Origin: a virus
DNA length: 64,000 nt
IMG/VR virus record: IMGVR_UViG_3300025151_000031
Coordinates: 3,299-67,298 of that record
Reading direction: 5' to 3' (one strand)
This document shows positions 1-64,000 of this stretch, in pieces. Made by a program: the position numbers and the translations under genes. Position 1 is the first letter of the stretch, and each line of letters starts with the position of its first letter. The notes below the pieces were generated by a model. It had not been told where the DNA came from. It was given only the letters and a program-made list of their open reading frames with translations, and made no database searches.

Positions 1-3000
1 GGAGGTAAAATATATTATAGACCTGATATTTCAAATACAGGATTTTCAAAAACTGCAGGAAATCATTATCAAGCCTTAATAGATTATGAAGATTTATCTA
101 CAACTGATAAAGAAGGAAATTTGATACCAAAAGAAGGTCTAAGTGAGCAGGATATAGCAAAAAGAAATAATGCTGAAGCTCAATTAGTATTCTATAAAAC
201 TACAGAACAATTTTTAGAATTAAGAAAAGACAGTAAATCAAAGGTAGGATTAATGCCTGTAGTATCTTCTAATATACCTAATAATTTAAAAGAAGAATTA
301 GGATCCCCTATAGATCAGGGTTCAACACCAACTGTAAAAGTAACCTCAGAGTCTGAAAGAATAAAAGCATTAGATAAAACATTAAATAAAGAAGATAGAG
401 GCTTTGTAGATTTAATGCGAAAAAGAAAAGGAAGAAGTCAAGAAATAATTAACCAAACAATAAAGCAAAAAGCTGGTAATACTGCAGCAGGTAATCAATT
501 ATTAGAAAGGTATAAAGCTGAAGACACATTATCAAATCCAGAAGGAAAAAGAGAAGCCCAATTAATTTCTGCATTTAGTTTATTATATACAAATAAGTTT
601 CAACCAGTAAGCGCAATTGAACCTGTTTTAGATGGTGAATCTGGACGTGCAAGTAAAGTTGACCAAACTATTAGAGAATATGAAGCTTGGAAAACAAGTG
701 GAACTGGTGGTAAAAATGCATGGTATAATACAACTACTAAATTATTTGATAATACAGGAGATATGAGTAGTTCAGAAACTGCTGATATAAAGCTTGTTTT
801 AGTTTATACTAGTGGTAATAGAAAAGGTACTCCTGTTAGAGTAAATAACTCAGGAAAAATATCTAAAGATGGTAAAGGTCGTATTGTATATACATCTATG
901 ATGGACTCTGATTTTTATTTAAAAGATGAAAATGGAGATTATCTTGTAGATAAAAAAGGAAATAAATTACCACGGTTTACTAATAATAATAATTTAACTC
1001 AAACTGTAATAGATGCTAAAATACAAGAGCATAAGGATCTTAGAGAAAGTCTTATAGAAGAAGCTGAAGAAGGTAAGAAAACAAATAGAATTTTTACTAT
1101 AACTAGCTATAACCCAGGAATGCCTAATGTAATGAGTAAAGATGGAGCTCCTCTTTTATTTCCTGTAAGAGGTAGAGCAGTAGGTAAAAAGAAATCTTTA
1201 AAAGATGTTGATATTAAGATTGCAAATATTGTTAATAATGATGGCACATCTAATATTACTGTTGGTGGTGTAATATATGATATACCTAAACCTGGTATGG
1301 TATATACTGTTATAAATGGTAATTTAGCACCTTTAAAAGTTAGAAATTTAAATGATTCTGAAGTTGACAGCATAGTTAATATGCTTAGGTTATTTGAAAA
1401 GAATATGGAGTTGTTACAAGCTCAAGGGATAACAGGTGAAGAACTTATATCTCGTGCAGCTGTTATAGAAGGAGCTGATGATGCTCTTCCTATATTTGAA
1501 TATTTACGTCATATAATATATTATGGTCCTAATACTAACTTAGAAGGATTTGATAAACGTTTTAGACTTTCCTTTAATAAAAATCGTAAAGGGTATGTAT
1601 ATGGAGAAAATGGATTTATAAGTCAGGCACAATTAAAAGCAAATGATCCTGCAGCTATTGCAGATTTTAAAAACTTTTTACGTACTAAAACACATCAAAT
1701 ATCTAAATTTGCTGTAGATAAATCGGTAACTAAGGCTAAAGGAAAAGAAACTGTTTATACACCTTTTGTAGAAGTTTCTCTTAATGACGATCTTACTATA
1801 AAAGAAAAGAAAGTTTGGGCTAATTATAAAGAATATCTTTTACAAGAAAGAGAGGATACTGATTTTGCCCCTCCTCTTCAAACTAGTATGAATGAAGCTG
1901 ACGGGGACTTTACTGCACCACAAACTAAGTATAGATATTTAAGATATACTGCTGGTAAAAAGCAACGTAGTACTTTACAATCTAATAATCCTATTCCTTC
2001 AGTAGAAGCTCCTGTAGGTAAATATGAATACGGAGAAGTTCAATCTGCATCTTTAGCAGAAGAAAAAAGAACTATTGCAGCATTAAAAAATAAACAAAAA
2101 GTAACTATTGAAAATAAAGATCTTGGAATTCCACAAATTGTAGATCCTACTAAAAAGGGGGCTGTTAAATCTCTTAATTCTGTATATGGATTATTTGATA
2201 GTTCAGCACCAGAATTAGAAGATATGACTATATCTAAGTATGTTTCTTTATTAGAAAAAGATCTTGATGAATATGAAAATGAATTCTATTCAGTTCCTTT
2301 TTCAGACTTTACATTTGTTAAAAGAAGACCAGATGCAGAACAGGCGTTAGAAAAAATTAAAATGAATACATCTAAGTCTAATTCTAAAGCTGCAGATCAA
2401 ATGAAAAAGAATCAAGAATTTGATGAAAGAACTGGTAGTGATAGAGATTTCTTAGATTTATTTAAAGATGCACAAAAAACAATATCTGAAGGAGTAGATG
2501 AATATACTTCTAAAGATTTAAAAGATGAAGATTTTGATGATGATAATTTTGATGACGATTCAGTAGACGTTGCTAATTTAGATGTAAGAGGTATAGAAGG
2601 AGGAACAACTAGATTACAAGTAGAGTCTTCTGAAAGAAGTGTGGAAGAGGTAATGAAAGAGATTAAAAAAGCTAAGGAAATGATTCCTTGGGCTGATATT
2701 GAATTAGTTACAGGCTTTATAAAAGGAAATACTCCTTTTGTAGTAGGCCAGTCTAGAGGTTGGGGTAGAATTCTTGTAAGTAATTTAGGTCCTTCAGGCG
2801 TAGTTTATCACGAAGCATATCACCAAGTATGGAGAAATGCTATTCCAGTAAAATTAAGAAAGGCTGCAACAAGATATGTTAATAATTTAGATGGTATAGG
2901 TCGTACTTTTCAAGGAAAGAAAAAAGACTTTTCAAAATTTAACTCTCTTGAAGTAGAAGAATATTTAGCAGAAGAATTTAGAAAGTGGATTATAACAGGA

Positions 3001-6000
3001 GGTAAATATAAAAGTGAAATATATTCTGCCAAAAAGAAAGGTATTATAGCAAATATTTTTGATCGTTTAAAAAGACTATTAAGAAATCTTTTAGGATTAG
3101 ATAGTAATCTTAGACCTTCAGATGATATGTTAGAAGTAGCTGAATTATTTCAAGGTATAGCTGCAGGTGACTATAGTCGTTTAACTGAAATGGATACTAT
3201 AGCTATTAAAGATGCTGATCAAGATTTAAATGAAGTTAAATTATCATCGAGAGAAATTTTTGATAATGATAAAATAGCTAATATGGCACTACTTCCAGAT
3301 AATAGAAATGGAAGAAAAACTAGCGCAAGGTTTTCTATGGATGTATTAAGTACTCTTACTAGACATTTTGGAGAATCATTATTTGAAAATGAAATACCTT
3401 TAAAAAATATTACTACTAGAGATCTAGATAAATTTACAACTCCTGAGAAAAAAGCAGAATTTAATACTAAAATAGAAAATGCTTATATCGCTGCCATAAG
3501 AAATATGGTAAAAGAGTTAGGAACACTGGGTAAATTAAAAAGAGAAGCATGGATTAAAACAGGAGAAAAGAATACTCAATTAGAAGAAGATTTAAAGCGT
3601 ATTATATATCTTCGTAATTACTTAAAGTCAAACTATAGAAACGTTATAGAAGGTCATAGATCGTATTTAAATACCTTAGGATTAGATATCTCTCAAACTT
3701 ATGATAGTTTGACAGATACTATGGATATTACAGAACTAGATCGTACAAAAGATGTATTTGGAATAATGGAATCTTTTGAGTTTTCTAGTATTGCTACAAC
3801 TCATCCTATGATGAAGTTAATGATCGGTACTCTTCCAGGTTCATTTAATACTACTCAAACAAAAGGAGTAGTAGATTTTAATGAGGCTATGAATTTCTTA
3901 TTTGAAAAGTTACAAGGTACTACAGATCTTAAAAGTCAATTACTTATATTAGAATCTTTAAAAGATACAAAACCTTGGATACAATCTTTATTAAATAGAC
4001 TTAATCCAGATCTTTCTGGAACTTCTAATTTTACTTATAGTGAATTAAAAATACATAACTTATTTAATCAGACATTTTCTAAAACAAAAAATGAGTTTTT
4101 AACTCAGCTTATAGATGAAGACGGTAATATTTATAGTGTAGATGCTAATCAAACAACTGTTGCAAATTTAAAAGGTGGGCAGTGGCTTGCTAATCTTATG
4201 GGGAAATTGAATGAAAAGGGATTAGTGAAATTGGATAAAAAAGGAGAAGTAAAAATTGATTTGACTCATAAAATTAAATTTGAAAGTTTAAATCAAAAAA
4301 TATCTATACTTGATTTTAGATCTAATCCTAAATTAAAAAATTATTTTTCAGGTGCTGCAGGTATAGAGTTTTTACAAGCATTTGGTATAGAGTTTACTAA
4401 TCCTGAAGCTATGCTAGCCTCAACAGAAGAAATAGACGGTAAAGCTATTCCAGATATAATAAATGAAGCAGCTCTATGGATTATTAATCAAATTAGTTTG
4501 GACAGAAATGCTGCAAATATTTATGATCAGAATTCTTTAGATATAAAAACTAGACTAGGTAAATTAATAAAAGCAGAAATGCTTTTTAGTGATGATGTGA
4601 TAGAACACAGACATTTTAATCCTGAAGGAAAACCTATATATGGTATTACTTTAAATACCTATATGAGTAAAATAGCTAATCAAATAACAAATGGTATTTT
4701 ACCTAAACATTTAGATCCTAATTTTAATCCTTATACAACTAACTCTATTGTAGTAAGACAATTACCTAAAGGAGGAATTGTTAAAATGCAAGTTATAGAA
4801 GGTTTAAGAATAAATAAAATGGGTGATCAAGGAACCCTATCTAAAAATTTAACTCCTGCAGATAGAATAGCTTCTAATTTAAATTCTGTATTAAAGAATG
4901 GTGTATTTCCTATACTTAGAACAGGTGATTTAGGGACAGAATTTGGAGTAAAACTTCCATTTAATACATTTAGAAATATTGATAGTGCTAAAAAAGAAAT
5001 ATTAGGTTATATTTTAGATGAAATTTTAGTGTCTCAAAAATTAAATACAGAGGGATTAGGAAGCGATATAAATAAATTTAGAGAGGACGCTAAAGATTTA
5101 AGAGTGTTTAAAGACATTCTTGCTTTATCTGATAATGATCTATTTAAAAATAATTTAAAACGAGTTTTACAAGGAGAACAAGATGTTTCTGAATTTATGA
5201 CTACGCACGGTGATCATATGTTTGAAATGGTTAAATTCTATTTAGAAGATCAAGCATCTGAAACCATAAAAATTTGGACAGAAAATAGAATAGTAGATAG
5301 TATTGATCGTGGTTATTTTGATAATAATGCAATAGATAATTCTATTATTCAAAATATTGTAGGAGATATTAAAAACAAACGTAAGCTTACTGATGCCCAG
5401 TTAATAAAAGTAGCAGAAGCATTTGTTATAAATGATTTTATTGCAAATACAGAACAATTGAAGATATTTTTTGGTGATCCTGCTCATTATAAAGCTTTTT
5501 ATAAAAGAACAAAGGGTGCTGCGGGTACAAAGAAATTTGCTAGATCAGATGTATTTATAGATGAATGGTTAAACAAAGAAGAAAATAAAAGAAGAGACAA
5601 TAAAGTTGCAGACGGAACTGCTGAGGTAGTTGTTATGGAAGATCCAATGTCTGAAAGTGTATGGAGCACTGAATATGAAAGATACTTAGGAGATCCAGGA
5701 AGATTATACAGAACAAATCCTGAAGCAGATGCAAATGCTTGGGCTAATATGCACTTTTATAGAGAACTTATGATTAGAGTTGGTGATTGGACAGATCAAC
5801 AAGAAGATTTATATAAAAAGATGTTTGATCCTAATCAAGAAGACTTAACTATAGAAGAATTAACTGCGTTCCCTCCATTAAAACCACAGTATTTTGGACC
5901 TCAAGTAACAGGAGAGGCATTTAGTCCTATGTATATGATGAAGTTATCTTTAACTCCATTATTTCCACAAATGACTGTTATGAATGGGCAAAGAACGCAA

Positions 6001-9000
6001 TTAGCGGATCTTATGGATGATATGAGTGATAAGCAAATTGATATTGTTTTACATCCATCAGGAGTTAAAGTTGGGCACAAGGTAACAGAAGAAGGTATAA
6101 CCCCTCCTTTTTATAACGAACAAGGAGTTATTAATAAAATAGATCCTGACAGTGCCAGCACAATAGATTTATCTTACTTTGGGGTACAGTTAGATATTTC
6201 TCCAAAACCAAAATCTTTTTCTACTATAGGAACACAAGCACGTACACACATACTTGGTAATTTATATCACAATGGTGTTCCTAAAGATTATCCTGTAAAT
6301 GCAGCTATTAGCTGGGATAATTTAAATGAAATTGAAAAAATAGCTGCAAGTCCTGTTCATGCTAAGGCAGTTAGATATACTCAATTAGTTAATGGATTTT
6401 CAGTCCAAGCCAGACAAAAAGTATTAGATAAATTTAATCTAATACAAGAAAATGGGAAATATAAACTTAAAGATGGAGACATGTCTAAGTTTATAGACTT
6501 TATTCAAGCTGAAATAGCAAAAAGAAAATGGCCTGAAAATATAGCTGAAGGAGTTAATTGGTTATTATCTAGAAATGAGAACGAAAGAGTATTTGATATC
6601 TTAGTTAATAAAGGTATGATTGAAACTCTTTTATTTTCAACCATAGGTAAGTCTGCTATTGCCCAAAAGTTTAAAGGGGATTTAAAAGTTCAAGTATCAT
6701 CTACTGGATTTGAAGTAACAGCAAGGGCTGTTAAACAAAAAGATTTAAAAGGCAACTTTGGACTTGGAACAGGTACTTTAGAGTTTTATCATAAAGAAGA
6801 TACTAATGATCGTAACTCTAAAACTCTTGGAATGGAGGTATATATGCCGCATTATTTTAAAGAGTATTTTGGACAAGACATGGAGATTAGACCTGACGGC
6901 ATTTATAGTGCAGAAGGTGTAAAAGTTGGGGACAATTCTTTACTTGAAATAATAGGATTCCGTATTCCTACTGATGGATTGCATTCAATAGAATTTATAA
7001 AAGTAAAAGGGTTTTTACCAGAAGCTGCTGGACCTATGATTGTAGTCCCTTCTGAAATTACTGTAAAAGCAGGATCTGACTTTGATATTGATAAACTTAC
7101 TTTATATTTCCCATCTTATAAAAGATTATTTGATGGTACAATTGTTAAAAGAAGATATATTGATGGAGACACTAACAATGATGAAGTATTAGAACAACTT
7201 TATAATCAAGTATATGGCCCTACTATTAATTATGCTAAAGAGTTAGATAGAAGCTTAGCAGAAGCAGATAGAAATAAAGAAGGAGATGAGGTATATGACT
7301 CATCTATAGAGGATTTAATGAAGGCTATGTTTGGTGAAGAAGCATTCCAAGATGCTACAGAATATACAGAAGCAGAGTTAGATGTATTATTAAAGCAATT
7401 TAAAGCAAATGAAAACTTAGATCCTAAAACAAGAGAAGATTTTGTTATAGATCAATATAAAAAATTAAAAGACAGATTAAAGTATATTCCATCAGTACAA
7501 GAATATATTAAAGAAAATAAAGGAAAACCAGCAGCAGAATTAAATCATCCAGGAGCTGTCCAAAATGAAATAATGGACATAATGAAAGATGTATTATCTG
7601 ATCCTGATTCGTATGAACAATTATTGCATCCTATTGGAATTAAAAGATTAGGAGATGTAGCTGATGTTGTTAGAGCGGCTACAAATCAACCTATAAGATC
7701 TGAAAAAGATAATTTAGGATACGCAGAACTTATATCTTTTCCTAATAGACATAAAGTAAATACAGAACTTATGGTTGGTAAAAGAGGCTTAGGTATTGCT
7801 GCAGTAAATGCAACACACCAAGTAAAGAGCCAACTAGCTAATTTACATGTTCCACACAATAAAATAATAAACCATTTTGGAAATGAATTTAAAATAGGAT
7901 TACATTTTGAGGGATTTGAGTCTTCTAGTCAAGGTGGAGTAATTGATTTAGGGAGGATATATGATTCACAAGGAGAGAATATTAGCGAGGTTTTATCTGA
8001 ACTTGTAAATGCTTTTGCAGATGTATCAGAAGATCCTATAATATTAGATTTGAACTTAGTACAAGAAACAGCTTCTGCTGCATACTTTTTAATAAGAGCT
8101 GGCGTTCCAGTAGAAACTGTAGTTTTATTTTTAAATCAGCCTATTATAAAAGAATACATTCAAAGAAGAAATATAAATAATAGTAAATTTTTAAATGCAA
8201 GAGGTAAAGATGTACCTGTTCATGATTTAGTAGACTCTTTATTAAATAAATATGAAGCAGAAGGTATAGCTAAATTATCTAAAACTCCTACTATCTTTTC
8301 TCAAGATAGATTACAGTTAATGATGGGAAAAACTTTTGTGGAAATGAAAGCTAGTCAAGAAAATGCACAAGAAAAATATTTAGATGATCAGCTTCAAATT
8401 TTTAATCATTTTAGAATGTATGATGCTATAGGAACTAAGTTAACTCAATTAACTATAGGAACTTCTCATGATACTAAAGCAGCTAAAAATAGAAATCATG
8501 CTAAATTATTATTAGATAGAAGCGATGAAATTATTAGCTCAGAATATTTTGTAAATAGTAAAAAATTATTAGATAATACCCACTTAGGAGAATTCAGAAA
8601 TACAGTGGATACATCAAGCAAAATGTTTAATAATTTCTTTATTAGTGAATTAGCAGGAGTAAGGCATGTAGCACAATTAGATAAAATATTTGAAGTTTTT
8701 TCTGATCCTGAAATTAGATGGGCAGATAATAAACGACTAGCAGCATTAAATGAAGCAGAAAACGACTTTATGGTAGCTGTAATGTCTTATGCATTAAAAT
8801 CTGAAGGTGATGTAAGGTTATATGATAGAATAGAATCTTTATTCCAGGGACCAAATAGCCTTCCTATACAAGTTAAAAAACTTCAACAATTAGGTAAGTA
8901 TCAAGCTAATCCTTTTGTAGCAGGATTATTACCTATTATTGATGAAACTAGAGGGGATTTAAAGAAAACAGATAATATAAAATATTATCATAGAATTTTA

Positions 9001-10536
9001 AATACATATGAAAAGAATTTACTTAGAGATGCATTCTTAGAGTTACCTGAAAATTTCCAAAACGCATTAATAGACTTTGGAATACTACAATCTGGTTTGT
9101 CTTCTACTAATGTATCCTTTTTAAATCTAGTTCCTAATGAAAAATATGCATCTAGAGCAGTAAATATTATTCCTCAAATGAGAAATTTAAAAATTGATGC
9201 TACTAATGAAGGGCTATCTAATTTTTATAATAACTTCTTTAAAAATAATGCAGAGAATTCTAATGTAGTTCCAAGGGTACCATATAGTAAAAGAGCAAAA
9301 GATAAATTAGGCAATACTTTAGATAGACCTAAAATTGTAGAAAGCGATTCTTTGGGAAGGTTCCCGTATTTAGCTGTAACTGTTCAGTCAGTTGATGCTA
9401 AAACTGCAAAGTTAATGAGAGACAGAGGAGAAAAAGTACCTACAAAGGTAAAACTTTTTAAAAACACGTATAGATTAGGCCCACCTTTTACTCTTCCAAA
9501 TGGAGATCAAATAAGATTTTGGCAATATATGGAAGTAGATAAATTAGGTAATGGTAAATTCTTAAAAGAATATCCTCCTAATAATCAAACTTCTGTTATA
9601 CCAGGTAATCTTTCTTCAAATAGAAGCGTAGAAATTATAAGCAAACTAGTACATAAACCGTATCCACTTAAAATGGATCCTTGGCAAATATCTTCTATAA
9701 GTAATGGACAAACAACATCTTTAGCAAATCCTGTTAAAAAATTAACTTCAGGTACATATGTATTACCTAATGCTAGTATAATAGAAATTGCATTAGAAGG
9801 AAGCGTTACTGTTAAAGACTTAAGAAGTTTATCTGAAAAAAGTGTATTTGCCAATAGATTAGGATATAGAAATTGGGATACTTTAGTAAGATCTATTAAT
9901 AGTGGAAAAAATACAATACCTAAAAAATGGTTAAAAAATGAAACTGCAATAGATGTACATAGAATTGAACATAGAATAGTTCCTCCTAACCCTGAAAATA
10001 AAATACAATCTGACTTATCAGTTAGATTTACTCCTAAAGAAGTAGAAGAGTTAGATGGTTGGGGAGCAGGGCCTGCAGGAGGACCAATGGTAAAGGCTGT
10101 TAAAGAAAAATTAGAACAAGAAATTGAAAAGCAAATAGATGAAGGTAAATCTACATTTATTGTAGATCTAAGCCCTGGAATGGGATTAATGGCCGCAGAT
10201 GTTCTTATTAGAAAACAAAGAGAATTAGCTCGTATTAACCAAAATATAAGTATAGTTGGAGTACGACCTTTTAGATCTCAACCAAACAAATGGCCTAAAG
10301 GCTGGCAAGAAGAATATAAATTAATTGTAAGATTATTAGAAAAAAATCCTAACTTTGTAAAAACTTTATATAAAGATCCTAAAACTAAACAAGAAGCAGG
10401 AGAACTTTATTCTAAAGGATCTTCATGGATTGTATCTAAAGCAAAAACTGAAATAGATATTAATTTAAATGAAATCAAAGAACTATTAGAACTGGAAGCT
10501 AATGACAGACTAGATAGTCAAGAATGTAATCCTTAA
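1..10536 (+). CDS. Giant virion-packaged two-barrel RNA polymerase polyprotein (crAss-like), 5'-truncated by the window; zincin motif plus C-terminal ASCH-like and YspA/SLOG-like domains
   Basis: Frame is open from base 1 (GGA GGT AAA...), so the TTG at 121 is not the true start. Catalytic motif GSDFDIDKL (DFDID at 7078-7092) is preceded by GFRIPT, as in crAss-like virion RNAPs such as phi14:2 gp66. Zincin motif VYHEAYH (HEAYH at 2809-2823) has a downstream EEYLAE. Confidence 0.92.
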   Translation, partial: GGKIYYRPDISNTGFSKTAGNHYQALIDYEDLSTTDKEGNLIPKEGLSEQDIAKRNNAEAQLVFYKTTEQFLELRKDSKSKVGLMPVVSSNIPNNLKEELGSPIDQGSTPTVKVTSESERIKALDKTLNKEDRGFVDLMRKRKGRSQEIINQTIKQKAGNTAAGNQLLERYKAEDTLSNPEGKREAQLISAFSLLYTNKFQPVSAIEPVLDGESGRASKVDQTIREYEAWKTSGTGGKNAWYNTTTKLFDNTGDMSSSETADIKLVLVYTSGNRKGTPVRVNNSGKISKDGKGRIVYTSMMDSDFYLKDENGDYLVDKKGNKLPRFTNNNNLTQTVIDAKIQEHKDLRESLIEEAEEGKKTNRIFTITSYNPGMPNVMSKDGAPLLFPVRGRAVGKKKSLKDVDIKIANIVNNDGTSNITVGGVIYDIPKPGMVYTVINGNLAPLKVRNLNDSEVDSIVNMLRLFEKNMELLQAQGITGEELISRAAVIEGADDALPIFEYLRHIIYYGPNTNLEGFDKRFRLSFNKNRKGYVYGENGFISQAQLKANDPAAIADFKNFLRTKTHQISKFAVDKSVTKAKGKETVYTPFVEVSLNDDLTIKEKKVWANYKEYLLQEREDTDFAPPLQTSMNEADGDFTAPQTKYRYLRYTAGKKQRSTLQSNNPIPSVEAPVGKYEYGEVQSASLAEEKRTIAALKNKQKVTIENKDLGIPQIVDPTKKGAVKSLNSVYGLFDSSAPELEDMTISKYVSLLEKDLDEYENEFYSVPFSDFTFVKRRPDAEQALEKIKMNTSKSNSKAADQMKKNQEFDERTGSDRDFLDLFKDAQKTISEGVDEYTSKDLKDEDFDDDNFDDDSVDVANLDVRGIEGGTTRLQVESSERSVEEVMKEIKKAKEMIPWADIELVTGFIKGNTPFVVGQSRGWGRILVSNLGPSGVVYHEAYHQVWRNAIPVKLRKAATRYVNNLDGIGRTFQGKKKDFSKFNSLEVEEYLAEEFRKWIITGGKYKSEIYSAKKKGIIANIFDRLKRLLRNLLGLDSNLRPSDDMLEVAELFQGIAAGDYSRLTEMDTIAIKDADQDLNEVKLSSREIFDNDKIANMALLPDNRNGRKTSARFSMDVLSTLTRHFGESLFENEIPLKNITTRDLDKFTTPEKKAEFNTKIENAYIAAIRNMVKELGTLGKLKREAWIKTGEKNTQLEEDLKRIIYLRNYLKSNYRNVIEGHRSYLNTLGLDISQTYDSLTDTMDITELDRTKDVFGIMESFEFSSIATTHPMMKLMIGTLPGSFNTTQTKGVVDFNEAMNFLFEKLQGTTDLKSQLLILESLKDTKPWIQSLLNRLNPDLSGTSNFTYSELKIHNLFNQTFSKTKNEFLTQLIDEDGNIYSVDANQTTVANLKGGQWLANLMGKLNEKGLVKLDKKGEVKIDLTHKIKFESLNQKISILDFRSNPKLKNYFSGAAGIEFLQAFGIEFTNPEAMLASTEEIDGKAIPDIINEAALWIINQISLDRNAANIYDQNSLDIKTRLGKLIKAEMLFSDDVIEHRHFNPEGKPIYGITLNTYMSKIANQITNGILPKHLDPNFNPYTTNSIVVRQLPKGGIVKMQVIEGLRINKMGDQGTLSKNLTPADRIASNLNSVLKNGVFPILRTGDLGTEFGVKLPFNTFRNIDSAKKEILGYILDEILVSQKLNTEGLGSDINKFREDAKDLRVFKDILALSDNDLFKNNLKRVLQGEQDVSEFMTTHGDHMFEMVKFYLEDQASETIKIWTENRIVDSIDRGYFDNNAIDNSIIQNIVGDIKNKRKLTDAQLIKVAEAFVINDFIANTEQLKIFFGDPAHYKAFYKRTKGAAGTKKFARSDVFIDEWLNKEENKRRDNKVADGTAEVVVMEDPMSESVWSTEYERYLGDPGRLYRTNPEADANAWANMHFYRELMIRVGDWTDQQEDLYKKMFDPNQEDLTIEELTAFPPLKPQYFGPQVTGEAFSPMYMMKLSLTPLFPQMTVMNGQRTQLADLMDDMSDKQIDIVLHPSGVKVGHKVTEEGITPPFYNEQGVINKIDPDSASTIDLSYFGVQLDISPKPKSFSTIGTQARTHILGNLYHNGVPKDYPVNAAISWDNLNEIEKIAASPVHAKAVRYTQLVNGFSVQARQKVLDKFNLIQENGKYKLKDGDMSKFIDFIQAEIAKRKWPENIAEGVNWLLSRNENERVFDILVNKGMIETLLFSTIGKSAIAQKFKGDLKVQVSSTGFEVTARAVKQKDLKGNFGLGTGTLEFYHKEDTNDRNSKTLGMEVYMPHYFKEYFGQDMEIRPDGIYSAEGVKVGDNSLLEIIGFRIPTDGLHSIEFIKVKGFLPEAAGPMIVVPSEITVKAGSDFDIDKLTLYFPSYKRLFDGTIVKRRYIDGDTNNDEVLEQLYNQVYGPTINYAKELDRSLAEADRNKEGDEVYDSSIEDLMKAMFGEEAFQDATEYTEAELDVLLKQFKANENLDPKTREDFVIDQYKKLKDRLKYIPSVQEYIKENKGKPAAELNHPGAVQNEIMDIMKDVLSDPDSYEQLLHPIGIKRLGDVADVVRAATNQPIRSEKDNLGYAELISFPNRHKVNTELMVGKRGLGIAAVNATHQVKSQLANLHVPHNKIINHFGNEFKIGLHFEGFESSSQGGVIDLGRIYDSQGENISEVLSELVNAFADVSEDPIILDLNLVQETASAAYFLIRAGVPVETVVLFLNQPIIKEYIQRRNINNSKFLNARGKDVPVHDLVDSLLNKYEAEGIAKLSKTPTIFSQDRLQLMMGKTFVEMKASQENAQEKYLDDQLQIFNHFRMYDAIGTKLTQLTIGTSHDTKAAKNRNHAKLLLDRSDEIISSEYFVNSKKLLDNTHLGEFRNTVDTSSKMFNNFFISELAGVRHVAQLDKIFEVFSDPEIRWADNKRLAALNEAENDFMVAVMSYALKSEGDVRLYDRIESLFQGPNSLPIQVKKLQQLGKYQANPFVAGLLPIIDETRGDLKKTDNIKYYHRILNTYEKNLLRDAFLELPENFQNALIDFGILQSGLSSTNVSFLNLVPNEKYASRAVNIIPQMRNLKIDATNEGLSNFYNNFFKNNAENSNVVPRVPYSKRAKDKLGNTLDRPKIVESDSLGRFPYLAVTVQSVDAKTAKLMRDRGEKVPTKVKLFKNTYRLGPPFTLPNGDQIRFWQYMEVDKLGNGKFLKEYPPNNQTSVIPGNLSSNRSVEIISKLVHKPYPLKMDPWQISSISNGQTTSLANPVKKLTSGTYVLPNASIIEIALEGSVTVKDLRSLSEKSVFANRLGYRNWDTLVRSINSGKNTIPKKWLKNETAIDVHRIEHRIVPPNPENKIQSDLSVRFTPKEVEELDGWGAGPAGGPMVKAVKEKLEQEIEKQIDEGKSTFIVDLSPGMGLMAADVLIRKQRELARINQNISIVGVRPFRSQPNKWPKGWQEEYKLIVRLLEKNPNFVKTLYKDPKTKQEAGELYSKGSSWIVSKAKTEIDINLNEIKELLELEANDRLDSQECNP

Positions 10537-10539
10537 ATT

Positions 10540-13500
10540 ATGGCATGTAGAGTAATAAGAGATAGCGCAGATAATGTAGTAGAAGTTTTTGCTCAAAACG
10601 GGCAACCTTCTTTACTTTTTCAAAGTTTAAAAGGCATTTTAGACAATAATGCTAATGATGCATATAAAGCATATTTAAAAACTAGAACCTCTAGTTTTAG
10701 ATCTAAATTTGCAGACTTTAATAATTTTGACGAAAATGGTGAATTTGCATTTGAAGCTAATCAACTACAAAGAGTCGTAGATGATTTAGGAAAAATTAAA
10801 AAGAAAGATATAAAATCTGAAACAGAACAAGCTATACAAAGCTATGATCTTATAGATGAAAACGGAAATCCTAGAGTTTTTAATAATCCACAAGTAGCTG
10901 CAGATATAGAGCAAAGAATTAAACAAGACTATCCTAATTTACAATTAAAATCTACTACAGTTGATAATAAAACTATACTTAAAGTAGGAGAAAATAGTCA
11001 ATTTGATGCTAATAATATTTTTTATCAACTTGAAAACGATGACTTAAGAGCTGCAAAAGACACGTTAGATTCTAAAATGAAATCTTTTCTATCTCATATA
11101 GGGGTAGATATTAAACTTGTAGACAGTTTAACAGATAGAAATGGTGAAGTGCTATCTGGAATAGCTAAAGCAGACATGTTAAGCAAAGTAATACAAGTCG
11201 TAGAAAACAAAGCTGATGTATCTACTCTCCCTGAAGAAGCAGCCCACTTTTTTGTAGAGATATTAAAATCTACAAACAATCCTTTATATAATTCAATGAA
11301 TAATCTAGTTGAAGGGTATGAACTTTTTGACAAAGTTGTAAGTGAGTATGGAAGTAATCCTATGTATCAAAATGAAGACGGGACTCCAAACATGGAAAAA
11401 ATAAGAGACGAGGCTATTGGTAAATTAATAGCAAGAGAAATAGTTGACCAACACAATAAAGATGAGGACATAGAGAAATTAGGAAGATTTAAAAGATGGT
11501 TTGCTAAGGTAATGAATGCTATTAAAAAGATGTTTGGGGGAGTATTTAAAAATCCATATCAAAGAGCAGCCTATCAAATGTTAAATACTTCTATTAAAGA
11601 GTATAAAGATATTTCTAGGTCTATACAATCTACAGATCAATACTTACAACAAGAAAATCCTTCTACAGAAGTAGTTAAACCAGTAGGGCATAGTCAACAA
11701 GATATTGTAGACTCTATTTTAAGAGATCATAACAATATAAAAATGAGAGCTATAGATAAAACAGATCTAAAGCTTAGTAAAGTGATTACAGAACAAGATG
11801 ACGACCTTACTATGAACATGTATGAGTATACTGATCCTGAAACGGGACAGACACATACAATATCTAAAAGGGTTAGTTTTAGAAATGCTGCAAACTTTGC
11901 AAGAAAGTTTAGATATGACATGGCTAAAATAAAAGAAATAAATGGCTCTGTACGATCTATTCATGCAAGAAATAATGGTACACACTTACACGGCGTTTCT
12001 CAAATGCTAGCAGAGTATTATGGTAGTAGATCTAATGCAAAATTTGTAGAAGTTATTGATACAAATGGCGAAGGAATAAAAAGTATTGGGGACATAAAAA
12101 CATTTGCAAATACTCAAATAAAAATAGGGGAAACTCCATTTAATAATTTAAAAAAGGGAGTTAGTAAGGTAATACAACAAATAAATAAAGAACAAGAAAG
12201 AATAGATCCTAAAGGAAAAGCTAAAATATTAACAGAAGCTGTAGTATATGATAGATTAAACGATGAAGCGGGTACTATAGATTTACTAGTAGTATTTTCA
12301 GATGGTTCTACAGGTATATTTGATTGGAAATTTATAGTTAATCCTGCTCCTAGATACAACGTACCAAAAAGATACGGGGATAAAACAAAGCTAGCAGATA
12401 AAGCTATATTTGAATCTAAAATGGATGGGTGGAATACTCAAATATCAGCATATAAACAAATGCTAAGTAAAATACATGGATCTAAAAAAGTTAGATTTAC
12501 ACGTATAATACCTGCGCATGCACAATTTGCAGTAAAAAACTATATGAAAAAGGATTTTACTCCAATAAATAAGGTGGAAGCTATTATGATGGGAAGGGAC
12601 CAAAATGAAATACTGGACCAGATCTCAGTAGCATTAGAGCAAACTGATTATAAAGGAATAAATAAATTACTTGAAAAATTTTACGATAAAAGAAGAAACC
12701 TTAAGATACAACTAAGAAATGTAAAAGGTAAAAAGAAAGTAAAGTTTGAAAAGCTTAGATCTGAAGCAGCTAAAGTTGAGCAGACTATACAAGCTTTAAC
12801 TGTACAAAGAAATGTAATGGATGTAATTTTAAATGCGGGTAGAAGAATAGCATTAATTGGAGATAAAGTTGGAATTAGTGATCCTACTCATCCAGATTAT
12901 TTAGAATTAGATGATTTAGTTGACGCATTAGAAGATTTGGCTACTTTTGAAGAGTTAGCTGCTAACACTGCAATCTATTTAAAAGATTTAAGATCTAGTA
13001 AAGATGCAGAAATAAGAAAATCTGCTGCTGCCATACAAAAAGCCGTAGACAGAGCTACTGGTATTATAGAACGTAACGTTGAAGTTATAAAACAAGGAAT
13101 GTTTGACAGGCTAACTACGAAAGCTGATAAAATGGATGGAGAAGATCTTACAGAATCCCCAAAAGAATTAGGGTTTTTTGATCGTAATGGTAGACAAATG
13201 AGTCAAATGCCTCATCCTATATTTAGAGTAGGTTATAATCGTATATTAAAATCTTTTAATAAAATTAAAGGAGCTACAGAAGGGTTGAAAGGAGAAGAAG
13301 ATGAACCTGGAACTATAATGCATGAACTAAAACTTTTAAAAAATTGGAGCAAATCTAAATACGGTAAAGAAAGTTTACAAAAAGCTTATCGTATGATGAT
13401 TAAAGATAATATTGTAAAAGATGAAAAAGGAAAAGAAACTATATTATCTAGAACATTAGCTGCTAAATTTGGTTCTGATTTTTATCAATCAGTAAGACAA

Positions 13501-15930
13501 AAAATTGCTGATAGAGATGCCAAGTGGATGAGAGAAAATTTCAAAATTAAAAAAGATGCTAATGAAATATATAAGAGGCAATTGGAGTTGAAAAGAGCAT
13601 TTGAAGAAATCCATAATGCAGATGTTTTTGAAATTGACGACGAGACGGGAAAGAAAAAGAAAGTGAAGGACAATGCAAATTTAAGAAAAGAAAATATAAA
13701 AAGATGGGAATTAAATAACAATATATTTTTACCTTCAGACGAAGCTTGGTTAAAATCTAGTTGGTGGTTTTATTTAGAACCAAAAAATCCAGAAGAAAAT
13801 TATTCAAAAGAATTTAAAGAATTAAATAAGCCAGGAAATGAAGGAGCGCTTAGATTCTATAATTTTTATAAAGAAAATATACAAAAATTAGCAGATGTTG
13901 CTGGAATACACCTTGATCATAACTTTATACCAAATGTAAAAGATGGTTTAGTTGATAGTATTATTAATAATCCATTTAATATGTCAGAGTTTTTTGATTC
14001 TATATCAAGAGCAATGGTAGTCCATGAAGAGCAGGAAGATATGGGTATATATAACGATGGAAAATTAGTAAGCCAAATACCTTTATTGTATACAGCAGAT
14101 ATGAGAAATAGTAAAGGAGAATTAGATGCCAGTTTAAAATCTATAGATCTGGCTAGTAGTTTATTTGCTATGTCTAAATCAGTATACACTTTTAAGTATA
14201 TGAATGAGATAGAAGCAGAGCTTCTTGCATTGAAAACTTATTTAGCAAACGTAGGTGAAACTCAAACTAATTTAAGAGGTAAGATAGTATTAAAAGAAGA
14301 TGGATCAATAAAAATTGCAGACACTAGTTCTAAAACAATTGATACTTACGAAAAATTTGTTAAATTTTATTTGTATGGACAGAAAATACAAAGTAAAGAT
14401 CATGTAGCTAAAGTATTTGGTAGAAGTATAAGTCTTAATAAGACTGTACAAGCTGCTATGTCGTATTATTCTGCAAGAACATTAGGACTATCTTTAACTC
14501 CCGCATTTGCTGCTAGAATAATTGGAGGAATAAATATGTGGGTAGATTCTGTAGATGGAATGCATTATAATAGAAAACAATTAAGAAAAGCACATAGATT
14601 ATGGATGACCCAAGGTAAGATGGTTAGATCAGCAGCAGTTATGTTCGATCCTTTTCAACAGGGTATGCAATGGAGACATTTGAAAGACTTATCTATGAAA
14701 AAGATATCAAAATATATTGATGCTAATTATTTATATACGTTTTTAAGGGGGGCAGATGAAAATATGGATAGTTTAGTAGCTATATCTATGATGCAAAATT
14801 ATACGATAGATACTACAGGTAGCGCAAATGAAAAGGCAGATGATTATAATCCAGATTATGGACAAATAAAAAGAATGGAGGATATGCCTGAAGGGGCTGT
14901 ATCTTTATTAGATCAATTTGAAGAGTCTTATAAAAAAGGCAGTATAATGATCAAAGGCTTAACGGACGAGAATTTTATGCATTTTAGAGAAATGATTAAA
15001 GAGGTGGCTGGTAAGCAAAAGGGTCATATGAGTAATGAAAATGTAATAGCGGGAGATCTTACTTTAATAGGGCATGTAATGATGCATTTTAAAGGGTTCT
15101 TTCCTAAAATGTTTGAAACTAGATTAGGACCTACAAGATTTAATAGAGTATTGAAAGAATTTGAAGAAGGAAGATATTGGGGATTTTTAAAAGGAAGTAC
15201 GTATGGAGATACTTTTAGCGATGCTGATGCTATAAAAAGTGAAATAGTATTTGGAGATATTATAAAGGGGGCTGCTCGAAGAGGCGCAGAAGCTTTTATG
15301 CATTTTACTATGCTAAAAAAGTTTATTACTAATCCTATAGAAAGGCAAAGATTAATAGATAAAGGAAAGTGGACAGATAAAATGCAAGCGAGTTATGAAA
15401 AGAAACAAGCTGCTATTGAAAAAGAATTTAGACATCTGCAAGAAAATAGTACAGATCCTAGAATTAAAAGTATGGGTATAAAAGAGTTTATGAAAATGAG
15501 GCAAAAATCTGTTAATCGTACATTTTCTGAACTTAGATGGTTATTTGGATTTTATTTAGTATCAATGGGATTAGGAATGGGAGTAGGTCCAGATGACGAA
15601 CCAATAGGTAAGAGTACTTGGGCAGGAAGAAAACTATATTTGCTTCTTTCTAGATCTCAAAATGAATTAGCATTTTTAATGAATCCAAATGAGTTTGTTA
15701 ATATGGTTAAGAGTCCATTCCCAATACTACAATTATTTAAAGATATTACAAATTTAGTAGAGAATACGCAACAAGAAACTTTAGAGTTATTAGGATTAAT
15801 ACCTGATAATCCAAGAGATAAAACACCTATGTTCTATCGTACATTGCATTTTGTTCCAGGCTTTAGCCATGCAAACTATTTATTTGAATTCTATTCTACG
15901 GGTAAGAATAACCCATATACAGGAAGATAG
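10540..15930 (+). CDS. Giant internal virion/ejection protein with degenerate zincin-like motif and PD-(D/E)xK nuclease-like domain
   Basis: 1796 aa directly after vRNAP, as in the crAss giant-protein cluster. Contains TLPEEAAHFF (degenerate HExxH), AGTIDLLVVFSDGSTGIFDWK (PD-(D/E)xK) and a hydrophobic segment near the C-terminus. Confidence 0.7.
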   Translation: MACRVIRDSADNVVEVFAQNGQPSLLFQSLKGILDNNANDAYKAYLKTRTSSFRSKFADFNNFDENGEFAFEANQLQRVVDDLGKIKKKDIKSETEQAIQSYDLIDENGNPRVFNNPQVAADIEQRIKQDYPNLQLKSTTVDNKTILKVGENSQFDANNIFYQLENDDLRAAKDTLDSKMKSFLSHIGVDIKLVDSLTDRNGEVLSGIAKADMLSKVIQVVENKADVSTLPEEAAHFFVEILKSTNNPLYNSMNNLVEGYELFDKVVSEYGSNPMYQNEDGTPNMEKIRDEAIGKLIAREIVDQHNKDEDIEKLGRFKRWFAKVMNAIKKMFGGVFKNPYQRAAYQMLNTSIKEYKDISRSIQSTDQYLQQENPSTEVVKPVGHSQQDIVDSILRDHNNIKMRAIDKTDLKLSKVITEQDDDLTMNMYEYTDPETGQTHTISKRVSFRNAANFARKFRYDMAKIKEINGSVRSIHARNNGTHLHGVSQMLAEYYGSRSNAKFVEVIDTNGEGIKSIGDIKTFANTQIKIGETPFNNLKKGVSKVIQQINKEQERIDPKGKAKILTEAVVYDRLNDEAGTIDLLVVFSDGSTGIFDWKFIVNPAPRYNVPKRYGDKTKLADKAIFESKMDGWNTQISAYKQMLSKIHGSKKVRFTRIIPAHAQFAVKNYMKKDFTPINKVEAIMMGRDQNEILDQISVALEQTDYKGINKLLEKFYDKRRNLKIQLRNVKGKKKVKFEKLRSEAAKVEQTIQALTVQRNVMDVILNAGRRIALIGDKVGISDPTHPDYLELDDLVDALEDLATFEELAANTAIYLKDLRSSKDAEIRKSAAAIQKAVDRATGIIERNVEVIKQGMFDRLTTKADKMDGEDLTESPKELGFFDRNGRQMSQMPHPIFRVGYNRILKSFNKIKGATEGLKGEEDEPGTIMHELKLLKNWSKSKYGKESLQKAYRMMIKDNIVKDEKGKETILSRTLAAKFGSDFYQSVRQKIADRDAKWMRENFKIKKDANEIYKRQLELKRAFEEIHNADVFEIDDETGKKKKVKDNANLRKENIKRWELNNNIFLPSDEAWLKSSWWFYLEPKNPEENYSKEFKELNKPGNEGALRFYNFYKENIQKLADVAGIHLDHNFIPNVKDGLVDSIINNPFNMSEFFDSISRAMVVHEEQEDMGIYNDGKLVSQIPLLYTADMRNSKGELDASLKSIDLASSLFAMSKSVYTFKYMNEIEAELLALKTYLANVGETQTNLRGKIVLKEDGSIKIADTSSKTIDTYEKFVKFYLYGQKIQSKDHVAKVFGRSISLNKTVQAAMSYYSARTLGLSLTPAFAARIIGGINMWVDSVDGMHYNRKQLRKAHRLWMTQGKMVRSAAVMFDPFQQGMQWRHLKDLSMKKISKYIDANYLYTFLRGADENMDSLVAISMMQNYTIDTTGSANEKADDYNPDYGQIKRMEDMPEGAVSLLDQFEESYKKGSIMIKGLTDENFMHFREMIKEVAGKQKGHMSNENVIAGDLTLIGHVMMHFKGFFPKMFETRLGPTRFNRVLKEFEEGRYWGFLKGSTYGDTFSDADAIKSEIVFGDIIKGAARRGAEAFMHFTMLKKFITNPIERQRLIDKGKWTDKMQASYEKKQAAIEKEFRHLQENSTDPRIKSMGIKEFMKMRQKSVNRTFSELRWLFGFYLVSMGLGMGVGPDDEPIGKSTWAGRKLYLLLSRSQNELAFLMNPNEFVNMVKSPFPILQLFKDITNLVENTQQETLELLGLIPDNPRDKTPMFYRTLHFVPGFSHANYLFEFYSTGKNNPYTGR

Positions 15931-16194
15931 TTATTTATTTTCTTTTATAGCTATAAGTAACAGTACCAAGTATCCCATTAAATCATGTACTGTATCTTCA
16001 GTTGCATCATAAATACCCTTATTTTTTATGCGCATTAATTTATCATCAATGCGAGCACAAAGTGAGTCTATAGCACTCTGTTTGCTGAAAATATTAGCGG
16101 GCTTCAAGGCACTGTTACCATAAGCTTTGTTTTTATGTTTTAATAGTTGTGATATGTCTTTAAGTATTGTGTCTACTTCTTTATTAAATGTCAT
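15931..16194 (-). CDS. Nucleotide modification associated domain 1 (DUF1599-like) protein
   Basis: KNKAYGNS...RIDDKLMRIKN...EDTVHDLMGY pattern of the small alpha-helical Nmad1/DUF1599 family. Confidence 0.8.
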   Translation of the reverse strand: MTFNKEVDTILKDISQLLKHKNKAYGNSALKPANIFSKQSAIDSLCARIDDKLMRIKNKGIYDATEDTVHDLMGYLVLLLIAIKENK

Positions 16195-16934
16195 ATATAA
16201 TAGTTTTTGTCAAAAATTTCATCTTTTTTATTCATAATACTGTATAGTTCAGCATCATCATCTAAGATTACTCCTAAATTATTTTCTAGTCTTTGTTTTC
16301 TTTTCTTGTTTTTATATAATATTTGTGCAATTTGACTGTTTATTTCTAATCCGTGAAATTTAAGTATTTGTTCTTTATAAGAACCGTCTAGTTCTGAGTA
16401 TTTTCCATTTAAAAATAAATTGTAATTATCTACATGCTTAGTTGGTACATCAAAAAGAAACATTACAAACGTTTCTGAAACATCATAACGATCTATATAA
16501 TTACGAAATTGTTTTACTGCATTTTCAAATTTAAGAAACAAAGGATCTCCACTCCATCTGTAAAGCAATGCTATGCATCCTTCATGATCTGAAGTTCCTA
16601 TAAAACAATTTATTAATAAATTATCATAAAAATATAATTTTCTTTCACCGCCCAACATAGGCATTACAAATAAGCTAGACTTGGTTTGAGAAGCTACAAA
16701 TAACTCATAAAATAAAATATTTCCTACAGTTCTTTTTTTGATTATATTTATTTTATAGGGACGATTTTTAATCTGTATCGTTTCCCCTAAAGATATAATC
16801 CGACCTGTAGGAAATTCTAAAGAAATAATATTTCCTTTTACTTTATGAGTTTTAATAGCTTTTGTACCACCAGTAATCTTAATAGTTCTAGCATTTACTG
16901 GATTTAAAATAGCCTTTTCACATTTAACTGGCAT
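16191..16934 (-). CDS. Hypothetical phage protein
   Basis: 247 aa ORF overlapping both neighbours (translational coupling); no motif recognised. Confidence 0.7.
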   Translation of the reverse strand: MPVKCEKAILNPVNARTIKITGGTKAIKTHKVKGNIISLEFPTGRIISLGETIQIKNRPYKINIIKKRTVGNILFYELFVASQTKSSLFVMPMLGGERKLYFYDNLLINCFIGTSDHEGCIALLYRWSGDPLFLKFENAVKQFRNYIDRYDVSETFVMFLFDVPTKHVDNYNLFLNGKYSELDGSYKEQILKFHGLEINSQIAQILYKNKKRKQRLENNLGVILDDDAELYSIMNKKDEIFDKNYYI

Positions 16935-17700
16935 AAGATACTTTTAATTGTTTAACATCACTTACTACTAGCGATCCTGATAGATTAACCCCTATAGCGT
17001 CAAAAACTTGATCATATGTTTTTAAGATATGTACAAGTTTAAATGTCTCAGCAAATTTACAAACACCTTCGTAATATCCAAATTTTTCTACATATTTTTC
17101 TATTACAATTTTCTCAAAGCCTATTTTTACTTTATTCAATAATTTATCCGCTGTTTTAGGTCCCACCTTTGGAATTCCTCCTATACCATCTGTTGGATCT
17201 CCCATTAAGGTTTGTTTCCATAAAAATCTATTAGCTTCTAATTTTGAAGTTTTTACAAACTCTGCAGTTCTAAAATTAAAATGAGTTCCTGCTACTTGAT
17301 ATAATACATCTTTATCAGGGCTACAAATAATTGTACCGCTAGGTTTTGCATGCACAGCTACAAGGTCGTCTGCTTCTAACCCTGGAACATGATCGAACAT
17401 CCATTCCTGTTGAATATATTCTCTTAAAGCGTAGAATATAGGGGGTTTAGATCCTCCTTTTCTATTGTGTTTATAAGATTTAGTTTGTGCAACTTTATAT
17501 CTAAAACACTTAGAAAGAGTAAGGAATCCTGCAAACCTGCTTGTTCCGCACATGGCTAACATGTGAAACAATCTATCATTTAAACCTTGAATAGCCTCTT
17601 CTAATGTTGGCTTACCCATTTCGTAATATAATAAACTATCTCCATCTATTAATGCAATTGGTCCCTTATCAGGTAATTGCAATACATCTAGTTCTTCCAT
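16924..17700 (-). CDS. 5'-3' exonuclease / flap endonuclease (T5/T7-like)
   Basis: ALIDGDSLLY, YKHNRK, GLEADD, SPDKD and H3TH motif GDPTDGIGGIPKVGPKTA. Confidence 0.9.
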   Translation of the reverse strand: MEELDVLQLPDKGPIALIDGDSLLYYEMGKPTLEEAIQGLNDRLFHMLAMCGTSRFAGFLTLSKCFRYKVAQTKSYKHNRKGGSKPPIFYALREYIQQEWMFDHVPGLEADDLVAVHAKPSGTIICSPDKDVLYQVAGTHFNFRTAEFVKTSKLEANRFLWKQTLMGDPTDGIGGIPKVGPKTADKLLNKVKIGFEKIVIEKYVEKFGYYEGVCKFAETFKLVHILKTYDQVFDAIGVNLSGSLVVSDVKQLKVSYAS

Positions 17701-17713
17701 ATTTTTAAATTTA

Positions 17714-17807
17714 AAGAATAAGGGGACATACGGGGTTCAAACCCGTATCCATAGCATCAGTGCACGTGTTGACACAGAACCGTTCCAAGAGGTAATCCCC
17801 TATTCTT
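17714..17807 (-). ncRNA. tRNA-like cloverleaf structured element between rIIB and the exonuclease
   Basis: Minus strand: closing stem AAGAATA-GGGGAT/GTCCCC-T-TATTCTT enclosing arms ACC-TCTTGGAAC-GGT, GTG-TCAA-CAC, GCA-CTGA-TGC and ATACGGG-TTTGAAC-CCCGTAT. Confidence 0.5.
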
Positions 17808-17815
17808 AATTAATA

Positions 17816-18994
17816 TTAAAGCTGAGTTAATTCAGTAAGAGTCTTACTGTCTTCTTTAGCTAAAGAGTCATACTCTTCAACTATCTTTTTACGCATCTCA
17901 GCCCATTCTTCATCAGTTTTAGCTGCATAAGTAGAACTATGATATATAGATCCATTTACACCTGCTAGCGAAGAGTGTACAAAATATTGAAGACATCTAG
18001 CTGCACCTGTTTCATCATCAGGCACCGCACCAATATGCATTGGGTCTACAAAAATGTTATGTATCTCACCACTTATACAGTTAATGTACTCTAAACCACC
18101 AAAATGAAGACCTTTAACACATGACATACGATCATTAGTGTTAACATAGCTCCAATCAGGTAATCTATGAGTACAACCAACTTTTATAAAATGATTTGGT
18201 TTATCATAACCATTGTTGCCTTCGCAAAAGAAAGAATCACCGCCTCTACCCATAATAGCAGGCTGAAACAATCTTTCTTCTACATACTTTGGTAGTCCTT
18301 CTGACTCTATTTCACCAGTGTCAACGTTAAATGTTCTTTTGTACCGTGGTACTTCTTGACATTCACCGTTTTCGTCTGCTTCAAATTTAGTCAAAACTTC
18401 TTCAGATACTTTGTAACCATTTAGTAAACCTTCTTTGGTTATTTTCATTTGATACATAGTAGCTCTTCTTTCTGCAACTTCTTCGCTTAAACCATGTTCT
18501 TCCATCAGCTCTTTCTTTAATTGTGGATGAACATACTTAAGATTAATATAACTAAAGAATCTTTCACAAAATTCTTTACCCCATCCTTTCTTCATTTTAG
18601 TACGAAGAACAGGGTTTCTTAACCATCTAGTCCACATTTTAACTAATGGCATAAAATCTAATCCTTTGTCCATAGACTCATAGATTCTTTCTACCAATGC
18701 TTCTGGCATCGGGATAGATGATACTATACCATTGTATTGTAAGAAAAACTCACCTGTAGCTTTGTTTACATGAATGTGTTCACACTTATCTTGAATAGTT
18801 TTAGTATAATCTACTATGGTAAGAGCTTCAAAAGCGCCTAAAGCAACTCTGTAGTCTTCCATGTTTTCTGCATTATTAGCTGTTTCAGCTATATCCTGCA
18901 TTTTTGCATAGACTTCTTTATTGAAGTCTATACAAAACGGGGTATCCCCATAAGATCCTGAGATCTTATCATCGATAACGTTTATTGATATCAT
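17816..18994 (-). CDS. rIIB: rIIB-like protein
   Basis: KITKEGLLNGYKV and SCVKGLHFGGLEY...VDPMHIGAVPDD...ARCLQYFV motifs; immediately downstream of rIIA. Confidence 0.8.
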   Translation of the reverse strand: MISINVIDDKISGSYGDTPFCIDFNKEVYAKMQDIAETANNAENMEDYRVALGAFEALTIVDYTKTIQDKCEHIHVNKATGEFFLQYNGIVSSIPMPEALVERIYESMDKGLDFMPLVKMWTRWLRNPVLRTKMKKGWGKEFCERFFSYINLKYVHPQLKKELMEEHGLSEEVAERRATMYQMKITKEGLLNGYKVSEEVLTKFEADENGECQEVPRYKRTFNVDTGEIESEGLPKYVEERLFQPAIMGRGGDSFFCEGNNGYDKPNHFIKVGCTHRLPDWSYVNTNDRMSCVKGLHFGGLEYINCISGEIHNIFVDPMHIGAVPDDETGAARCLQYFVHSSLAGVNGSIYHSSTYAAKTDEEWAEMRKKIVEEYDSLAKEDSKTLTELTQL

Positions 18995-18996
18995 AA

Positions 18997-21795
18997 TTAA
19001 TTATTTTTATTTAAAGTTAATAAATTGATAGGTGGTTTCCAACCTAATCGTTGTTTAAATCCTAAGTAAGCATTGAGTTCTTTTTCAAAACCTTCCTTAG
19101 CACAAGATAATTTAATATCCTCTATTTGATCTAGAAATAAAGCTATTGGCTCTAAGTATAATAACAAATCTTCATAAGCTATAATCATATCTTTGTCTAT
19201 AACATTATTACATGTTACATCTGTAAATACAAATAGTTCTTTAGATTTAGCTTTAATAGCATCTGGATCATCCTGATTAAGAGTGTCAAGAAATGAATTA
19301 AAATCTATCATTTTCTTAAACATCTTCATCTGAGGTTCTTTTAGAAAGTTTCGCATACTATGAAATCCTGTTGTAGATGCAATATACTCTTGAATTTCTT
19401 CATAGTTTTCATACATCTCTTTATTAACAAGTTTCATTTTATGCATAAACTTAGAATTTTCAAGTCTCATTGTATAACCAGTATACCATCTTACAATAGA
19501 ATGATCTACACTAAAATGATTATTATCAGTAGCTGTATAAAAGAATTCACTAATATGTTTACAGTAAGGATTAGATGTCATATGTTTGGCTACCTTATCA
19601 TTTACTCTAAGCAATTGTGGTCTTTTCCAATTTAATTTGTTATCCTTTAAATATCCTTCAGAAGGCTCATCGCCATAATAAGCTCTAACAGGAGGATATT
19701 CCCAAAAGTAAACAGGCTCTTGATTTTGATCATCATAAGCATTAGGTCTATTAGGCCATACTTGATCATGAGTAGGATTCTGTTTTTCTAGAATCTTAGC
19801 AGCTAATATCAAATCTTCTTCATCCTGTTTATTACCATAATATGTAACAGTTTCAGTATTCATAAGATCTTGAGTACAAGGCTCAACTTTGTCCCAGATA
19901 AAACCAGATTCACTTCTAGAATATTCAGATCTAGTATCCACTCTTAATGTAAAAGCAACTACCCTCTTTTGAATTTCTCTTCTAGCTTCAGGAGTTAGGT
20001 TACTTAAAGCAGCTACTTCTTCTCTTTGTTTAGCTACTTTCTTAAATTCAGTTAACCATTCTTCATCCACCTCTATGTCATCATAATGAGAAATGTTCTC
20101 AGAAGACTTAAGAGCTTTAAAAACATTTTGAATTCTAGTTTTTTCTTTTTGATAGAAATTCATTTGTCTTGCTCTCTCCTTGTCATCAGAAATACTACCT
20201 ATAGTAGCAACACGTGCAGTATCAGTACCATCATGTTCAGATATTACATATATAGTCTCACCATCTTGAAGTTGTCTGATAGCATAAGCATCTTTCTTCC
20301 AAGAAAATTGAGTTTCTAGATCTTTAATATATATATTATGTTGTTCTTTACCAAAACCGTCCCAGTTCTCAAGTTTATCTCTTGTAACTGTTTCTTTCTT
20401 AGTACCCCAATCTTTATGTATATATATCTTTTTAATATCTGTGTTTTTACCAAATATAGTAGAAACATTACCAAATTTAATAGAAGTATCACCTGGAAAC
20501 TTAGGGTTTAACTGATCTTTGTCAATTATATTAGATAATTTACTAAGAACAGAGTTACCTCTTGAGTCTCTAAGTATAGTACGACAATTAGCAATCCAAG
20601 TTACAAAATCTGTATCTTCTAACTCTTTTTGAGCTATTTCTGTAGCCTCTGCTGCAGCACGATTAATTAGTTCTTGAACATAAGACTTAGTAGCCTCATT
20701 CCAAATAACTTTTTCACGTGATGGAGTAACGTCTACACCTTCTTGAAGAACAATTTCTTTACCTGTATCAGGATCTCTCATTACTTGTCTCATAGGACAT
20801 TTAAAAGCAATAGCGCCCCACATGGTTTCCATTTCTAACTCTTTAAAGTTAATATGGCCATAGTTAATACCTGTAGTGGCATTCTCATCTTTTACTATAA
20901 CAATATGAGGCCTACTAAATACATAACTATCAGAAATAATAAGATTCTTAGAATTATGTAATACATCAGCATGAAAATTCATTTCTTGTTCAGCACCATT
21001 TTCATCTATAACAGTAAATTCAACATTATCAATATATAATAATTGTTCTTCTACTGCATCTATGAAACGACTTCTATTGTGTCTTTTTACACCAAAACTT
21101 ATCTCAGTATAATTAAGAGCGTATGTTTCTTCATAATAAACTTTAGTCCCATCTGAAAATGTTATAAAAGGATTTTCTTTACCTGTTTCTAAGTTAAACC
21201 TAGGTATAATAAAATCTGTTTTATAATTATAACAATTACATTTGAACTTTTTACCGTTGTGTACAGTTTCTATAGTATAGAAATCAACGCCTGTTGAGAG
21301 TGCGACTTTTGCACCCAAACCAAATGCGCCAAAATTCTCGCTAGTATTTCTTTTCGTAGAATAACCTAGCTCTAGAATTCCTTCTAATCTTCTATTACCA
21401 ATACCTACACCACGATCTAGTACAGTAAATTTATCACAAAATCCAGTACCCTCATTCTGTTTATATGTAAGATGTACTTTATGCTCGTCAAGATTTAAAT
21501 GTTCTCTATTATAATAAGAAGCATCATAATTACTATCTGTATATGCTTCTCCTTCTCGCTGAATATAGTAATCTTCTGGTTTCTTTTTACCCTCAATAAT
21601 TTCTAATGCCATTTCCTTTTCACGTTGAGAGTCACATGCATTTGTAGTTAACTCTCTAACTGTTGATGGAATTGGCTGAGAATACTGAGAGGCTTGAAGA
21701 ATATCAAAGACTAGCTTTTCAGCACCTTTGTTGATTTTCTTCTTGACACCCTCTTGTCCGCTTTGGATGTCACGATCAATTGTTTTAATACTCAT
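18997..21795 (-). CDS. rIIA: rIIA-like protein with N-terminal GHKL ATPase
   Basis: LQASQYS, VRELTTNACDS, DRGVGI, YSTKR, GAFGLGAK and VDVTPSRE motifs. Confidence 0.85.
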   Translation of the reverse strand: MSIKTIDRDIQSGQEGVKKKINKGAEKLVFDILQASQYSQPIPSTVRELTTNACDSQREKEMALEIIEGKKKPEDYYIQREGEAYTDSNYDASYYNREHLNLDEHKVHLTYKQNEGTGFCDKFTVLDRGVGIGNRRLEGILELGYSTKRNTSENFGAFGLGAKVALSTGVDFYTIETVHNGKKFKCNCYNYKTDFIIPRFNLETGKENPFITFSDGTKVYYEETYALNYTEISFGVKRHNRSRFIDAVEEQLLYIDNVEFTVIDENGAEQEMNFHADVLHNSKNLIISDSYVFSRPHIVIVKDENATTGINYGHINFKELEMETMWGAIAFKCPMRQVMRDPDTGKEIVLQEGVDVTPSREKVIWNEATKSYVQELINRAAAEATEIAQKELEDTDFVTWIANCRTILRDSRGNSVLSKLSNIIDKDQLNPKFPGDTSIKFGNVSTIFGKNTDIKKIYIHKDWGTKKETVTRDKLENWDGFGKEQHNIYIKDLETQFSWKKDAYAIRQLQDGETIYVISEHDGTDTARVATIGSISDDKERARQMNFYQKEKTRIQNVFKALKSSENISHYDDIEVDEEWLTEFKKVAKQREEVAALSNLTPEARREIQKRVVAFTLRVDTRSEYSRSESGFIWDKVEPCTQDLMNTETVTYYGNKQDEEDLILAAKILEKQNPTHDQVWPNRPNAYDDQNQEPVYFWEYPPVRAYYGDEPSEGYLKDNKLNWKRPQLLRVNDKVAKHMTSNPYCKHISEFFYTATDNNHFSVDHSIVRWYTGYTMRLENSKFMHKMKLVNKEMYENYEEIQEYIASTTGFHSMRNFLKEPQMKMFKKMIDFNSFLDTLNQDDPDAIKAKSKELFVFTDVTCNNVIDKDMIIAYEDLLLYLEPIALFLDQIEDIKLSCAKEGFEKELNAYLGFKQRLGWKPPINLLTLNKNN

Positions 21796-22150
21796 AACCT
21801 AATTTTTGTTTTAATTTATTATAATACTTTTTTTGTTTATTAGTTAGCATCCAGCTTTGTGCTGGAAATACTCTTTGTTTGACACTACCTCCCGTAATAT
21901 ATGATTGAGAAGGAATGCCATCTTTTAATCTCTCGTAATACCATTTGTGATTTGATTCTAGTGCCCCAGGTATATCATGATAACGTAATAAGCCATCTGA
22001 ATATGCCCCACTAGCAGTTTTATATTTACCTTTAGTGTGTGAAAATGCACCAAAATACCTATAATTACCATTGTAAGTAATTGTTAGTAAATCACCTGGT
22101 TTGAGAGATTCATACCACTCATCAAGTGGCGTAATCTCTATTTTATCCAT
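21785..22150 (-). CDS. Hypothetical protein
   Basis: 121 aa ORF coupled to its neighbours. Confidence 0.65.
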   Translation of the reverse strand: MDKIEITPLDEWYESLKPGDLLTITYNGNYRYFGAFSHTKGKYKTASGAYSDGLLRYHDIPGALESNHKWYYERLKDGIPSQSYITGGSVKQRVFPAQSWMLTNKQKKYYNKLKQKLGYEY

Positions 22151-22151
22151 T

Positions 22152-22592
22152 TTATAAATTTTTAATAATCTCTATTGTTTCTCGTACCTGTTTTTGATTC
22201 TTAGGTACAAATAGTTTACATGATTTGTTGTTGTCTAATAAATGCTTTTTAAACATTTTCCATTTAATAGGAAAACGATCATTAGCAAAACCTTTACACT
22301 CTATAATCCACGTACGATCTGGACACAAGAAGTCTGGCAAATATGTTACTGCTCTAACTTTTGTATCTGATTTATCCCTATAACCTTTTGTTGATTGTTC
22401 ATAGGTAGTTTCGTCATAATTATATGAATCTAGGAGAGTAAATTTCTCACTTTCGTATTCAAGAGGAATATTATTTTCTTTAAGTGTTTTATATGTAAAA
22501 GCTTCTAATTTTGATCTGAATTTTATTCCGTCTACTGTTGTTGATTTTGAATGTATTTTACCTTTACGTTTTCGTCTATATTTTTTAGCCAT
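22152..22592 (-). CDS. PD-(D/E)xK endonuclease (T7 endonuclease I / DUF1064-like, putative Holliday junction resolvase)
   Basis: VDGIKFRSKLE, YLPDF...IIECKG motifs. Confidence 0.8.
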   Translation of the reverse strand: MAKKYRRKRKGKIHSKSTTVDGIKFRSKLEAFTYKTLKENNIPLEYESEKFTLLDSYNYDETTYEQSTKGYRDKSDTKVRAVTYLPDFLCPDRTWIIECKGFANDRFPIKWKMFKKHLLDNNKSCKLFVPKNQKQVRETIEIIKNL

Positions 22593-23554
22593 AATTTAGT
22601 TTTATTTAAACCATGAACAACAATGGCATCAGAAATATCTTTGCAATTCCAATCATGAGGTATACAAATATTTGTTAATTCAAATTTATCTGCAATTTTC
22701 TTAGCCATTGTTTGTCCAGGATTATCTAGTGATTCAAAATCATTATCATAAAATACAATTATTCTTTTGAATCTTGTTTGCAACATGCAGATTTGGGATC
22801 TACTTGGCATTTGCATTTCACTTTGAAAAGCAATTGCTGGAAATCCCATAGCATTAAGGCACATAACATCCTTAAGGGAAGAAGTAATATAAATGTCATC
22901 ACCCTCTTCAGGTAATTGTTTAAGGCCTTGAATATCTTTTTTGCTAGTGTTGCTAAACCACTTAGTTTCTTTTTCATATGGAGCGTAAATTTTATATTTA
23001 TTGTTAAACCTAAAAGCATAAGTAGGAGTTTTAACTTTGAATCTATTCTCATTAATCCAGTAATATGTAATAGGCTTAACTGCAAAGATACGCAAAATTT
23101 TCTTACTTATACCATATGGTTTCCAAAATTTCGCATCATCTAAATTCCAATTTCTACTCTTTATTTTAATAATAGTGACTTTCTTGTCAACATCTTGTTT
23201 ACCATAAAGTGTAGGAATCTTGGACCGCATTATTCCATTTGAACTTGCTAACTTTAAATTAAAATCACTGCTAATTTGAATTAAAGCTCCAGTAAATGTA
23301 AGACCATATTTAAATTGAACATATCCAAAACAATTAAATGTGTGTTCAGGATGTCCAAAATCTTTGTATAATAAATTGCCATTATAATTAACTATAGAGG
23401 CTGAGGGTCTTCTATCTTCTCTCAGCTCACTACAAAATTTTTTATTAAGCTCTTTAAATACAGAACAATAATATTTAAATATGTCAAACTCTGTGATCTT
23501 TTCTAAAATTACTTCCGTGTGTAATATATCGTTACTTGGTCTTGATTTTATCAT
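22532..23554 (-). CDS. DNA primase (crAss-type, TOPRIM)
   Basis: CSELREDRRPS...YKDFG N-terminus; TOPRIM YITSSLKDVMCL...FYDND...KDISD. Start moved to ATG 23554 because the longer ORF runs into a hairpin. Confidence 0.82.
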   Translation of the reverse strand: MIKSRPSNDILHTEVILEKITEFDIFKYYCSVFKELNKKFCSELREDRRPSASIVNYNGNLLYKDFGHPEHTFNCFGYVQFKYGLTFTGALIQISSDFNLKLASSNGIMRSKIPTLYGKQDVDKKVTIIKIKSRNWNLDDAKFWKPYGISKKILRIFAVKPITYYWINENRFKVKTPTYAFRFNNKYKIYAPYEKETKWFSNTSKKDIQGLKQLPEEGDDIYITSSLKDVMCLNAMGFPAIAFQSEMQMPSRSQICMLQTRFKRIIVFYDNDFESLDNPGQTMAKKIADKFELTNICIPHDWNCKDISDAIVVHGLNKTKLWLKNIDENVKVKYIQNQQQ

Positions 23555-23571
23555 AATAAGTGTGTTAAAAA

Positions 23572-23649
23572 TATATGGGCAGAGAATTGTAATCAGTTTC
23601 ACAAAGTATAACAGGACGTTAATATTTAATTACTAACTCTGCCCATATA
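23572..23649 (-). other. 13-bp perfect inverted repeat enclosing a 52-nt loop upstream of primase
   Basis: TATATGGGCAGAG (23572-23584) / CTCTGCCCATATA (23637-23649). Confidence 0.8.
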
Positions 23650-23651
23650 GT

Positions 23652-23764
23652 ATAAAAAGAGGAGCTCTCACATGCTTAACTGTCTGTTTCCCTATAGTAA
23701 CAACAAAACAAGTTTACATGTACGACTGAGAATAGCTTAATCTACTTACGCCGAGCACTCCTCT
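23652..23764 (-). ncRNA. Multi-branched structured RNA candidate ending in a U-tract
   Basis: Closing stem AGAGGAG/CTCCTCT followed on the minus strand by a T-run; inner helices ACATG/CATGT, TGTT/AACA and AGTAG/CTATT. Confidence 0.45.
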
Positions 23765-23771
23765 AAATCAA

Positions 23772-24527
23772 TTAAACCCAATCTTTGTTTTCATCATCTG
23801 CAGAAAACGGATCTTCTTCATCAGGAGTTACAACAGCCAACTCAGGCTTAAACTCTCCCCAATTAAGATCAGTAGCAAACTCTGCATTAAACGAACCATA
23901 TTCATCGTTTAATGATTTAACAAATAGATCGTCTCTTTGCGGCTTAATTCTACCAAATACCTTAGTATATACTTGTTGATATTTACCATCCTTAACACCT
24001 ATTAATAGACGAACTTGATTTCCTTTAAGAGCAGTAACTAATTGTTTTAACTCAGCTATATCTCCAGTTACAATCTTTTCTATTGAATCAAAATAAACAT
24101 TGTCACCAGGAGCAACATTAGCCCAAGCCTTAACGAAATTAATTAACGTCTCTTCACCAACAAACGCTTTTCTAGATGTTTCAGGATTTTGCCACCAATC
24201 ATAGCTAGGAGTTTCTTCACTCCATGTTCCTTGACCTGTAGCATTTAACCATTGAAACTTACCAGTTTTACTAGTTCGTTGTTTATTTTGCATTAAGATT
24301 TCTAATCTAGTAGTAAGATCTTCATTCTTAACCCAAAAAGATACTTTAAAATAATCCTCACCATTTAATTCTAAGAAATAATTTGGTTCTTGTTTTACTT
24401 TAATATCCATAGCGTGTAGCTCTTCCATTGTTGGATTTATTGCTAACACATTAAAATTTGAGATTCCAGAATAACTTTTTATACTATTCATAACCTCTTG
24501 TTGCGAATCATTACTTGTAATTGCCAT
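23772..24527 (-). CDS. Putative ssDNA-binding protein
   Basis: In the replication cluster, aromatic-rich, with an acidic C-terminal tail (DEEDPFSADDENKDWV). Function inferred. Confidence 0.5.
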   Translation of the reverse strand: MAITSNDSQQEVMNSIKSYSGISNFNVLAINPTMEELHAMDIKVKQEPNYFLELNGEDYFKVSFWVKNEDLTTRLEILMQNKQRTSKTGKFQWLNATGQGTWSEETPSYDWWQNPETSRKAFVGEETLINFVKAWANVAPGDNVYFDSIEKIVTGDIAELKQLVTALKGNQVRLLIGVKDGKYQQVYTKVFGRIKPQRDDLFVKSLNDEYGSFNAEFATDLNWGEFKPELAVVTPDEEDPFSADDENKDWV

Positions 24528-24547
24528 ATTTAAATTTGTTTTTAATA

Positions 24548-25009
24548 TTAATAATTATTTGACCAATCATCTGCTTTAGATTCCATGTAATCCATGTCCT
24601 CTGTAGAATCATACAATTCAGGCTTACTTGGTACTTTACTTTCATCTATACCTAACTCTTCAGCTGCATCAGCAATGTCTTCTATTTTTTGAAGCGCGTC
24701 ATCAGCCTCTTGAGATTCCTCTCTAATTTGATCTTCAAGATCTAATTGATTAGGATCAGAAGATTCCATTGTCATATCATCAACAAAATTAAAAGATAAT
24801 TTTTTAACTTTTTTAGCTTTTTTACCTTTTAGTGTTGGATGATCAAACATTTGTTTTACTTCCCATGTTTCTAAATTGTATTTAGTTTTAATACCTGTTC
24901 TGTCTATACCGTTTTCTAGATCTTCTAAGATCATTGAAGTTGTTATAGTTTCAGGAGTTGTATTATTATTCTCCTGCATTTGATTGTTGTTTTCTCTAAT
25001 TTCAACCAT
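24548..25009 (-). CDS. Hypothetical protein (short helical domain plus acidic tail)
   Basis: 153 aa ORF with A-rich initiation region. Confidence 0.65.
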   Translation of the reverse strand: MVEIRENNNQMQENNNTTPETITTSMILEDLENGIDRTGIKTKYNLETWEVKQMFDHPTLKGKKAKKVKKLSFNFVDDMTMESSDPNQLDLEDQIREESQEADDALQKIEDIADAAEELGIDESKVPSKPELYDSTEDMDYMESKADDWSNNY

Positions 25010-25026
25010 TTTTGTGTGTTTTAAAA

Positions 25027-25725
25027 TTAATCAATAAATATTTTAGTCCAATCAAGTTCCATATCTTGGCCCTTGAGATGATCACATCGCGATCCTGCAG
25101 TTATATCATTTTGCGAGTTAAATGATATCATAGTTTTATCATTTTCTCTATATATATAACCAATAGCATCAGCGTTAGCGCATGTTATTTGTTTAATCTT
25201 ACCCGTTAAGTCAAGATCTTTAGAAGAGACTTCTTTCCCTTTCTTATCAAGCATCTTATCTTTGAGATGACCAACTAATATCACGTGATCTGCTAATTTG
25301 TTCAATCTATCTATCCATCTTTTGAATGCAATTCTAAGATATAAATAGCCTGCACCATTAGGAAGAGATAAAACAGAAACGCCTTTTTGATCTTTATCAA
25401 AATTTTTACCCATAGGAGTATTTTGATAAATCTTTTTGCCTTCTATTTCACACCATTCCTCAAGCTTAGTAACTGTATCTATAGCTACATACTTATATGG
25501 TTTTTTATTTAACATTATTTGTTTACCAATTTCTGCAAGATGACTTAAACTAGTTGCTTTTAATTTTAAAGCTTCTACCATATCTGAGCCTTCTTCTAAA
25601 TCTATAATCAAACAATCATCCAACTGACTTAATGCAGTTGTTTTGCCTATTTTAGGCGGGCCATAAATGACCATGTTTTTAGGAGACTTACGCACTGCTC
25701 CAACTTTACTTTTTGGTAATTCCAT
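25027..25725 (-). CDS. AAA_24 / Sak4-like P-loop ATPase
   Basis: Walker A YGPPKIGKTT, IDLEEG, Walker B VAIDT, ADAIGY. Likely start MELPK at 25725. Confidence 0.85.
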   Translation of the reverse strand: MELPKSKVGAVRKSPKNMVIYGPPKIGKTTALSQLDDCLIIDLEEGSDMVEALKLKATSLSHLAEIGKQIMLNKKPYKYVAIDTVTKLEEWCEIEGKKIYQNTPMGKNFDKDQKGVSVLSLPNGAGYLYLRIAFKRWIDRLNKLADHVILVGHLKDKMLDKKGKEVSSKDLDLTGKIKQITCANADAIGYIYRENDKTMISFNSQNDITAGSRCDHLKGQDMELDWTKIFID

Positions 25726-26668
25726 CTTTTTTTCTTTCTTTAATTGTAAATGTTGACATTTCCGCTTCATAAGGTATCATTCCTAATAACCCATCACGGT
25801 TTTTTTCTACATGGCATGCTAATAATCCTAATGGATCTTCATTACAATATGTTTTAGTTATACCATATATATCATAAGGTCTATTTAATATCATTACTAC
25901 ATGAGCATCTTGACCAATGCTGTCACCACCAAATAGATCTGTCAAGAGTGGCTGATATTGATTTTTAGCTCTATGCTCTTGTTCTATGTTTCTATTTAAT
26001 TGTGATAGTAATATATTAACTACACCCATTTTAGATTGCATCCACATGCAACCTTTAGAAATTTCATTTAATTTCTGTAATTCAGTATGTTCTTGCGGTC
26101 CTTTTATCAGTCTAGAGTGATCAAATATATTAATAACTCTAGCAGTGGGTTGACTCATAAATATCTGTTCATTTGTTGCCTTAATAAATTCCATAGTTCT
26201 TGGAATATTATTAAAGTAAACAGGATATTTATTAAAACGTTGCACATTGCTGGCATAGTTTTTGAAGTCATCATCCTTAAGCCTTGCTTCTACAGATAAT
26301 AAATCCCCCAACTGTTTATTAACCTGCTTAGACGCACTACGCATAATTTGCTGATATCCTGGCATTTCAAAACTCCAATATAAAACAATTACATCTTTAT
26401 TTTGATTTACATCTAATACATCAAATACCATTTGATTACTAAATGCTGATTTACCCACGCCAGGTCGTCCCGCAATTACATACATTTTACCACCTTGTAA
26501 ACCACCTAATAAATTCTTATTAAGTCTTGGCCACTTAGTGGGATAAACATCGCGTTTACCATTCATAGCATCTTTTACAATTGCTATAGATTGATTTACT
26601 GCTTTGTCTATTTTTTGAAAACCTCTACCTTGAAATAAGTTAGAGTTGTCTTGTGATTCTTCTGTCAT
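25706..26668 (-). CDS. dnaB: DnaB-like replicative helicase
   Basis: AGRPGVGKS, SFEM, LSQLNR, IGQDAH, KNRDG. Confidence 0.92.
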   Translation of the reverse strand: MTEESQDNSNLFQGRGFQKIDKAVNQSIAIVKDAMNGKRDVYPTKWPRLNKNLLGGLQGGKMYVIAGRPGVGKSAFSNQMVFDVLDVNQNKDVIVLYWSFEMPGYQQIMRSASKQVNKQLGDLLSVEARLKDDDFKNYASNVQRFNKYPVYFNNIPRTMEFIKATNEQIFMSQPTARVINIFDHSRLIKGPQEHTELQKLNEISKGCMWMQSKMGVVNILLSQLNRNIEQEHRAKNQYQPLLTDLFGGDSIGQDAHVVMILNRPYDIYGITKTYCNEDPLGLLACHVEKNRDGLLGMIPYEAEMSTFTIKERKKDGITKK

Positions 26669-27191
26669 CTTTAATGTCGTTAATGTTCATATCTTCATAC
26701 TTTTCCCAAGTATGATTATTTATCCAAGTTTCAAGATTCTGAAGATAACCTAAGTTATCTTTTTCATGCTCTAATTGTAATTGTAAGCATTTCATTATAT
26801 ACCTGTGATGATGAGGTCTATTAGCAAGAACTTTTTTATATTTATTTCTTGCTTTTTTATTGCTTGCAGCTTTAGGATCCTTTGCATGCAAAACTCTTAC
26901 ACCTCGTGTAGGAGATTCCACTTTGAAAGGATAAGCTTCACATAATTCTGCAAACATATCATCACCATCACCGATAAATAAATCTCTGAATTTTTGTGTA
27001 ACAATATATTCAGTTGGTTCTGCTCGATCTCCTACTACAATCCATCCATCTTTTTCTAATCCAGGACTTACATTTAAATTTACTTTTTCTAAATAACCAT
27101 ATGCTCTTTTATGAAAAATATATAAATATATAAAATCATCTGGAGTTAAAGTAGTTTCTTCTAATAAAGAAAGATCTAATTCTATTTTCAT
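26640..27191 (-). CDS. Hypothetical protein, possible replication initiator / helicase loader
   Basis: Upstream of and overlapping dnaB; C-terminal YLQNLETWINNHTWE resembles phage replisome-organiser C-termini (inference). Confidence 0.5.
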   Translation of the reverse strand: MKIELDLSLLEETTLTPDDFIYLYIFHKRAYGYLEKVNLNVSPGLEKDGWIVVGDRAEPTEYIVTQKFRDLFIGDGDDMFAELCEAYPFKVESPTRGVRVLHAKDPKAASNKKARNKYKKVLANRPHHHRYIMKCLQLQLEHEKDNLGYLQNLETWINNHTWEKYEDMNINDIKDDRRITRQL

Positions 27192-28390
27192 AATTTTATT
27201 TGAGTTAATTTGTCAATCCAATTGACATTAGTTAAACCTTTTACTGCTGATTTTAACCATTTTTCCTCTTGAGTTTCTTTTACATATAAAATTATTATTT
27301 TTCCAACTTTATTTTCTTGAAATCTTAATAATCTACCAACTCTTTGAATCATAGTTAAAGATTTACTAGTTAACCCACATATAATACCTATATCTGCATC
27401 TGGAACATCAAAGCCTTGATTTAAAGCTTTTGTTGAACACAGTACATTAATATCACCATTTCTAAATGATTGTAATGCTTGTTCTTTTTGTTTTTTAGTT
27501 TTGCCTGAATGATAAGAATCTGAAAACTCGCCTAAAGATAGATTTATTTCTTCTGTAAATGCGTTTGCACCTGCAAATGTTAAAATCTTCTTTTTGCTAC
27601 CTAATACTTTTACTAGTATTTGTTTTATAGCAGTGATTTTATTTAAAGCAAAATCAACTTGTAGTTTTCTTTCTCTAATAGCTTTATAAAATAATACAGC
27701 CCATTGTTTTTCATGTCCAGGCGCATTACTACTAGCTATAATTCTTTTAGCTTCATTAAAAGCATCAAATTGTCCTAATTTATATTTATAGTGAACAAAC
27801 ATGTTATTTGCTTTTTTATATTTTGCTAATTCTTCTTCTCTAAATTCTATTGGCATGCAGTATATTTCATATGGAGATACTAGTCCTAATTTAACGCACT
27901 GATCTAGTTTTAATTCATATACAGTTGGAAACCAATCATTAAGTATAGCTTTATACTCAAGATCTTCAGGCTGTGTTGCAGTCATACATAATATACGATC
28001 ATAAGTATTATTTTTAAAGAACTTAATATGTTCTTTACTTAAACCTAAATGTACTTCGTCTGCTACAACAACAGTATAATTCTGATCTTGTAGTTTATAT
28101 GCAGATTGATAACAAACAAAATCTATTCTGTCAACGATATCAGAATAATCCCATTTGTGAAATTCACTTTCAAATTGGTCTTGTAATTGTATGGTAGGAA
28201 CCAAAACTATTGCATTAGCATCAGGATTTCTTCTTAAAGTTTCACCTGCTGCTAATACTCCTACACGAGTCTTACCAAATCCAGTACCTGCAATTACAGA
28301 TCCTTTAAATCCAGCTTTAGCCCATGCATTTAGTGCTTTTCTTTGTTCTTCGTCTTTTATTTTTATACAGTTACTCATAGTTTTTATCAT
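27188..28390 (-). CDS. Superfamily 2 (DExH) helicase
   Basis: GTGFGKT, DEVH, MTAT, GFDVPD, QRVGRLLR. Confidence 0.9.
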   Translation of the reverse strand: MIKTMSNCIKIKDEEQRKALNAWAKAGFKGSVIAGTGFGKTRVGVLAAGETLRRNPDANAIVLVPTIQLQDQFESEFHKWDYSDIVDRIDFVCYQSAYKLQDQNYTVVVADEVHLGLSKEHIKFFKNNTYDRILCMTATQPEDLEYKAILNDWFPTVYELKLDQCVKLGLVSPYEIYCMPIEFREEELAKYKKANNMFVHYKYKLGQFDAFNEAKRIIASSNAPGHEKQWAVLFYKAIRERKLQVDFALNKITAIKQILVKVLGSKKKILTFAGANAFTEEINLSLGEFSDSYHSGKTKKQKEQALQSFRNGDINVLCSTKALNQGFDVPDADIGIICGLTSKSLTMIQRVGRLLRFQENKVGKIIILYVKETQEEKWLKSAVKGLTNVNWIDKLTQIKL

Positions 28391-28800
28391 AATATTTGAT
28401 TTAATTTTAATAGTTTTTCTACTTCGTTTAGTCTAATAGTTAAGTTGTCTATAATTTCATACATATCAGTTTCAACATAAGGATTATTCTTTAGTCTACC
28501 TGTTACTCTTTCATACATAATTCTATAATCAGCATACATTCTAAGTAAATCTTCATGTTGATTATAATTATGCATAACAGAAGCGTGATCTCTATCAAAA
28601 TGAGATCCTATTTCACCTAATGTCATTTTTAATTCATCTTTTAATAAAACATAACAAATTCTTCTAGCATCTACCAAATTTCTAACTCTAGATTTACTTG
28701 TAAGTAATTGTACACTTGTACCAGTAGCTTTAGCTACTATAAATATAATATGTTTGGCCTCTTTATTTTTAGGGCTACCAAGATCTAATTTATATTTCAT
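28387..28800 (-). CDS. DnaA domain IV (Bac_DnaA_C)-like HTH protein
   Basis: SKSRVRNLVDARRICYVLLKDELKMTLGEIGSHFDRDHASVMH matches the DnaA C-terminal signature. Confidence 0.8.
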   Translation of the reverse strand: MKYKLDLGSPKNKEAKHIIFIVAKATGTSVQLLTSKSRVRNLVDARRICYVLLKDELKMTLGEIGSHFDRDHASVMHNYNQHEDLLRMYADYRIMYERVTGRLKNNPYVETDMYEIIDNLTIRLNEVEKLLKLNQIL

Positions 28801-28805
28801 AATAA

Positions 28806-30707
28806 TTATTTTTGCCAGGTTTCAGATATATGTGTATCTGCTTTTAATAAACCATTAGTTACTATTACTTGAGCTGCTTCTTCCATTAGCTCAGTCATTT
28901 TAATTTTCCATTCATCTGCATAATCTGCTTTACAAATAGTATCAATTTGATCATGTACAGTCATTACTAGTTTAACAGGTATTTCATTGTCTCTAATATA
29001 ATCATGCATTAATACTAAAGCACACTTAGTCATATCTGCACTTGCGCCTTGAATAGGAGTATTCTTAGACGCACGTTCAATACTACCAAGTTCCATACTT
29101 GCTGATCTATGATTCCATATTTTGTCATACCATTTATCAAACCATCTTTTTCTATTATAAGGTGGAAACGTTTTAATATATCCAAATCGTTTTCCAAATC
29201 CTCCTAATTTAGTTAAGAACCCACCTATGGCTGGGAAAGCTGCAAAGTATTTACTAATTAAATCTTTTGCATCTTGCATTGATATATTCAATGTGTCGGC
29301 CAATTTGTGTGGCCCCATACCATAGGCTAAGCCAAAGTTTATAGCTTTGACATTGGTTCTTAATTTAGAGTGCTTAGGACAATTGCATTTAGATTTGTTG
29401 ACAATATAAGAACAACCATCTTCAGCACTCTTTGACCATTTATCACCATATACAAGTTCAGCACATACACTATGTAAGTCTTGTCCTTGTTCTAACGCTT
29501 CTATCCATACAGGATCTTTAGAACCAAATGCAATAACATTTAATTCTTGGCTAGAATAATCAGAGCTTACAAATACCCAACCTTCTGGTGCTACAAAACA
29601 ATTTCTAAATGTATTATTAGCAGGAATTTGTTGCATATTAGGATCACTAGAACTAATACGACCAGTATCTAATATTTGATGAAAGTTAGTGTGAATTTTA
29701 TTATCACTTTTAAAGTATTTAAAGAATGGTTTACCATATGAAGTACATAACTTCATATATTCTTTATATTTAATATACTTCTTAACTAACCCATAAGAAG
29801 CATATTTATATAATTCTTTACCATTCACATTTTCAAGATTTGGAATAATAACTTTAAATACAGCTAATACTTGTTTAGGTGAATCCCAATTCACACCAAC
29901 TTTTCTCAATTCTTTTTGATTAGTAAATAAGTCTCCTTGTATCCATTTTAATACAAAGTCTTGTAATCTAGGATCATTAAGTATTATATTATCTAATTCA
30001 ACATAATAATCTTTTGATTTATCTTCATTCAATTTACTTATTTCTAACCATTTTTCTCTATCTAGATCTAATCCATTATATTCTATTTCAGCTAATGCTA
30101 ATACTGCTTTATTTTCTAAATCTACTACATTAGTTAATAGTTCTTGTTTTATCTGTTTTAATTGTTTTTTTCTTATTTTACATAAATATTCTACATCTTT
30201 GGCACCATAATTTATTTGTGTATAAGTATATGGTTTACCTTCTAATTTAATAAATTGATTTCTTACGCTTTTATCCAATGTTGCATCACAATATTTCTCT
30301 ACTAATGCATCCAATGCATATCTTTTACCTTTTCTTCCGCAATTTAATATTCTTTCTACTAAATATGTATCATAAACATTAGCTAGAGATATATCTGTCC
30401 ATTGCTTAATAAATTTATAATCAAATTTAGCATTTTGTAGTATTTTTATAGTGGTTTCATTTTGTAGTATGTCTTTAAGAGGTTCAATTGATATAACTCT
30501 TGTATCAATAACCCATTGATGATCTTCATCTCCTATTTGAAACATTATCATTTTCTTACAAGTAAAGTCCATTCCTTCTGTTTCAGTATCAACAGCTATT
30601 ACAGTACGCTGTGATAAATATTCTACAGCTTTATCTATATTAGCCCAATCATCTTTAATCCCTTCAAATTTTAAATCTTTATGTCCTATAAAATGTACAT
30701 GTTTCAT
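28806..30707 (-). CDS. polA: Family A DNA polymerase with 3'-5' exonuclease
   Basis: Exo I DTET, Exo II NAKFD, TGRISSSDPNMQQIP, motif A DYSSQEL, motif B KAINFGLAYG, NTPIQGASAD, motif C VHDQI. Confidence 0.95.
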   Translation of the reverse strand: MKHVHFIGHKDLKFEGIKDDWANIDKAVEYLSQRTVIAVDTETEGMDFTCKKMIMFQIGDEDHQWVIDTRVISIEPLKDILQNETTIKILQNAKFDYKFIKQWTDISLANVYDTYLVERILNCGRKGKRYALDALVEKYCDATLDKSVRNQFIKLEGKPYTYTQINYGAKDVEYLCKIRKKQLKQIKQELLTNVVDLENKAVLALAEIEYNGLDLDREKWLEISKLNEDKSKDYYVELDNIILNDPRLQDFVLKWIQGDLFTNQKELRKVGVNWDSPKQVLAVFKVIIPNLENVNGKELYKYASYGLVKKYIKYKEYMKLCTSYGKPFFKYFKSDNKIHTNFHQILDTGRISSSDPNMQQIPANNTFRNCFVAPEGWVFVSSDYSSQELNVIAFGSKDPVWIEALEQGQDLHSVCAELVYGDKWSKSAEDGCSYIVNKSKCNCPKHSKLRTNVKAINFGLAYGMGPHKLADTLNISMQDAKDLISKYFAAFPAIGGFLTKLGGFGKRFGYIKTFPPYNRKRWFDKWYDKIWNHRSASMELGSIERASKNTPIQGASADMTKCALVLMHDYIRDNEIPVKLVMTVHDQIDTICKADYADEWKIKMTELMEEAAQVIVTNGLLKADTHISETWQK

Positions 30708-30937
30708 TACTCAAATTTTTTAAATGCATTTATATTATCTGCTTTTCTAAAGTCTTTTACTAATTCTATTACTGTGTCTGCATAATCAACTGTATAGCTT
30801 TCACCTTGCCACCAAAATGATGTTTTATTATCAGCTAAAGCTTGTTCATATGTAGGCACAAAATCATTGTCAAATGTTCCGTCTTGAATCATTTGACTAA
30901 TCCATTTCATATGTCCCATTACATTAAATTTAATCAT
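30707..30937 (-). CDS. Hypothetical protein
   Basis: 76 aa; stop overlaps the polA start (TAATG). Confidence 0.65.
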   Translation of the reverse strand: MIKFNVMGHMKWISQMIQDGTFDNDFVPTYEQALADNKTSFWWQGESYTVDYADTVIELVKDFRKADNINAFKKFE

Positions 30938-30940
30938 TAG

Positions 30941-30975
30941 AAAAAATAAGGGAGAACTATTAATTCTCCCTTATT
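30941..30975 (-). terminator. Intrinsic terminator-like hairpin just upstream of the polA operon
   Basis: AATAAGGGAGAA (30945-30956) / TTCTCCCTTATT (30964-30975) with a T-run on the minus strand. Confidence 0.65.
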
Positions 30976-31058
30976 ACACACACTTTTACTTGGTTTTTAT
31001 TAGATTACGGAAATGTTATTCAATTATTAATCAATAATATAATAATCTCTTAACCAAG

Positions 31059-31066
31059 CAAATATA
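31059..31066 (-). promoter_or_regulatory. Bacteroidota sigma70 -7 element (TATATTTG)
   Basis: CAAATATA on + equals TAnnTTTG on -, in an AT-rich intergenic gap. Confidence 0.55.
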
Positions 31067-31118
31067 ATAAATTTTATTATAATAAACTAATACTATAATA
31101 AAATATTTTATATTATTT

Positions 31119-31712
31119 TTACATCTCTAACTCATCTTCCAGAACTCCCTGATTTACAGGCACTTCCACTCGTTGAGTATCAGATTCTAATATAGTGTGT
31201 TGAATGATTTGTCCTTTTCTTAATAAAACTACTTGAGTTCTAGAGAAAATATAATCACCATCATGTAAAATGTAATCGCCATCTTTACCTGCTCTTTTAG
31301 CAGCTCTTTCAATGTTAGCGCTTTCCCATTCATTGGCTTCAGTTGATTCTACAATCTGAATTCTAAATGAATGATCAGGCATACTTAATGGCTTTGGATT
31401 TAATATATTAAGATCCATCATTTCACCTCTTTCAGTTTCATACCATTTACCTGCATCACTAAAATCAATACCAAATTGTTTAGACGCATCTGAAGGTTCA
31501 GCAGTTGTCCATGATCTTCTAGCACCAGTACTAAATCTTGAATCACTAGCATTTAATAATGCTAATGCATTCATAGGACGATCTTTTAATTGGATCTTTT
31601 CTGCAAATTCTAATTGTACTTTATTACCACCAGCTACTTTTCTTGCTGATACTAATAAACATTGACCTGGTTGTAGGGTAGCTATTGTACCACTATTAAG
31701 AGTATTTTTCAT
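31119..31712 (-). CDS. Hypothetical protein
   Basis: 197 aa ORF; no family recognised. Confidence 0.7.
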   Translation of the reverse strand: MKNTLNSGTIATLQPGQCLLVSARKVAGGNKVQLEFAEKIQLKDRPMNALALLNASDSRFSTGARRSWTTAEPSDASKQFGIDFSDAGKWYETERGEMMDLNILNPKPLSMPDHSFRIQIVESTEANEWESANIERAAKRAGKDGDYILHDGDYIFSRTQVVLLRKGQIIQHTILESDTQRVEVPVNQGVLEDELEM

Positions 31713-31730
31713 AATATTCTTTTTTTAATG

Positions 31731-32027
31731 TTATTTAATTAATTTTTTGAAATCCTTTCCATTTAATACTAAATGTATGTTTGCTATTTCCTTTTGTATA
31801 CTGCTAAATGGCATTGCTATTGGCCTATTTTGTGCAAATATAACTTTGTTATTAGCTATCCAAGGGCAAATTTCACCTTCCCTTGTTATTGGAGATGTAC
31901 ACTCCTGTATAAATATTAGTGCTTTTAATTGATCACTAAATATCATGGTTTGTACATCACATAATTCTATTTCTTGTGCTGTGTGGTTTCCCAACAAATC
32001 ACATTCATATTTTACTTTGTACATCAT
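31731..32027 (-). CDS. Hypothetical protein
   Basis: 98 aa ORF with TTTTAAAACCACAAA initiation region. Confidence 0.6.
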   Translation of the reverse strand: MMYKVKYECDLLGNHTAQEIELCDVQTMIFSDQLKALIFIQECTSPITREGEICPWIANNKVIFAQNRPIAMPFSSIQKEIANIHLVLNGKDFKKLIK

Positions 32028-32045
32028 TTTGTGGTTTTAAAGTTT

Positions 32046-32222
32046 TTATTTATCTTTCCATAATTTTTCTGTCAATTTATATAAATCAAATAGTTCTTTA
32101 TATAATCCTTGACTTATTTCTACTTGTTTTTCTAATTCCTTTATAATTACTCTTTGTCTGTAAATTATTAAAGCTGACATTATAAGTACAAGTATTGTTA
32201 ATATTGTAATTAATTGTTCCAT
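32046..32222 (-). CDS. Small membrane-anchored coiled-coil protein (58 aa; not in ORF track)
   Basis: MEQLITILTILVLIMSALIIYRQRVIIKELEKQVEISQGLYKELFDLYKLTEKLWKDK; fills a gap on the coding strand. Confidence 0.55.
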   Translation of the reverse strand: MEQLITILTILVLIMSALIIYRQRVIIKELEKQVEISQGLYKELFDLYKLTEKLWKDK

Positions 32223-32368
32223 GGTTCCATTATTTTATTGTGCCAATACCACCATTTATTCTCATTTTTATTCTTCATTGATTGTATTTGCATTTCTATT
32301 GCATAACTAGTTGCTGCTTTCTTCCCTTTCAACAACTTTATTATTTTATAAATTAATTTATCTCTCAT
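32210..32368 (-). CDS. Small hypothetical protein (52 aa; not in ORF track)
   Basis: MRDKLIYKIIKLLKGKKAA...WWYWHNKIMEPWNN; overlaps the next start. Confidence 0.45.
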   Translation of the reverse strand: MRDKLIYKIIKLLKGKKAATSYAIEMQIQSMKNKNENKWWYWHNKIMEPWNN

Positions 32369-32377
32369 AATCTAACA

Positions 32378-32689
32378 TTATAATATTCCTCCATTTTGAT
32401 GATAATAATAGTCAAATGATTCATCATGCTCATCATATTCTTCCATCTTACTCTCAATCCATTCATATAAATGTGATGTTATAGGACATACTTTATATTG
32501 TTTATGTAATAGTATTAATTCTAACTGCTCTAAATTCTTTTCACGATCACTATATATTGCTAATAACCTATTTTTCTTTCTTATCATTTTTAATATATTT
32601 ATCAAATGATTATCATCTAGATCTTTGATAAGTATATTTTTATTGTCTTTTGTTTTCCAATATACTGGAAATTCTATATTTTGTTGCAT
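32378..32689 (-). CDS. Hypothetical protein
   Basis: WKTKDNKNILIKDLDDNHLINIL resembles a motif I recall in small phage proteins; function unknown. Confidence 0.65.
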   Translation of the reverse strand: MQQNIEFPVYWKTKDNKNILIKDLDDNHLINILKMIRKKNRLLAIYSDREKNLEQLELILLHKQYKVCPITSHLYEWIESKMEEYDEHDESFDYYYHQNGGIL

Positions 32690-32695
32690 AACTAT

Positions 32696-32809
32696 TTATT
32701 TTATTCGTTTATTAATCCATTCTTCTATTTGTGTAACAACGTACATTCCTGCTACAAATGCAGCTATTAATGCAAGGGCTATTGCAAACCCATATAATAT
32801 TAAATCCAT
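32696..32809 (-). CDS. Small single-TM peptide (37 aa; not in ORF track)
   Basis: MDLILYGFAIALALIAAFVAGMYVVTQIEEWINKRIK with A-rich initiation region. Confidence 0.55.
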   Translation of the reverse strand: MDLILYGFAIALALIAAFVAGMYVVTQIEEWINKRIK

Positions 32810-32833
32810 ATTTTATTTGTTTTAAAAGTTTAA

Positions 32834-32973
32834 TAATTAATAGTAGTGCCAAGCTTGTTTGTCGGTTATTTTATTTGGCTTTTATTAGGTTCCGCGAGTT
32901 TACCAGGCCTATTGTCCATCTGTTATCTCACCCTAATGTCAAAGTGTTGTGCACACACATCTACTATTGATTA
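32834..32973 (-). ncRNA. Multi-branched structured RNA candidate
   Basis: Closing stem AATAGTAG/CTACTATT; minus-strand arms GTGTG..ACAC, ATTAGG/CCTAAT (inner GTGAG/CTCGC) and GCCAA/TTGGC; GC-richer than the flanks. Confidence 0.5.
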
Positions 32974-33315
32974 AAATTCTTGTTTAAGATTAGTATTTCT
33001 AAGATTTCTAACACTATTATAATACGAAGTATTTGGCTTTGCTTTCCATCTAACATGAGGTACATCATTAACAAAAATCGTAGGTAATATAGAATAACCT
33101 CTTAAAAATGCTGAATTTCCATCATCTTTTACATTATGTTTTTTAAGATAATAGTCTATTTGACTAATAATAGTTTTCTTAGTTACACTACCATCATTAT
33201 AATTTCTTTCAGTATAATCATTATAAATAGGATATGATACTGTATTATATATCTTATTATTTACTTTCTTTACATTCTTTAAATGTATTATTAAGTTTCC
33301 AATTTCTTGTTTCAT
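32971..33315 (-). CDS. Hypothetical protein
   Basis: 114 aa ORF on the early strand. Confidence 0.6.
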   Translation of the reverse strand: MKQEIGNLIIHLKNVKKVNNKIYNTVSYPIYNDYTERNYNDGSVTKKTIISQIDYYLKKHNVKDDGNSAFLRGYSILPTIFVNDVPHVRWKAKPNTSYYNSVRNLRNTNLKQEF

Positions 33316-33346
33316 CTTTATTTTATTTATTTAATTATTAAATTGA

Positions 33347-33378
33347 ATTAGGGTAAGAACTTTATAACTTACCCTAAT
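33347..33378 (-). terminator. 11-bp hairpin (terminator or processing site)
   Basis: ATTAGGGTAAG / CTTACCCTAAT. Confidence 0.5.
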
Positions 33379-33399
33379 CCCTGTGTCATCTATTGCATT

Positions 33400-33612
33400 T
33401 TATAGTTTATCTAAGTGTTTTGCAATGTAATTACTTATGTATCCACCTAAATAGATACATATTAATGAAGCAATGCATATTAACACATCTAAACTAACAT
33501 ATTTGAGGAATAGATAACAACCACCACAAAATAAAGCGATGATTAGTGACATCATACTTATCACTAATAATATTCTAATGGCCATGATCATATAGTTTTT
33601 AATTGTTTTCAT
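33400..33612 (-). CDS. Small two-TM membrane protein
   Basis: 70 aa with two hydrophobic segments. Confidence 0.6.
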   Translation of the reverse strand: MKTIKNYMIMAIRILLVISMMSLIIALFCGGCYLFLKYVSLDVLICIASLICIYLGGYISNYIAKHLDKL

Positions 33613-33635
33613 TTGTTATTGATTTTATGGTTAGT

Positions 33636-33771
33636 ACTCCTGAAAGACTGTCAATCTTTATACCCCATTTTGATTTAGAATTGCGACTTATTGCTACAGG
33701 AGTTAGGTGTGAAGGAGAGTAAGGTTGATCCACATGTTATTTAATGCTTCATTTTCACTTACTCTCGTTCA
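33636..33771 (-). other. Two tandem stem-closed intergenic elements
   Basis: ACTCCTG(33636)/CAGGAGT(33697) and GAGAGTAAG(33715)/CTTACTCTC(33758). Confidence 0.5.
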
Positions 33772-33781
33772 TTATAAATAT

Positions 33782-34180
33782 TTATTCTTCCTTTCCAAAC
33801 ATCTTTTTCTCATGTTCATCCATCTCTGGTTCTTGGAAACCTTCTTCATCAATATCATGATCCATTCCCTTAATGTGATCTGCTATAGCAGCATCTTTTG
33901 CAGCTTTCACATTTTTATCCCAATCTTCTAGATATTTTGTATCATCAAAGCCTTTAATCTCATCCCATTTTAATTCTGGAACAATACCAAGCTCTTCTAA
34001 TTTATCTAGACATCTCTCTAATCCATTCTTTAATCTTTTAATTGCATCTCGATCATAATCATTTATAGTAATGCTATGTTTCATTACATCTAATAGATCT
34101 TTTTGTAATCTAGATTCAGAATATTTCTTATTCTCATCTTTCATTATTTGAATTACTGTATTAACTGTGTTTTTACTCAT
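33782..34180 (-). CDS. Hypothetical acidic helical protein
   Basis: 132 aa ORF with TTTAAAACC-ATG start. Confidence 0.7.
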   Translation of the reverse strand: MSKNTVNTVIQIMKDENKKYSESRLQKDLLDVMKHSITINDYDRDAIKRLKNGLERCLDKLEELGIVPELKWDEIKGFDDTKYLEDWDKNVKAAKDAAIADHIKGMDHDIDEEGFQEPEMDEHEKKMFGKEE

Positions 34181-34301
34181 GGTTTTAAATATTAAATTGT
34201 TTTAATTTGTATGTATTTTGCGTTACATACTTACGCTAAGTGTTATATTATACTATTGATTAAATATATGTACAGTACAATATGTGGCAAAATGTATAGT
34301 A

Positions 34302-34376
34302 TGATGGCTAGTCAGCGTTATCGCAAGCGTAATAATAATTACTGCTTTGTTGTTGCCTTTGCTGACTAGACCATCA
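34302..34376 (-). other. 15-bp inverted repeat (one bulge) enclosing a 44-nt loop
   Basis: TGATGG-CTAGTCAGC / GCTGACTAG-A-CCATCA; inner hairpin GTAAT-AATA-ATTAC. Confidence 0.7.
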
Positions 34377-34392
34377 ATATATATGTCCAAAT

Positions 34393-34419
34393 AAAAAAAG
34401 AGGTGTGTGAACACCTCTT
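34393..34419 (-). terminator. Intrinsic terminator after the first minus-strand gene
   Basis: AAGAGGTGT-GTGA-ACACCTCTT with a T-tract on the minus strand, 9 nt past the stop. Confidence 0.8.
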
Positions 34420-34428
34420 CTAAGGCCG

Positions 34429-34722
34429 TTAGGCTGGAACAATGTCGTGCAGGATCTCTGATCCTTCCACGGCTTTGCCAAATTTAATACCTTGACACGG
34501 AGTGCCAAGTTTAAATGCTTCTTTGATGGCATCGAAGATGTCTTCATTGAAGTCCACTAACTTGAACCAACCCATTTTGGTTGGTGATTGACCATTTGAA
34601 GTTGTGGCTTTGAAGCCATTTACTTCAAATTCTTTGGACGTTAAAGGAACATCGGCAACGACGATTGTGCCTTTGGTCCAATTTATTTTGGTTACGTAAA
34701 GTTTTTTCTGTGTTCTTGACAT
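34429..34722 (-). CDS. Hypothetical protein, first gene of the leftward block
   Basis: 97 aa with its own terminator and more C-ending codons than neighbours. Confidence 0.75.
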   Translation of the reverse strand: MSRTQKKLYVTKINWTKGTIVVADVPLTSKEFEVNGFKATTSNGQSPTKMGWFKLVDFNEDIFDAIKEAFKLGTPCQGIKFGKAVEGSEILHDIVPA

Positions 34723-34906
34723 AGTAAAAAGTTTTTTGATTAATTAATTGATACCTCGGGGTACCTTGAATAACAATTATCGGTAGGGGTGATTCTCTAA
34801 ATACCCTCACACGCTCAAAGATTCTCCACAAAAAAAAATTTTTTTCCCCAAAATTTTTTTAACAATTTATTAACATTGTTTTAATATTAATGTAATATTA
34901 GTTTTT

Positions 34907-34914
34907 TATATTTG
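34907..34914 (+). promoter_or_regulatory. Bacteroidota -7 promoter element TATATTTG
   Basis: TAnnTTTG at the start of the rightward block. Confidence 0.6.
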
Positions 34915-34917
34915 AAT

Positions 34918-34989
34918 ATGAGAATAGATGTAACTCCTTATTTATACATTTTAATACTTTTATTTGTTTATATACTAGGAATTGTTTAA
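34918..34989 (+). CDS. 23-aa hydrophobic peptide, possibly leaderless
   Basis: MRIDVTPYLYILILLFVYILGIV; ATG lies 3 nt after the -7 element. Confidence 0.35.
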   Translation: MRIDVTPYLYILILLFVYILGIV

Positions 34990-34998
34990 TATTGCATA

Positions 34999-35133
34999 AT
35001 GGCAAAATTAAATTCATTTAAATTTTTAGGAAGTAGCAGTAAAAAAAGACCTGGTATTCACGCCAAGTCCAAAACCTCTAAATTAACATCTTCAAAAAAT
35101 TATTTTAAAAAATATAGAGGCCAAGGCAGATAA
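34999..35133 (+). CDS. 44-aa basic peptide ending KKYRGQGR (not in ORF track)
   Basis: MAKLNSFKFLGSSSKKRPGIHAKSKTSKLTSSKNYFKKYRGQGR; I recall the YRGQG(R/K) C-terminus from small proteins of aquatic phages. Confidence 0.75.
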   Translation: MAKLNSFKFLGSSSKKRPGIHAKSKTSKLTSSKNYFKKYRGQGR

Positions 35134-35148
35134 TTTAAATTATTTTAT

Positions 35149-35156
35149 TATATTTG
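35149..35156 (+). promoter_or_regulatory. Bacteroidota -7 element TATATTTG preceding the ncRNA candidate
   Basis: TAnnTTTG immediately before the GC-richer noncoding block. Confidence 0.65.
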
Positions 35157-35159
35157 CTG

Positions 35160-35375
35160 CGGAGTCTTAGATCACCCCAGAGGGCGAAAGTAGTTATGGG
35201 GTCAGAAGTTGGGTTTACGAACTAATCTAATTAGTCACGGTTGTCCCCAATAACTCCACAAATTGCTTTGATATAAAACTTAGGTGGGAATCATACTATA
35301 GGCTGACAGAAACGTACCCACGAAGGCTAAAAACGGTAAGTAGAAATTCAAAGTTAAACTATTCCACTAGGGGAG
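35160..35375 (+). ncRNA. Unclassified ~215-nt structured ncRNA candidate
   Basis: No tracked ORF; nested helices AGTTATGGGG/CCCCAATAACT, ACTAAT/ATTAGT, CTTTGA/TCAAAG, ACTTA/TAAGT, GTGGG/CCCAC and a possible end-closing TCTTAG/CTAGGG. Confidence 0.6.
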
Positions 35376-35410
35376 AGGTATATCCAAAAATTAAAAAACT
35401 TTATTTTTTA

Positions 35411-35443
35411 TTTGTTTTTATAAAATTTTTTTTTATAAATTTG
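35411..35443 (+). promoter_or_regulatory. Complete Bacteroidota promoter TTTG-N21-TAAATTTG upstream of groES
   Basis: -33 TTTG at 35411-35414 and -7 TAAATTTG at 35436-35443. Confidence 0.75.
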
Positions 35444-35463
35444 TATAAACTAATTTATACATT

Positions 35464-35739
35464 ATGGCAAAGAAAATAAATTTTAAACCTTATGGAGCAT
35501 GGATGTTGCTCCCAAATCCCGCAAAAAGAAAAACAGATTCTGGTATTATTTTAGATGAAAAGACAGCAGGAGCTATAACTACGAACATTTTAGAAGTTTT
35601 AGCTATGGGACCTGATTGTACTTTCTGTAAAATTGGTGATACTGTAATGGTAGATCCCACAATAGAAGCAAGAGTATTACATTTAGATGAGGGAGAATTT
35701 ATACTAGTAGCAGAATATCAGATATTAGGTAAATTTTAA
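35464..35739 (+). CDS. groES: GroES-like co-chaperonin
   Basis: FKPYG..., mobile loop KTDSGIIL, EVLAMGP...KIGDTV, EYQILG. Confidence 0.85.
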   Translation: MAKKINFKPYGAWMLLPNPAKRKTDSGIILDEKTAGAITTNILEVLAMGPDCTFCKIGDTVMVDPTIEARVLHLDEGEFILVAEYQILGKF

Positions 35740-35742
35740 ATT

Positions 35743-35925
35743 ATGGAAGAGTTATATAAAATTTTAGATATGGTTGATTGGAAGCAAGATTTTTTTAGAG
35801 ATATGTATGGAGATAATATATATGGTATTACAAAAGATGGTACTATTGTATACTCTGACAATAAAAAAATATCTGATCGTGTATATTATACATATTTAAC
35901 AAAAGAAGAGCCTGTTAAGGAATGA
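35743..35925 (+). CDS. Hypothetical protein
   Basis: 60 aa, coupled to neighbours. Confidence 0.55.
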   Translation: MEELYKILDMVDWKQDFFRDMYGDNIYGITKDGTIVYSDNKKISDRVYYTYLTKEEPVKE

Positions 35926-36170
35926 AAGGTACAGTTACCATAAGTCTAGAAGATTTTGAAAAGTTAAAAGATTCCAATACTCAATCTGAAGAGTATAAAT
36001 CTAGAACACTTTATGCAATGAAAGAGATACAAGTATTTCTTTCTTTCTTATGTACAAGGTCTAATATAGAAACACACGTCGAGGAATTTAATAGACAATC
36101 AAAATCTTCTAGAATTAAACTAAAAAATGGAAAAGCAATAATAGAAAGGATAGATGAGAACAAAGTATGA
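35922..36170 (+). CDS. Hypothetical protein
   Basis: 82 aa; ATGA overlap; TVTISLEDFEKLK N-terminus. Confidence 0.65.
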   Translation: MKGTVTISLEDFEKLKDSNTQSEEYKSRTLYAMKEIQVFLSFLCTRSNIETHVEEFNRQSKSSRIKLKNGKAIIERIDENKV

Positions 36171-36345
36171 AACTAATGATTTTGGAGAATTTATGTATAC
36201 ATTAAATGATTTTGAAATAAGTGCTACTTTGTGGAAAGCTGAACATGCATCTTGTACGTGGGATATGAAAGTAGAAATAGGTAAAAACAAATATATAATA
36301 CATTTAAATATAGATGAAGGTAAAAGTAAACGTAAAGGCAAATAG
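36154..36345 (+). CDS. Hypothetical protein
   Basis: 63 aa in an overlapping chain of ORFs. Confidence 0.55.
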   Translation: MRTKYETNDFGEFMYTLNDFEISATLWKAEHASCTWDMKVEIGKNKYIIHLNIDEGKSKRKGK

Positions 36346-36637
36346 TATTTATAAAAGACTGCAAGTATGGAACGGTATATTTGATTTAACAAATAAAGAA
36401 TTAGAAGTATTAGCAGTTTTTATAAAAGTAAATAGTAAAAATAAAAGAAAAAATATGTGCAGTAAAGGTAATAAAGATGAAACTGCAAAAATATTAGAAT
36501 TTGATGATCCTAATACTTTAAATAATTATATAAAAAGATTAAAAGATAAAGGAGCATTTATTTTTAATAAAGGAAATTATGATGTTAATAAACTACTTAA
36601 TCCTAAAATAACTAAAATTGAGATCAATATTATATAA
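36314..36637 (+). CDS. Putative winged-helix DNA-binding protein
   Basis: LTNKELEVL...TAKILEFDDPNTLNNYIKRLKDKGAF...GNYDVN wHTH-like pattern. Confidence 0.6.
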   Translation: MKVKVNVKANSIYKRLQVWNGIFDLTNKELEVLAVFIKVNSKNKRKNMCSKGNKDETAKILEFDDPNTLNNYIKRLKDKGAFIFNKGNYDVNKLLNPKITKIEINII

Positions 36638-36743
36638 AAATTATGTAGTTTCAGAATACATGAAATATCCATTCCATATAGTAGTAATACAGGATAAAAA
36701 AGGTAAACTTATAAATATAGAAGTTAGTGAGTATGACGAATAA
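36618..36743 (+). CDS. Possible 41-aa protein (not in ORF track)
   Basis: TTG-started frame LRSILYKNY...VSEYDE overlaps both neighbours and fills the gap. Confidence 0.3.
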   Translation: MRSILYKNYVVSEYMKYPFHIVVIQDKKGKLINIEVSEYDE

Positions 36744-37197
36744 AAAGAAAATGCCAAGTATATTTACTATGGCTAAAAATTTTGCAAAAGATTTAGGAAA
36801 GTATATAAAAGAAGGTGCACCAAATGTAAGCGCTAAACAATATACAGAAAGATTAGAGGCTTGTAATACATGTCCAAATCTAAATAAAAAACATATGAGA
36901 TGTGTTTTATGTGGATGTTTAGTAGAGCATAAAGCAAAATGGAAAACAACAACTTGTCCAGATAAGCCTTCACGATGGAAACATTTATATGTAGATATAG
37001 CTAAATTAAAAAGATCTAATGCGCAAAAAGCTGTAGAAATAAATAAGGAATTACATGAGGCTGCAAAAAAAGGTGAATGGGATCCGCAAGATCCAGATAG
37101 TATAGCAGAAATGGCTAAAAAAATGGGATTAAAAGTGCAAACTGATAGTAAATGTAAAGATTGTGATAAAGAAGGAGAGAAAAAATCTAAGGAATAA
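36727..37197 (+). CDS. Cys-rich putative metal-binding protein (DUF6171-like)
   Basis: RLEACNTCP...RCVLCGC...KAKW...CP...RW. Confidence 0.65.
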   Translation: MSMTNKKKMPSIFTMAKNFAKDLGKYIKEGAPNVSAKQYTERLEACNTCPNLNKKHMRCVLCGCLVEHKAKWKTTTCPDKPSRWKHLYVDIAKLKRSNAQKAVEINKELHEAAKKGEWDPQDPDSIAEMAKKMGLKVQTDSKCKDCDKEGEKKSKE

Positions 37198-37600
37198 AAA
37201 ATATAAATATCCTAGTATTCTTAAAATGACTCTTAAAGATTTAAAGAGTTTTATTTTAAATTATATGCCGCATGCATTTGATGAAAGAAATATAAAGCAA
37301 ATAGTTTCTTCAGAAACTTATAATAAATATAAAGATTGTACATTTAAATACGATCATGAGAAATTTGGATATATAACATTAATAGAAGATTTAGAAGGTA
37401 AAAAAAGAATCAATCATAATTATATGTTAAGTATATTTTTAATATTAAATTATGATGAAAAAAAGAAAGTAAATATAAAAGATTTGGGACCAGGAAATTA
37501 TAAAGGAGGAGAGTCCTATAAAAGATATGCGATGAATAAATCAATAAAACAACATAATGAAAGAAGACAAAAAAATAATAATACAAAAGTTAGCAACTAA
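37163..37600 (+). CDS. Hypothetical protein
   Basis: 145 aa overlapping its neighbours. Confidence 0.5.
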   Translation: MIKKERKNLRNKKYKYPSILKMTLKDLKSFILNYMPHAFDERNIKQIVSSETYNKYKDCTFKYDHEKFGYITLIEDLEGKKRINHNYMLSIFLILNYDEKKKVNIKDLGPGNYKGGESYKRYAMNKSIKQHNERRQKNNNTKVSN

Positions 37601-37781
37601 ATATAATCTTCCTCTTCAAGTAATTGAAAATATAATATCGCATCAATTTAAATTTGTTTCTAAAGTTATGTCTAAAGGAAAGTTTGAATCCATTAGATTA
37701 CCATATTTTGGAAAGTTTAGTGTTAATGAAAATAGATTAAAACATATAAAAGAAAAAAGTGGAACTACTAACAATAAGTGA
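37557..37781 (+). CDS. HU/IHF-like DNA-binding protein
   Basis: IIQKLATKYNLP...ESIRLPYFGKFSV; IHF-like genes precede the terminase in crAss-like phages. Confidence 0.8.
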   Translation: MKEDKKIIIQKLATKYNLPLQVIENIISHQFKFVSKVMSKGKFESIRLPYFGKFSVNENRLKHIKEKSGTTNNK

Positions 37782-38271
37782 TAATAAAGTAATACCTTCT
37801 GCGTATACATTAACTATACCAGAATTTAAAGATTTAAAAATAGAAGAATTAGCTTATATATTTTATATGGTTGATCATAGATCTCCATTTTCTGTTTATG
37901 ATGAAGAAAGAAGAAAAGAAGAAGTTGTAAAAAGTGTTTTTAAAAATACAAATACAAAAAAACTTAAGTGGAGCAAAATTAATGCAGGATGTGATAGATA
38001 TAAAGAATTAACAGAGACTTCAGCTGTTAAATTATTAAAATCAGCTAGAGCTTCTGTAACTAAGTTAGAAAAATATTTTAGAGATATAGATCTAGCATTA
38101 GTAGATGATAATGGAAAACCAATATATTCTGCTAAAGACCTAGTAGCAAACTTGTCAAAAATGGGTGATGTAATAGCTGGATTATCTAAATTAGAAGATC
38201 TAGTTAGAAAAGAGGAGCAAGTAAATAATGCTAATAGAGGAGGGGTAATAACAAATAAATATAGTCAATAA
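37759..38271 (+). CDS. crAss-like protein upstream of terL (possible small terminase)
   Basis: ELAYIFYMVDHRSPF...DDNGKPIYSAKD; synteny. Confidence 0.55.
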   Translation: MELLTISDNKVIPSAYTLTIPEFKDLKIEELAYIFYMVDHRSPFSVYDEERRKEEVVKSVFKNTNTKKLKWSKINAGCDRYKELTETSAVKLLKSARASVTKLEKYFRDIDLALVDDNGKPIYSAKDLVANLSKMGDVIAGLSKLEDLVRKEEQVNNANRGGVITNKYSQ

Positions 38272-38281
38272 ATAAAAAATT

Positions 38282-38452
38282 ATGAAAATAGATTGGATAA
38301 ATTCTTGGAAAAGTGGTAGAAAAAGTAATATCTTTGAAGTTACTTTAAGGTTAGGACAACTAACTATACTTGAAATTTACATTAATCCTGATGTAAAAGA
38401 AAGCAGGTTTATGATATTAAATTTTGGGTTTGAACTTTGGAAAGATAAATAA
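38282..38452 (+). CDS. Hypothetical 56-aa protein (not in ORF track)
   Basis: MKIDWINSWKSGRK...RFMILNFGFELWKDK fills the gap and ends 1 nt before the next ATG. Confidence 0.6.
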   Translation: MKIDWINSWKSGRKSNIFEVTLRLGQLTILEIYINPDVKESRFMILNFGFELWKDK

Positions 38453-38453
38453 C

Positions 38454-38825
38454 ATGTATACGTATAACGCAAAATGTACAAGAGTAGTAGACGGAGATAC
38501 TATTGATGCTGAAATAGATCTAGGTTTTGATGTTAAAATTAAAAAAAGAATTAGATTAGCTGGTATAAATGCTCCTGAATCTCGAACTAGAAATAAAGTT
38601 GAAAAGAAACTTGGATTAGCAGCAAAAGAAAAATTAACAGAAATGTTAGATGGTGCAGCTAATTGTTTTGAACTAGAATCGCAAGAGTTAGGTAAATATG
38701 GTAGAGTTCTTGGAAAATTACATATAGATAAAATCTCAGGAAAAGATGTAATAACCAAAGTTTGTGTAAATGACGAATTAGTAAAACAAGGTTATGCAAC
38801 AGAATATGATGGGGGAAAACGATGA
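38454..38825 (+). CDS. Thermonuclease (SNase-like)
   Basis: RVVDGDTID...RIRLAGINAPE...GKYGRVLG...VNDELVKQGYA; likely start ATG 38454. Confidence 0.9.
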   Translation: MYTYNAKCTRVVDGDTIDAEIDLGFDVKIKKRIRLAGINAPESRTRNKVEKKLGLAAKEKLTEMLDGAANCFELESQELGKYGRVLGKLHIDKISGKDVITKVCVNDELVKQGYATEYDGGKR

Positions 38826-39102
38826 TATGGAATTTTTGAAAGATATAGAAATGTATAATGAATCCATGGACAATGCTTATCTTATAATCACAAAAGAAAA
38901 AACTTTTGATGATCTTTATTATGAGATGGAGGCAGGAATTCATGAAGCATTTTACTTACCTTTTGATCCTATAGCTCAGGATGGTCGAGATAATGGTACA
39001 ATAGATCTTCTAATAGAACACTTTGAAGGAAGAGAAGATTATGAAAAATGTGCTAAATTAATTAAGATCAAACAGCTATGTTCAGAGACACAAACAGATT
39101 AA
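38794..39102 (+). CDS. Hypothetical protein with UVR-like C-terminal motif
   Basis: LIEHFEGREDYEKCAKL. Confidence 0.6.
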   Translation: MQQNMMGENDDMEFLKDIEMYNESMDNAYLIITKEKTFDDLYYEMEAGIHEAFYLPFDPIAQDGRDNGTIDLLIEHFEGREDYEKCAKLIKIKQLCSETQTD

Positions 39103-41042
39103 GACCTGCAGCTTTAAACTATATGAAGCACGGACATTATACGTCTGCTCTTCCTGGTACAAAAGATTACTATGAATACTGGGATGAAGAGAAAAAAAGA
39201 TGTTTGTATGGATTTAGTACAGGAGACATTGAAATTACAGGTAATCACTATTTTTATTTAAACTATTGTCCCATTGACAGATCTGTTGATGAGGAACTTC
39301 CAGATGGTACAATTATAGCTAGACGTGAAAGAACATTTCCAGCATTTTATGACGGAGATCATAAATATTTTACAGCAGTAGATACAGCCAGAAGAACAGA
39401 TAAACATTTAGTAGTATTAAAAGCAAGACGTAAGGGATATTCTTATAAAGCTGCTGCTATGCTTGCACGTAATTATTTTTTAATTCGTAATAGTAAGAAT
39501 TTTGTATTTGCTGGACAAAAAGAATATTTAATTGGGGATGGTCTTCTATCTAAAGCTTGGGAAATACTTTCTTTTGTAGATGATAATACGGCTTGGACTC
39601 AACCGCGGTTAAGAGATAGAGAGATGATTAAAATGTCTGGATACAAGAAAAATGTTAATGGAGCAGATGTAGAATTAGGAATGAAATCTCAAATAATGGG
39701 AGTATCATTGAAAGATGCCCCAGATAAAGTAAGGGGTAAAGCTGGGGAGTTAATATTTTTTGAGGAAGCGGGTGCTTTTCCAGGATTATTAAAAGCTTGG
39801 GAGGTAACAATGCCTGTGATGCGTCAAGGTGCTAAAACTCTTGGAACCATGGTTGCATTTGGTACAGGTGGTACAGAAGGAGCAGATTTTGAAGGTATGG
39901 AAGAGTTATTTTACAATCCAGATTCTTATGATTGTTTAGCATTTGAAAATGAATGGGATGAAGGTGGTAGAGGAACTTATTGTGGATATTTTGTACCTAT
40001 CCAAGAAAACTTAGAAGGGTTTATAGATGATGATGGTAATTCAGACAGAGAAAAAGCTATCGAATTTGAAGAAGATAATAGAAATAAAAAGAAAGGGACA
40101 AATGATCCAAAAGCTTATGATCAATATATAGCAGAACATCCAAAAAATCCTAGAGAAGCAACCTTACAAGTATCATCTAATTTATTTGATATAGCATCTT
40201 TACAAGAACAATATAATAATGTTAGGGTAAATAAATTACAAGCTATAGGTACAAATGGAAAATTATATTATGATCATACTGGTAAAATACAATTTAAAGT
40301 AGATGGGGATTTAAAACCTATATCTAGATTTCCACATAGAAAAGAAGATAATTTACAAGGGGCTATTGTTATATATGAATCTCCATATAAAACGCAAGAA
40401 CAACAAGTACCTATGAATATGTATTTAGTTTGTCATGACCCCTATGCACAATCTCAATCTGCAGATTCTTCATCTTTAGGATCAGCATATGTTATAAAAA
40501 GAGTTAATAATATATCTCAACCAGATGATTTAATAGTTGCAAGTTATGTAGCACGTCCTCATTCTCAAGATGAATTTAATAAAAATCTTTTTATGTTAGC
40601 AGATTATTATAATGCTAAAATAGGATTTGAGAATGATCGAGGAGAAGTAATTGCGTATGCGAGAAGGCATAGAAAATTACATAGATTACAGGAAGAATTT
40701 GAAATGTTAGATAAAAAAGATCTTAGATCTAGAACAGTTAAGCGTCAATATGGTATGCATATGACAGAACAAAGAAAAAGACAGGGGGAAATATATATAC
40801 GAGATTGGTTAAATACTGTAAGATCTACAGATGAAAATGGAAACAAGTTATTAAACATGCATAAAATATATGACTTGGGATTATTACAAGAATTAATTAA
40901 ATTTAATCATGATGGTAACTTTGACCGTGTAATGGCATTAATGGTTGGTATGTATCATACTAGAGAAATGTATAATGCTGAAGTTAAAGAAACATTAAGT
41001 GATAGAGCTGCAGACAAATGGTTTGCAGATAATTATGGATAG
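39078..41042 (+). CDS. terL: Terminase large subunit
   Basis: Walker A LKARRKGYS, Walker B IFFEEAG, FGTGG, nuclease HDPY and GNFDRVMA. Confidence 0.95.
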   Translation: MFRDTNRLRPAALNYMKHGHYTSALPGTKDYYEYWDEEKKRCLYGFSTGDIEITGNHYFYLNYCPIDRSVDEELPDGTIIARRERTFPAFYDGDHKYFTAVDTARRTDKHLVVLKARRKGYSYKAAAMLARNYFLIRNSKNFVFAGQKEYLIGDGLLSKAWEILSFVDDNTAWTQPRLRDREMIKMSGYKKNVNGADVELGMKSQIMGVSLKDAPDKVRGKAGELIFFEEAGAFPGLLKAWEVTMPVMRQGAKTLGTMVAFGTGGTEGADFEGMEELFYNPDSYDCLAFENEWDEGGRGTYCGYFVPIQENLEGFIDDDGNSDREKAIEFEEDNRNKKKGTNDPKAYDQYIAEHPKNPREATLQVSSNLFDIASLQEQYNNVRVNKLQAIGTNGKLYYDHTGKIQFKVDGDLKPISRFPHRKEDNLQGAIVIYESPYKTQEQQVPMNMYLVCHDPYAQSQSADSSSLGSAYVIKRVNNISQPDDLIVASYVARPHSQDEFNKNLFMLADYYNAKIGFENDRGEVIAYARRHRKLHRLQEEFEMLDKKDLRSRTVKRQYGMHMTEQRKRQGEIYIRDWLNTVRSTDENGNKLLNMHKIYDLGLLQELIKFNHDGNFDRVMALMVGMYHTREMYNAEVKETLSDRAADKWFADNYG

Positions 41043-41115
41043 GGGGTGACAGGTTTGCCACTTGCTAGGTGATGTACCCAGCTTTGGAACGTGAGTTCGA
41101 GTCTCACCACCTCCA
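41042..41115 (+). ncRNA. tmRNA-TLD-like / D-armless tRNA-like RNA with G3:U70 alanine identity
   Basis: Acceptor GGGGGTG/CACCTCC with G3:U70 and A73; T-arm GTGAG-TTCGAGT-CTCAC; no D-stem; only 42 nt between the acceptor 5' strand and the T-arm. Confidence 0.75.
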
Positions 41116-41116
41116 C

Positions 41117-41189
41117 AAGTGTTATATAAATAATATAACAGATAAAATTTAAAAATAAACTTTAATTTATAAAAATAATCTTATTTTTG
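41117..41189 (+). promoter_or_regulatory. Portal promoter: AAGTGTTATATA motif plus -7 element TATTTTTG
   Basis: Motif at 41117-41128 and TAnnTTTG at 41182-41189; same geometry at 44757/44822. Confidence 0.6.
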
Positions 41190-41214
41190 TACATAATAGG
41201 TTAATAAGATATAT

Positions 41215-43599
41215 ATGTATTTAGGATCAAACAAAATACCTCAACAACGAATTCCATTAAGTAAAAAAACTAAAAATTGGAGAAAAGAATGCGTAGAAGC
41301 ATATATAGATATCTCTAATTCTGGAGTTAGTGAAAGAAGAGATTGGCTAAAAAGCCTATATGACTATTATAACGGTGTAATCGATGAAGCAGATTATAGA
41401 TACGTACTTAAGCCTTACGGTAAAACAAGGCAAAACTTCCCCTCTAAAATGCGTAACTATCCTATTATCAAACCTATTATAGATTTGCTTCTCGGAGAAA
41501 AAGCCAAGAGGCCTATCAATTACACCGTTACCGTACAAAATGCTGATGCTCATACTATAAAAGAGCAAGCAAAAATGGATCTTTTAATGAAAAATTTCCA
41601 ACAGCAATTTATAAATGGGTTAAATGCGCAGGGAGTGGATACAGGTAGTCCAACCCAAGAAGTGGATATGCCTGCGCATGTTGCCCAAATGTTTGAAAAT
41701 ACCTATATAGATCAAAGAGCAATATTTGGACAACAGTCTATAAATTATATAATGCAACATCAGGAAATCTATGATAAATTACAAAAAGCATGGTTTCATT
41801 TTTTAGTTGCAGGAGAAGTTTATACTTATAGAGGTGTTCGTGATTTTGATCCTTATTATGAAATATTAAATCCTTTAGATGTAGATTATGATAAAGATCC
41901 AGATGTTGAATTTGTAGAAGATGGGGATTGGGCATTAGTTAGAAAATATGTTCATGCATCTACAATTATTGATCATTATAGAGAATATTTAACAGACGAA
42001 GAAATATTACAATTAGAAGAACCTGAAAATGCAAGTTTAGATTCTTATTTAACAATGTCTAGTAGAGTAGATGATAGAGATATATTTAGAGATAGATTAA
42101 TTGAAGTAATTAATGTATTTTGGAAAAGTAGAAAAAGAATAGGATTTTTAACTTATATTGATGAAGAGACTGGACAGATGGAAGAAATAGATGTAGATGA
42201 AAGTTTTAGAATGCCTGCGGAAATGAAAGAAATGGGAGCTAAAGTAGAATGGGAATGGGTTAATGAAATTTGGGAAGGAACAAGAATAGATGGAAAAACG
42301 TATGTAAAAATACAACCATACATAAATCAAAGAGCTTCTTTAGAAAACCCATCTAAATGTAAACTTCCAATTAATGGAAGAAAATACTCTGATCTCAATT
42401 CCAAAAACATTTCTCTAGTATCCCTAGGAATACCTTATCAATTAAATTACAATATCTATAAATATAGATTAGAATTAGCTATTGCTAAAAGTAAAGATAT
42501 AATTGCACAATTTGATATTAATATGATCCCAAAGAAATGGGATTTAGATAAATTTATGTACTATGTAGAAGGTACAGGTATTGCGTGGGTAGATTATAAT
42601 AAAGAAGGAATTCAATTATCTCCACAACATCAAGGAGTATTAGATTTATCAATAAAAACAATTGAGCAATATATAGTTCTTTTAGATTCTATTATGCAAG
42701 AATGGGAAAAAGTATCTGGAGTAAATAGACAAAGACAAGGACAGGTTGGAAGTTATGAAGGTAAGGCTACATCTCAACAAGCTATTGTACAATCTTCTCA
42801 TATTACAGAAGATGTATTTAGAAAGTTTTCAAGATTAGAACAAAGAGATTTACAAGCATTATTAGACTATTCCAAAGAAGCTTGGTTAACAGGAAAGAAG
42901 GGAATGTATGTTATGCCAGATGGAGCTAAAGAAATGTTTGCTTTAGATTCAGAAATGCATTTAGAAGCAGATTATGGAATATTTGTATCAGACTCAGGTA
43001 AAGATATTGAAAAATTAGATATCTTAAAACAACTTGCTCAGTCAATGGTACAAAATGGTCTTCCTGCTTCTACAGTTGCTGAAATGGTTGATGCAGATAA
43101 CTTTACTCAAATTAAAGATAAGATCAAAAAAGCTGAAAAATCTCAACAAGAATTAGCTCAAGCACAACAACAAGCAGAAGCACAACAGCAAGAAGCTCAA
43201 AGAGAATTAGAAAGGGAAAAGGTTGAAAATGATAATATGAATCAAGAAAAAGATAGACAAGTTAAAATTAGAGTTGCAGAAATTGCTGCTGAGGCTAAAT
43301 TGATGGACAACCAATTTAATCTTGAAAAATCAATGAGAGATGCAAATTTAAAAGATAGAGAAGCAGATTTAAAATCTAATGATCATTTAGAAAAAGTAAG
43401 ATCTAATCAAGCAAAAGAACAATTAATAAGAAGTGATCAAGATATAAGAGCTAAAAAAGATAAAGCAGATAGATCTCAAAAAAGAAAAGAAAAAGCAGAT
43501 GATAGAAAAGATAAAAGTGAAGAAAGAAAACTTAAAAAAGAAGATTTAAGATTAAAAGAAAAAAACATAGATAAACCAAAACCAAATGCCTCTAAGTAA
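41215..43599 (+). CDS. Portal protein
   Basis: 794 aa after terL; IPQQRIP..KK..W, NYPIIKP.IDLL.GE, SGVNRQRQG motifs and coiled-coil C-terminus typical of crAss portals. Confidence 0.9.
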   Translation: MYLGSNKIPQQRIPLSKKTKNWRKECVEAYIDISNSGVSERRDWLKSLYDYYNGVIDEADYRYVLKPYGKTRQNFPSKMRNYPIIKPIIDLLLGEKAKRPINYTVTVQNADAHTIKEQAKMDLLMKNFQQQFINGLNAQGVDTGSPTQEVDMPAHVAQMFENTYIDQRAIFGQQSINYIMQHQEIYDKLQKAWFHFLVAGEVYTYRGVRDFDPYYEILNPLDVDYDKDPDVEFVEDGDWALVRKYVHASTIIDHYREYLTDEEILQLEEPENASLDSYLTMSSRVDDRDIFRDRLIEVINVFWKSRKRIGFLTYIDEETGQMEEIDVDESFRMPAEMKEMGAKVEWEWVNEIWEGTRIDGKTYVKIQPYINQRASLENPSKCKLPINGRKYSDLNSKNISLVSLGIPYQLNYNIYKYRLELAIAKSKDIIAQFDINMIPKKWDLDKFMYYVEGTGIAWVDYNKEGIQLSPQHQGVLDLSIKTIEQYIVLLDSIMQEWEKVSGVNRQRQGQVGSYEGKATSQQAIVQSSHITEDVFRKFSRLEQRDLQALLDYSKEAWLTGKKGMYVMPDGAKEMFALDSEMHLEADYGIFVSDSGKDIEKLDILKQLAQSMVQNGLPASTVAEMVDADNFTQIKDKIKKAEKSQQELAQAQQQAEAQQQEAQRELEREKVENDNMNQEKDRQVKIRVAEIAAEAKLMDNQFNLEKSMRDANLKDREADLKSNDHLEKVRSNQAKEQLIRSDQDIRAKKDKADRSQKRKEKADDRKDKSEERKLKKEDLRLKEKNIDKPKPNASK

Positions 43600-44746
43600 C
43601 GAAGAACAAATGGAGATAATAAAGCAAGCTACTATGGAAGGATATCAAGGTAGTTTTACAGATCTCTTTAATCAAGCAGATCCAGAATTTAATATGCAAA
43701 TACCAGAAGGTCCTTCTATAGATCAAAGTCCTGTACAACATCAAGGAATGTCTCCAGGTGCTCCTCAACCTATATTAGAATCTCAGGTACCTACTTCTCA
43801 ATCCTTAGTTCAAAGCTATGAATCTGCACCTCCTGGTGAATCTCCATTAGGAGAATCAGTTTCTAGTGTAGTACATGAGCCTAGTGAATATAAAAGAGGA
43901 GGATATAAAGTATCAACTATGTTAGGAATAGAAGATAAAACCCCAGATCCAAATTCTTATATAAATAGTTATACAGATAATTATATAGATGTACAAACAG
44001 GAGCTATTAAAAGATATAGAACTGGGGGTGTTTTAGATGAAATAGGAAGAAGAGATATAGAAGAAGAAATAATATCAGGAAAACACAGAGGTAAAAGTAG
44101 AACAAATAAAGATCCTTTAGAATTTTTACAAAAATATCATACATCAGAAAGACATGCAAATATGATGAAAGACTCTGGATATAGACCTTATCAAATTCAA
44201 AATAGAACAAGATATATAGATTATAAAGGAGGACCAGAAATTAATTATATTGAAGGAAGTAAAACTAGTCATGCTAAACCTTATAAAAATATAATTAATA
44301 TAAATCCTTCAGCAGATAAAAAAATATTTGGTTCAGCTATTTACAATCCAAAAGAAGTAGAAGCACATGAAATTAGTCATTTATCTTTAAGAGAAAATTT
44401 AAATGATAATGATAAACAAGAAATTTTAGAACGTAATTATAAAGTTAAAGAAAAAGGACAATTAGCATTTAAAGACATGACGTTAGCAGCTCAAGAAGTT
44501 AAAGCAGATTTAGATGGTCTAAGATATTTATTATATACAGAAGGAATACATGATGCTTCAAAAGAAGAATTTTCAAAAGCAGATTTAGAAAAAGCTAAAA
44601 GAAAATTATGGAATAAAAGTATAACTCTAAGAAGATTGTTACATCAATATTCAGATGAGGATTTAGAATGGTTATTAAATAATATAGCTATGGATTCTCC
44701 AGATCCTGATAGTGAAGAAGAAGAAACAAGGGATGCTAGAGTATAA
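43586..44746 (+). CDS. Hypothetical virion/cargo protein with HExxH motif
   Basis: Pro/Ser-rich N-terminus, YKRGG and YRTGG motifs, EAHEISH with downstream EVKAD. Confidence 0.55.
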   Translation: MPLSNEEQMEIIKQATMEGYQGSFTDLFNQADPEFNMQIPEGPSIDQSPVQHQGMSPGAPQPILESQVPTSQSLVQSYESAPPGESPLGESVSSVVHEPSEYKRGGYKVSTMLGIEDKTPDPNSYINSYTDNYIDVQTGAIKRYRTGGVLDEIGRRDIEEEIISGKHRGKSRTNKDPLEFLQKYHTSERHANMMKDSGYRPYQIQNRTRYIDYKGGPEINYIEGSKTSHAKPYKNIININPSADKKIFGSAIYNPKEVEAHEISHLSLRENLNDNDKQEILERNYKVKEKGQLAFKDMTLAAQEVKADLDGLRYLLYTEGIHDASKEEFSKADLEKAKRKLWNKSITLRRLLHQYSDEDLEWLLNNIAMDSPDPDSEEEETRDARV

Positions 44747-44756
44747 ATAAAAAAAT

Positions 44757-44829
44757 AAGTGTTATATATTAAAGTGACACTCTAAAATAACTTTAATGAT
44801 AAAAAACTAATTAATATTAATTAAATTTG
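44757..44829 (+). promoter_or_regulatory. Capsid-operon promoter: AAGTGTTATATA motif plus -7 element TAAATTTG
   Basis: Motif at 44757-44768 and TAnnTTTG at 44822-44829. Confidence 0.6.
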
Positions 44830-44836
44830 TAAACCA

Positions 44837-45976
44837 ATGAGTACAGACGATAAAAAAATAAATATAGACGACATTACCTTTGACGATGTTATAGGTGATG
44901 GAATTGAGGAAGCTGTAGCAGTAGCTGAAGAACCTCAAGCTAAAGAACCAGAAAATGTTGAACAAACTACGACTGAAACTACAGAGACTTCTCTTGATGA
45001 TGATGCTAAAATTAAGCAGCAGGAAAATCAGAACGAAGGACAGGTTCTTGCGGAGACAACAATTGAAACTCCTCAAGAAACAAAAGTCGTTGAAGATGTT
45101 ATTGAACCTAAGGAAGAAACATCTGAGGAAGATACAGTAGTTGGTCAAGTATTATCAACTTTAGGATATGAAACTAAAGATGCTTATGATGATACTCCAG
45201 ATGGTTTAGTAGAAATGACAAAGGATATTGGGGCTCAAATTGCAGAAGAGCAATTAGAAGCTTTATTTAAAAAACATCCTTTAGTACAACAACATTTACA
45301 ATATGTAATGAGTGGGGGTCAAAGTCAAGATTTTATGGCTTTAAATGATCCCAGATCAGATTTTTCTAAAATAAATATAAAAGAAGATGATGTTCAATCT
45401 CAAAAATATGTTATTGGGGAATATTTTAAAATGAAAGGTCATGATGATGCTTTTATTAAAGAAATATTAGAGGATTATGAAGACAGTGGAAAATTAAAAG
45501 ACAAGTCTAAAGCTGCACATGAAGCTATAACAAAAGCCCAACAACAACATAAGCAACAAGTGTTACAACAACAAAAGTTGTATCAACAGAGAACTATTAA
45601 AGAAGAAAGAGATTTTTGGAATGGTGTTTTTGATACTATAGATAAATCCAAAGATTTCAAAGGTATAACAGTTCCTGAAAGAGAGAAGAGGAAATTTTTT
45701 GATTACCTCTCAAAACCTGTAACCAAGGAAGGTTACACACAAAGAGAATTAGATCATAACAAATCTGATATGGATGTGAAACTGGCGATAGATTATTTGA
45801 TGTTTAAAGGTTTTAACTTAGATAAGTTAATCAGTAAAAAAGCTAAAACTAAGAGTGTTAAATCTCTTAAGGATAGAATAAAAAGACATCAACAAACTAT
45901 CAAAAGCGCTAGGAAGACTCAAAGAACTCCTAGTAAATCCGTAGATATAGAAGACTTAGATCTAAATATCTTTTAA
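44837..45976 (+). CDS. Acidic crAss-like protein upstream of MCP (putative scaffold)
   Basis: Highly acidic N-terminus and helical core, directly upstream of MCP. Confidence 0.7.
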   Translation: MSTDDKKINIDDITFDDVIGDGIEEAVAVAEEPQAKEPENVEQTTTETTETSLDDDAKIKQQENQNEGQVLAETTIETPQETKVVEDVIEPKEETSEEDTVVGQVLSTLGYETKDAYDDTPDGLVEMTKDIGAQIAEEQLEALFKKHPLVQQHLQYVMSGGQSQDFMALNDPRSDFSKINIKEDDVQSQKYVIGEYFKMKGHDDAFIKEILEDYEDSGKLKDKSKAAHEAITKAQQQHKQQVLQQQKLYQQRTIKEERDFWNGVFDTIDKSKDFKGITVPEREKRKFFDYLSKPVTKEGYTQRELDHNKSDMDVKLAIDYLMFKGFNLDKLISKKAKTKSVKSLKDRIKRHQQTIKSARKTQRTPSKSVDIEDLDLNIF

Positions 45977-46002
45977 CCTATTAACTTTTAAATTAGATAA
46001 AA

Positions 46003-47457
46003 ATGGCATTACAACAAACAGGTAAGAACATTAGCGTCCATAAGACGTTTTATAATGATCAACAAATGACAGACATGAATAGTCTGGCAAACGCCTTGAT
46101 GTCTAAGCCTACTGAATTATCTCCAATTATCACACACTTGGCTGGTAAAGACGACAAAAGATTTCCTCTATCATTCTTGACGGAAGGGGTTGGAAACGTT
46201 AAGTCAATGGATAGATTGGAATATGAATATCGTGTTAAAACTCATCGTAGAAAAACACGACCAGTACAGGTGGCATTAAGCGGATCGAATGTAGGGCTAG
46301 GAGGCTCCGCATTTGAATTAATCTTTCCAGATAAATGGTTTGTGTTCCCATACGTACTTGTAAACTCAAAAGGTGAACTTGCACGTATAATGAAGGAACC
46401 TACTCCAGTATCGGATCAAGGTTACAAATATACGTTACAATTAGTTAACCCATCTCCTACAGCTACTCTAACAGGTGGTTATGAAGTAGGTGATCTTTGG
46501 GCGCAATTGTACGCTCCAGTAGGAGTTGATTTCTCTAGAGGAAACGCTTCAAACTGGGAATCTCCAGGAATGGTACGAAACAAAATTGGTACTGTAAGAA
46601 AATCTTATCACATGTCTGGTCACGCGCGAGATTATGTTGCTGAGTTTAACTTACCTACTAAAGGAGGAAAGACTACCAAACTTTGGATGGATTATGAAGA
46701 ATATCAACACATGCTTGATTTTAAAGAAGAATGTGAAATGTTCTACTGGTACGGTCAAAAAACTTATAACAATGCAGGTAACACTGCAATGAAAGATGAG
46801 AATGGTCAGCCAGTTATCGTTGGTCCTGGGCTCTTAGAGCAAATAGTAAATAAGGAAACTTATTCTTCTATGACAGAAACAAAGATCAAAAATATTATTG
46901 GAGATCTTTTCTACGGGATGACCGATTCTCAAAACAAACAAGTTACGCTTTACACAGGAACAGGTGGTATGCGTGAATTTGATGAAGCTTTAAAAGGACA
47001 CTTTCAGAATACTACTACTAACGGGTGGAAAACTGGAGGAGAAAATAGATTCATCACAGGTTCAGGCAGAAACTTGGGAATGACAGGGTACTTTACTTCT
47101 TATGAGCACATTGATGGACATGTAGTAAATGTAGTTAAACTACCTTTATTTGATCATGGTCCTGTTGCTCAGGCAAGAGATAAGCACCCTACTACTGGAT
47201 TCTCACTTGAATCATACAGAATGGTATTTGTTGATCAGTCTAACTATGACGGTCAAGCAAACCTTCAAATGCTTTCTAAAAAAGGAAGAGAAATGATGAG
47301 ATGGTGTGTAGCTGGTAGTGTGGTACCTAGAGGATTTGATGCAGGATCTGCAAGAGCTTCTGATGTTGACGGTGCGTCCGTTCACATGTTAAAAACAGGA
47401 GGTATTGTATTGAAGAGATTTGACACTTCTCTAGATATCGAATGTGTAGCGTCATAG
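46003..47457 (+). CDS. Major capsid protein (crAss-like HK97 fold)
   Basis: MTDMNSLANAL, FPLSFLTEG, RNKIGTVRKSY, GPGLLEQI, LYTGTGGMREFD; biased codon use; synteny. Confidence 0.92.
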   Translation: MALQQTGKNISVHKTFYNDQQMTDMNSLANALMSKPTELSPIITHLAGKDDKRFPLSFLTEGVGNVKSMDRLEYEYRVKTHRRKTRPVQVALSGSNVGLGGSAFELIFPDKWFVFPYVLVNSKGELARIMKEPTPVSDQGYKYTLQLVNPSPTATLTGGYEVGDLWAQLYAPVGVDFSRGNASNWESPGMVRNKIGTVRKSYHMSGHARDYVAEFNLPTKGGKTTKLWMDYEEYQHMLDFKEECEMFYWYGQKTYNNAGNTAMKDENGQPVIVGPGLLEQIVNKETYSSMTETKIKNIIGDLFYGMTDSQNKQVTLYTGTGGMREFDEALKGHFQNTTTNGWKTGGENRFITGSGRNLGMTGYFTSYEHIDGHVVNVVKLPLFDHGPVAQARDKHPTTGFSLESYRMVFVDQSNYDGQANLQMLSKKGREMMRWCVAGSVVPRGFDAGSARASDVDGASVHMLKTGGIVLKRFDTSLDIECVAS

Positions 47458-47458
47458 T

Positions 47459-47595
47459 ATAGCATAAGGATACTTATGTTATTTCACGTTGCATCGTGAG
47501 TCTATATAAATTGGTTTTTAGTTAGGTTGTGGGGAAGCAATTCCCCCTTCCGCTAAAAACTTTTAAAATAGGAGAGTTATTCTTTCCAACCTATT
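47459..47595 (+). other. Structured 3' region after MCP (series of hairpins)
   Basis: ATAGCATAAG-GATA-CTTATGTTAT; TCACG-TTGCAT-CGTGA; GTTTTTAG/CTAAAAAC enclosing GGGGAA-GCAA-TTCCCC. Confidence 0.6.
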
Positions 47596-47619
47596 AATAA
47601 TCTAAAAAGAACTGAAATT

Positions 47620-48432
47620 ATGGCAAGTAAAAAAGTCTATTTAAGACGGAAGGCAATTGATAATTATCTTCCAGAAGAAGTCCGCGCTGAGTCGGTTATG
47701 AAACTCAGTAGTGTTTTTGTTAACAGACAACCTTTAAAAGGGTTTGACCCTGAAGACGAAAAAAAATATCTAAATGGAATTTTAGATGTTGATCCAACTA
47801 ATCATGATTGGCCAAAACATGCAAAAAGATTTTGGGCAGAATTAAGCATCAAAGTTGGATTTGAAGGAGTTGAAATGGAAATTGGAAAAGACGACAATGG
47901 AAATCCTTTGCAAATTATGGATTGGATAAATTATAATTTTGCATTAAGACATCCACATGTTTCTTTGACAGAAGAAGAAATGAACGCTAGTTTTACTAAA
48001 CGTTTTTATATTCAAGATCTTTCAAGAGATGAAGCTAAGAAGAATTTAAGTATTCAAGGCAAAAAAGATGCAGATAAAGAGTTTATCAAAATCTCTTCTG
48101 ATAAGAAAAAGATGGCATGGGTATTAAGATTAATGTCTAGTACAAATCCAGATATTATGAGTAGAGAGCAAATAGAAAATGCTTTATATGATCTAAAAGA
48201 AAAAGATCACAAAAGATTTTTCAAAATTGCAACTGATAAACACCTTAGTATGAAAGCAGAAATTGAGGAAATGGTTTCAGCTGGAGTTCTAAGAAAAATT
48301 GGAAATCAAGTTATCTTTATTGATGAAGTATTGGGTGATACAATGGATGACACAATAATTCATTTAAAAGATAAAAAGAATTCTGGTAAATTAACAATAT
48401 TAAGAGCAAAACTTAAAGAGTTGACAGTATAG
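47620..48432 (+). CDS. crAss-like protein downstream of MCP
   Basis: 270 aa in the conserved post-MCP position. Confidence 0.7.
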   Translation: MASKKVYLRRKAIDNYLPEEVRAESVMKLSSVFVNRQPLKGFDPEDEKKYLNGILDVDPTNHDWPKHAKRFWAELSIKVGFEGVEMEIGKDDNGNPLQIMDWINYNFALRHPHVSLTEEEMNASFTKRFYIQDLSRDEAKKNLSIQGKKDADKEFIKISSDKKKMAWVLRLMSSTNPDIMSREQIENALYDLKEKDHKRFFKIATDKHLSMKAEIEEMVSAGVLRKIGNQVIFIDEVLGDTMDDTIIHLKDKKNSGKLTILRAKLKELTV

Positions 48433-49745
48433 TGGATATATTTGAAATGCATAGAGCAGTAACACAGGGCGTTGATAAAATTAACGCCCAGGTTGCTGAC
48501 ACACTACTAACGGGTGAAATAGATAGAGAGCTTAATAAAGCAATACAAAGATTTATTACAACTAGATTTCAACAAGGTAATAGATATGGTAAAGGCTTTG
48601 AAGAGTCTCAAAAAAGAAGAGACGATCTAAGAACGTTAGTTAAAGATGTAGAAACTAATACTGATTTTAAAGAACAACTTAGAAATAGTACTCATCCAGA
48701 TGGGGCTTTATATATAGATTCTTGGAAGTTACCGTATGATTATATGTATATGATTAATGCAGTAACAATAATAGCTAGAAAGCCAGATTGCTCAAAAATA
48801 TCCTATCAAATGAAAGATCAAGATGATATGTATTCTTTCATAATGGATTTTAAAGAGTTTATAGGAAATGGTGGAACGACATATATTGATGAAATATATT
48901 TAATTAATAATATTGATAATGCTTTTAATGCAGCTGAATGGGGCGCAGAAGGAGCGATGTCTACATTAATTTGGCAAAATACAGATTTTGAAGATGTAGC
49001 ACATCCAGAAAACCAAATGGAAGTGGTTGAGAATATTATTACTGGTGGTACTGAAACACTTTTAAGTAATGAAATGTGGTTTCCTATTTTTTGGGAAAGT
49101 TGGGATAATAGTAATTCTGTAGAAACAGAATATCAATATGCACAAGAAAGTTTAATAGGAAATATTGGATCATATAATTATCCAAATTCTTTAATTCTTG
49201 TAGGACTTGAAGAGATGATAGCTCCTTTAGTAGGTGCAGGACAACAAGAAGATGGAAGTATAATTCCTCTTACAGATGATCCTTCTTTAGAAGCATTAGG
49301 TGCGGTTCGTCCTCATTTAATAGGAAGATATCAAAATAATACAGTAGTTAGTACTCCTGTAGTTTTTAATCAAGATCTTTCTTTAAAAAGAGTACCAAGT
49401 ACAAAAAATTTTATAAGAGAAGCTTATAAATGTAAAATGGTTCAACATGATGATATTTTTGCTATGATTAGTGACCCATTTAATAAAACAAAATACAGTA
49501 GTCCTCTGACTGTAATGAGAGGAGATAAAATAGATGTTTTTACTGACGATCTGTTTATAGCAGATAAAATCAGATTAACATACATAAGAAAACCTGCTAT
49601 GGTTAGTTTAGGTCAATTTGTAAACTGTGATCTGCCAGATCATACACACGAAGAGATTGTAATGTTAGCAGTTGGTAGTATTTTGGAAGCTATTTCCGAT
49701 CCAAGATATCAGACTCATTCAGTTGAGAAAAGCCAAATGGAATAA
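48432..49745 (+). CDS. Head-tail ring / tail tubular protein with large insertion
   Basis: EIDRELNKA...GFEESQKRRDDLRTL at the N-terminus and LTYIRKP...CDLPDHTHEEIV at the C-terminus. Confidence 0.75.
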   Translation: MDIFEMHRAVTQGVDKINAQVADTLLTGEIDRELNKAIQRFITTRFQQGNRYGKGFEESQKRRDDLRTLVKDVETNTDFKEQLRNSTHPDGALYIDSWKLPYDYMYMINAVTIIARKPDCSKISYQMKDQDDMYSFIMDFKEFIGNGGTTYIDEIYLINNIDNAFNAAEWGAEGAMSTLIWQNTDFEDVAHPENQMEVVENIITGGTETLLSNEMWFPIFWESWDNSNSVETEYQYAQESLIGNIGSYNYPNSLILVGLEEMIAPLVGAGQQEDGSIIPLTDDPSLEALGAVRPHLIGRYQNNTVVSTPVVFNQDLSLKRVPSTKNFIREAYKCKMVQHDDIFAMISDPFNKTKYSSPLTVMRGDKIDVFTDDLFIADKIRLTYIRKPAMVSLGQFVNCDLPDHTHEEIVMLAVGSILEAISDPRYQTHSVEKSQME

Positions 49746-49780
49746 TGTAAATTAGAATATTAATTTTAAAATAATTTAAA

Positions 49781-50761
49781 ATGGCAAGACAATTTTTAAT
49801 AGGAGAATTAGGATCAACATCTTATTCTTCTGGTAAACTAGCTGATACAGGACTAGATATTCAAGTTCTTGATGTTAGTAATGATGAGGGTCCAGTTAGT
49901 TATGACCCAGAATCTACTCCAAATCCAGATATGTTTAGAATAGTTCAAGGTACTACTTCAGGACCAAATGTTTATTCAAACTGGATGAATCCAAGAAATG
50001 TAATAGTTTTTGATGGTAGTTCATATGAATCTGCAACGGCTTCTACTGCAACATTAACAATAGCAGGTGATTCTGTTACAACTAGTGGGCAAGATGGTTT
50101 ACTTCATATAAAACTAGCTTACCTTAATGGTGATGTTGAGGAATTTTATAACTTTACGGCAGATTTTAATGCTGGTGGAGGCGGTGTAACTACAGCAGAT
50201 ACAGCTGCAGATGTTCTTATTGGTAATGCATGGGATGCAATTCCTGATGGTAATAAACCAGATTGGGTTCATGCAGATGTAAATGTTTCAGCAGGTACAA
50301 CAGTAGTATGGTCAGGGGTTAAACCTGGTGATACAACTAACTCTGGTGGTACTTGGGATAAAGATGCTTCTAACATACAAGTTTCTATTTCAAGTAGATC
50401 TGATATTGCAACTGCAGTATATACTACAGCTAAAACAGCAGGTGATAATGGAGTAGGTACTTATTATAGTGTAAAAAAGTTTGAAGATAAAATGAAAGGT
50501 ATTATGTATGGTTACTACAACAGACGTGATCTTCCTAACACTCCAGACAATGGAGCTGTAGTTGGAAGCACGTATGATATGATAACTATCGTAGCTACTA
50601 AAGATGGAAGCGCAATGAGCGGACAAATTCATGGAGTAGATAACTTAGATGAAGTATTTATTGCAGGTAAAGTTGACATTGCAACTATTTCTGGAAACAA
50701 TGAAGATTCATTTGTTAGTAAGTTGAACGAACTTATTCCTTTAAATAACATAGGAGTATAA
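49781..50761 (+). CDS. Structural protein (possible auxiliary capsid protein)
   Basis: Thr/Gly/Asp-rich beta protein with GYYNRRDLP...YDMITI; structural-block position. Confidence 0.55.
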   Translation: MARQFLIGELGSTSYSSGKLADTGLDIQVLDVSNDEGPVSYDPESTPNPDMFRIVQGTTSGPNVYSNWMNPRNVIVFDGSSYESATASTATLTIAGDSVTTSGQDGLLHIKLAYLNGDVEEFYNFTADFNAGGGGVTTADTAADVLIGNAWDAIPDGNKPDWVHADVNVSAGTTVVWSGVKPGDTTNSGGTWDKDASNIQVSISSRSDIATAVYTTAKTAGDNGVGTYYSVKKFEDKMKGIMYGYYNRRDLPNTPDNGAVVGSTYDMITIVATKDGSAMSGQIHGVDNLDEVFIAGKVDIATISGNNEDSFVSKLNELIPLNNIGV

Positions 50762-50786
50762 TATTAATTTTTAAAAATATAAAAAC

Positions 50787-51365
50787 ATGGCAAATACAGC
50801 AAGAACAACTTTCGATAAAGATCTTAACTTTAAAAGATGGTTGACAGGTAATACAAAAGGTATGGCTACTGGAGTAACACCAAACAATGCAGCAGTAGTT
50901 GCTGCACAGGGTGGAACCCAATCTCAAAAACATGCAGCAACATTAATTGCAAATAAATATAATAGTACTGATTCTACAGGATCTGCAGCATCTGCAGCAT
51001 ATTTACCTCCTGCAGTAGCGGGAACACTAGTGGTACTTGAATGGACAGGTGATGTTGATGATTCTACGGGAGCATGGAAAATCTATGCAAACGGTGGATT
51101 TGCAGCAGCATCTGGAGGATCAGCTTATTCAGGTAATGTATTCGCAACTCAAGTTGTAACAATTGGCGGTACTACAGGTAAAAAATCTGCAGCAAGCGAT
51201 GCTTCAGATACATTGGTTTGGACTCCTGCAGCAACTGCAAATAATGCAATGGGTGATGCGGGATCACAATGGTGGTTTTACTGCATGCATGACGGTGAGT
51301 GGATGGTTAAAGCTAGAGCAGTCCCTTCTGGAACAGGAGAAGACGGTGCTTTAACTTGGGAATAA
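50787..51365 (+). CDS. Structural/decoration protein
   Basis: Ala/Gly-rich; LPPAVAG motif; followed by a terminator. Confidence 0.55.
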   Translation: MANTARTTFDKDLNFKRWLTGNTKGMATGVTPNNAAVVAAQGGTQSQKHAATLIANKYNSTDSTGSAASAAYLPPAVAGTLVVLEWTGDVDDSTGAWKIYANGGFAAASGGSAYSGNVFATQVVTIGGTTGKKSAASDASDTLVWTPAATANNAMGDAGSQWWFYCMHDGEWMVKARAVPSGTGEDGALTWE

Positions 51366-51380
51366 GCATATTTTAATAAT

Positions 51381-51428
51381 ATAGATTGGGGGATTTACAG
51401 ATCCCCCATATCTATTTAATCTTTTTTA
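51381..51428 (+). terminator. Intrinsic terminator
   Basis: ATAGAT-TGGGGGAT-TTACAG-ATCCCCCA-T-ATCTAT followed by a T-rich tract. Confidence 0.8.
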
Positions 51429-51431
51429 TTT

Positions 51432-51998
51432 ATGGCAAGTATAAACTTATCATTAACTTCAGATTGTAGATTATTAACTTATAAGATTACTTCACCAATA
51501 CCAACAGTAGAAGGAGCAGAGTCTCAGGATCAACTAGAAAATACTGAAAATGTAGTCGCAATTGAAATTTACAATAATGGAGTTTTAGTCTCTAATACAG
51601 ATACAGCAATACTTAATTATGCTAATGGAGACATATTTACTAATACAACAACTATATCTGTTCCAGAAGTTATAGGATCAGATGCTGGTATAGTTACAGT
51701 TTTAATGAGAAATGCTGAAGGAGAAACTACAAGTTCTGCTATTCTATGTTCTTGTGAACTGGATTGTTGTTTAGCACAAAAAGTTTTAGATCTAACAAAT
51801 TGCACAGATTGTGATTCAAAGTGTAGTGATCAATTAGTTATAAGTCAAAAGATATTTTTATACATGGAGTCTATAAGGACTCTTTTAGGTAATTTAGGAG
51901 GAGACATAACAATTAATCAAGGAATCATATCTCAGGCACTAGATACGTATAATGCTGCTAAAGCATTATGTTCTGGTAGCTGTGGTTGCAACTGTTAA
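51432..51998 (+). CDS. Cys-rich tail-associated protein
   Basis: CSCELDCC...CTDCDSKC...CSGSCGCNC. Confidence 0.6.
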   Translation: MASINLSLTSDCRLLTYKITSPIPTVEGAESQDQLENTENVVAIEIYNNGVLVSNTDTAILNYANGDIFTNTTTISVPEVIGSDAGIVTVLMRNAEGETTSSAILCSCELDCCLAQKVLDLTNCTDCDSKCSDQLVISQKIFLYMESIRTLLGNLGGDITINQGIISQALDTYNAAKALCSGSCGCNC

Positions 51999-52000
51999 TC

Positions 52001-55000
52001 ATGACAATAAACTTTAAAGGAAAAACAAATAACTTATCAACTAGTAAGTCTAAATTAGATCCTAGGTGGGATAAATATTCTAGTGCAGCTACTATAGCTA
52101 CATCAGGATCATTTTCATCTAATATGCCTAAATTGGCTCAAGGGGTAGTCTATCTTCAAAAAAATAATAGACTAACTATAGATATTAGATATAAAGACGA
52201 TAAAGAGTATGATAGAATTGTTAATGTTATAGATAAATCAAAATCTAAAAAATTAACAACAGAGTTTGGAAATGAAGGTAATGTTACGTTAACTTATAAA
52301 AATTGGAATAAAAAACTTTCCTCTACAAAAGAATTAATTTTAGTATTTGCATCAGGTTTTAGAAAAACTATAAGATTAAAAGTACCAGGTACAAATTCTA
52401 AATTAGAAGGTTCTGTAGATAGTGTAACCTCTATATTATCTTCTTCACCTTATGAAAATTTATTATCTGTAGATGTATCCAACGCATCTTCAGCAGTCAA
52501 TGATATATTAGTTGGAATATACCCTAAAGCAGATCCTTACGATGTGTTTAATTGTTCAGGAGTATTTTCTTATAGACTTCCTTTTGCATATTATATAAAT
52601 TCAGATTCAATTAATGAAGTATTAGTTAAAAAAGGAATAACTTCTTCAAATAAAAATGTAGACAAAGGAATGTCTACAAGAGGTGTAGGTCATTTATATC
52701 CTGCATCAAAAGCTCAAGAAATACATTTTTTAAATGTACATATTTCTGGAGAAACTACAATAAGAAATAATTCTGAATTAATGTCTAGAGCAAATTCTAG
52801 CTCTTTTACATATGGATTTATATACGGTGAAAACTTATATGACATTCCAGATGATGCTCCAGAATTTTATGTATGTATGGATGAAGGAGACTCTTCATAT
52901 TATAGAACAACTAGTAGAGATTGTGATGGTACTTCAATAGACTCTAAATATATAGATGGAAGTAGTCCTGCTAGATTTTTAGATGGTCAATGTTGTACAC
53001 ATAGTTGTTCTGGATTTTCTGTTAAATTAATAAATACTACTGGAGCTAATGCAGATTGGACAAGCTCTGAAGGAAAAATAAAAGCTGTAGTTACAGGAGG
53101 TCAAGGAGATTGGATTTATAAAGTAGAAAATAGTACAACTGGATTAAGTACAACAGTTACTTCAGCAGAATCAGAATATGAATTTACAGGATTAGCTTTT
53201 GCAACTTCAGATGAAACTCCATACAAAGTAACAGTAACAGATGCTAATGCTTGTAATGTAATAGCTTATATACATTTAAATAAAAATGTAAGTATAGAGC
53301 AAGGACTAATGCAAGGATGTACAGACAGTGGTGGAATAAATTATGATTCTGATGCAGATGTAAACACAGGATGTTTGTACTGTATGAGATTTGGATCTAA
53401 TGGTCGTGGTTATTATGGTTTAAGTTTTGGAAGAAGCTCTGGAGCAAGTAAAGAAATAGGAGTACAACTTATTACAAATGAAACTAGTAAAGTTACACAT
53501 GCAACTTCAAGTGGATCTAGTAGTGGAAAAATATATTTTAAAGGATCTATATTTCCTGCTGCATTACCTATAATTAATACAGATACAGATGAGGCATTTC
53601 AATTTAAATTATATACTTTAAGTTCAAATAATTTAAATAAAGATGAGATAATAGCTATAAGTCCAACAACAACAGTAGCTAGTGTTCCAGATTTAGAGCA
53701 CGAATTTGATGGTTTAGCTCCAGGATGGTATGCTATAGGTATAGAGGTTTCAAATCTTAGTACTTTAGCACATTGTATTAGTATTCATAGATTTGAAGTT
53801 AAGTATGGAGGATGTATGGATAAGCTAGCTAGTAATTATGATAAAGATGCTACTTATGATAACGGGGGATGTACTTATACGTGTAATGAAAAAGTAGTTG
53901 GTATTATTGTAGAATCGCTTGATAATAAATGCTTAAAAACTGTTAGAGTAAGTAGAAAGAAAAAATACGAAAATATAACTTGGAAAATAGGAACAGAATC
54001 AAAAACAGGACCTGGACCACATTTAGCAAAACCAGAAGATTATGTACAAGTATGGATAGAAAATACAAAAACAAAATGTGTTGATTCTGCAGAGCTTTTT
54101 ATAAAAGAAGAGAATTGTACTAAATCAATGATCTTACAAGCGTACTCAAACAGTATATTAAATTCTGGAGGATGTACAGATACAACAGCTTTTAATTATA
54201 ATTGTGACGCTATATTTGATGATGGAACATGTATTCCTGTTGTACAAGGATGTATGGATATGGAATCCCCAAGTTATAATCCAAGTGCAAATGTAGATGA
54301 CGGATCGTGTATAGAATTTATACAAGGATGTCTTAATCCACAAGCTTTAAATTATAATCCATTAGTTACTCTGCATGTTGAAGTATTATGTATGTATAGT
54401 AATTTAGAATTGCAAAATGTTAAGTCTGGTTTACAATGTCCAAGTACTCCTCTTACCGAAGTTCCTATTTATAGTACAAATCCTAATATAACAAATCTTA
54501 ATTTTGATATAGTTTCAGGAGCAACAATAGGAACAGGTTCTACTCTCAAAGCATATAAACTTCCACATAATAATCTTTTAGAACAAGGATTTTCTATTAA
54601 TACGTTAACATTTCCTTTAGAAGATAGTGGAATGAAACCTGATGCTACATGGAATTTAACAGGAAATGATTCTCCTTTTTATAATAATTTTGGTACAGGT
54701 CCAGATCTTCTTCTTTGGCAAGGTAGTGAACCTTATGAGCCTTACTTATTAGATATAGGTGGCAATTATATAGCTTCAATTAATTTAGATGGTACATTTG
54801 CTGCAAATAGCGGAACTTTAGGATATGGTGCTTATATATTTGAATTAAAAATAATAAGAAACGGAAAACCTTTTTATTCTAGAGAATGGTTTACCATACC
54901 AAACAGTGGTGATAGTTTTCTTTGTGACATGATTCTAACTGGACCAGGAGCAGATCCAGCAATAACTAAAGATGGTTCAGGTTCTAAAGCAAAAGGGTGT

Positions 55001-55918
55001 ACAGATCCTAATGCTTCTAATTATTTAGGCCAAAATTCTTTTACTCCTAATATGTTTCCTGTTTTAAGTTATCCAGCAAACAATACATTTTATTCTCCAC
55101 AGGGATTAGAAACTTTTAATACAGGAAATCCTCAAGGAGCAGGTGCAGAATTATGTAAATATCAATTAGATAAAATCTGTTTACCCCCAAGAATAGATTC
55201 TCAAATTGAGTATTTAGAAAAATGTATAATGAATTCATCTGTAAATTGGTATAATAAAAATATAACAGGAGGAGAAAAATCTTGTGATGATATGGCTTTA
55301 TGGACAATGATATTTATAAAATATCTTGTATCTAGAAAAGGCTTAGATTGTATATTTAATTGTGCAGACTCTGGAACTCCAAATTATCAACCTCAAACAT
55401 GTGAAGAAAAATGGGTAGCAGGAGGAAGTAAAGTATGGGCATATTCGCCTGATACTTATACGGGAACTAATTATTATGGAGGAGAGATAATTAAATATGA
55501 TACAGTATTTCCTTGGATGGGAGATGAAATACCAGGAGGTTCTACTATTTGGACTATAAAAGGGGCTGGCTGTGGGCCTTGTGGAAATCCTTATGGTAAT
55601 GGATCTGAAAACTTTATACTATGTAAAGACGACAAAGTTTTTAGTGATAATACGAATTATTTAGATAAATTTTTTAAATTTGCAACTAAGTATTGTAAAT
55701 CATGTCAGCCATGTTCTTTCTTACCAGGGAATAAGCCGACTATTTTATATAATAGTGATTCGTTTACATATAGTACTGAAACAGATGGCACATTAACAAT
55801 AGGAGGCATAAGTCTAGAAATGAATGGGGAAGAATATGGAGTGGATGATCCTAATTTGGGTCCTTATAATCCATATGGATTAGACGAAGATGCTAATTAT
55901 CCTAGTGAAGAATATTAA
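52001..55918 (+). CDS. Large Cys-rich tail/fiber protein with GCxD..NY repeats and SprB-like repeats
   Basis: Six GC[TML][DN]xxxxNY-type repeats; SprB-like GKIKAVVTGG...YKVTVTDANAC; likely start ATG 52001. Confidence 0.65.
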   Translation: MTINFKGKTNNLSTSKSKLDPRWDKYSSAATIATSGSFSSNMPKLAQGVVYLQKNNRLTIDIRYKDDKEYDRIVNVIDKSKSKKLTTEFGNEGNVTLTYKNWNKKLSSTKELILVFASGFRKTIRLKVPGTNSKLEGSVDSVTSILSSSPYENLLSVDVSNASSAVNDILVGIYPKADPYDVFNCSGVFSYRLPFAYYINSDSINEVLVKKGITSSNKNVDKGMSTRGVGHLYPASKAQEIHFLNVHISGETTIRNNSELMSRANSSSFTYGFIYGENLYDIPDDAPEFYVCMDEGDSSYYRTTSRDCDGTSIDSKYIDGSSPARFLDGQCCTHSCSGFSVKLINTTGANADWTSSEGKIKAVVTGGQGDWIYKVENSTTGLSTTVTSAESEYEFTGLAFATSDETPYKVTVTDANACNVIAYIHLNKNVSIEQGLMQGCTDSGGINYDSDADVNTGCLYCMRFGSNGRGYYGLSFGRSSGASKEIGVQLITNETSKVTHATSSGSSSGKIYFKGSIFPAALPIINTDTDEAFQFKLYTLSSNNLNKDEIIAISPTTTVASVPDLEHEFDGLAPGWYAIGIEVSNLSTLAHCISIHRFEVKYGGCMDKLASNYDKDATYDNGGCTYTCNEKVVGIIVESLDNKCLKTVRVSRKKKYENITWKIGTESKTGPGPHLAKPEDYVQVWIENTKTKCVDSAELFIKEENCTKSMILQAYSNSILNSGGCTDTTAFNYNCDAIFDDGTCIPVVQGCMDMESPSYNPSANVDDGSCIEFIQGCLNPQALNYNPLVTLHVEVLCMYSNLELQNVKSGLQCPSTPLTEVPIYSTNPNITNLNFDIVSGATIGTGSTLKAYKLPHNNLLEQGFSINTLTFPLEDSGMKPDATWNLTGNDSPFYNNFGTGPDLLLWQGSEPYEPYLLDIGGNYIASINLDGTFAANSGTLGYGAYIFELKIIRNGKPFYSREWFTIPNSGDSFLCDMILTGPGADPAITKDGSGSKAKGCTDPNASNYLGQNSFTPNMFPVLSYPANNTFYSPQGLETFNTGNPQGAGAELCKYQLDKICLPPRIDSQIEYLEKCIMNSSVNWYNKNITGGEKSCDDMALWTMIFIKYLVSRKGLDCIFNCADSGTPNYQPQTCEEKWVAGGSKVWAYSPDTYTGTNYYGGEIIKYDTVFPWMGDEIPGGSTIWTIKGAGCGPCGNPYGNGSENFILCKDDKVFSDNTNYLDKFFKFATKYCKSCQPCSFLPGNKPTILYNSDSFTYSTETDGTLTIGGISLEMNGEEYGVDDPNLGPYNPYGLDEDANYPSEEY

Positions 55919-55944
55919 TTAACAATACTTAAAAATAAAATATA

Positions 55945-57606
55945 ATGGCAGAAATAACTTCATTAACTTCGATTTTAAAATCCAATATAGGGTTAAATGA
56001 TTATTTTGTAGTGGCCAATTCATCTACAAAAAAAGCTAGAAAAATACAGGTTCAATCTATGTTTGCTTCAGTAATAACTAAAGGAATAGGTGGAGAATCT
56101 TTATGGTCTAGTGTAACAAATAGTAATCAGATAAATTTAAAAGGATTAACATCAGCGGATAGCAAAATTACAGTTACAACTAGTAGCGATAATTTAGTAC
56201 TAACTTTAGTAGAAAGCGCTATAGATTTAAGTAAATGCGATAATACAACTTCTGCGTTTATAAAATCTATAAATTTAAGTGGAGCTATTTCTGGGGTATT
56301 ACCAGTTGGATATGGTGGTACAGGACTTTCTACAATTAGTAAAGGATCTGTTTTATATGCTAGTGCTGCAGGTACTATATCAACAACAACTTTAGCATCA
56401 GACGGGCAAATATTAGTAGGTAATGGTACAACAGGATATCCTCAAGCAGCAACAATAGCTAGTTCAGATTCTTCAGTAACAGTTACAAATGGAGCTGGAA
56501 CTATTGATCTAAAGGTAGCAGCTAGTAGTGCATTAGCAAGTCATTTAGATACTCAAACATATAATATTAATTTAAATTCTGTAGCAGGAACTAGTTTTAT
56601 AAGTGGGGATGCTACAAATGAAGGTATTACAGTAGATGCAACAGGATATGTTGCAATTGGAGATTCAACTCCAACAGTGCCTACTTTAGATTCTCAATTA
56701 ACATTAATTGGGAATGCTGATAAAGCAATAACAATTGGAAATGTTAATAGCTATGCAGATAGAACAATACAGTTTAAAGATGCAGCAGCAAGTGTAGCAG
56801 GGATTAATGGTACAATAAAAGGAGCAAGTGCTACTCACGGTAATTTTGCTGGAGGTAGTATAACTATAGAAGCTGGTAAAGCAACAGGTAGTGGTGCAGC
56901 AGGAGGATTAGTATTAAGTGGGGGAGATGTTACTTCAGGAGCACAAGGATCTGTATATATAAAAGGATATATATCAACTGGAGCTCAAAGAACAGCTTTA
57001 ACATTTACTCCTACAGCAACTGAAGTACCAGCAAATTTTGCATATGGAGTTGAAATTCAAGCTCCTGCAAGTGGTATATCTTTAGTATCTAAAAGTGCAG
57101 TTGATGCCGCTACAGGTATGTCAAATAAAACTGGAGTTGTAGCACCAACTATAACTGCTAAAACTCAAATAGCAAACGGCTATTCAGGAGCTTTAACTGC
57201 AAATACACATTATTTAGCACCAGCAGATGGTAATAATGCAACTATGACATTACCTGCGCAAGCAAGTTCTGTTAAAGGAGATACTATTATTGTAGAATAT
57301 CATAATGATATGAGTAACGGGCAAACACATAAATACGGAACATCAACAGAAATGTTTATGGCAGGATCTGCTTGCTATAGAATGAATGGAGCAACAGGAT
57401 CGGCTGTAGGTTTAATACAAACAGTAGATGTTGCAGATGGTACAGGAGATGATTTCTTAAACTTAATAGGACTGACCAATGCAGGCCCAGGTATTGGAAC
57501 GTTCGTAATATTTACATTTAATGGGGCAACATGGAGAGCAGAAGCAAAATGTACATCATCAGGAACTGGTGCTGCTACTAACGCTTCAGTATTTGCTACT
57601 TCATAA
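55945..57606 (+). CDS. Tail fiber-like protein
   Basis: GVLPVGYGGTG fiber motif; Gly/Ser/Thr/Ala-rich. Confidence 0.7.
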   Translation: MAEITSLTSILKSNIGLNDYFVVANSSTKKARKIQVQSMFASVITKGIGGESLWSSVTNSNQINLKGLTSADSKITVTTSSDNLVLTLVESAIDLSKCDNTTSAFIKSINLSGAISGVLPVGYGGTGLSTISKGSVLYASAAGTISTTTLASDGQILVGNGTTGYPQAATIASSDSSVTVTNGAGTIDLKVAASSALASHLDTQTYNINLNSVAGTSFISGDATNEGITVDATGYVAIGDSTPTVPTLDSQLTLIGNADKAITIGNVNSYADRTIQFKDAAASVAGINGTIKGASATHGNFAGGSITIEAGKATGSGAAGGLVLSGGDVTSGAQGSVYIKGYISTGAQRTALTFTPTATEVPANFAYGVEIQAPASGISLVSKSAVDAATGMSNKTGVVAPTITAKTQIANGYSGALTANTHYLAPADGNNATMTLPAQASSVKGDTIIVEYHNDMSNGQTHKYGTSTEMFMAGSACYRMNGATGSAVGLIQTVDVADGTGDDFLNLIGLTNAGPGIGTFVIFTFNGATWRAEAKCTSSGTGAATNASVFATS

Positions 57607-57638
57607 TAATTATTAACTAAAAATAAAATCAATTTAAA

Positions 57639-58049
57639 ATGGCAAAAACAAAATTAAAAACCACATGCGGAGAATTAGTAGATCTAATGAACGGACTTTT
57701 TTCAGTTCAAGATGTACCAGGAAAAGACTTTGCTTTAATAGTTTCTAGTAATATGACTAATCTTCAAAAAGTTTTAAAACATCTTGAGGAGGCTGGAAGA
57801 CCTTCAGAGGAGTTTATAAAATTTGCTGCAGAAATGCAAAGATTACAACAAACTAATAGTGACGATGCGTTAAAAGAATTAGAAAAAGCTAACTCAGAAT
57901 TAATAGCGGAAAGAAAACTTCAAATGGAAAAAGTGCAAGAATTATTAAAAGAAAGCGCTGAAGCAGAATTAGAAGTTTTACCTAAAGATATGCTTCCTAA
58001 TAATTTAACGGCAAAACAAATTAATAACTTAGAAAAAATAATAGTATAA
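57639..58049 (+). CDS. Helical hypothetical protein (possible fiber chaperone)
   Basis: 136 aa, coiled-coil character, follows the fiber gene. Confidence 0.55.
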   Translation: MAKTKLKTTCGELVDLMNGLFSVQDVPGKDFALIVSSNMTNLQKVLKHLEEAGRPSEEFIKFAAEMQRLQQTNSDDALKELEKANSELIAERKLQMEKVQELLKESAEAELEVLPKDMLPNNLTAKQINNLEKIIV

Positions 58050-58363
58050 TGGCAATTAGAAATGATTCTGATAAATTTTTACAGGGTATAAAAAATCTTG
58101 GTGAAAAAGGTAATGGCTCTCATGGAGCATTTTTTATAAATGATACAGATTCACATACTGCAGCAGGCGGATGGAATGCAATTACATTTACAGAAAATAC
58201 AGTATTTACTACATTAACTGCAAGCAATTGGAGTGGTGATACCTTTACTACTCCAGAGGTCTTTCCTGAAGGATTAACTATATATGGTAATTTTACAGTG
58301 ATAGCTCTTGAAAGTGGAGCGTGTATAGCATATTTTGCAACTAGTAATACTACTGTAACATAA
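58049..58363 (+). CDS. Small beta-rich structural protein
   Basis: FPEGLTIYGNFTVIALESG; TAATG coupling. Confidence 0.55.
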   Translation: MAIRNDSDKFLQGIKNLGEKGNGSHGAFFINDTDSHTAAGGWNAITFTENTVFTTLTASNWSGDTFTTPEVFPEGLTIYGNFTVIALESGACIAYFATSNTTVT

Positions 58364-59226
58364 TGTTAAGTTTAAGATCATCAAATACTAGTAGTTCTAC
58401 TAAATTTAGAAAGAAGAAATTTAGTTCTGTAAAGTCTGGTCCTGTAGTATGGATAGACTTTACAGATCGTAGAACTGTATATAGTGATGATTCTGGAACA
58501 TTAGCAAATACTGGTGATACAATACAATTTGTTGATAATAAAGCTTTTGATAAAAGATTTGGTAGATCTTCTACTGTATGTATAGGATCAGGTTTAAAAC
58601 AACAAACTTCATCAAGGAGACCTGCTTTTGTAACAGGAGTTTACGGTTTAACTGCCGCTAGATTTGATGGTGCTAATGATCAACTTTTAGGAGATAAAGC
58701 TGTGGCAGCTGTAGCAACAAATCGATTGTCGACTTCACGTTTAGATGGGCAGGACATAACTGTGTTTTGGGTAGCAAAAAATGATAGTACTACTCCAGGA
58801 CAAGAAAATGTTTTAGTCTTTGGTTCTCATGATGTAACTGATGGATCAAGTGATCCAATACAGATTGGTGTTCAGAATAATGATTATCGAATATTTATGG
58901 GAGATGCAAGTGATAAAAGTGGAGATGTTAATATGAATACTAATAGACAGGCAACAACAAATGTTGAACTTTGGACAGTTAAATTTGCTGGAAGTTCAAA
59001 TGCTTACATGTATGCAAATGGTGATACTAGTGACGGTATAACCAATGGAACAACTAAAGATCATGGGTATCCGTTAGATGTTAATAATCTTGATTGTTCA
59101 ATAAATATAGGAGCTGGGACTTGGGACGGTGATATTTATGAGTTATTAGTATATAATACAGCTTTACCTGACAAAGAAATAAAAGAGATAGAGCGAAAAT
59201 TAAAACAAAAATATAAAATAACATAA
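58363..59226 (+). CDS. LamG/concanavalin-like domain protein
   Basis: ARFDGAND...MYANG...IGAGTWDGDIYELLVYNTAL...IERKLKQKY. Confidence 0.7.
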   Translation: MLSLRSSNTSSSTKFRKKKFSSVKSGPVVWIDFTDRRTVYSDDSGTLANTGDTIQFVDNKAFDKRFGRSSTVCIGSGLKQQTSSRRPAFVTGVYGLTAARFDGANDQLLGDKAVAAVATNRLSTSRLDGQDITVFWVAKNDSTTPGQENVLVFGSHDVTDGSSDPIQIGVQNNDYRIFMGDASDKSGDVNMNTNRQATTNVELWTVKFAGSSNAYMYANGDTSDGITNGTTKDHGYPLDVNNLDCSINIGAGTWDGDIYELLVYNTALPDKEIKEIERKLKQKYKIT

Positions 59227-60299
59227 TGAAAAATATAATAATTTTACTTATATTAATTTGTAGCGTAGGAAACGCACAAGAGTTAAAAAACTTTTTTAAA
59301 TACTCTACGTTTTATACGTCACTAAGTATGAATACTAGTTATATAGAAGATCAAGACTATATAGCTATAGATAAGGGTTACGTAGATGTAACTGAAATTA
59401 ATAAATTTGATTACAATTTAACAATTGGAATCCGAAAAATAGCAAGATTTGATTATGAATACAAAGTTAAAACGTGGTATTATGGTACTGAAAGAGCTGT
59501 TGCAGATAACGTTACTATTGGTAATGCTAACGGTTGGGAGTATCTTTTTAATTATTCTTTTATACGTAATCGTGGTGAAACATTTACTGATCAGAATTAC
59601 TGGATTAGATACTTGGGAGATAAATGTGTCACAAAAGTACAGTACAAAGACAATCAAAGAGTAGATCTACAATTTACATCTTTTGATACAAGATATAGAA
59701 TAAACTCAGGAAACTGGGACTTTACAGCAGGCGTGGTGATTAGAACTCATCCTGCTTATGGCTTTGTACCAATCAGGGATTTTTGGGTACCAGGCGAATC
59801 TACCTTTCAACAATTAGCGGAAGACTTTGGCTATGCACCTGAACAATGGGTTCAAGGTTTCTATGTTAATAATAACTGGTATGATGTATCAGGAGGTGAT
59901 TCTGTTCTTGTAGCAACTAGTAACGATGAGTTCTTTAACCACTATTTTGGAGATGCAGTTGCATCTTTTAATCAAAGAGAGTTAGAGAAATTAGGAAATC
60001 AAAAGGAAATAAGTACAGTATTTGGATTAGCTTATTATAAGTATACTCCAAAGTTTTGGTTACATGCATGGGTTAATTGTATGCCTTATCATGTAGGATT
60101 AGATGATTATTCTTTTGATTATTTCCAACCAGAATATAATAATGAAACAATACCTGCATGGGTTGAATGGGATGCTGGTATGGTATTAGGAACTAGGGTA
60201 ACAAAAAATCTTGGTTTATTTATAGAGGGTACTCATATGAGATACTGGATGAAACCAGTATATGAGGTTAAATTTGGGTTTAACTATTTAATATTTTAA
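59226..60299 (+). CDS. Putative outer-membrane beta-barrel protein
   Basis: Signal peptide ending GNA|Q, alternating aromatic beta-strands, C-terminal beta-signal-like YEVKFGFNYLIF. Confidence 0.6.
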   Translation: MKNIIILLILICSVGNAQELKNFFKYSTFYTSLSMNTSYIEDQDYIAIDKGYVDVTEINKFDYNLTIGIRKIARFDYEYKVKTWYYGTERAVADNVTIGNANGWEYLFNYSFIRNRGETFTDQNYWIRYLGDKCVTKVQYKDNQRVDLQFTSFDTRYRINSGNWDFTAGVVIRTHPAYGFVPIRDFWVPGESTFQQLAEDFGYAPEQWVQGFYVNNNWYDVSGGDSVLVATSNDEFFNHYFGDAVASFNQRELEKLGNQKEISTVFGLAYYKYTPKFWLHAWVNCMPYHVGLDDYSFDYFQPEYNNETIPAWVEWDAGMVLGTRVTKNLGLFIEGTHMRYWMKPVYEVKFGFNYLIF

Positions 60300-60302
60300 G
60301 AT

Positions 60303-61085
60303 ATGAAAAGAATTATATATATACTAGTATTGTTTATAGGCTCGTTTGCTTATGGACAATTTGATTTTCAACAATTATGTTTAGATTGTGCTGAACAAGA
60401 AGGTTATTATTGTGGAGATGATCCAGAAAACTGGACACAATATGCTCCGCTAGGATGTGTACAAACATCATGGATTAACGATGGATGGGAAGATTGTGTC
60501 GATGCCAGTGATGAAGGGGCTGATGTAGTACCAACATTACCAATGAATTGTGTACCACCTCCACCAGATTGTGATACAGTATACGTAGATGTAATAGAAT
60601 ACATTTTTGAAACAGATACAGTAGAAGTTGAAGTGCCTTTTTATATTTATGAAACAATTCTTCAAATAGATACAGTATATAATACAGAATATATAACTCA
60701 AATTGTAATAGATACAGTAGAAGTAGAAACATTTGTACCTGAATATATATACATAACTGATACAGTAACTGTATATGAAGATGTACTAGATACTTTATTT
60801 ATAGATGTAATTGAGTATGTAGATGTATTTATATTTGATACAATAGTACAAATAGAAACAGAATACATAGAGTTTTTTACTACTGATACAATAATAGAAT
60901 ATGTAGATGTTATTTATACTGAATACTTAGATTGTGATACAGGATTACCGTGTAACACAAGTATACCTGAAATTATAGAACAATCTAAAGGAGATAATAG
61001 AATGTACAATTTATTAGGGCAAGCTATAAGACAACCTGAAGGAATATACATTCAAGATGGCAAAGTAAAATTTAAAATAGATTAA
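60303..61085 (+). CDS. Secreted protein: signal peptide, LDL-receptor-A-like module, DT-repeat stalk, T9SS-like C-terminal domain
   Basis: AYG|Q cleavage site; CVQTSWINDGWEDCVDASDE; repeated (I/T)DTV; MYNLLGQ...EGIYIQDGK. Confidence 0.65.
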   Translation: MKRIIYILVLFIGSFAYGQFDFQQLCLDCAEQEGYYCGDDPENWTQYAPLGCVQTSWINDGWEDCVDASDEGADVVPTLPMNCVPPPPDCDTVYVDVIEYIFETDTVEVEVPFYIYETILQIDTVYNTEYITQIVIDTVEVETFVPEYIYITDTVTVYEDVLDTLFIDVIEYVDVFIFDTIVQIETEYIEFFTTDTIIEYVDVIYTEYLDCDTGLPCNTSIPEIIEQSKGDNRMYNLLGQAIRQPEGIYIQDGKVKFKID

Positions 61086-61297
61086 TGAAGATATTTAAAG
61101 ATAGTAATGATTGGAATGAAAAAGCTATAGTTGGCTTTGTAGCATTCTTAATAATGGTCATAGTTATGATCATAGATTTAGTAACTGGAGCAGCTGGATA
61201 CGATCTAGTTATAAATGAATTTGTATATGATTCATTTGTATGGGTAGTATTAGGATGCTTTGGAATAAGTGGAATAGAAAAATTTGCTAAAAAATAA
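61085..61297 (+). CDS. Two-TM membrane protein (holin-like)
   Basis: 70 aa, two hydrophobic helices, basic C-terminus EKFAKK. Confidence 0.55.
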   Translation: MKIFKDSNDWNEKAIVGFVAFLIMVIVMIIDLVTGAAGYDLVINEFVYDSFVWVVLGCFGISGIEKFAKK

Positions 61298-62239
61298 ATG
61301 AAGTGGATAGGCCAGCATAAAGTAACGGGTAAAACCAAATCTACAGGTAGTATTACTACTGGTGGGCCTATTATATTACAAGAAAATTTATCTGGGCAAT
61401 TGGGTGAGCATAAAACTGTTAAGAGTACATCTGCTTTAACTTTAAAGGGAACAAATGGTGTAGCAGGAAATATAACATTAGATGCATCTAATGATATTTA
61501 TATAAATGCAGATGGAGGAGAAATAATTTTTCAAGATGATTCTGCTACATTAGCTACTATAGACACAAATGGATTAAGTTTTATAGATAATACAGGGGCT
61601 GGAGTTAGATTTGAAGGTTCAACAGATGATGCTCATAACACAGTTTTATTAGCTACTGATCCAACTGGAGCTAGAATATGTATGTTACCAGATGCTAGTG
61701 GAACTTTAGCTTTAACAACGGACACATCTCCGTATATCCAGGTTAGGTTAAATCGTGATGATATTTACGTTCTTTATCTTAACACTAGGACGTATTGGTA
61801 CTCTGTATCAGGATCTGCTGGTTACACAGGAGAGTTAAATGTTAGTGCAGGAAACTGGACTAGTTGGAGTGATGATAGACAAGCTAGGCATGCTGGTTAT
61901 ATAGCAACAAGAGCTTGTAAAGTAAATAAAGTTAGGTTTGTAGGATTATTTTCAACTAGTTATACATCTGGAGCTTTAGATTTTGAGTTTGCTATTCAAA
62001 AATGGACTCCAGGTAATAATACTACAAATACTGTTACTACTACGCATATGACTCATACTGATCATGATGGTTCATATACAGAAGGGCGTATATATAATTT
62101 AGAGTTTGCTGTAACGGGCAATAATACATTAGCAGCAGGAGATGCTTTTAGTTTATTTGCTAGATGTAATGATTCAAATTCATCTGCAAGATTACAGTTA
62201 TGGTATGGCGGGTGTAATGCAGAAATAGAATTAACTTAA
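61298..62239 (+). CDS. Tail fiber-like structural protein
   Basis: TDPTGAR...LPDASGTLALT fiber motif; beta-sandwich-like C-terminus. Confidence 0.6.
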   Translation: MKWIGQHKVTGKTKSTGSITTGGPIILQENLSGQLGEHKTVKSTSALTLKGTNGVAGNITLDASNDIYINADGGEIIFQDDSATLATIDTNGLSFIDNTGAGVRFEGSTDDAHNTVLLATDPTGARICMLPDASGTLALTTDTSPYIQVRLNRDDIYVLYLNTRTYWYSVSGSAGYTGELNVSAGNWTSWSDDRQARHAGYIATRACKVNKVRFVGLFSTSYTSGALDFEFAIQKWTPGNNTTNTVTTTHMTHTDHDGSYTEGRIYNLEFAVTGNNTLAAGDAFSLFARCNDSNSSARLQLWYGGCNAEIELT

Positions 62240-62247
62240 AAATAATT

Positions 62248-62619
62248 ATGGCACTAACAGGTAAAAAATATTCATCAGTTCACAGTTTAACTGGAAGTGG
62301 TAAAGATAAAATGAAAGGTGTTTTTGATGAAGGACATATACAGCATTTAGCAGAAAATGAATCAGATAATCCTGTATTAACATCATTAATATATCAAATA
62401 CAGGAAATGCAAGATGAGCTAGATTATCTTAGAACAGAAATAAGTTCTAATAAAGATAATAAAATAGTTATTGGATCAAATACAGTAGTATCATTTGGTG
62501 ATATGGTTTTTACTACGGTAAAAGGTAAGACAACTTATAGTATAGTAATGACCGTTGCTTATACTGATCCTTCTAGCAGTAAGGTAACAACAAAAACAAC
62601 AACATTAAATTTAGCTTAA
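62248..62619 (+). CDS. Hypothetical protein with coiled coil
   Basis: LIYQIQEMQDELDYLRTEI. Confidence 0.6.
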   Translation: MALTGKKYSSVHSLTGSGKDKMKGVFDEGHIQHLAENESDNPVLTSLIYQIQEMQDELDYLRTEISSNKDNKIVIGSNTVVSFGDMVFTTVKGKTTYSIVMTVAYTDPSSSKVTTKTTTLNLA

Positions 62620-62620
62620 T

Positions 62621-62941
62621 ATGCTTTTAAACTATGTAAATTTAAGTGGAACAGGAACAGAAACTCTTAGCGCAGCTTTGACAGATGGTTCTACAAAAAC
62701 AATAACAAGACTATTAATATGTAATAGAGATAGTACAGCAATAACAGCAAGCCTTTGGTTACAAAATGCTGGAGGAGATATATATTATATAATAAGAAAT
62801 GTAGAAATAGAATCGGGATATACTTTAGATGTTTTAGATGGAGATCCTTTAGTATATAATGATACTTATAATTTAAATGCCTCTTTAGGCGATGCAGGAT
62901 ATGTTGCGGATGTAATTATTAATGAAACAAGAACACACTAA
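62621..62941 (+). CDS. Small beta-sandwich structural protein
   Basis: ITRLLICNRDS...YYIIRNVEIESGYTL. Confidence 0.55.
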   Translation: MLLNYVNLSGTGTETLSAALTDGSTKTITRLLICNRDSTAITASLWLQNAGGDIYYIIRNVEIESGYTLDVLDGDPLVYNDTYNLNASLGDAGYVADVIINETRTH

Positions 62942-62942
62942 A

Positions 62943-63290
62943 ATGACAAAAGAATTATCAGAAGACAGTAAATTTAAAATAAGCATTAAAACACTTCTTT
63001 GGATTGTAGCAGGAGTAGCTACAGTAATAGCAGGTTATTATGGAATGCTTTCAAATATAAATACCAAATTTGTAGAATTAGAACAAAAGGTGCAAGAAGC
63101 TTTAGAAAAACCTAAGCCAGGAACAGGAACCTATACAATTGATATGGGAGATCCTGCTGCTTCACAAACTTGGCCTCCAACAAGAATGGAGTTTAACATG
63201 AAAGATCAAATGGCGAGAGATAAAATTGATAATGTTATAAAAGAAGTAGAAGAACTTAAAGAAGAACTTAAAGAACTTAGAAACAAATGA
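62943..63290 (+). CDS. Single-TM protein with C-terminal coiled coils
   Basis: TM LLWIVAGVATVIAGYYGML followed by two coiled coils split by a Pro/Gly linker; likely start ATG 62943. Confidence 0.65.
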   Translation: MTKELSEDSKFKISIKTLLWIVAGVATVIAGYYGMLSNINTKFVELEQKVQEALEKPKPGTGTYTIDMGDPAASQTWPPTRMEFNMKDQMARDKIDNVIKEVEELKEELKELRNK

Positions 63291-63661
63291 AAAAATATTT
63301 AGTCCTCATAATGATCTTTATAACCTCGTTATGCGGGGCTCAAGATCTGTTAACACCAGACAACTTTAAAAAAGAGACAAGTAGAGGTATTGTAGTAGTG
63401 GAGTTTTGGGCAGCTTGGAACGATGCTAATTCTTGTACATGGTTAGAAAATTTAAAAGAATGTGAAGTATATAGAGTAGATATAGGTACTCATATGAAAC
63501 TACAACAAGAATATAATATTTCTGCTATACCAACATTAATTATATTTAATAATGGTAATGTAGAAGAAGAAATAAAACCCAATATAATGTTTCAATTAGA
63601 AGCAGATAAGAAAGAAGTCCAGGGTAAAGTGGACGATATAATATTAAAACAATTTAATTAA
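63287..63661 (+). CDS. Exported thioredoxin-fold protein lacking CXXC
   Basis: Signal peptide ending CGA|Q; VVVEFWAAWN in place of WCxxC; YNISAIPTLIIFNNG cis-Pro loop. Confidence 0.8.
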   Translation: MKKYLVLIMIFITSLCGAQDLLTPDNFKKETSRGIVVVEFWAAWNDANSCTWLENLKECEVYRVDIGTHMKLQQEYNISAIPTLIIFNNGNVEEEIKPNIMFQLEADKKEVQGKVDDIILKQFN

Positions 63662-63668
63662 TTAAGAT

Positions 63669-64000
63669 ATGGCAACATTAACACCAACACTTACTTTAAA
63701 AAGTACAGACGCCCTTACAGATAGTTTAGAACTAACTGTAACAGATAGCTTATCAGTATTGGGGCAATCAAAAAGATTTACAAAAGTATTAGCAACAACA
63801 GCTACAGATATATTATTAGCTGCAGATTATACAAAATCATATGTGTATTTACACAATAAAGCTACTGCAGCAACTGATACTGTAACAATAGGAAAAAAAT
63901 CAACTGTAGGAGGTGCATCATATAACGATGATCCAACTATAGATTTAGACAGTACTGCAAATATTAGTTTTGGAATGACTGTTTCAGGAACTGGGGTTTC
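63669..64000 (+). CDS. Thr-rich structural protein, truncated by the window end
   Basis: MATLTPTLTLKSTDALTDSLELTVTDSL... open to base 64000. Confidence 0.7.
   Translation, partial: MATLTPTLTLKSTDALTDSLELTVTDSLSVLGQSKRFTKVLATTATDILLAADYTKSYVYLHNKATAATDTVTIGKKSTVGGASYNDDPTIDLDSTANISFGMTVSGTGV

Follow-up and report, generated by a model that had tools for sequence, protein, structure and literature searches.

The GC-richer noncoding block ahead of a GroES-like gene in the phage DNA analysed here (64,000 nucleotides, the whole of which is called the window) belongs to a structured RNA family that is almost certainly real and is absent from Rfam. Its sequence is conserved across the family, its helices are kept by compensatory changes, the plus strand is the functional one, and it lies behind a conserved promoter of host type at a constant place, the head of the module for the large terminase subunit (TerL), portal and major head protein. 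Further copies occur in integrase-bearing islands of Flavobacteriia-type genomes. We give about an even chance to the reading that we prefer, in which the element would have a transcript of its own and act in trans, as a structured RNA belonging to a new class.

The element lies in the gap (35134-35463) between an ORF of 44 aa (34999-35133) and the GroES-like ORF (35464-35739). On neither strand does this gap contain any part of an ORF that reaches 30 aa, and all six reading frames across the block are full of stops, which speaks against coding, under another genetic code as well. GC content is 0.37-0.46 over 35150-35400 and 0.14-0.29 on either side, and the sequence-only reading, which had called 35149-35385 a GC-richer noncoding block, was correct on this point. 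The GroES-like ORF matches PHROGs family phrog_3188 (E 2.6e-9), and its match to Pfam Cpn10 (E 0.0024) is under the Pfam cut-off. There is no Pfam family for the 44-aa ORF or for the small ORFs that sit inside the RNA of some relatives (described below); one impression from these Pfam-negative ORFs is a Cys motif that may be CDGSH-like. Just 5' of the RNA element is a conserved noncoding block with A/T tracts, and about 450-1000 bp from the element the gene orientation diverges and the cumulative GC skew reaches its minimum (near 34100-34200).

Folded as a single sequence, the plus strand of the element is no more stable than its shuffles (z = +1.58, equalled by 192 of 200), and the minus strand gives z = 0.06. 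Since the promoter motif described below is not enriched in the window either, the case for an RNA rests on the comparison of homologues.

At least 130 contigs, from viruses and metagenomes, hold homologues, as do six places in four Flavobacteriia-type genomes. The GroES-like protein, used as query, led to 12 IMG/VR loci. At six of these the GroES-like protein has an amino-acid identity of only 76-95%, yet the nucleotide identity of the noncoding block is 87-92%; five with GroES-like proteins 57-61% identical carry a diverged, longer version of the RNA farther upstream; the twelfth locus was too short, and the RNA element was found on its contig (L051). A two-block pattern yielded 73 IMG/VR stretches, from which came 59 different full-length copies in addition to that of the window, together with 10 duplicates and four incomplete copies. 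With a looser pattern and a profile filter, 52 of 114 metagenome loci and four of 70 genome loci proved to be true matches. Of 60 copies, 16 belong to a size class of about 215-230 nt, the window type, and 42 to one of about 275-290 nt; there are also outliers. The 861-bp region, the RNA of the window and one long form were each compared by blastn with the GenBank phages of INPHARED, and no real match was found, the sole hit being a 26-nt chance match to an Arthrobacter phage (E 0.7). The covariance model R1, described next, returned no candidates on the crAss-like phages cr115_1 and FpV4, and its best score on phi14:2 was 8-9 bits, which is no homologue. As far as these searches reach, the family is confined to marine Crassvirales and Flavobacteriia-type genomes.

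Covariation was assessed in three alignments. The first (A2) holds 37 long forms, for which a structure of 66 pairs was written from RNAalifold output and inspection. In this alignment 92.5% of cells are paired, compared with 35-45% when the partners are slid against each other; 23 of the 66 pairs are compensatory, and the number of compensatory cells is 203, which none of 500 shuffles (74 +/- 8) reached. Model R1 was built on A2. The only place that it matches in the window is 35151-35388, with a score of 68.2 bits (E 7e-20, model positions 1-277), and it recovers all 76 of the non-training loci supplied to it. A second alignment (A5), of 71 distinct non-training sequences, has 49 of 66 pairs compensatory, 614 cells against 194 +/- 15 (0 of 500) and 92.2% of cells paired, figures that are biased towards R1 as the alignment was fitted to that model. 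The third (A4) was aligned by MAFFT only and holds 17 short forms, with helices mapped by coordinate; 99.7% of cells are paired over 47 pairs, of which 8 are compensatory, and the 29 compensatory cells were reached by 0 of 500 shuffles. Covariation among homologues, which the sequence-only reading had proposed to look for, is thus found in each of the alignments. Distant short types (L176, L274/L153 and L194) are, by reading, wholly different in sequence yet complementary at P1 and at three domain-2 helices, and in L176, L274 and L194 this includes the outer helix of domain 2. G-U pairs are frequent and conserved, one P3 pair being G-U in all 37 sequences of A2, and this identifies the plus strand as the functional strand.

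The features of the element and of its surroundings are collected in the table.

Features of the RNA element and of the adjoining promoters and putative terminator in the window
Feature	Position	Strand	Basis
-7 box TATATTTG, Bacteroidota type TAnnTTTG	35149-35156	+	motif; ends 4 nt before P1
Structured RNA core (short form), two domains	35161-35386	+	R1 match, no ORF overlap
Domain 1, closed by P1 (35161-35165/35253-35257)	35161-35257	+	covariation
P2 (35172-73/35205-06 and 35174-78/35198-202)	35172-35206	+	covariation
P3 (35208-13/35246-51; inner 35218-19/35238-39; apical hairpin 35221-26/35230-35)	35208-35251	+	covariation
Domain 2 outer helix (35266-71/35348-53), enclosing a conserved UAUAAA and two helices	35266-35353	+	covariation
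Helix 35278-82/35337-41, model helix 8 of the long forms	35278-35341	+	covariation
Helix 35284-88/35317-21 with inner 3 bp (35294-96/35314-16)	35284-35321	+	covariation (outer part)
3' tail: small hairpin around invariant AGGGG (35369-73), then UAUAUCC (35379-85)	35364-35385	+	conservation
Weak A/U-only hairpin (35392-98/35404-10) and U-rich run	35392-35419	+	read from sequence
-7 box TAAATTTG, promoter of the GroES-like gene (35464-35739)	35436-35443	+	motif

All named helices of the R1 family pair in the window, which has the P1/P2/P3 junction, the P2 loop, the UCAGAMG joiner, the second domain and the AGGGG...UAUAUCC tail. In domain 1, the P1 pair 35164/35254 is G-C in four and A-U in 13 of the 17 short forms, and all six model pairs of P1 are compensatory in A5. 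The internal loop of P2 (AGAGG / AGUUAU) is conserved, its tip (35184-35191) is capped by GAAA, and the conserved joiner follows P2 on the 3' side; its pair 35178/35198 is C-G in three and U-A in 14 of 17 short forms, and in A5 is U-A in 40, C-G in 28 and A-U in three sequences. The apical part of P3 differs in length and sequence between relatives. Four of the eight inner and apical P3 pairs are compensatory in the short forms, as are all six apical model pairs in A5.

In domain 2, the pair 35266/35353 of the outer helix is C-G in 14 and U-A in three of 17 short forms. The next helix (model helix 8) is paired in 100% of short-form cells and has seven of seven model pairs compensatory in A5. 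At the pair 35286/35319 of the third helix, 11 of 17 short forms have G-C and six have A-U, and the three inner base pairs of this helix are invariant and so are neither supported nor refuted by covariation. The tail is conserved across phage and island copies. It may pair with GAUAUA (35270-75), an interaction that would form a pseudoknot relative to the outer helix of domain 2; the equivalent helix of the long forms (model helix 7) has no compensatory pairs in A2 and eight of eight in the model-fitted A5. No partner was seen by eye for the variable 4-5 nt before UAUAUCC beyond the small AGGGG hairpin.

This fold retains much of what the sequence-only reading had drawn. Its hairpin at 35221-35235 is the apical part of P3 and is supported by covariation, and its three nested domain-2 helices are supported both by covariation and by the distant homologues. 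Its outer helix of domain 1 (35192-35201/35245-35255) and its pairing of the two ends (35165-70/35367-72) found no support in the comparison: neither has a compensatory change, one pair of the former is unpaired in 14 of 17 short forms and one pair of the latter in 12 of 17, and covariation favours P1, P2 and P3 instead.

No known RNA family accounts for the element. At the gathering scores of Rfam 15 (4227 families) the whole window has no match, the 12 long-form loci have one unrelated tRNA only, and the host copies have none, the tRNAs there lying elsewhere. In E-value mode only chance-level matches appeared (E 0.26-5.8), on the opposite strand or off the element. ARAGORN found no tRNA or tmRNA gene in the window, and the tRNA and tmRNA models of cmscan gave nothing on the element. 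The lack of any Rfam match agrees with the sequence-only reading, which did not recognise the element as a tRNA, RNase P RNA, riboswitch or small ribozyme. Resemblance to 6S-type RNA was considered and rejected, as the supported fold is two multi-helix junction domains and not one long hairpin, and Rfam gave no 6S match. As to a riboswitch or attenuator, a small hairpin with a U-rich run follows many copies, no riboswitch model matches, and the next gene has its own promoter. A group I reading was also rejected; in some sequences the bases that follow GAUAUAG are complementary to the joiner next to P2, but by eye this complementarity is not conserved.

Several better-known RNAs resemble the element in part. 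The packaging RNA (pRNA) of phi29 is likewise a compact phage-encoded RNA (120-260 nt) with its own promoter in a genome with packaging genes, but the phages here are Crassvirales, the pRNA model of Rfam does not match, related Crassvirales are without the RNA, and the island copies are without head genes. Like this element, the put leaders of HK022, the nut leaders of lambda and other promoter-proximal leader RNAs come right after the promoter of a long operon and run in the same direction as its genes. Compared with these, the present RNA is much larger and has two multi-helix domains, the next gene has a separate promoter, and one copy faces a convergent gene. The GOLLD, ROOL and raiA-type RNAs share complex covarying folds, many invariant unpaired bases and an occurrence in phages or mobile regions, often near tRNA genes, but the RNA here is smaller (215-300 nt) and has no match in Rfam 15. 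Group I introns share GNRA-capped helices, the tolerance of ORFs in a peripheral loop and, in one relative, a nearby nuclease-family ORF; unlike them, the element matches no intron model, has no exons and keeps a constant syntenic position.

The nearest precedent comes from phi14:2, a cultured crAss-like phage of a marine host of the Flavobacterium class, in which two intergenic regions are reported to give noncoding RNAs more abundant than most gene transcripts (bioRxiv 10.1101/2020.03.07.982082). Those RNAs lie in another part of the genome (g004-g006), and, with R1 scoring 8-9 bits on that phage, they are not homologous to the element; they are a precedent and not relatives. Searches of the literature on noncoding and structured RNAs of crAss-like phages (Crassvirales) gave no description of the present RNA, and as no family matches it either, it is filed as a new RNA class.

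The phage belongs to Crassvirales, its TerL being 41% identical to that of gut Suoliviridae and 34% to that of Flavobacterium phage FpV4. The RNA is always at the start of the rightward module, which comprises the GroES-like gene, small ORFs, TerL (phrog_6681, E 8e-137), the portal and the major head protein, and the leftward genes start on its other side. GroES-like cluster ORFs are on the same strand as the RNA in 129 of 129 cases at 110 loci. What comes directly after the RNA differs between loci: it may be the GroES-like gene itself, an ORF for a membrane protein, or one that has been inserted. A similar module occurs without the RNA in cr115_1, FpV4 and phi14:2. In three close relatives (L208, L215 and L189) an ORF of 44-60 aa lies within the apical loop of P3, so that the transcript there would also be an mRNA, and in L194 an ORF of the DUF559 family (E 9e-14) overlaps the 3' part of the RNA. 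Farther along the window, an element at 41042-41118 resembles the tRNA-like domain (TLD) of tmRNA; it was seen in one other locus, most loci ending short of that position. The sequence-only reading had offered this element as a possible partner of the RNA, besides suggesting a packaging role or a protein sponge.

A -7 box is present for both promoters claimed in the sequence-only reading. We take TAnnTTTG to be the -7 consensus of Bacteroidota, with transcription presumably starting a few bases 3' of the box. An exact TAnnTTTG stands at the same place ahead of the RNA in 38 of 60 copies and a form with one mismatch in 18, giving a box at this fixed place in 56, the window included, and none in four; random 53-nt windows contain the motif in 4.3% of cases. 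The motif is not enriched in the AT-rich window as a whole (122 matches versus 103 +/- 10). As the box at 35149 ends four nucleotides before P1, a start a few bases on would put the 5' end of the transcript at P1, at about 35160-35162. In 36 of 59 copies the distance from the RNA tail to the next -7 box, which precedes the GroES-like gene in the window, is 47-50 nt, and the following ATG is about 75-83 nt from the tail.

The 3' end is less sharply marked. The weak A/U hairpin and its U-rich run may be the terminator of the RNA, and this region overlaps the upstream part of the GroES-like promoter; in many relatives small hairpins of changing sequence occupy the space between the RNA and the next promoter. 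A terminator scan that needs three G-C pairs found no site on the plus strand after the RNA. With no G+C-rich terminator, read-through into the GroES-like gene is likely. The matches of a sigma-70-type scan were set aside as not relevant to a Bacteroidota host. Among 23 sequencing runs, DNA runs X1, X10 and X11 cover the RNA element. The one RNA run (X20) yielded, at 85% likeness, a single contig over 35542-35810, and these data, being contigs, are uninformative on transcription. The central earlier claim, of a structured RNA of no known class with its own promoter, is supported by covariation, by the lack of an Rfam match, by the fixed -7 box and by the separate promoter of the next gene, with transcription probable from the position of that box.

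Outside the phages, R1 identified the RNA at six places in the four genomes reached from the pattern matches. One of the four (G004) consists of a crAss-like contig of 64 kb that had been binned as bacterial. Another, G001, is a Polaribacter MAG; among the 151 genomes of its family, with 12 candidates scored in each, at least two match the model, G001 being one of them. Some genomes carry two copies of the RNA. The host copies are in small regions with a tyrosine integrase (PF00589; E 1.6e-11 and 2e-7), or in a third case an Arm-DNA-binding fragment. These islands also carry a tRNA gene, a small HTH_17-like gene (E 8e-5, below the Pfam cut-off) and a ParB_N/methylase fusion, and the N-terminus of one island ORF is, we presume, HsdM-like. 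No relatives of the island proteins were found in the phage loci, and the scanned island proteins include no recognisable head or packaging protein. Each island copy has both domains in full and the tail seen in the phages. A stem and a U-rich run come after it, and at least 100 nt lie between it and the next ORF. The next gene is co-oriented at five of the six host places; in two islands the RNA precedes a small ORF and the HTH_17-like gene. One copy faces a convergent gene, and there the RNA is not a leader.

The preferred reading of a trans-acting RNA runs as follows. Host RNA polymerase would start at the Bacteroidota-type promoter of the phage and make a transcript whose 5' end is the first base pair of P1. 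This transcript would fold into the P1/P2/P3 junction and the second multi-helix domain, with both ends inside helices, and would end at the small hairpin ahead of the separate GroES-like promoter, giving an RNA of about 225 nt as counted from P1 to UAUAUCC, and of about 260 nt should the A/U hairpin be its end. The stable RNA would then act in trans by binding a partner that comes from the host cell and not from the phage, at or before the switch to virion assembly. A partner on the host side is proposed because the same RNA occurs in Flavobacteriia integrase islands without phage-related proteins, and the timing is suggested by the fixed place of the RNA at the head of the GroES-like, TerL, portal and capsid module. 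We favour action in trans since the placement of the promoter would leave both RNA ends base-paired, the next gene has its own promoter while the downstream neighbours vary, and the island copies have terminator-like stems and share no protein with the phages. Against a trans-acting RNA are the single-sequence fold of the element, which is no more stable than shuffles, the lack of a G+C-rich terminator, the mostly shared strand of the next gene, the ORFs in the P3 loop, and a -7 motif that is common in AT-rich DNA, with 18 of the 56 boxes mismatched and four copies without one.

The main rival is that the element is a cis-acting leader of the morphogenesis operon, with transcripts from the 35149 promoter running into the GroES-like and later genes; we consider this possible if on balance unlikely. 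The folded leader would control elongation or termination, either as a riboswitch-like attenuator that senses a ligand or protein or as an antitermination RNA that modifies the polymerase, like put of HK022, and the islands would have borrowed it for genes of their own. The constant co-orientation of the RNA with the phage genes and at five of six host places, its position directly behind a promoter and the lack of a strong terminator after it all suit a leader, as do the small hairpin and U-rich run, which could be an expression platform, the ORFs tolerated within the P3 loop, and the two islands in which a small ORF and the HTH_17-like gene follow. A leader would not, however, need the complete promoter that the next gene has at constant distance in 36 of 59 copies, and the gene downstream of the RNA varies. 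The host copy beside a convergent gene and the stem and U run after the island copies, with at least 100 nt to the next ORF, also argue against it, and in a non-systematic look no alternative pairing was seen between the 3' strand of the RNA and the downstream hairpin. The arguments for a packaging or assembly RNA, a trans-acting part of the DNA-packaging motor or procapsid in the manner of phi29 pRNA, are its place ahead of TerL, portal and major head protein, the compact fold with variable peripheral hairpins, and the thought that island copies could let a satellite use the motor of its helper. We regard it as improbable, given the lack of any Rfam match (pRNA included), islands whose scanned proteins include no recognisable head or packaging protein and none common to the phages, and alignments in which no covarying loop-loop complementarity of the pRNA kind was found by eye. 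Moreover, cr115_1, FpV4 and phi14:2 have a related TerL without the RNA, which indicates that the motor does not generally need it.

There is a slim chance that the element derives from a mobile ribozyme or is related to one, for instance to a degenerate group I-like intron or some other self-processing element, and has been kept for self-cleavage or mobility and not for regulation. ORFs nested in a peripheral loop, the DUF559 nuclease-family ORF over the 3' part in L194, GNRA-capped helices with many invariant unpaired bases, and copies in mobile islands, sometimes two to a genome, would fit such an origin. Yet no intron or ribozyme model of Rfam matches at E up to 10, no gene is interrupted, the flanks being a promoter on one side and on the other an AT-rich spacer with the next promoter, and the fixed syntenic place in all phage loci is unlike that of a mobile insertion. 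Very improbable is a folded signal in single-stranded DNA, for priming or as an origin, near the switch in orientation and GC skew. The nearby gene divergence and skew minimum and the conserved A/T-tract block just upstream are in its favour; the conserved and frequent G-U pairs would be weak G-T pairs in DNA, the promoter is conserved in the correct orientation, and the island copies are in bacterial chromosomes at no phage origin.

Crassvirales are among the most abundant phages known, and the timing of their late expression and assembly is poorly understood. The RNA family defined here is widespread and its structure is well supported; it always heads the morphogenesis module, has a host-type promoter and is also present in mobile islands, and the covariance model and helix coordinates make it a testable object for the RNA biology of marine Bacteroidota phages and their hosts. 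As a new RNA with a complex fold it is also a candidate for structural work. The link between phages and islands points to a possible RNA-based interplay with satellites or defence systems. Taken further, and as a speculation that we think rather unlikely to hold in full, the RNA might be a molecular token shared by marine crAss-like phages and host islands, the islands (as satellites or defence elements) using it to sense, hijack or decoy phage development. The RNA would then belong to a new class whose tertiary fold is complex; it might be catalytic or assemble with itself, and it would act on some host machine such as RNA polymerase or the ribosome.

The region immediately 5' of the RNA promoter in the window is occupied by a lysine/arginine-rich ORF of 44 amino acids (see table). 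It belongs to a family of conserved 39-50-aa proteins comprising 117 clusters (E <= 0.01), none of them named and coming mainly from marine metagenomes; neither Pfam nor PHROGs has a matching family. Loci with the long form of the RNA lack this ORF, and there the RNA is preceded by a Cys-rich ORF or by a divergent intergenic region.

Features noted in the window, other loci (L) and host genomes
Feature	Position	Strand	Setting
44-aa ORF	window 34999-35133	+	5' of RNA promoter
Second conserved noncoding block	window ~34750-34870; L008:150-230; L011:2230-2320		where leftward and rightward genes diverge
FpV4, equivalent place	L286:1-480
Insertion	L004:2390-2930 (contig shared with L033); also L051		between RNA and GroES-like gene promoter
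ORF in P3 apical loop	L208:2942-3076
ORF in P3 apical loop	L215:256-438	-
ORF in P3 apical loop	L189 (ORF cut)
DUF559 ORF	L194:7066-7425	-	begins within RNA domain 2
tmRNA TLD-like element, 77 nt	window 41042-41118	+	between TerL and portal
phi14:2 region without current CDS	L287:2904-4602		between g004 and g006
Host-genome RNA copies	L278 (G001), L279, L280, L281 (G140), L282 (G002), L283

In three RNAs closely related to the one in the window, the P3 apical loop has an inserted Cys- and Asp-rich ORF of 44-60 aa, with the RNA halves on either side both intact; these ORFs match no Pfam family. In a further locus, L194, the P3 loop holds another ORF, of 73 aa, and an ORF of the Vsr-like nuclease family DUF559 extends across the stretch resembling the 3' tail of the RNA. 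Downstream, a ~540-bp insertion in two contigs separates the RNA from the GroES-like gene promoter, and an ORF starts 11 nt past the RNA tail. Contigs from two marine DNA sequencing runs (X10 and X11) join window position 34891 to 35460 through 40 unrelated letters (85% likeness). This join would be a relative in which the 44-aa ORF, the RNA and the spacer are all replaced, or it may be an artefact, because it was seen at that likeness in AT-rich flanks.

The second conserved noncoding block is a G+C-richer stretch with the 3' end CGCTCAAAGATT..CCAC, followed by A tracts alternating with T tracts, and lies near the cumulative GC skew minimum. Possible functions are as an origin or as a divergent control region. 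Repeated motifs, along with A/T tracts like these, are found at the equivalent place in the Flavobacterium phage FpV4. In the crAss-like phage phi14:2, ~1.7 kb between g004 and g006 has no current CDS and is described by the phage's authors as the source of abundant noncoding RNAs (bioRxiv 10.1101/2020.03.07.982082); R1, the covariance model of the RNA, found no match there.

The element between TerL and portal aligns with the Rfam model of tmRNA at the model's two ends, that is, with the tRNA-like domain alone, the mRNA-like part being absent. Its score of 35.4 bits (E 5e-13 for the stretch of 221 nt) does not reach the gathering score, which is 47, and ARAGORN called no gene at this position. 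Among the loci collected, most of which end short of this place, only L050 also carries the element (95% identical).

Copies of the RNA in host genomes are sited in small integrase-bearing regions adjoining tRNA genes, and two host genomes have two copies each. At L280 and L281 the RNA is followed by a stem plus U run, a small ORF and an HTH_17-like gene. The host regions carrying the RNA may be satellites or defence islands.
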